A stretch of DNA of 18,111 bases from a candidate division WOR-3 bacterium (GTDB taxonomy: Bacteria; Hydrothermota; Tepidihabitantia; SM23-42; JAOAFX01), in assembly GCA_039802265.1 (NCBI GenBank), contig JBDRWI010000047.1, forward strand, positions 1 through 18,111. The letters run 5' to 3'. The notes under the pieces are model-generated. The model searched no databases. It saw only the letters and a list, made by a program, of their open reading frames with translations, and was not told where the DNA came from. Of the stretch, positions 1-18,111 are shown one piece after another (within the stretch, counting starts at the first letter, position 1; the number at the start of each line of letters is the position of its first letter). The position numbers were made by a program, and so were the translations under genes.

Positions 1-15
1 GGTTTATTTTAATCT

Positions 16-53
16 TCCTCCCCCTTTGATGGGGGAGGATAAAGGTGGGGGTG
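16..53. repeat. G/C-tract hairpin element (TCCTCCCCC-tttgat-GGGGGAGGA followed by TAAAGGTGGGGGTGA), REP-like intergenic palindrome
   Basis: Perfect 9-bp stem 16-24/31-39 followed by a G-rich tail; resembles dispersed intergenic CCTCCCC..GGGGAGG..GGTGGGGGTG repeats. May also act as a terminator for an upstream gene outside the window. Confidence 0.5.
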
Positions 54-168
54 AAAAATAAGGCTGGCGTCCAAGGATAAAATAATAATAAAGCGATTAA
101 AGCGGGGGATAAAACGATGGAGGTAATTAAAAGAATGAGCGCTTCGCAAATGACGGAAAATGCGGTGT

Positions 169-183
169 TTCGGAATTTCCGAA
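169..183. promoter_or_regulatory. Palindrome TTCGGAA-T-TTCCGAA, candidate operator or short repeat upstream of the FG-GAP gene
   Basis: Perfect 7-1-7 inverted repeat, with imperfect extension GGTG..CACC (164-187), ~30 bp before the start codon. Confidence 0.35.
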
Positions 184-211
184 CACCCACACAATTTTTA
201 TAAGGAGGTGA

Positions 212-2014
212 ATGGTGAAGAAAATTTTATTTTTATTTTTTGTAGCAATAATCTTTTTTTCACTGGTTTTTGCGTTGAGTTATATTGAGTCATCGCAGGG
301 GCTTGAAAATCCGGCAATGGAAAGTGGTAGAACCGAACTGGAGATGGTAGACATAAATAACGATGGCAACATTGACATATTATCTATTGGCGACCACGGT
401 TCACCTTATGTAAATACCCAGGAACACGGGGTAATGGTCTGGTTTGGCAATGGACAGGGTGTCTGGAGTGTATATCAGAATGGAAATTTTGGCTATGGGG
501 GAATTGCCGTCGGGGATGTCAATAATGATGGCTTATTGGACATCGGCTATGGAATGCATCATAACTATTCCGGCGCTGATTTTGGTGATTCCATTATTGA
601 GGTGGCATTGGGTGATGGAACTGGTCAAAACTGGACACCCTGGGATGATGGTATTTCAATCGGCGACCCTGACTCCTGGGGAATGTTCTGCACCGATTTT
701 GCCGATATTGATAACGATGGAGATCTGGATTTTGGCGGTAATTCATTTGGTGCGGATGATGGTATTCACATCTTTGTAAATCATAATGACGGTACCTGGC
801 ATCAATGCTTTGGCTTCATTGGGGGAAATTCAACTATGGACTTTATCTTCGGTGATATAAATAATGACGGCTATACTGATTTTTGTGCTGCCCATCAATA
901 TGGTAGCATATATCTTGGTAATGGGGCAGGTGGTTTTGTAAATGCTGATGGCAATCTGCCACCGGGTGGTATTCTGGGTAGAATTGGTCCATCCCTGGGT
1001 GATGTTGATAACGACGGTGATTTGGATTTTTCCTTCTGCAATTCAAGCGGTGGTGTAGAGGTATGGATATGGCAGGGCAACAACACCTGGGCATCTTTTT
1101 CTGCCAACCTACCCACCAGCGGACCCTATGAACTTACCCAGCTCTATGATATGAATATTGATGGATTTGTGGATGTTTGTGCCTTTGGTGATAGCACAAT
1201 TACGATCTGGTGTGGTGATGGTGCAGGTAACTGGGTAATGGACACTACATTTTATACACCAGGGCCAGGATATGCACGTGCATTCAGAGTTGGGGCGGAT
1301 GCGGACCATAACGGTTATCCTGATATAGTTGTTGTGGAAGAGGAAGGAGACCCCTGGAGTCCAATAAACCATCCCCGTTTTTACAAAGAATCTTCAACAC
1401 CTGATAGTCTCTTTATCTTCCCCGTATTCCCCAGGGGAGGTCAGAAGTTCTACCGTGGTTCAGTGCAGTTTATAAGATGGACCTGCGCGGTCCCGGCTGG
1501 AAATGCAACGATAAAACTTGAATTATCAACCACCGGCTCAAATGGTCCATGGATAATGATCGCTGATAATCTAAAAAATAATTGTATTTATCAATGGCAC
1601 ATCCCAGCCGATATCCAAGGTTCCGATAATTGCTATATCCGATTTACCGCTGCAACTACAACCGATACTACAGTCGCAACTAATCCTCAACCATTTACAA
1701 TACTCCCCGTTGTTGGAATTAAAGAGACAATCAAAGAAGAAATCAAAATGTCCGAGTTAATGATTTTGCCCAATCCAGCAAGAAGCAAGGTATCAATAAA
1801 GATTCTTACAGAAGAAGGAAGAACACAAATAAAAATTTATGATAATAACGGGATATTGATAAGAAATCTCTTTACAATCAACGGCACCGGGGGATTTAAT
1901 CTATACTGGGATATGAAAGACCAGCGGGGTTTATCTGTGCCGGCCGGTGTATATTTTGTCAGACTGGAAAACGGCATTAAGGCACTTGAAAGAAAAGTGG
2001 TGATAATGAGATAA
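212..2014 (+). CDS. Secreted FG-GAP/VCBS-repeat beta-propeller protein with Ig-like domain and C-terminal FlgD-Ig/T9SS type A-like sorting domain
   Basis: Signal peptide (KKILFLFFVAIIFFSLVFA); about seven Dx[DN]xDG repeats (DINNDGNIDI, DVNNDGLLDI, DIDNDGDLDF, DINNDGYTDF, DVDNDGDLDF, DMNIDGFVDV, DADHNGYPDI); C-terminus ILPNP..IKIYDNNG..YWDMKDQRG..PAGVYFVRL. SD AGGAGG at 203-208, whose spacing favours GTG at 215 as the real start. Confidence 0.88.
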   Translation: MVKKILFLFFVAIIFFSLVFALSYIESSQGLENPAMESGRTELEMVDINNDGNIDILSIGDHGSPYVNTQEHGVMVWFGNGQGVWSVYQNGNFGYGGIAVGDVNNDGLLDIGYGMHHNYSGADFGDSIIEVALGDGTGQNWTPWDDGISIGDPDSWGMFCTDFADIDNDGDLDFGGNSFGADDGIHIFVNHNDGTWHQCFGFIGGNSTMDFIFGDINNDGYTDFCAAHQYGSIYLGNGAGGFVNADGNLPPGGILGRIGPSLGDVDNDGDLDFSFCNSSGGVEVWIWQGNNTWASFSANLPTSGPYELTQLYDMNIDGFVDVCAFGDSTITIWCGDGAGNWVMDTTFYTPGPGYARAFRVGADADHNGYPDIVVVEEEGDPWSPINHPRFYKESSTPDSLFIFPVFPRGGQKFYRGSVQFIRWTCAVPAGNATIKLELSTTGSNGPWIMIADNLKNNCIYQWHIPADIQGSDNCYIRFTAATTTDTTVATNPQPFTILPVVGIKETIKEEIKMSELMILPNPARSKVSIKILTEEGRTQIKIYDNNGILIRNLFTINGTGGFNLYWDMKDQRGLSVPAGVYFVRLENGIKALERKVVIMR

Positions 2015-2016
2015 AA

Positions 2017-2050
2017 CAAGATATTCAGGAATTATCCACTGAATATCTTG
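2017..2050. promoter_or_regulatory. 12-bp perfect inverted repeat CAAGATATTCAG-N10-CTGAATATCTTG (terminator hairpin and/or operator overlapping the -35 box at 2048)
   Basis: Arms 2017-2028 and 2039-2050, starting 2 nt after the FG-GAP stop codon; the right arm shares TTG with TTGACA. Confidence 0.55.
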
Positions 2051-2076
2051 ACATAGGAGTGATATTAAGGTATAAT
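2048..2076 (+). promoter_or_regulatory. Consensus sigma70 promoter TTGACA-N17-TATAAT with no credible protein gene downstream
   Basis: TTGACA 2048-2053, TATAAT 2071-2076. Confidence 0.8.
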
Positions 2077-2116
2077 TGAGTGCTTGTTCGCAAGATCTAC
2101 TCTAAGAAATAGAGTT

Positions 2117-2128
2117 TGGTCTTTGACA
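2117..2128 (+). promoter_or_regulatory. boxA-like Nus antitermination site preceded by two small hairpins
   Basis: TGGTCTTTGACA matches E. coli rrn boxA TGCTCTTTAACA at 10/12; preceded by CTTG-TTCG-CAAG (2083-2094) and ACTCTA-AGAAA-TAGAGT (2099-2115). Confidence 0.45.
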
Positions 2129-2459
2129 AATTACTAAATTTTTTCCTTTATAGCCTGCCATTTTCCAAAAGTCCTCTTTATCACTTGAGAAAGAAAAAGG
2201 ATGCCGTCCCTGAATTTGGTTCAAAAAGTGCGGGAAGCAGGGGCAGTCGGGCTTTGGGTTGACTCAAAACGGCAAAAAAGCAGGGTACTCAACACAAAAA
2301 TTTTCGAAAGTGGGTGTTTTAAATTTGTTGAAATCCAAGCAGTTTTTTTCTGGTTGTGGCGGATGACAGGAGAAAACAGTCATTGGGATAAAAGATGGGC
2401 GCTGCCGGACACAAACAGGGGCAATAAGTATAGTAAAATCGGACGAAAATAGGTATGCG

Positions 2460-2496
2460 GTCTGAATCATTTCCTTGATTAATAAAGGATTGTGAC
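2460..2496 (+). CRISPR. Single orphan CRISPR-repeat-like unit (37 nt), no array
   Basis: GTCTGAATCATTTCCTTGATTAATAAAGGATTGTGAC: 37 nt, GTC..GAC termini, internal AATC/GATT and TCCTT/AAGGA dyads; resembles repeats ending GGATTNNGAC seen at type III loci. Only one copy and no cas genes in the window. Confidence 0.5.
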
Positions 2497-2566
2497 GTCC
2501 TTTACCATTGTCTTGCCAATGAAGAAACTGGGTTCCGTTGGCGTCGTAAAAGGTAAGTTTTTCCCA

Positions 2567-2632
2567 AAATGTAGGGCAAGGCTTTAGCCTTGCAATTAAA
2601 TTAAAGCTAACCTAAAGGTTTGCCCTACATTT
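2567..2632. repeat. GTAG-type REP doublet (REPIN-like)
   Basis: Outer 13-bp IR AAATGTAGGGCAA/TTGCCCTACATTT; unit 1 GTAGGGCAAGGCTTTAGCCTTGC (2571-2593), unit 2 on the minus strand GTAGGGCAAACCTTTAGGTTAGC (2628-2606); each is GTAG plus a hairpin. Confidence 0.8.
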
Positions 2633-2879
2633 GTCTAAAAAAATTCCAAATTTTTGAATTATTTATAAAAATTTTTGGGAAAACTAAACTGGTTACTACC
2701 TAACAGGAGGTTCCTCTCCCTTTTAAGGAAGGTAATCGGTAATTTTTCCCGAGAAATTCCCCCTTTATTCCCTTCATCAAGGGCGGAGAAGTAAATGCTG
2801 ATTTTTTGGAGCGAAGTTTGTTTCGCATCAATAAGAATAAAAAAGAGCACGAGCTGAACCACTTCTATCCCGATAAGAT

Positions 2880-2898
2880 GCAGACCGAGGTCTGCTAC
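2880..2898 (-). repeat. Second GTAG-type REP (GTAGCAGACCTCGGTCTGC)
   Basis: Minus strand reads GTAG overlapping a GCAGACC-TC-GGTCTGC hairpin. Confidence 0.6.
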
Positions 2899-2958
2899 TC
2901 CGAAAATTATAAAAATTTTCTGAAACTAAACTATTACGCAGGGATGAGGGTTGAAGTT

Positions 2959-2989
2959 TCAGGGGCATTAGCCCCTGATTATGTTATTT
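2959..2989 (+). terminator. Hairpin TCAGGGGC-ATTA-GCCCCTGA plus T-rich tail; probable terminator between the non-coding interval and the ftsK 3' end
   Basis: 8-bp stem 2959-2966/2971-2978 followed by TTATGTTATTT on the + strand; 34 nt from the ftsK stop codon. Confidence 0.5.
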
Positions 2990-3012
2990 AATCAGCCCGA
3001 TTGGGGATTCTT

Positions 3013-5301
3013 TTATTGGTATTTTAAGATTATCTCTTCCAGTTCGTCCTGATTCTGGATTAATACCTTTCTTGATTTACTCCCCTGAAATGGTTCAACA
3101 ATCCCGGCGGCCTCAAGTTGGTCAATGATTCTACCAGCACGGGCATAGCCGAGATTGAGTCTTCTTTGGAGTAAAGATACGCTGGCAACCTGATGCCTGA
3201 ATACTAACCGCGCTGCCTCAGGAAACATCGGGTCCACTTCACCCTCACTGGCTAATGTTGGTTCCGGTGTTTCAGCCATTACCTCGCCCAATTTGGGATA
3301 ATATCCGTTTTCAATTATCTCATCTATCTTTTCTTCAGGGATAATATTCATCAAAGACTTTTTCTTTTCTTCAAATGCCGGGTCATCCTGATCAACAAAT
3401 ACTGTCCATAACTCTTCATCAAGGATTGTCTTTACAATCTCTTCTATATCTTCTTCAAGGTCCTTGAGTAAGTCATAGAGATACTGTCGGGCAATCAGAT
3501 TGCTTATTCCACAGACCTCATCAGTGGAGATATAGGCACCGTGCAATCTAATCGGTGTTCCTTTACCCGGAGGCAAGAATAACATATCACCTCTGCCCAG
3601 GAGGGATTCGGCACCATTCATATCCAGGATGGTTCTTGAGTCGGTCTTGGAGGCAACCTGGAATGCAATCCGGCAGGGGAAGTTTGCCTTGATCAATCCG
3701 GTGATGACATCAACCGATGGCCGCTGGGTGGCAAGGATCAGATGAATTCCTACTGCCCGGGACATCTGGGCAAGTCTGGTAATACTTTCTTCAAATTCAC
3801 TCGGGGCAGTGAGCATCAGGTCAGCAAGTTCGTCCACAATTACTACGATATAGGGCTTTATCTCGCCATTCTTTTTCCGCATCTTCTCGTTGTAGCCATC
3901 AATATCGCGGACATTTTCGCGCGCAAAGTCGCGATACCTTGATTCCATTATCGCCACCAGCCCTTCAAGTTCTTCAACTGCATCCTTGGGTTCGGTTATT
4001 GTCTTACGTAATTGATGGGGAATTGGATTATACATCGGGAGTTCGAGCCTTTTTGGATCAATCATTAAAAAGCGCACATCACGGTATGTAGTATGAAATA
4101 AAAGGCTGGCGATTATGGTATTTATGCATACGCTCTTACCCGAGCCAGTAGTACCGGCAATCAACATATGGGGCATTGTTGAAATATCATCGCTAACCGG
4201 CTTACCGGTTATATCCTCACCGAGAACAATCGCCAAAGGTGAGGGATTGGATTCAAAACCGGAATCAAGGAGGCAGTTTTTCAGGTAGACCAGACTCCGT
4301 TCTTTATTAGGAACCTCAATACCAACTGCTGACTTTCCAGGTATTGGCGCCACAATCCTTACCCTTGTTGCCTTTAGTGCCAGTGCAAGGTCGTTATCAA
4401 GATTGGCAATCCTGCTCACCTTGATCCCGGGCGCCGGTTCAAACTCAAATCTGGTAATAACCGGTCCCGATTCATAATTTGTAACCCTGCCCTGGACATC
4501 AAACTCGGCAAGGCGCTGTTCAAGGATTTTTTTCTCCTTTTCCAAGACCTCTGTGTCGATGCCCACTTTTTTTGTTGGCTCGGCAAGAATCTTTAAGAAT
4601 TCGGTGCGGAAGTCAATTGCCGGGATTTCCTTCTTCTTCCGGCGCGGTGGGGTCTTTTCTTTTATAACATCTTCTTCCGTAGACTCTTTAATTTCTGGTT
4701 CCTCCTCCACTACGGTCTTTGGTTTTTCAACCTTTGCTGTGGAATTGGTTTTTTTAGGAATTATGAATTTCTTCATTGTCATAAAGGCGATAATCAGAAT
4801 GCCGAAGGCAATAATAGTATAGGTTCCCAGATTACCAAAGTATCTCAAAAGAAATTCTTTAATGAGCATGCCGACTTTTCCTCCACTATCAATATTCTGA
4901 AGGGGGCTCCATCTTAAGAGTAGTGAAAGCAGGACATTGCCAATTACGCCGATAGGAATCAAATATAATAAATGGTAGCCATCTTTTATTTCCTGTGTAG
5001 TTAGATATAAATACCCAAGGTATAGAAGTATCCCTGGGATTACGAAGAAATATAGCCCGATCAATGAAAAGGCCCAATATGATGTATAATAACCAAAGAG
5101 ACCCCCAAAGTTTTTGTATTTTTCGCTGGGGAATAGTAAAAAAGAAATCTGGGAGATCAAAAAGAGGATGCCTAAAAGTGCGGCGATTATGCCGGTAAGT
5201 TTTCTTCTCTTTGGTGCATCAAGATATCGGGCAATATAAAACAATACAGCACAGGCAAGGGTTAAAATAAAGATCGCGACAATCACCGCCAGTAACGGCA
5301 T
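3013..5301 (-). CDS. ftsK: DNA translocase FtsK/SpoIIIE
   Basis: N-terminal TM helices; alpha domain GPVITRFEFEPAPGIKVS; Walker A PHMLIAGTTGSGKS; IDPK; Walker B VVIVDELADLM; LATQRPSVDVITG; GAESLLGRGDML; gamma domain SVSLLQRRLNLGYARAGRIIDQLE. ATG at 5301 is preferred over TTG 5307, which overlaps the -10 box. Confidence 0.97.
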   Translation of the reverse strand: MPLLAVIVAIFILTLACAVLFYIARYLDAPKRRKLTGIIAALLGILFLISQISFLLFPSEKYKNFGGLFGYYTSYWAFSLIGLYFFVIPGILLYLGYLYLTTQEIKDGYHLLYLIPIGVIGNVLLSLLLRWSPLQNIDSGGKVGMLIKEFLLRYFGNLGTYTIIAFGILIIAFMTMKKFIIPKKTNSTAKVEKPKTVVEEEPEIKESTEEDVIKEKTPPRRKKKEIPAIDFRTEFLKILAEPTKKVGIDTEVLEKEKKILEQRLAEFDVQGRVTNYESGPVITRFEFEPAPGIKVSRIANLDNDLALALKATRVRIVAPIPGKSAVGIEVPNKERSLVYLKNCLLDSGFESNPSPLAIVLGEDITGKPVSDDISTMPHMLIAGTTGSGKSVCINTIIASLLFHTTYRDVRFLMIDPKRLELPMYNPIPHQLRKTITEPKDAVEELEGLVAIMESRYRDFARENVRDIDGYNEKMRKKNGEIKPYIVVIVDELADLMLTAPSEFEESITRLAQMSRAVGIHLILATQRPSVDVITGLIKANFPCRIAFQVASKTDSRTILDMNGAESLLGRGDMLFLPPGKGTPIRLHGAYISTDEVCGISNLIARQYLYDLLKDLEEDIEEIVKTILDEELWTVFVDQDDPAFEEKKKSLMNIIPEEKIDEIIENGYYPKLGEVMAETPEPTLASEGEVDPMFPEAARLVFRHQVASVSLLQRRLNLGYARAGRIIDQLEAAGIVEPFQGSKSRKVLIQNQDELEEIILKYQ

Positions 5302-5306
5302 ATTCA

Positions 5307-5334
5307 ATTTTACCTAAATTTATAGTTTTGTCAA
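5307..5334 (-). promoter_or_regulatory. ftsK promoter TTGACA-N16-TAAAAT, apparently leaderless
   Basis: Minus strand TTGACA 5334-5329, TAAAAT 5312-5307, ATG 5 nt later; no SD. Confidence 0.7.
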
Positions 5335-5365
5335 TACACCCAGCGTTATTCAAATAAACCAACCC

Positions 5366-5393
5366 TTGACCCATAAGTATTTCTGACTATAAT
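5366..5393 (+). promoter_or_regulatory. Promoter of the ATPase operon, TTGACC-N16-TATAAT, apparently leaderless
   Basis: TTGACC 5366-5371, TATAAT 5388-5393, ATG at 5400 after 6 nt; no SD. Confidence 0.72.
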
Positions 5394-5399
5394 AAAATT

Positions 5400-6239
5400 A
5401 TGCAGGAAGTCCTTGAAGGGTTGAAAGGGCTAATAAAAAGTTCCCAGCGGATTAAAAAATTGCTTGATAGTTATACAAAGTTAAAAGAAGACCCAGTACT
5501 TAATGCCTATTTAATGGAAAAGAAAGTCCTTGAAATATCAAAGATTGTCAATTCCCTGCCGGATTTTGTGATCAAAGAATCCTTAATCACCTGGTTGAGT
5601 CAGCAGAAGGAGATACTGGAAAAGGCAAAGGAAGATTTCCGTTTTATGGTGGGTGAGCGGATTAAAGAATTTTTTCAAAAGGAAAACATAAAAATAAAAG
5701 GGCAATTTCCTAATCTGCGTATCGGCCTTTATACATTGAAGATGAATTTTGAATTCGGTGAGGCAACACTCTATTTTGGTCCGGAGATTGAAAGGATAAA
5801 ATCAAAAATTCCCCTTGAGCCAATGACAATTTACCAGACAGTGAAGCAATATGATGAAGAGTTGAAAGATATAAAGTTTGAACCCTATGAGTTTCATCAG
5901 GATTTATTGACTGCCTATCAAAGAAGGCTTTCTTTGTTGAACAAACCCTGTGGTGAAAAGTTGTTAATCACTGAGGTATTGAGTGAATATGTGATTACCA
6001 AGCAACCACCACAATTTTTTACTGACCCCCGAAAGGAAAACTATAAAGAATTTTCCCGGACAAAGCTTTCTTATCTGTTATATCGCTATAAAAACTCCGA
6101 ACTTTCCATTAAAAAACCCCGTTTTTATGTCGCCACATTTGATGCTACCACCGATAGAAGGCGTGCCTTATGGATTCCGGATAATGAAGAAGGTGAGGGC
6201 ACATACTACTCGTACATTGCCTTTGAGAAAGACACTTAA
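5400..6239 (+). CDS. Hypothetical protein (279 aa), first gene of the tandem DUF2791 ATPase operon
   Basis: Long ORF with its own promoter; helical/coiled-coil-like N-terminus; C-terminal alpha/beta segment FSRTKLSYLLYRY..VATFDATTDRRRALWIP..GEGTYYSYIAF; stop codon 1 nt before the next ATG. Confidence 0.85.
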   Translation: MQEVLEGLKGLIKSSQRIKKLLDSYTKLKEDPVLNAYLMEKKVLEISKIVNSLPDFVIKESLITWLSQQKEILEKAKEDFRFMVGERIKEFFQKENIKIKGQFPNLRIGLYTLKMNFEFGEATLYFGPEIERIKSKIPLEPMTIYQTVKQYDEELKDIKFEPYEFHQDLLTAYQRRLSLLNKPCGEKLLITEVLSEYVITKQPPQFFTDPRKENYKEFSRTKLSYLLYRYKNSELSIKKPRFYVATFDATTDRRRALWIPDNEEGEGTYYSYIAFEKDT

Positions 6240-6240
6240 G

Positions 6241-7497
6241 ATGGATAGAATAACTCCAACTCTTGCCAAGGCGATTATTCATAAACTTGCTGGTTATGGA
6301 ACACCCCCGGAGTTTGGCGTTGAATACTTCAGTGTTGGGCTTGATCCCTATCTGCGGGTTATTGAAGATGAATATCTCAATGATGTTTTGAAGTGTAACC
6401 TTTCTTCTTTTAAATTGGTTACCGGTAATTATGGCGGTGGTAAGACCCATTTTCTATATTCAGTCCGCAATCTCGCCTGGAAATATAACTATGTAACAAG
6501 TTATGTATCATTGAGCGCGACTGAATGCCCCTTTGACCGCCTTGAACTGGTCTATAAGAAGATCGTTTCCAATATCACCTCGGCATTGAGTGAAGAGGAT
6601 ATACTCAAGCCCTGGGAGTTGGGTATTGATGTTCTTCTGCGCAAGTGGTATCAAAGGGTAAAGGAAGAGCGAAACTTCCTCTCCCTGGTCAAAAATTTAG
6701 AGAGCATAAGTTATACAAATGGTATAAAGGGGGCTTTGATGAATCTCGCCAGTGATGATGAAGAAGGTTTCACTTCTTTGGTTCAGTGGCTGAAGGGGGA
6801 AGAGATACCAAGGGAATTGAGATTGAGATACCGTATATCGGAAAGGATTGACCGCACCACTGCCTTCAGGATGCTCAGGAGTTTGATTCAGTTTGTAAAT
6901 TCAATCGGATATAGCGGGCTCATTTTGTTGTTTGACGAGGCAGAACGGGGAATGAGTATTGCCTCTGCCAGGGATAAAAGGAGGGCACTTGATAATCTGC
7001 GTCAGATTATTGATGAATGTGGAAATTCACGCCTGCCTGGGGCAATGTTTTTCTATGCAGTTCCAGATGAGAATCTTCTGCTTGAGGGAACCGGCGGGGT
7101 TTATGAGGCATTGAATCAGCGCCTCCGTTCAAGTTTTACCAAGGTAAATCCGATGGGAGTGAAGATAAACCTTGAGGAGATTGGAATAACTCCGGAGGAT
7201 TTTCTATTAAGTTTGAGCAAGAAACTGGCTGGTATATTTGAATCTGCTTATTCATTTGAATTTGAACCGGCAGTTTTTGATAAATCGGTGAAAAATATGA
7301 TAGACGCAATCCTGGAGATGCAGATTCTTGATATCAGTTATCGCCGGATATTTGTGGTGGGAATAATTGATGCCTTTCAGAAAATGCGAGATAAGAACAT
7401 ACCGATAGATAAAAATACCGCCCGTCAAATCCTGCGTGCAACAGCAAGTATGCTTTTAAAGAAAGAAAAAGAGGAAGTTGAACGCGAAGAATTTTAA
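6241..7497 (+). CDS. BrxD/DUF2791-family P-loop ATPase (paralog 1)
   Basis: GTPPEFGVEYFSVG; Walker A GNYGGGKTH; LVQWLKGE; Walker B GYSGLILLFDEAE; YEALNQRL. ATG 6241 directly follows the upstream stop, so the 6127 start in the ORF track is unlikely. Confidence 0.88.
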   Translation: MDRITPTLAKAIIHKLAGYGTPPEFGVEYFSVGLDPYLRVIEDEYLNDVLKCNLSSFKLVTGNYGGGKTHFLYSVRNLAWKYNYVTSYVSLSATECPFDRLELVYKKIVSNITSALSEEDILKPWELGIDVLLRKWYQRVKEERNFLSLVKNLESISYTNGIKGALMNLASDDEEGFTSLVQWLKGEEIPRELRLRYRISERIDRTTAFRMLRSLIQFVNSIGYSGLILLFDEAERGMSIASARDKRRALDNLRQIIDECGNSRLPGAMFFYAVPDENLLLEGTGGVYEALNQRLRSSFTKVNPMGVKINLEEIGITPEDFLLSLSKKLAGIFESAYSFEFEPAVFDKSVKNMIDAILEMQILDISYRRIFVVGIIDAFQKMRDKNIPIDKNTARQILRATASMLLKKEKEEVEREEF

Positions 7498-8770
7498 GAC
7501 CGTCTTTCATAATATCTTTGGTGAGGGAATTGTCTTAGAAACACGGTGGGATGGTATTGAGGCCCGTGTCAAATTCCGCAGCGGGCTTTGCCTTTGGCTT
7601 CCAACAAAATGGTTAAAACCGCTAAAAATAGAGGACCGGGAGATTGACCGAATTTCGTCGCGGAGGCTCCTTGAGGCATTCAGAATGGGGATTGTCCCCC
7701 ATCAGGACATTGAATATTTTACCTTCGGTCGGAATTACGAGATTGATCTTTTTCAACAATCCCTTTCGCGGCTGAAGAGAGGTGAAGGGGGTGTCTTTCT
7801 GATTGAGGGCGATTATGGTTCTGGCAAGACCCACCTTGCTGAATATCTGCGCCATCTGGCATTGAAGCAGGGTTTCCCTACAGCCTATTGCGAACTGCAT
7901 ATTCAAGAGACTCCACCTTATCGCCCCAAAAAGATTTATCATGAACTTGTCTATAGCCTCCGTTATATTCAGAATGATTATGAATATAGCTTTCGCGATC
8001 TCTTAAGAAATGCAACGGAAATTGATATCACCGGACACTGTTTTTGGGCGCCGGTTTTAAAAAAGGTAAAGGCGATAAAAGAAGAGGATTTACAAGCCGA
8101 GGTCTTCTGGCAGTGGATTGAAGGCGAATCAACCAAGGAATATGCCATTGACCCACTTTCTCCATATCGCATCCGGGGTGGATATGAGATACCTGCCCTC
8201 TACGACTTTTCCACGGCCAGTGATTTTTATAATTATCTATTGAGTGGAATAAGTTATCTTGTCAATAAACTCGGTATGGGTGGCCTTGTTTTAGTGATTG
8301 ACGAATTTGAAGAGATTAATCATGTCTGGGATTATCGCCTCCGGGAAAAGGGCTTTGCATTCCTTGAAGGACTGGTCAGGATTTCTTTAAATGACGAAGA
8401 AATGAAGAAAATTGATAGTTCAATGCCGCACAATCAGGTGCGGCCGACGCCTTATGCCTATAAAGATACGCATATTCTATTGTTGCTCACAACAACCCCA
8501 ACTGAAGAGGGAGATGTGACAAGATTTATTCCCGACAGGATTTTCCTGAGAAAATTCACGCGTGCCGAGTTTGAGATAATCTTTGATAATCTTCGGCGGA
8601 TTTATAAGACTGCCTACCCGGGCTTTGAAATTGAGGAAAAAATATGTAATAATATATTAAATGCTGCATTGAAAAAGAATCCGCAGGAATTGAGGGAATT
8701 CATAAAATTCGTTGTAGAAGCCTTTGACTGGATGAGATTATGCTACATTCCCCCGGGAAAAGGCGGTTAA
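7478..8770 (+). CDS. BrxD/DUF2791-family P-loop ATPase (paralog 2) with N-terminal Tudor/SH3-like domain
   Basis: LEAFRMGIVP..IEYFTFGR; Walker A GDYGSGKTH; WQWIEGE; Walker B GLVLVIDEFE; N-terminal VFHNIFGEGIV..ARVKF. TTG start overlapping the upstream gene by 20 nt, with GAGGA just upstream. Confidence 0.85.
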   Translation: MNAKNFKTVFHNIFGEGIVLETRWDGIEARVKFRSGLCLWLPTKWLKPLKIEDREIDRISSRRLLEAFRMGIVPHQDIEYFTFGRNYEIDLFQQSLSRLKRGEGGVFLIEGDYGSGKTHLAEYLRHLALKQGFPTAYCELHIQETPPYRPKKIYHELVYSLRYIQNDYEYSFRDLLRNATEIDITGHCFWAPVLKKVKAIKEEDLQAEVFWQWIEGESTKEYAIDPLSPYRIRGGYEIPALYDFSTASDFYNYLLSGISYLVNKLGMGGLVLVIDEFEEINHVWDYRLREKGFAFLEGLVRISLNDEEMKKIDSSMPHNQVRPTPYAYKDTHILLLLTTTPTEEGDVTRFIPDRIFLRKFTRAEFEIIFDNLRRIYKTAYPGFEIEEKICNNILNAALKKNPQELREFIKFVVEAFDWMRLCYIPPGKGG

Positions 8771-8798
8771 ATAATCGGAATTGAGATTGTGCAATCCC

Positions 8799-8826
8799 TT
8801 GATTTTTTCATCTCTTTAAATATAAT
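8799..8826 (+). promoter_or_regulatory. Promoter TTGATT-N16-TATAAT for the VOC gene, apparently leaderless
   Basis: TTGATT 8799-8804, TATAAT 8821-8826, ATG at 8832 after 5 nt; no SD. Confidence 0.65.
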
Positions 8827-8831
8827 TTGAT

Positions 8832-9194
8832 ATGTCGGGAATAGTCTTTTTTAAGACCCGGGACCTAAATGGTATCGTAGAATTCTATGCTAAAAAAATA
8901 GGAATGGAAGAATGGCTGAGGCAAAGTGGTTGTGTTATCCTGAGACACGGAAATATGCTTTTGGGGTTCTGTCAGAGTGAGGAATTAGAAAATCAAGGCA
9001 TTATTACTTTTTTCTACCAAAATACAGACCAGGTTTATGAGATGTATAAAAGATTTAGACTTGAGGCACTCACCGAACCAACAGTGAATGAGAAATATAA
9101 TATCTACCATTTTTTTATCAAAGACCCCGAAGGCAGGATGGTTGAATTTCAGACATTTCTACAACCAATAACTGCTCCTGATTTAAAAATTTAA
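8832..9194 (+). CDS. VOC/glyoxalase-bleomycin resistance family protein
   Basis: 120 aa; TRDL..IVEFY..KIGM at the N-terminus and FFIKDPEGRMVEFQ at the C-terminus. Confidence 0.9.
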   Translation: MSGIVFFKTRDLNGIVEFYAKKIGMEEWLRQSGCVILRHGNMLLGFCQSEELENQGIITFFYQNTDQVYEMYKRFRLEALTEPTVNEKYNIYHFFIKDPEGRMVEFQTFLQPITAPDLKI

Positions 9195-9195
9195 T

Positions 9196-11208
9196 TTATT
9201 CCAGTATATATCCTAAAAGTCCCCGGCCGATTGCTACTTCCGGGATCTCTTTTATGTGGACCTTAAAGTCATAACGCCAATCGGTACCCAGCTGGGCAAA
9301 GGTAAATACCCCTTCCCAGCAATGCAGATTTCTTGTGAGGGATAGATTGTAGTCAACGATCTTTTTGTTTCTATAATCATAGCGGGCACTGTATGAAAAT
9401 GACCAGTTTGCAGTGGGTTTTATCTCACCACCAATCCAGATTTGATAGTCTCCACCCCTGGTATAACTCTGATTGATATTGAGTTTAAAATTTTCTACCT
9501 GGAGGCCGGTTCCGTGATTAATTGTGTAGGAGTAGTTTTTTGTATAAATATCGTAGTAACCGGACAGGCGGGTATCAAAATTGGTAATCGGTTTGGGAAA
9601 CGGATTTACCGGCAGGGTAAGTGAATAGCTGATTGGCGAGAGCGTATCATTTAATAGATTATAACCACTGCTCAAGGTAAACTGCAAAAAATTCTTTTTT
9701 TCTTTTTTTTCTTTAGTCTTTGCCTCAAACTCCTGAGTTAAACCAAAATTGAAACCATGTGCATGACTATAACTCGGTATTCCATAGACCACCGGAAATC
9801 TACCAAAGTTGAAATCGGGTGTGTAAAAATATGATACATTGGGTGTTATTTTATGAAGAATCCCGGAGATGCCAAAAATTTCAATGTCAAATACGCGATA
9901 GAGATTGGTACTGGCATTGGTACCAAATGAATAGCCAAAACGCATCGGAAACTGATTGCCAAGGGTATCCTTCTGGTATACGGCTAAATCCATGTCAAGA
10001 ATCGGGGAGATTGAGAAGATGTTCATTATATTCTGTTTAAAAGAGGGACTGGTATGGATATTCGCTCCCCCGGACTCCGTTCTTTCATTAGGTTTTAATA
10101 TTCGGTCGTAACTGATATGTCCTGAAAATGAATAATTTAAAAAGGAAAAAAGGACCTTGCTCGGTGTGGTTATTGCATAATAAGGGAGTTTTTCATAAGT
10201 TGTAGTATCTACAAAATCAACCTTCCTTTCTAAAATCAAACTATTTCGGATTTCCCCGAACTCTTTATTTAACGTTGCCTGGGACGTAATTTCTCGGTCG
10301 ACCCAGACAATCGCCGTTTCGGCAAAATCTGAGGCGTAGCTATTATCACTTAAATATCTTAAATCAAAATTCAAATTTGAACCAAGGAAAAATGAAGCCG
10401 AATTATTCCGTGCCTCAATACTGTATCTTTTGCGCCGGGTGTCAATTTCATCAATGTAAGAAAGATATAAAGTTCCCTTGGAATATGGATTATAGTCCCA
10501 GACTCCTTCAAGGTGGGGCATCACTCCCTTTTTTTCCATGGCATCAATCTGCAGGGTGATATCGGCGTAATCGTTGATTACATAATAGTAGGCGAATCCC
10601 CTTATGAATTTACCGTAAAGACGGGAATTGCCTGCCTTGAATGGTAAAAGTCCCGATTTTCTCTTTGATGAGATTGGAACAAACCAGAAAGGAGCGGCCA
10701 TTACCGGGATGTCATAGATATAAAGATAGATAGGCCGGGCGATTACCATATCATCAAGATAAACTTTCATCTTTGGAGAATAAAAATAATAATGGGGATG
10801 TGAGTCACTGCAGGTTGTATATTTGCCGTCATAGACATTTACGACCTTTTCTTTAACCCAGTATATGTCTCCTCCTTCAATATAACCTTTTTCAATTTGA
10901 GTCTTACCCTGAATCATCTTTGCCTTTTTTGTTTCTATATTATATCTAAGATAGTTGCCCTTGATTGAATCATCTATTTGACGAAGGTGACAGTTACCAA
11001 AGGCATCAAGTGTATTTTTATCGGTGTAGTAATAAGCACTATCAGAGAAGAGTTCAATATCTTTATAATTGATATATGCAGAATCCTTTAGAATTACAAT
11101 TGAACTATCAAGATTATAGATTATTTTTTTTGCTGAATATCTAACAATGTTGGCGGTATCCGGAGGTAGTGTATCATTAAGACAAACTACAAAATAGATT
11201 AAAAACAT
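9196..11208 (-). CDS. lptD: LPS-assembly protein LptD/OstA-like outer membrane protein
   Basis: N-terminal beta-jellyroll-like region (YSAKKIIY, SDSAYY), YTTC..PHY, PFWFVPISSKRKSGLLP, aromatic-rich amphipathic beta-strands, C-terminal RNLHCWE. Confidence 0.85.
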   Translation of the reverse strand: MFLIYFVVCLNDTLPPDTANIVRYSAKKIIYNLDSSIVILKDSAYINYKDIELFSDSAYYYTDKNTLDAFGNCHLRQIDDSIKGNYLRYNIETKKAKMIQGKTQIEKGYIEGGDIYWVKEKVVNVYDGKYTTCSDSHPHYYFYSPKMKVYLDDMVIARPIYLYIYDIPVMAAPFWFVPISSKRKSGLLPFKAGNSRLYGKFIRGFAYYYVINDYADITLQIDAMEKKGVMPHLEGVWDYNPYSKGTLYLSYIDEIDTRRKRYSIEARNNSASFFLGSNLNFDLRYLSDNSYASDFAETAIVWVDREITSQATLNKEFGEIRNSLILERKVDFVDTTTYEKLPYYAITTPSKVLFSFLNYSFSGHISYDRILKPNERTESGGANIHTSPSFKQNIMNIFSISPILDMDLAVYQKDTLGNQFPMRFGYSFGTNASTNLYRVFDIEIFGISGILHKITPNVSYFYTPDFNFGRFPVVYGIPSYSHAHGFNFGLTQEFEAKTKEKKEKKNFLQFTLSSGYNLLNDTLSPISYSLTLPVNPFPKPITNFDTRLSGYYDIYTKNYSYTINHGTGLQVENFKLNINQSYTRGGDYQIWIGGEIKPTANWSFSYSARYDYRNKKIVDYNLSLTRNLHCWEGVFTFAQLGTDWRYDFKVHIKEIPEVAIGRGLLGYILE

Positions 11209-11272
11209 TTTTAAAAATTATTTTAAAAAATCTTCTTGACGCAGTTAAACTCAAAATATCTCAAGATAAATA

Positions 11273-13063
11273 TCATTCTTTTAAAATTTCTTTATAACTG
11301 TCGAGAACCACCTTGTAGTATTTTAATGCCTTTTCTTCATCACCCAGGGCGCGATAGATATCTGCCAGGCCTTCATTTGCTGAAACGAGTGTCTCAAGTT
11401 CAGCCAGCTCATTTTTTCGGCGACATAATTCAAGGGTTTTATTATAATAGGCTATTGCTGATTCGTATCCCCCCTTCTTAAATGCCAAACGAGCCGATTT
11501 TAGATAGTATTCAATAGCCCTTTTATAATTTTCTGCCAACTCATAATGGAATGCTGCATATTCTTCGTAGCCTTCTAATCTGCGGTAATAATCGGCCAGT
11601 CTGGTATGTCTCGCCTGCTTATCGGGTATTAGATTATAAACTTCCTCATGTAATAGGGGTGAGGTGAAGATATAACCCTTGCTGGACTTTCTGAGGTAAT
11701 TTTTTTGCACCAATAACTCAAAGCCCTCAACCTGGCCCTCAGCCGGGAATTCCGCGAGGTTAATTTCCTCACCAAAGACAGCCAGACTAAAGAGAAAATT
11801 TTTGTTTTCCCCCAATAGCTCAACACGGCGCTTGATTATTGTCTTTATATCAGTAAACGGAAGGTGATAATCCATAATTGGAGTCTGCCCAGTGTATTGA
11901 TGATAGAGATAGCTGAGTTTTTCTTCGTTATAAAGGGCAAGATATTGATTGATGTGAAACAGGGAGGTTGGCGGAAAGTTAATTCGTTCACCGATATTCT
12001 GTTCAATATATTCTTCAATTTGACGTCGCTCGATACTGATCAGTTCAAATTCTTTCAGTCCAGAGATGTTTACCTGGGAATGCTGGGATGAAAAAATGAA
12101 CCAGACATTTTCATCAATCAATTTCTGGAGCAGGTTCTGAATGAATCGCTCGGAAGAGGAATCAACATTTTCAATATCTTCAAAAATTATCAGAATGCGT
12201 TTGGAAAAACTCATTCTTTTAATAATTTCCGCAATACTACTTGTAAACAGTTCCGTCCTCATTCTTATATCCATCTTTCTTAATATATTGTCCTCGTCGC
12301 CGATAGTGAGAAAATCAAGAACTGCAAGATAGGTGGTGCCAATATCTGCAATTCCGATTTCGTGTAATCTCTTTTCAATCTGTTTCTGCCTTTCTTCAAT
12401 ACTTGTCTTTTCGTCAATTTTAAAAATCTGGTTAACCAATTCGGTTATCGGTTTAAATGTAATATTAACGGGATAGCGGGGGCAATTGATTTTAAAGATT
12501 TCATATTCAGCCGACCACTTTTCAATAAGTTGCTCCAGGAAAAAGGTCTTTCCACTACCCGGTGGTCCGAAGATTAAGACACTTTTGGCTACACTTAATA
12601 AACTCCGGAGTGCATCCATGGTCATCGCTCGCGTGATCACGGTTCGCTCCAGTTTTGGTGAGGGGAAGGTTATCTTGCTCGATGGGGCATCTATCCGGTA
12701 TACTAAGATTTGTGTCTTCATACCTTCAACAGCAAGCATACCCAATGAGGTAATTTGATAATTTTCAATTACAGCCTGTTCTATATCCTGAGAAATCAGA
12801 ATTTCACCAAATTGGGCAATCTTTGCGAGCCCACGCGTAAGCCCGAGGTATTGCGAGATACCAAATCTTATTTCCTGAAAATTTTCTTTCAATTTAAATA
12901 AACAGTTTATAAAAAAGATGTCATTGTGCGATGCGATGATGAGATTTTTTTCCACCTGTTCTATACGCCCGCCAAAATTATTAAAGGTGTGAATGAGCGA
13001 ATTGAATTCACTCTCATTCAAGTCCCGGATAATTGCGCTGATATAATATTCCATATTCTTCAA
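11273..13063 (-). CDS. Degenerate class III nucleotidyl-cyclase-like domain + STAND/AAA_16-type ATPase + TPR protein
   Basis: Cyclase-fold remnants FGGRIEQ, IRFGIS, AQFGEILIS, LGMLAVEG..ILVYRI; Walker A GPPGSGKT; Walker B ILIIFEDIENVD; YIFTSPLLHEEVY; AFHYELA; TPRs. Start is TTG 13063 or ATG 13054. Confidence 0.78.
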   Translation of the reverse strand: MKNMEYYISAIIRDLNESEFNSLIHTFNNFGGRIEQVEKNLIIASHNDIFFINCLFKLKENFQEIRFGISQYLGLTRGLAKIAQFGEILISQDIEQAVIENYQITSLGMLAVEGMKTQILVYRIDAPSSKITFPSPKLERTVITRAMTMDALRSLLSVAKSVLIFGPPGSGKTFFLEQLIEKWSAEYEIFKINCPRYPVNITFKPITELVNQIFKIDEKTSIEERQKQIEKRLHEIGIADIGTTYLAVLDFLTIGDEDNILRKMDIRMRTELFTSSIAEIIKRMSFSKRILIIFEDIENVDSSSERFIQNLLQKLIDENVWFIFSSQHSQVNISGLKEFELISIERRQIEEYIEQNIGERINFPPTSLFHINQYLALYNEEKLSYLYHQYTGQTPIMDYHLPFTDIKTIIKRRVELLGENKNFLFSLAVFGEEINLAEFPAEGQVEGFELLVQKNYLRKSSKGYIFTSPLLHEEVYNLIPDKQARHTRLADYYRRLEGYEEYAAFHYELAENYKRAIEYYLKSARLAFKKGGYESAIAYYNKTLELCRRKNELAELETLVSANEGLADIYRALGDEEKALKYYKVVLDSYKEILKE

Positions 13064-13064
13064 T

Positions 13065-13448
13065 TCATAACTTAAAAGGATTTTTGATCAAATTTCTTAG
13101 AGAATGAAACTGAAATTCTTCTTTATTGTTCATGCTGACAATAACTAGTTCGGGTGCAAATTCACTCAATACCTGTAAGCAGGCGCCGCAGGGCAGGATA
13201 AATTCAATTTCTGGTGAATACAGGAGAAGAAGCAAAAAATTCCTTTCACCTTCGGATAGAGCCTTGAATAGTGCCACCCTTTCAGCGCACATAGAGAGTG
13301 AGTAGGAACTGTTTTCAATGTTTGAACCAGTATATATCTTTTCTCCCTTACAATATAGTCCGGCACCAACACGGATTTCTGAATAAGGGGCATAGGAGAA
13401 TTTTATTACCTCTTTTACCCTTTTTATTAATAACTTTGACAGCTTCAA
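13065..13448 (-). CDS. cdd: Cytidine deaminase (homotetrameric type)
   Basis: SYAPYS..VGA, GSNIENSSY, CAERVA, PCGACLQ zinc motifs; TTG start overlaps the deoB stop (TTGA). Confidence 0.95.
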   Translation of the reverse strand: MKLSKLLIKRVKEVIKFSYAPYSEIRVGAGLYCKGEKIYTGSNIENSSYSLSMCAERVALFKALSEGERNFLLLLLYSPEIEFILPCGACLQVLSEFAPELVIVSMNNKEEFQFHSLRNLIKNPFKL

Positions 13449-14617
13449 AATAATTCCCTCAAGAAGCTTACGCCGTTTTTTATACCATCTATCCTTAGAT
13501 ATTGTGCAATCGTCTGAGCAAGATCCGCAAAGGAATTGCGAACCAGTAAATTTTTGCCCGGGCTATTTGGGCGGTAACCAAGAATGGGGACATATTCTCT
13601 TGAATGGTCAGTTGATGGAGTCGTTGGGTCGTTACCGTGGTCGGCAGTGATAAATAGAAGGTCATTTTCTTTGATTTCAGCAATTATTCGGGCTATCGCG
13701 CCATCAATTTCTTTTAACCCATGGGCAAAGTTAGTTGTATCATTTCGGTGCCCCCAGTCCATATCAAACTGGACGAAATTTGCCACGATAAGGCCGCTTT
13801 TTAGTTCTTTTATCGCCTTTAATACAAATTCGGCGCATTCTTTATTGTTTACTGAGTGATATGACTTAGTAAAACCACGGTTGGCGAAGATATTATCAAC
13901 CTTTCCTATGACAATTACCTCGTAGCCTTCTTCCTTGGCACGGTCCAGCAGGGTTGGTTCAGGGGGTGGGAGTGAGTAGTCCCTTCGTTCAGGGGTACGA
14001 TAGAAGTCGGGATATTGACCGGCAAAGGGACGGGCAATCACCCGGGCAACGCTATGCTGGCCCTTTAAAATTTCGCGGGCAATCTCGCAAAATCTATATA
14101 GTTCGGAAAGGGGGAAGACATCCACATGACAGGCAATTTGAAAGACACTGTCGGCTGATGTATAGATAATTGGACTTCTTTTCTGAATATGTTCCTGTCC
14201 GAGTTTTTTTATGATCTCGGTTCCTGAGGCGGGAATATTGCCAATTGTCTTATGACCAATTCGCCGCTCAAATTCCTTCACTACTTCATCGGGAAATCCA
14301 TTGGGATATAGGGGAAAGGGTTTTTCTAATACTACTCCCATGAGTTCCCAGTGTCCGGTAGTGGAATCCTTGCCCGGAGACTTTTCTGCCATTTTCCCGA
14401 AACTGGCTATAGCTTCTTTTACCTGTCTTACTCCTTTTATAGAAATGATATTTCCCAATCCGAGTTGCTCAAGCGTAGGAAGATTCAAACCACCGACTGC
14501 GATTGCGAGATTGGCGAGTGTATTACTCCCCTGGTCATTGTAATTGGGTGCATCCGGTAACTCACCAACCCCTACACCATCAAGGATAAGGACAATTACC
14601 CTTTTTTCTTCCATCAA
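13445..14617 (-). CDS. deoB: Phosphopentomutase
   Basis: LDGVGVGELPDA, GKDSTTGHWE, YTSADSVFQIA, RVIARPF, GHRND, TADHGNDPT, DHSREYVP. Start is TTG 14617 or ATG 14614. Confidence 0.97.
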   Translation of the reverse strand: MMEEKRVIVLILDGVGVGELPDAPNYNDQGSNTLANLAIAVGGLNLPTLEQLGLGNIISIKGVRQVKEAIASFGKMAEKSPGKDSTTGHWELMGVVLEKPFPLYPNGFPDEVVKEFERRIGHKTIGNIPASGTEIIKKLGQEHIQKRSPIIYTSADSVFQIACHVDVFPLSELYRFCEIAREILKGQHSVARVIARPFAGQYPDFYRTPERRDYSLPPPEPTLLDRAKEEGYEVIVIGKVDNIFANRGFTKSYHSVNNKECAEFVLKAIKELKSGLIVANFVQFDMDWGHRNDTTNFAHGLKEIDGAIARIIAEIKENDLLFITADHGNDPTTPSTDHSREYVPILGYRPNSPGKNLLVRNSFADLAQTIAQYLRIDGIKNGVSFLRELF

Positions 14618-14623
14618 TGGTCT

Positions 14624-14651
14624 ATTATATACATAATTTTTTGTTTGTAAA
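14624..14651 (-). promoter_or_regulatory. deoB operon promoter TTTACA-N16-TATAAT (leaderless or nearly so)
   Basis: Minus strand TTTACA 14651-14646, TATAAT 14629-14624; TTG 6 nt and ATG 9 nt downstream; no SD. Confidence 0.65.
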
Positions 14652-14707
14652 GTGGGAGTGTGTGTTGACTATATAACTTCAGAAAATCTTGAAAATTTTT
14701 AGGGTGG

Positions 14708-14735
14708 CGGGGGTAAAGTTTAAACTCTACCCCCG
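14708..14735 (-). terminator. Strong hairpin just downstream of the Lrp/AsnC gene
   Basis: Minus-strand CGGGGGTAGAGTTTAAACTTTACCCCCG, 9 nt after the stop; the single + strand mismatch becomes a G-U pair on the minus strand. No clear U-tract. Confidence 0.55.
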
Positions 14736-14744
14736 GAATATTTG

Positions 14745-14984
14745 TTACTTACTTACATCAATCGCAATACAGGTGACGGTGCGTTGAATACCCTTGATAC
14801 CACGAATTTTTGAGACGATTGTCTGTTTTACTTCGCTTAGGTCTTTTCCTTCTACATAACAGATGACATCGTGTAATCCGGTAACGATATGGGCATTCTT
14901 GACTCCGCTAATTTTATTCAACGCCTCCACCACATCCGCTTCCTTGCCGGTGTCGGTATTAATTAAGAGATAAGCACCAACCAT
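14745..14984 (-). CDS. Stand-alone Lrp/AsnC ligand-binding (RAM) domain protein, no HTH
   Basis: 79 aa; AYLLIN..G....VVEAL..I.GV..AHIVTGLHDVI....IRGIKGIQRTVT; SD AAAGGAGG upstream. Confidence 0.9.
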   Translation of the reverse strand: MVGAYLLINTDTGKEADVVEALNKISGVKNAHIVTGLHDVICYVEGKDLSEVKQTIVSKIRGIKGIQRTVTCIAIDVSK

Positions 14985-15009
14985 TGCATGCCTCCTTTTT
15001 AATGAGTCT

Positions 15010-15037
15010 ATTATATCTATTTCGGGGGCATGGTCAA
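15010..15037 (-). promoter_or_regulatory. Promoter TTGACC-N16-TATAAT for the Lrp/AsnC gene
   Basis: Minus strand TTGACC 15037-15032, TATAAT 15015-15010; short leader with SD. Confidence 0.7.
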
Positions 15038-15072
15038 GTAAAAAGTTGTTTTGTGTTTTTAATTTTAGGGTA

Positions 15073-15100
15073 TTGACAATTGATGAATATTATGTAAAAT
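15073..15100 (+). promoter_or_regulatory. Promoter TTGACA-N16-TAAAAT for the TPR/outer-membrane gene
   Basis: TTGACA 15073-15078, TG-TAAAAT 15093-15100; SD-like AGGGGG before ATG 15132. Confidence 0.7.
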
Positions 15101-15131
15101 ATTCTACTATTAAAAGAAAAAGGGGGTAATT

Positions 15132-16760
15132 ATGTTAGCGATTACCTTTTTACTAATAGCTCAATTATGTCGCACATCAGGGTATATTGATATTCCTACG
15201 GTGCCACAGTATAATGTTAAAGGGATGTTTGGAGGTAGTGTTGTTCTTTCTCTTCCTATGTTCAACGACGACCCAAACCCAAACGATAATATATCGGTTG
15301 ACCCAGCAGATTTTGATATGGCTTTTAAGTATGGATTTGGTAGAACTGAACTTGCCCTTTCAATGTTTACGCTAAACACCTATGTAGCAAGTGTTTCTCA
15401 CCTCATTAAACCCGAAAAGGAAAATTTCCCAGCAATATTTGCCGGAATAGATGATATTTCATATAATAAACATATTTCTACTTTAGGAATGGGTGGCAAT
15501 GATGGGACGATTGAGGAATATTCTTATGCCCGGTCAGGGGGTGGTAGAGTATGGGAGTTATTTTCAGCATACATTGCAATGCAGAAGTCGTTTGGGAAAT
15601 ACTCCAATTTTGTCCTTGGACTTGGTCGGGGTAGATTCGTTGGCAATAGCTGGCGTAGTCATTTATTTAATACTGACATCTTTATACTGGGAGAAGACTA
15701 TAGTAGGAAGCAACACTCCTGGTGGGTTTTGGGTGTTTTTATGGGAGGCGCAGTTAAATTTCCCTTCGGTCTCGAGGTTTCTGTAGAAATGGATGGTAGG
15801 GATGCTAACTTGGGAATGAAATATCATACACCTTACGTTACTGCAACATTGGCATTATGCAAAGTTGAATATTTGGGTAATTTTCGTCCTTGGAGTCCAC
15901 GCTGGACATTTGGTCTTGAAGCGAATAACGGTCCGACACTCGCGGCACCGAGGACCGGTTTAATAACCTGCGAAATTAAAGACAATACAACCAAGGTTCT
16001 TTTACCAAACTGTATAATAGATATAAAGGAAATTAACAAGCGCTATCGGGCGCCTAATGGTACATTCAGTCTGAATCTACCAGCGGGTAATTATACAATT
16101 ACGGTTTCTACCCCCAATTATGAGGATTATATCGCAAAAATCTCGGTTAAGCCCGGAGTAAAGAGTAAACTGATTTTTAATATGAAAAAGACCGAAGAGG
16201 CAATAAAAATTGAAATTGCAGCCCGGGAAAGAGAAAAGAGTATAAATACCTATTTAAGTCAAGGGAAGATTTATTTTTCTGAAGGGAACCTCCGGGAGGC
16301 AAAGAAGGCATTTGAGATGGTCCTGGCATTGGATCCGGATAACGCTGAGGCAAAGCAGTATCTCGGTAATATTGAGACAAGACGCAATGAATTAATATCT
16401 ACCTATCTTTCTGAGGCAAAGATAAAGGAGGAGGCAAAGGATTATAAAGGGGCAATGGAATTATACCAGAAAGTTCTTGACCTTGATCCTGAAAACGCCG
16501 ACGCAACAAAGGCAATATCACAGCTTAAAGACAAGACAGCAAAGAAACCGAAACCAGAGACAAAACCACCCGCAAAAAAGGCTACTCCCGAGGAGATTGA
16601 GGCACTCTATAAAAAGGGCGTAAGTTATTTTGCCACAGGAAAGTATGACGAGGCGTTGAAGTTATTTAATCAGGTTCTGGCGCTTGACCCAAATCACAAA
16701 GGTGCCAAGGATTATAAACGGAGAACCGAGGCAAGAATTAAGGCAATCAAGGGTGGATAG
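15132..16760 (+). CDS. Exported protein: putative beta-barrel N-terminal region + PEGA/carboxypeptidase-regulatory-like domain + TPR repeats
   Basis: Short hydrophobic N-terminus; Gly/aromatic-rich amphipathic strands; NGTFSLNLPAGNYTITVSTPNYEDY; three TPR blocks ending VLALDPDN, VLDLDPEN and VLALDPNH; Lys/Pro linker. Confidence 0.72.
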   Translation: MLAITFLLIAQLCRTSGYIDIPTVPQYNVKGMFGGSVVLSLPMFNDDPNPNDNISVDPADFDMAFKYGFGRTELALSMFTLNTYVASVSHLIKPEKENFPAIFAGIDDISYNKHISTLGMGGNDGTIEEYSYARSGGGRVWELFSAYIAMQKSFGKYSNFVLGLGRGRFVGNSWRSHLFNTDIFILGEDYSRKQHSWWVLGVFMGGAVKFPFGLEVSVEMDGRDANLGMKYHTPYVTATLALCKVEYLGNFRPWSPRWTFGLEANNGPTLAAPRTGLITCEIKDNTTKVLLPNCIIDIKEINKRYRAPNGTFSLNLPAGNYTITVSTPNYEDYIAKISVKPGVKSKLIFNMKKTEEAIKIEIAAREREKSINTYLSQGKIYFSEGNLREAKKAFEMVLALDPDNAEAKQYLGNIETRRNELISTYLSEAKIKEEAKDYKGAMELYQKVLDLDPENADATKAISQLKDKTAKKPKPETKPPAKKATPEEIEALYKKGVSYFATGKYDEALKLFNQVLALDPNHKGAKDYKRRTEARIKAIKGG

Positions 16761-16841
16761 ATAAATTATCTGAATTACTTACAAGCACCAAGCAAATTTA
16801 GTTTTTTCATTCTGACATAGTGAGCGATATACATTCTTATT

Positions 16842-17900
16842 ATGTATAAAATTTTGATTACCGGAACAGCTGGATTTATCGGCTTTCATCTGGTCCAGAG
16901 ACTCGCTCAAAAAGATTATCATATAATCGGTCTCGATAATATCAATGACTACTATGATGTCAATTTGAAGTATGACCGTCTTCGTGAATCGGGTATAGAA
17001 AGAGCGGCGATTGAATATAACAGATTGATTCAGAGTGATAAATTCTCCAACTATAGTTTTATAAAAATCAATCTGGAGGATAGGGAAAACCTTCGGAAAC
17101 TATTTGAAAACTACAAATTTGATTATGTAATTCACCTTGCTGCCCAGGCTGGCGTCAGGTATAGTCTCATCAATCCCTATGCCTATCTGGATAGTAATCT
17201 CTACGGATTTTTGAATATCCTTGAGGGCTGTCGTCATTTTAAGGTAAAACATCTGGTCTTTGCATCATCAAGTTCAGTTTATGGTGCAAATACAAAGATG
17301 CCCTTTTCAGTGCATCAGAATGTTGACCATCCAATTTCTCTTTATGGTGCTACAAAGAAGGCGAATGAATTGATGGCGCACACCTATTCAGCGCTCTTCA
17401 ATATCCCCGCTACCGGATTGAGATTCTTTACGGTTTATGGTCCATGGGGCAGACCGGATATGGCGGTCTTCATTTTTACTAAATCAATTATTGAGGGAAA
17501 AGCGATTGATGTCTATAACTACGGAAATATGGAACGGGATTTTACATATATTGACGATATCATTGAAGGAGTTGTAAGATTAATAGAGAAAATTCCAGAG
17601 TCCAATCCTAACTGGTGTGGTGACGAGCCCGACCCCGCATCGAGTTTTGCACCATATAAATTATACAATATTGGTAATCACAATCCGGTGAGACTCAGCC
17701 GGCTCATTGAAATTATTGAAGGGTGTTTGGGTAAGGCGGCAATTAAGAATTTTCTGCCAATTCAACCGGGCGATGTTCTAAAGACCTATGCAGATGTGGA
17801 TGATTTGATGAATGAGGTTGGATTTAAACCCAAAACTCCGATTGAGGAGGGAATAGCGAGGTTTGTTCAGTGGTTTCGGTGGTATTATAAGGTATCCTAA
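16842..17900 (+). CDS. NAD-dependent epimerase, UDP-glucuronate 4-epimerase (CapI/LpsL-like)
   Basis: [77 protein letters not shown]. Confidence 0.95.
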
Positions 17901-18106
17901 TTGGGCAGGTCAAAATCCAGCAAGACATCAACACTGAGAATTATCAGTTTCGTCTGCTCATTAATATTGGATGATAAATCTTGGATTAGTTTTTTGTATA
18001 GGAATTTGAAAAGCATGTCCTGATGAAAATCAGGATTCCTATACAATGGTAATGAAATTTTTCATTATAGTTAAAAAAAACCACAAGATATTCAGGGGAG
18101 GATGAT

Positions 18107-18111
18107 ATGAA
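18107..18111 (+). CDS. Probable start of a gene truncated by the window edge
   Basis: SD GGAGG 18097-18101 followed by ATG at 18107; nothing more is visible. Confidence 0.4.

Follow-up and report, generated by a model that had tools for sequence, protein, structure and literature searches.

The window, i.e., the whole 18,111-nt stretch that was analysed, carries three co-oriented plus-strand genes: P1 (5400..6239; 279 aa), ATPase A (6241..7497; 418 aa), and ATPase B (7478..8770; 430 aa, TTG start). P1 and ATPase A are separated by 1 nt and the two ATPase genes overlap by 20 nt, exactly as in the tight operon described in an initial annotation of this DNA. The trio is flanked by a divergent ftsK on one side and a VOC-family gene on the other, and its genes have a GC content equal to that of the genome (0.413 and 0.409, respectively). 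A sigma-70-like promoter, TTGACC-16-TATAAT, was found upstream of P1 (5366..5393, plus strand), matching the consensus at 11 of 12 positions and ending 6 nt upstream of the P1 ATG; a separate promoter-like site (10/12) belongs to the VOC gene. The annotated bounds, ftsK and a separately promoted VOC gene, were both recovered, as was the trio's own promoter, which is a consensus match in a region whose 15 sigma-70-like sites are at chance level (12.9 ± 3.6 in shuffles). From its promoter the P1 transcript would be leaderless. For ftsK, P1, and the VOC gene alike, only a few bases separate the −10 box from the start codon (window 5307-5400 and 8799-8832), which suggests leaderless transcripts for all three genes. 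Farther along the window (11273-13063, minus strand), we noticed a 596-aa AAA_16 and TPR protein with a weak match to a TOMM kinase/cyclase.

Both ATPases matched PF10923 (E = 2.8e-44 for A and 1.8e-27 for B) as well as the PADLOC BrxD/SngB profiles, SngB weakly (E = 2.7e-22 and 9.7e-15), and scored 128 and 80 bits against the NCBIfam BrxD equivalog NF033438, far under its cut-off of 350. ATPase A is BrxD/SngB-like, and ATPase B is a divergent PF10923 paralogue that shares 26% identity with it. The Walker A (GxYGxGK[TS]H) and Walker B (DE.E) motifs map to 6424-6447 and 6934-6939 (DE) in ATPase A and to 7808-7831 and 8300-8305 (DE) in ATPase B, all on the plus strand, and are intact across 58 A and 59 B homologues, among the 40 commonest variants of each motif. 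Judged by sequence, both are members of the ORC/Cdc6-type AAA+ family, which bears out the initial reading of two paralogous BrxD/DUF2791-type ATPases with shared motifs. No further PF10923 gene over the cut-off was present in the host genome (89% complete). Two 1200-aa proteins (C7:25788 and C58:326) gave weak PF10923 matches under it.

The N terminus of ATPase B holds a Tudor-like domain (7478..7642, plus strand) related to the C-terminal domain of UvrD/PcrA. A profile of 17 ATPase B homologues matched UvrD in the PDB (7egt_B; E = 5.2e-5), the next four matches were DNA helicase II/PcrA chains (E = 0.012 to 0.21), and the HxxFGxG signature is shared, while Pfam PF21196 remained under its cut-off (1 of 17 members, E = 0.01). 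The domain is C-terminal in UvrD/PcrA but N-terminal on an AAA+ ATPase here. According to the available parts of the source articles, a TGE hairpin mediates binding of the UvrD/PcrA Tudor to RNA polymerase and to UvrB (PMC8318588, PMC5397179), and K712 of PcrA is needed for RNA polymerase binding (PMC5397179). That lysine is not conserved in ATPase B, where it aligns to Cys38 in this copy and to K or R in 6 of the 17 rows. The strict helicase-interaction motif, as given in the available part of PMC8318588, was absent from 2078 own ORFs, and the host RpoB has no [TS]GE. The presence of a UvrD/PcrA-type Tudor on ATPase B agrees with the possible transcription link raised initially.

Family-profile and PADLOC searches, proposed in the initial annotation, placed the ATPases but returned nothing for P1, which had no Pfam, PADLOC, or NCBIfam match and belongs to no known family. 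Its predicted structure (pLDDT 91.9 for the whole protein, 96.5 for residues 85-279 modelled separately) comprises a three-helix bundle (residues 2-93), a beta-meander domain (residues 99-156), and a C-terminal domain (residues 162-275) with conserved basic residues R220, R253, and K212, which we infer to be winged-helix-like from the modelled order of its elements. Fold searches with the whole P1 model gave no significant match, just generic bundles and nonsignificant rows that included ORC1 (E = 0.67 to 1.2). A profile search of 50%-cluster representatives recovered 814 relatives, among them records from Promethearchaeota/Helarchaeota and Planctomycetota. Four long forms (P0317, P0318, P0335, and P0387), one of them from Promethearchaeota/Helarchaeota records, contain an inserted Rho_N/HeH-type domain. 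Similar long forms were seen in the complete four-gene cassettes L206 and L211.

A DEAH helicase lies 3' of ATPase B in 13 of the 20 phylum loci fetched. The host genome encodes its 668-aa copy on another contig, outside the window (G000:C29:8771-10777); this copy is 60% identical to the operon-linked ones, is intact including the Walker motifs, and is surrounded by housekeeping genes. The module helicase matches BrxHI (E = 5e-62) and SngC (E = 3.5e-59), and FastTree places the host copy inside the module's helicase clade with support of 1.0, apart from the one BrxHI and one SngC in the tree. A BrxHI/SngC-like helicase is a regular fourth gene of the module. None of the four proteins contains a recognisable nuclease or methylase, in line with the initial description of two paralogous ATPases and a nonenzymatic partner. 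That description also held that BREX and Shango partners were absent, which stands for the 18,111-nt window, where we found none; the partner helicase is nevertheless encoded elsewhere in the genome, and the notion of a partner-free three-gene module has to be abandoned. No BrxC/PglY, PglX, or PglZ core gene was found in the window or beside the helicase. The sole PglZ-domain match in the host genome (89% complete) is a protein of 502 aa, receiver-like in sequence at its N terminus and located among housekeeping genes.

P1, ATPase A, ATPase B, and the helicase were each searched in the same 201 phylum genomes and were detected in 71, 70, 71, and 68 of them, the P1 count leaving out one stop-ridden weak match. 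Any module gene was present in 72 genomes. Neighbourhood conservation, an early suggestion for follow-up, was observed as co-retention of trio and helicase, all four occurring in 65 of these 72 carriers; set against the alternative of a fragment of a larger known BREX/Shango locus, the trio is conserved, but within an unnamed four-gene module. Among the 65 complete sets, the genes are contiguous in 37, only the helicase is detached in 16 (as in the host), 9 are arranged as P1|A-B|helicase, 1 is fully scattered, and 2 have other layouts; some splits could be assembly breaks, and unrelated flanking genes in the fetched loci show real ones in G008, G060, G070, G061, G022, and the host genome. Split genes are retained jointly and are located among housekeeping genes. 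Because 129 of the 201 genomes have no module gene, including those of families f7 (0/7) and f9 (0/2) from the same class as the host, the module is not essential. Families f13, f16, f17, and f19 likewise had none among the genomes searched.

Copy number is nearly always one, and whole families carry the module (f1 6/6, f2 10/10, f4 18/19, f8 8/8, and f23 8/8). The resident phylum copies form one lineage-specific clade in which families are mostly monophyletic (FastTree, 87 and 44 sequences); L051 and the second copy in G185 group with mobile forms. The long residence proposed initially is upheld by this lineage clade and by single-copy inheritance across families. Three Caldisericota/Caldisericia records (L061, L062, and L090) have a trio 53-72% identical to the window's and nested within the host's order in the trees, with an unlinked helicase also present (60-61%), reflecting either transfer of both parts or binning. 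In two genomes, genes that we take to be reverse gyrases from their N termini (L102:893-4144 and L055:1867-5214) are near module genes.

Outside the lineage, plasmids from Aulosira laxa and Desulfomonile tiedjei carry the genes in the same order, with each gene closest to its counterpart, and the wide P1 profile finds both first genes (E = 3e-15). The Aulosira cassette (L098:648-12542, AP018310) directly follows a run of PglZ-like, BrxD, and BrxHI genes. Three PF10923-type ATPases and two helicases thereby stand in a row on AP018310. Metagenomes yielded 79 loci, 51 after de-duplication, with P1-A-B-helicase in order in 30 and most others on short contigs; the scan pattern was built from distant members, so these loci sample the non-resident form. 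Within the phylum of the Methanocorpusculaceae carrier, the distribution is patchy, with 3 strong matches in 201 genomes. PADLOC at E ≤ 1e-20 marked 20 of the 93 neighbours, spread over 12 of the 36 metagenome loci, or 10 loci after removal of a TnpB and likely ABC cross-hits; the neighbours in these 10 loci include pAgo, Hma, MADS, DUF499-type, and CRISPR genes. At the same threshold, the control set from the phylum gave matches for 8 of 110 neighbours, of which a single one, the type III methylase at L051 (mobile clade), is clearly a defence gene, so that clear defence neighbours were found at 1 of 21 phylum loci versus 10 of 36 metagenome loci. The Tudor domain is no mark of domestication, since 34 of 35 ATPase B copies of mobile-type loci carry it too. 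One ORF (L165:10007-12007) starts as ATPase B with the Tudor and scores as helicase, and is a fusion, a deletion, or an assembly error. On a haloarchaeal plasmid (L100:937-9020, NZ_CP084465), a single PF10923-type ATPase adjoins two tRNA-guanine transglycosylase-like genes and a restriction endonuclease; this is a different module.

We give roughly even odds to the reading that, in this lineage, the four proteins work as resident machinery for genome maintenance, with P1 and the ATPases loading or switching on the helicase. This role is slightly favoured over phage defence here because the scattered genes are jointly retained among housekeeping loci; counted against it, all characterised close relatives are defence systems. 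From the observed composition and inheritance of the module we infer the following biochemical steps. ATPases A and B would form a hetero-oligomer, like other ORC/Cdc6-type ATPases, and P1 would contribute a DNA-binding domain, which is missing from BrxD-type ATPases. Docking of the complex to a partner protein, possibly the transcription machinery, may fall to the Tudor domain. The assembled P1 and A/B complex would then load or activate the helicase at a DNA structure, and the loaded helicase could clear a stalled fork, an R-loop, or a stalled transcription complex. The mobile cassette is probably a defence system, from which the resident form probably arose by domestication.

A more specific version of the maintenance role, which we regard as unlikely though worth stating, is that the mobile defence-type cassette became a core maintenance machine whose heteromeric loader and DNA-binding subunit recruit an Lhr-like helicase to transcription complexes via the Tudor, replacing a coupling role lost by a truncated host PcrA. 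The host PcrA/UvrD (G000:C11:9772-11697, minus strand; 641 aa) terminates just past the helicase core and has no Tudor. PF21196 was detected in 33 of the 201 phylum genomes, just 1 of which is a module carrier (G183), but this anticorrelation is weak because 97 of the 201 carry no module and no detected PcrA Tudor, G183 combines the two, and related genomes do not count as independent cases. UvrB is widespread (189/201) and UvrA, UvrC, and Mfd are present in the host genome, so there is no repair gap for the module to fill. uvrB was not found in the host genome (G000; 89% complete), where uvrA and uvrC are present, and its absence is probably an assembly gap. The host also encodes an 839-aa fusion of a Ser/Thr kinase-like N terminus, read by eye, and a UvrD-family helicase (G000:C53:10853-13372, minus strand).

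The strongest alternative, which we hold to be a realistic if less probable account, is that the four genes are still anti-phage or anti-plasmid in this lineage, as a Shango-like, nuclease-free system long fixed in the chromosome that senses invading DNA or phage transcription, with the helicase acting to block it. Shango and BrxD-BrxHI as closest families, the orthologous cassettes on the Aulosira and Desulfomonile plasmids, the defence neighbours in 10 of 36 metagenome loci, and the patchy occurrence in one archaeal phylum (3 of 201 genomes with a strong match) all speak for it. Defence systems seldom show family-wide single-copy inheritance, scattering with all parts kept, or an absence of defence neighbours, and the resident copies are single across whole families, keep all four parts when scattered, and have few such neighbours (1 of 21 phylum loci). 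The anti-phage role inferred initially therefore fits the mobile relatives, but the resident lineage looks housekeeping by inheritance and neighbourhood. We consider it improbable that the module is an accessory to another DNA-modification or restriction system (BREX or R-M) encoded elsewhere: several mobile cases adjoin loci of BREX-like, type I R-M, type III R-M, or DUF499-type systems, but these neighbours vary from case to case, and the host genome (89% complete) has one receiver-like PglZ-domain protein and no other PF10923 gene over the cut-off. Least probable is a self-sufficient trio that shed its helicase, which is unlinked in 16 of 65 complete sets and missing beside P1-A-B in 4 genomes, since these are drafts (the G161 trio stops at a contig end), the host orthologue is intact, and presence of the helicase in 67 of 71 P1-bearing genomes largely refutes this candidate.

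The cassette isolates the pairing of a BrxD/SngB ATPase with a helicase, a unit of both BREX and Shango, from methylases and nucleases. With its second ATPase, its Tudor domain, and a small partner whose structure is predicted well, it makes the loader idea testable with four proteins, and plasmids of cultured strains also carry copies. If the resident form does perform genome maintenance, it would be a clear case of a defence module turned core machinery, with domestication visible as an operon falling apart while all of its genes stay.

Like Shango (SngA, TerB-like; SngB, ATPase; SngC, DEAD/DEAH helicase), for which the available part of the report gives anti-phage defence (10.1101/2022.11.11.516204), the module sets a PF10923 ATPase and a related helicase behind a nonenzymatic first gene and contains no methylase. 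It differs in having two ATPases, one with a Tudor, where Shango has one of SngB type, and these ATPases fall in their own clades (0.997 and 0.886; one SngB in the tree). P1 is not TerB-like, whereas SngA is a TerB-domain protein; P1 had no PADLOC or Pfam match, and the wide P1 profile did not match Hymenobacter SngA. The module helicase is homologous to SngC yet forms a separate clade and is unlinked in the host, and the module operon can split. With BrxD-BrxHI of type 2 (and type 6) BREX, the module shares an ORC/Cdc6-type ATPase coupled to a Ski2/Lhr-like helicase; the available part of PMC12839542 classes BrxD among the ORC/Cdc6 ATPases, states that it has no DNA-binding domains, and suggests it as the loader or activator of BrxHI. 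The module lacks the BrxC/PglX/PglZ/PglW core, has a duplicated ATPase scoring under the BrxD cut-off and the extra protein P1, and its BrxHI-like helicase, contiguous in 37 of 65 complete sets, is unlinked in the host and in a separate clade; on the AP018310 plasmid both pairs stand side by side as distinct genes. As described in the available part of PMC8301817, the Lhr-like helicases without Domain 4 are similar in their SF2 core, Lhr-type relatives, and bacterial distribution with scattered archaeal members, but no ATPase partners are described there, and the likeness is one of description. The cassette is not described in the available parts of 10.1101/2025.09.30.679545 or PMC8301817, and our literature search, with subscription papers and supplements outside its scope, found no publication naming it. 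The initial proposal of an undescribed system distinct from BREX and Shango agrees with the absence of a TerB protein and of the BREX core and with the two ATPases. On the sequence comparisons made here, the module is real, unnamed, and distinct from both.

Follow-up and report, generated by a model that had tools for sequence, protein, structure and literature searches.

The second of two adjacent BrxD-like ATPase genes in the window (the whole 18,111-nucleotide stretch analysed, from a candidate division WOR-3 bacterium) encodes an N-terminal Tudor domain which, by profile comparison, is homologous to the C-terminal Tudor of PcrA/UvrD helicases and is a separate subfamily of it. The two Orc1/Cdc6-type ATPases are part of a four-gene module together with a gene of no known family (gene X) and a BrxHI/SngC-like helicase. 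The module is similar to Shango and to the BREX-2 dyad without belonging to either. We tentatively propose that the Tudor is a tethered targeting domain that would recruit a helicase loader, through a host partner, to stalled complexes of transcription or repair, a reading that we rate as the best of those considered though less likely than not. The features of the locus are as follows.

5366..5393, + strand: candidate sigma-70-type promoter, TTGACC-16-TATAAT, ending 6 nt before gene X (11/12 match)
5400..6239, + strand: gene X, 279 aa, no known family (no Pfam, PADLOC or NCBIfam match)
6241..7497, + strand: ATPase 1, 418 aa, BrxD/SngB-like and Tudor-less (PF10923, E 4e-44; start from homolog alignments)
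7478..8770, + strand: ATPase 2, 430 aa, Tudor plus BrxD/SngB-like core (PF10923, E 1.8e-27)
7499..7624, + strand: predicted Tudor domain, PcrA/UvrD-type barrel with family-specific Arg23/Gly26/Glu28/Trp40, ATPase 2 residues 8-49 (profiles, AlphaFold2 model)
7808..7831, + strand: Walker A, ATPase 2 residues 111-118 (G111, Y113, G114, G116 and K117 invariant in 70 sequences)
8300..8305, + strand: Walker B acidic pair D275/E276 of ATPase 2 (invariant in 70 sequences)

Positions 7478-7621 are codons 1-48 of the ATPase 2 reading frame, and the peptide quoted in the first-pass annotation corresponds to residues 7-48. Apart from the TTG at 7478, no ATG, GTG or TTG lies in frame from the stop at 7457-7459 up to Met70; methionine is at the equivalent position in many ATPase 2 homologs and their alignment begins there, in agreement with the TTG start originally proposed. 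The H..FG.G motif is present in 113 of the 120 homologs listed (333 were found), and the seven without it comprise six N-terminally truncated records and one with a scrambled start. Among 89 ungapped copies of the N-terminal segment there are 1340, 1021 and 2633 differences at codon positions 1, 2 and 3 respectively, all synonymous codons are in use at the invariant residues, and the five alternative frames contain stops in 38-76 of the copies. The segment is thus translated in the frame of the ORF, and residues 8-49 are conserved. The paralogous ATPase 1 aligns with ATPase 2 only from about residue 55, so the Tudor domain is absent from it, and the description of this segment as a ~48-aa extension lacking in the first paralog is correct.

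In the AlphaFold2 model the Tudor has strands at residues 8-11, 15-23, 28-33, 38-42 and 47-49, the last two separated by a brief turn of helix (43-45), and pLDDT is 85-89 across residues 11-50 of ATPase 2. Together with the profile matches, the modelled secondary structure describes a five-stranded Tudor/SH3-like barrel, as the first-pass annotation had supposed. Fold searches with the full ATPase 2 model reported a match for the ATPase part alone. A six-frame search of the genome (1.99 million residues) gives a single match to the signature pattern, against a mean of 0 in 20 shuffles. When 38 copies of the domain were combined into a profile and compared with PDB sequences, the top four matches were UvrD-type helicases at weak E values (0.027-0.17), with KDM4A Tudor domains next. 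Comparison by hhalign with 18 WOR-3 PcrA tails gave 96.5% and E 7e-10 over residues 4-36; reciprocally, a profile of PcrA tails only has the Tudor of ATPase 2 as its single match in this genome (E 0.002), with a score of 20.6 bits where the highest of 5000 shuffles reached 7.7. The claimed homology to the PcrA/UvrD C-terminal domain therefore holds. The Pfam model PF21196 has no match to this Tudor at its gathering cut-off, and matches only two of the 38 domain members, at E 0.04 or worse.

Searches of a representative library with the domain profile gave 78 matches, 53 of them with an ATPase core like that of ATPase 2; full-length UvrD proteins and other architectures are absent. Forty-eight distant fusions were compared (four ATPase-bearing matches that were close fragments, a fusion or motif-less were left out), in which the histidine and two glycines are fixed by the selection of the sequences. 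Arg23 is kept in 46, Gly26 in 40, Glu28 in 39, and Phe33 and Trp40 in all 48, and conservation of these five residues is a feature of neither PcrA nor Mfd domains. It is because of its own conserved Arg23 and Trp40, and the lack of a conserved counterpart of the polymerase-binding lysine of PcrA, that we place the domain in a separate subfamily. The Tudor is as conserved as the ATPase core, and the Walker A motif starts anywhere from position 106 to 279 among the distant fusions, showing that the linker behind the Tudor varies in length. A second Tudor above the PF21196 cut-off is present in four of 51 distant proteins scanned (best E 1.8e-11), and three of these four appear by eye to have the PcrA-type lysine.

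The region contains 11 promoter-like sites of 11/12 match against 9.8 in shuffles, so the match upstream of gene X is weak by itself. Of 61 distinct upstream regions of homologs, 50 have a similar element 12 nt or less from the gene X start (a count without a shuffle control). The transcript is probably leaderless. These upstream regions have no shared operator, and a LexA-like box, inferred from lexA alone, is present in two of 62 with about one expected. The model of gene X (pLDDT 92) has a three-helix bundle at residues 1-93, a beta-meander with a helix at 99-156, and a C-terminal alpha/beta part whose secondary structure reads like a winged helix. Neither sequence profiles nor fold searches gave a significant match for gene X; fold matches to the three-helix bundle (Z up to 9) were set aside as generic, and an MIT likeness was noted beside them.

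Walker A and Walker B are intact in ATPase 1. ATPase 2 overlaps its end by 20 nt, and the ATPase 2 core superimposes on Orc1/Cdc6 2qby_B (Z 16.2, rmsd 3.0, 233 residues aligned) but has no winged helix; its modelled fold and Walker A and B motifs assign it to the Orc1/Cdc6 clade of AAA+ ATPases. The fourth gene encodes a 670-aa Lhr-type helicase, which in this genome is on a different contig (C29) and is 68% identical to the copy at locus L042. By eye, it has a D-x-x-[ST]-G hairpin-like stretch behind its winged helix, a pattern that is general in Lhr-type helicases. Gene X and ATPase 1 are upstream of ATPase 2 in 65 of the 66 loci with enough flank, and the helicase directly follows ATPase 2 in 73 of 100, many of these loci being close relatives. 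Annotation of 24 neighbours showed mostly housekeeping genes and no repair or transcription gene as a conserved neighbour of the module. The downstream glyoxalase gene was rejected as a member, as it adjoins the module only in G125 and in this genome (G000 among the 271 genomes of the phylum that were compared).

Across the 271 genomes, the ATPase 2 family is present in 130, gene X in 125 and the helicase in 122, within the same families, and all three are together in 115 of the 132 genomes with any of them. Within this WOR-3 class 114 of 131 genomes have the module and four families (15 genomes) have no module gene; outside the class it is patchy (18 of 140). Module genes are retained even where the operon is split, as in this genome and in families f41 and f43. 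Each of the ten starred clades in the ATPase 2 tree is found again in an RpoB tree of 18 genomes. Together these phylogenetic patterns point to a near-core, single-copy module that is vertically inherited within the class. There are two informative departures: genome G049 has all four genes and a Tudor-less ATPase 2 (a single case), and G130 has a second, divergent copy of the module. Close ATPase 2 homologs are named WOR-3, and clusters of similar proteins are mostly from Chloroflexota and Thermodesulfobacteriota. The module has no match in phages or viral contigs, and plasmids have no full-length match, only distant BrxD-like cores without the Tudor. We note that the first-pass annotation had overlooked both the helicase gene and the near-core, vertical inheritance.

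The module and the PcrA Tudor tail are anti-correlated across these genomes. PF21196 finds PcrA tails in 47 of the 271 genomes and undercounts divergent ones, so a custom profile was used for the counts; its weak matches in module-bearing genomes, among those listed, are mostly ATPase 2 and some Mfd, with 42 more weak matches beyond those listed, and only matches assignable to PcrA were counted. By these profile searches a tail is present in 7 of the 132 genomes that have the module and in 97 of the 139 that do not, so that seven genomes have both and 42 have neither. Outside the class, both are present in six genomes, the module alone in 12, the tail alone in 97 and neither in 25. The anti-correlation reflects about two lineages, and kin are not independent.

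It was suggested from the sequence that the domain may dock on RNA polymerase or transcription complexes, which, taken literally, would be docking as the PcrA tail does. PcrA is reported to need H681, W684, K712 and L714 for polymerase binding (PMC5397179), and to dock on the TGE hairpin in the SI1 insert of RpoB and on that of UvrB (PMC8318588). ATPase 2 has counterparts of three of these four residues (H681, W684 and L714, numbered as in PMC5397179), in the invariant His11, Phe14 and aliphatic residues at 39 and 41. A counterpart of K712 (K727, K708) is not conserved in either register, position 39 being Leu in 93% of close homologs and position 38 variable; among the 48 distant homologs, where the register is ambiguous, 13 have Arg or Lys at position 39. 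The PcrA of this genome stops at 641 aa without a tail, and its RpoB lacks the TGE hairpin. In an alignment of 40 RpoB segments hand-picked from 62 matches (one dropped for lack of a frame; tips read from the alignment), the hairpin tip reads [TS]GE for 13 of the 20 genomes that have a PcrA tail and for 1 of the 20 that have none; a stricter regular expression finds it in 10 of the 20 with a tail. It is in none of the 15 module-bearing genomes without a tail, this one included. PcrA-style polymerase docking by the ATPase 2 Tudor is thus unlikely, because a conserved K712 counterpart is lacking and the hairpin is gone from RpoB in all 15 of these genomes. Many relatives still have a degenerate D-x-x-[TS]-G hairpin in UvrB, and across 46 genomes, of which one was read in a wrong frame, it does not differ according to whether PcrA has a tail.

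Similarity to the CarD/Mfd RID, to which the first-pass annotation related the PcrA/UvrD Tudor, is weak. The Mfd RID is reported to use an f-o-f-P strand for pairing with the beta-1 lobe of RpoB (PMC3001067), and LWLP of ATPase 2 does align with it; an f-o-f-P-like strand with Trp as the aromatic is present in 107 of the 120 close homologs listed. The hhalign match is weak (8%, E 0.004) and not above shuffles, 416 of 5000 scoring equally, although it rises to 38% and E 3e-4 with distant members added. Pro42 is kept in 7 of 48 distant homologs. An equivalence of Leu39 with Mfd L499 was rejected, as L499 is on strand 2 (PMC3001067). A predicted complex of the Tudor with RpoB residues 1-437 scored 0.00 in two runs, which is no answer and counts neither way.

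In the reading that we favour, the module would be kept for genome maintenance as a helicase-loading machine. The two ATPases may form a mixed oligomer and X may bind DNA, such that X and both ATPases would constitute an ORC-like loader that loads or switches on the helicase; BrxD is proposed to load or activate BrxHI likewise (PMC12839542). The Arg23/Glu28/Trp40 surface of the Tudor would grip a host protein of stalled transcription or repair complexes, candidates being a repair factor or, with the larger share of the probability, RNA polymerase at a non-PcrA site. The helicase would thereby reach stalled complexes or RNA:DNA hybrids in a lineage where PcrA no longer has this connection. Mycobacterial Lhr is reported to unwind RNA:DNA (PMC5758891). 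The co-travelling of the genes, their near-core vertical descent, the anti-correlation with the PcrA tail, the second Tudors with the lysine, the variable linker and G049 all suggest this reading. Specifically, the variable linker and the absence of the Tudor from one intact operon give it the look of a targeting arm, and G049 fits an accessory role; the disappearance of PcrA tail and RpoB hairpin together, with the additional PcrA-type Tudors in distant homologs, keeps a role in transcription or repair in consideration. Against it are the small base of about two lineages behind the anti-correlation, the fact that G049 is one case, the missing PcrA lysine and RpoB TGE, an Mfd-RID likeness not above shuffles, the rarely kept Pro42, the absence of a LexA-like box and of a conserved repair or transcription neighbour, and the anti-phage roles of the nearest characterised relatives. 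A more specific version has a defence-type module domesticated class-wide and replacing PcrA in clearing stalled transcription complexes and R-loops, with the Tudor of the ORC-like loader targeting the Lhr-type helicase to RNA polymerase through a new surface as the PcrA tail and RpoB hairpin vanished; we regard this as decidedly speculative and improbable.

Several other partners for the Tudor can be considered. One, which we think somewhat less likely than the favoured reading, is that it binds within the module (the helicase, X or ATPase 1) as part of loading, with a cellular job independent of RNA polymerase. Fixation of Arg23 and Trp40 in very distant homologs is expected if the partner is co-inherited, the 78 profile matches include neither a full-length UvrD nor any other architecture, and the hairpin-like stretch of the helicase is a candidate site; yet that stretch is a common property of its helicase type, the G049 operon is complete without the Tudor, and the linker varies widely. 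That the Tudor recognises the TGE helicase-interaction hairpin of RNA polymerase, or UvrB, in the manner of the PcrA/UvrD tail is very improbable: the clear homology, the kept His11, Phe14 and aliphatic residue at the L714 position, the occasional Arg or Lys at 39 and the UvrB hairpins speak for it, but WOR-3 copies have no conserved lysine, and the RpoB comparison largely refutes such docking on RpoB in this lineage.

It is also unlikely that this is a Shango-like anti-phage module in which the Tudor senses a phage protein, a modified protein or nucleic acid. In PADLOC both ATPases match BrxD/SngB best and the helicase matches BrxHI/SngC best, and Shango protects against phage according to bioRxiv 2022.05.11.491447 and 2022.11.11.516204; the patchiness outside the class, the divergent copy in G130 and the similar proteins in Chloroflexota and Thermodesulfobacteriota are all consistent with defence. 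However, within the class the module is single copy, near-core and vertically inherited, its neighbours are mostly housekeeping genes, it has no TerB, nuclease or methylase, and a phage sensor should diverge, yet the Tudor is as conserved as the core. Sensing of phage takeover, as the first-pass annotation had imagined, fits less well than housekeeping because of this pattern of inheritance.

The partner of the Tudor matters since no mechanism is known for the BrxD-type ATPases of Shango and BREX-2, which have been described as consisting of the ATPase alone. With its fixed, family-specific Tudor surface and a natural Tudor-less variant, ATPase 2 offers through this partner a direct way into how ATPase-helicase pairs are aimed. 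Should it be RNA polymerase or a repair factor, an immune-type module would have turned to housekeeping, providing a second route for resolving transcription-replication conflicts. The class-wide joint loss of PcrA tail and RpoB hairpin is in itself independent comparative support for the published PcrA-RpoB interface.

Among known domains, the PcrA/UvrD C-terminal Tudor (PF21196; PDB 5DMA, 7EGT, 7EGS, 6YI2) shares with that of ATPase 2 the pattern V.H..[FW]G.G.[VI]...V.F, the five-stranded barrel and the His and aromatic of the binding face, whereas the ATPase 2 domain is N-terminal on an AAA+ ATPase, has shorter hairpins, and has its own invariant Arg23 and Trp40 rather than a conserved K712. 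The Mfd/CarD RID (PF02559) has a Tudor-like fold too, and its f-o-f-P strand is the one with which LWLP lines up, but the profile similarity is weak, and the ATPase 2 Tudor has a shorter beta2-beta3 hairpin and its Pro is not kept in distant homologs. Transfer of a PcrA-type Tudor to a different DNA-acting enzyme has a parallel in mycobacterial DinX, a Y-family polymerase whose Tudor is a proposed RNA polymerase binder; unlike that of ATPase 2, the DinX Tudor is C-terminal and reported to keep the binding residues (PMC6511836).

Shango (SngA with a TerB domain, SngB ATPase, SngC helicase) likewise has a BrxD-type ATPase beside an Lhr-type helicase and a partner gene upstream, but the module described here has two ATPases, a Tudor fusion and X instead of SngA, and sits in the core whereas Shango sits in defence islands. 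TerB-ATPase-Lhr neighbourhoods were reportedly described by Anantharaman et al. in 2012. Gene X has no TerB match in Pfam, PADLOC or NCBIfam, so the locus has no SngA counterpart; genome-wide TerB_N and TerB_C searches were blank, as were their controls. The BrxD-BrxHI dyad of BREX type 2 also pairs an Orc/Cdc6-clade ATPase with a BrxHI-like helicase, but BrxD is described in PMC12839542 as a standalone ATPase without extra domains, and ATPase 2 carries the additional Tudor. The two ATPases score 80 and 128 bits with the NCBIfam BrxD equivalog NF033438 (cut-off 350), and PglW, PglX, PglZ and BrxC are absent from the window and from the recurring module neighbours. The sole PglZ match in this genome is a 503-aa protein with a receiver-like start beside a sensor-like gene. 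A keyword-level literature search found no description of the ATPase 2 Tudor fusion or of the four-gene module, although the supplements of PMC12839542 could hold such architectures. The module is thus a variant of the Shango/BREX-2 kind of ATPase-helicase system, and the Tudor fusion is apparently new.

The C-terminal Tudor tail of PcrA/UvrD was detected in just one of the 131 genomes of the WOR-3 class that carries the module (gene X, ATPase 1, ATPase 2 with its N-terminal Tudor domain, and a BrxHI/SngC-like helicase), and across WOR-3 its loss is tracked by loss of the RpoB TGE hairpin, the SI1 site bound by the PcrA tail. In the genome of the window, the pcrA/uvrD gene (locus L138:1387-3312, contig C11) encodes a product of 641 aa that stops without a Tudor tail, and the TGE helicase-interaction hairpin is eroded in the RpoB SI1 insert (L259, contig C41). 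In family f35 (e.g. genomes G232 and G240) the PcrA-tail match is interrupted by a single TGA, in nine genomes. This is probably the true stop, since the UvrB matches listed for f35 contain no TGA. UvrB is present in 254 of the 271 phylum genomes and was not found in the assembly of the window's genome (89% complete), although UvrA is present; this absence is probably an assembly gap.

The module helicase gene of this genome (L279:4772-6778, equivalent to C29:8771-10777) is separate from the rest of the module, and is flanked by a TrpB-like gene and by polyprenyl synthase/Dxs-like genes, names that were assigned by reading the sequences. A family-4 glycosyltransferase gene (e.g. L080:6459-7655) is often downstream of the helicase, its protein cluster being represented in 28 loci; the window's genome offers no more than a 32% match, at another location. 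Other genes of the window include:

212-2014, + strand: protein with FG-GAP repeats that carries a secretion sorting domain (PF18962) at its C-terminus
11273-13063, - strand: STAND-like protein of 596 aa that combines an ATPase of the AAA_16 type with TPRs at the C-terminus

Near-consensus putative promoters for ftsK and gene X lie back-to-back in the 92 nt gap at window positions 5307-5400. Each ends at the start codon or shortly before it, and leaderless transcripts may be common in this genome. A near-perfect palindrome on contig C90 (about 816-833), some 120 nt 5' of a lexA-like gene, is a candidate operator; the upstream regions of pcrA, mfd, the helicase gene and gene X lack it.

Genome G130 has a divergent second operon copy (L298, contig C72), possibly acquired horizontally, in which a TGA interrupts the match to the helicase. 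In P0245, a protein record matching the Tudor-domain profile in the representative library, the end of ATPase 1, the Tudor domain and ATPase 2 are joined in a single frame, likely through an assembly frameshift. In G049 (L294) all four module genes are in an operon and ATPase 2 is without the Tudor domain; the PcrA of this genome retains its Tudor tail.
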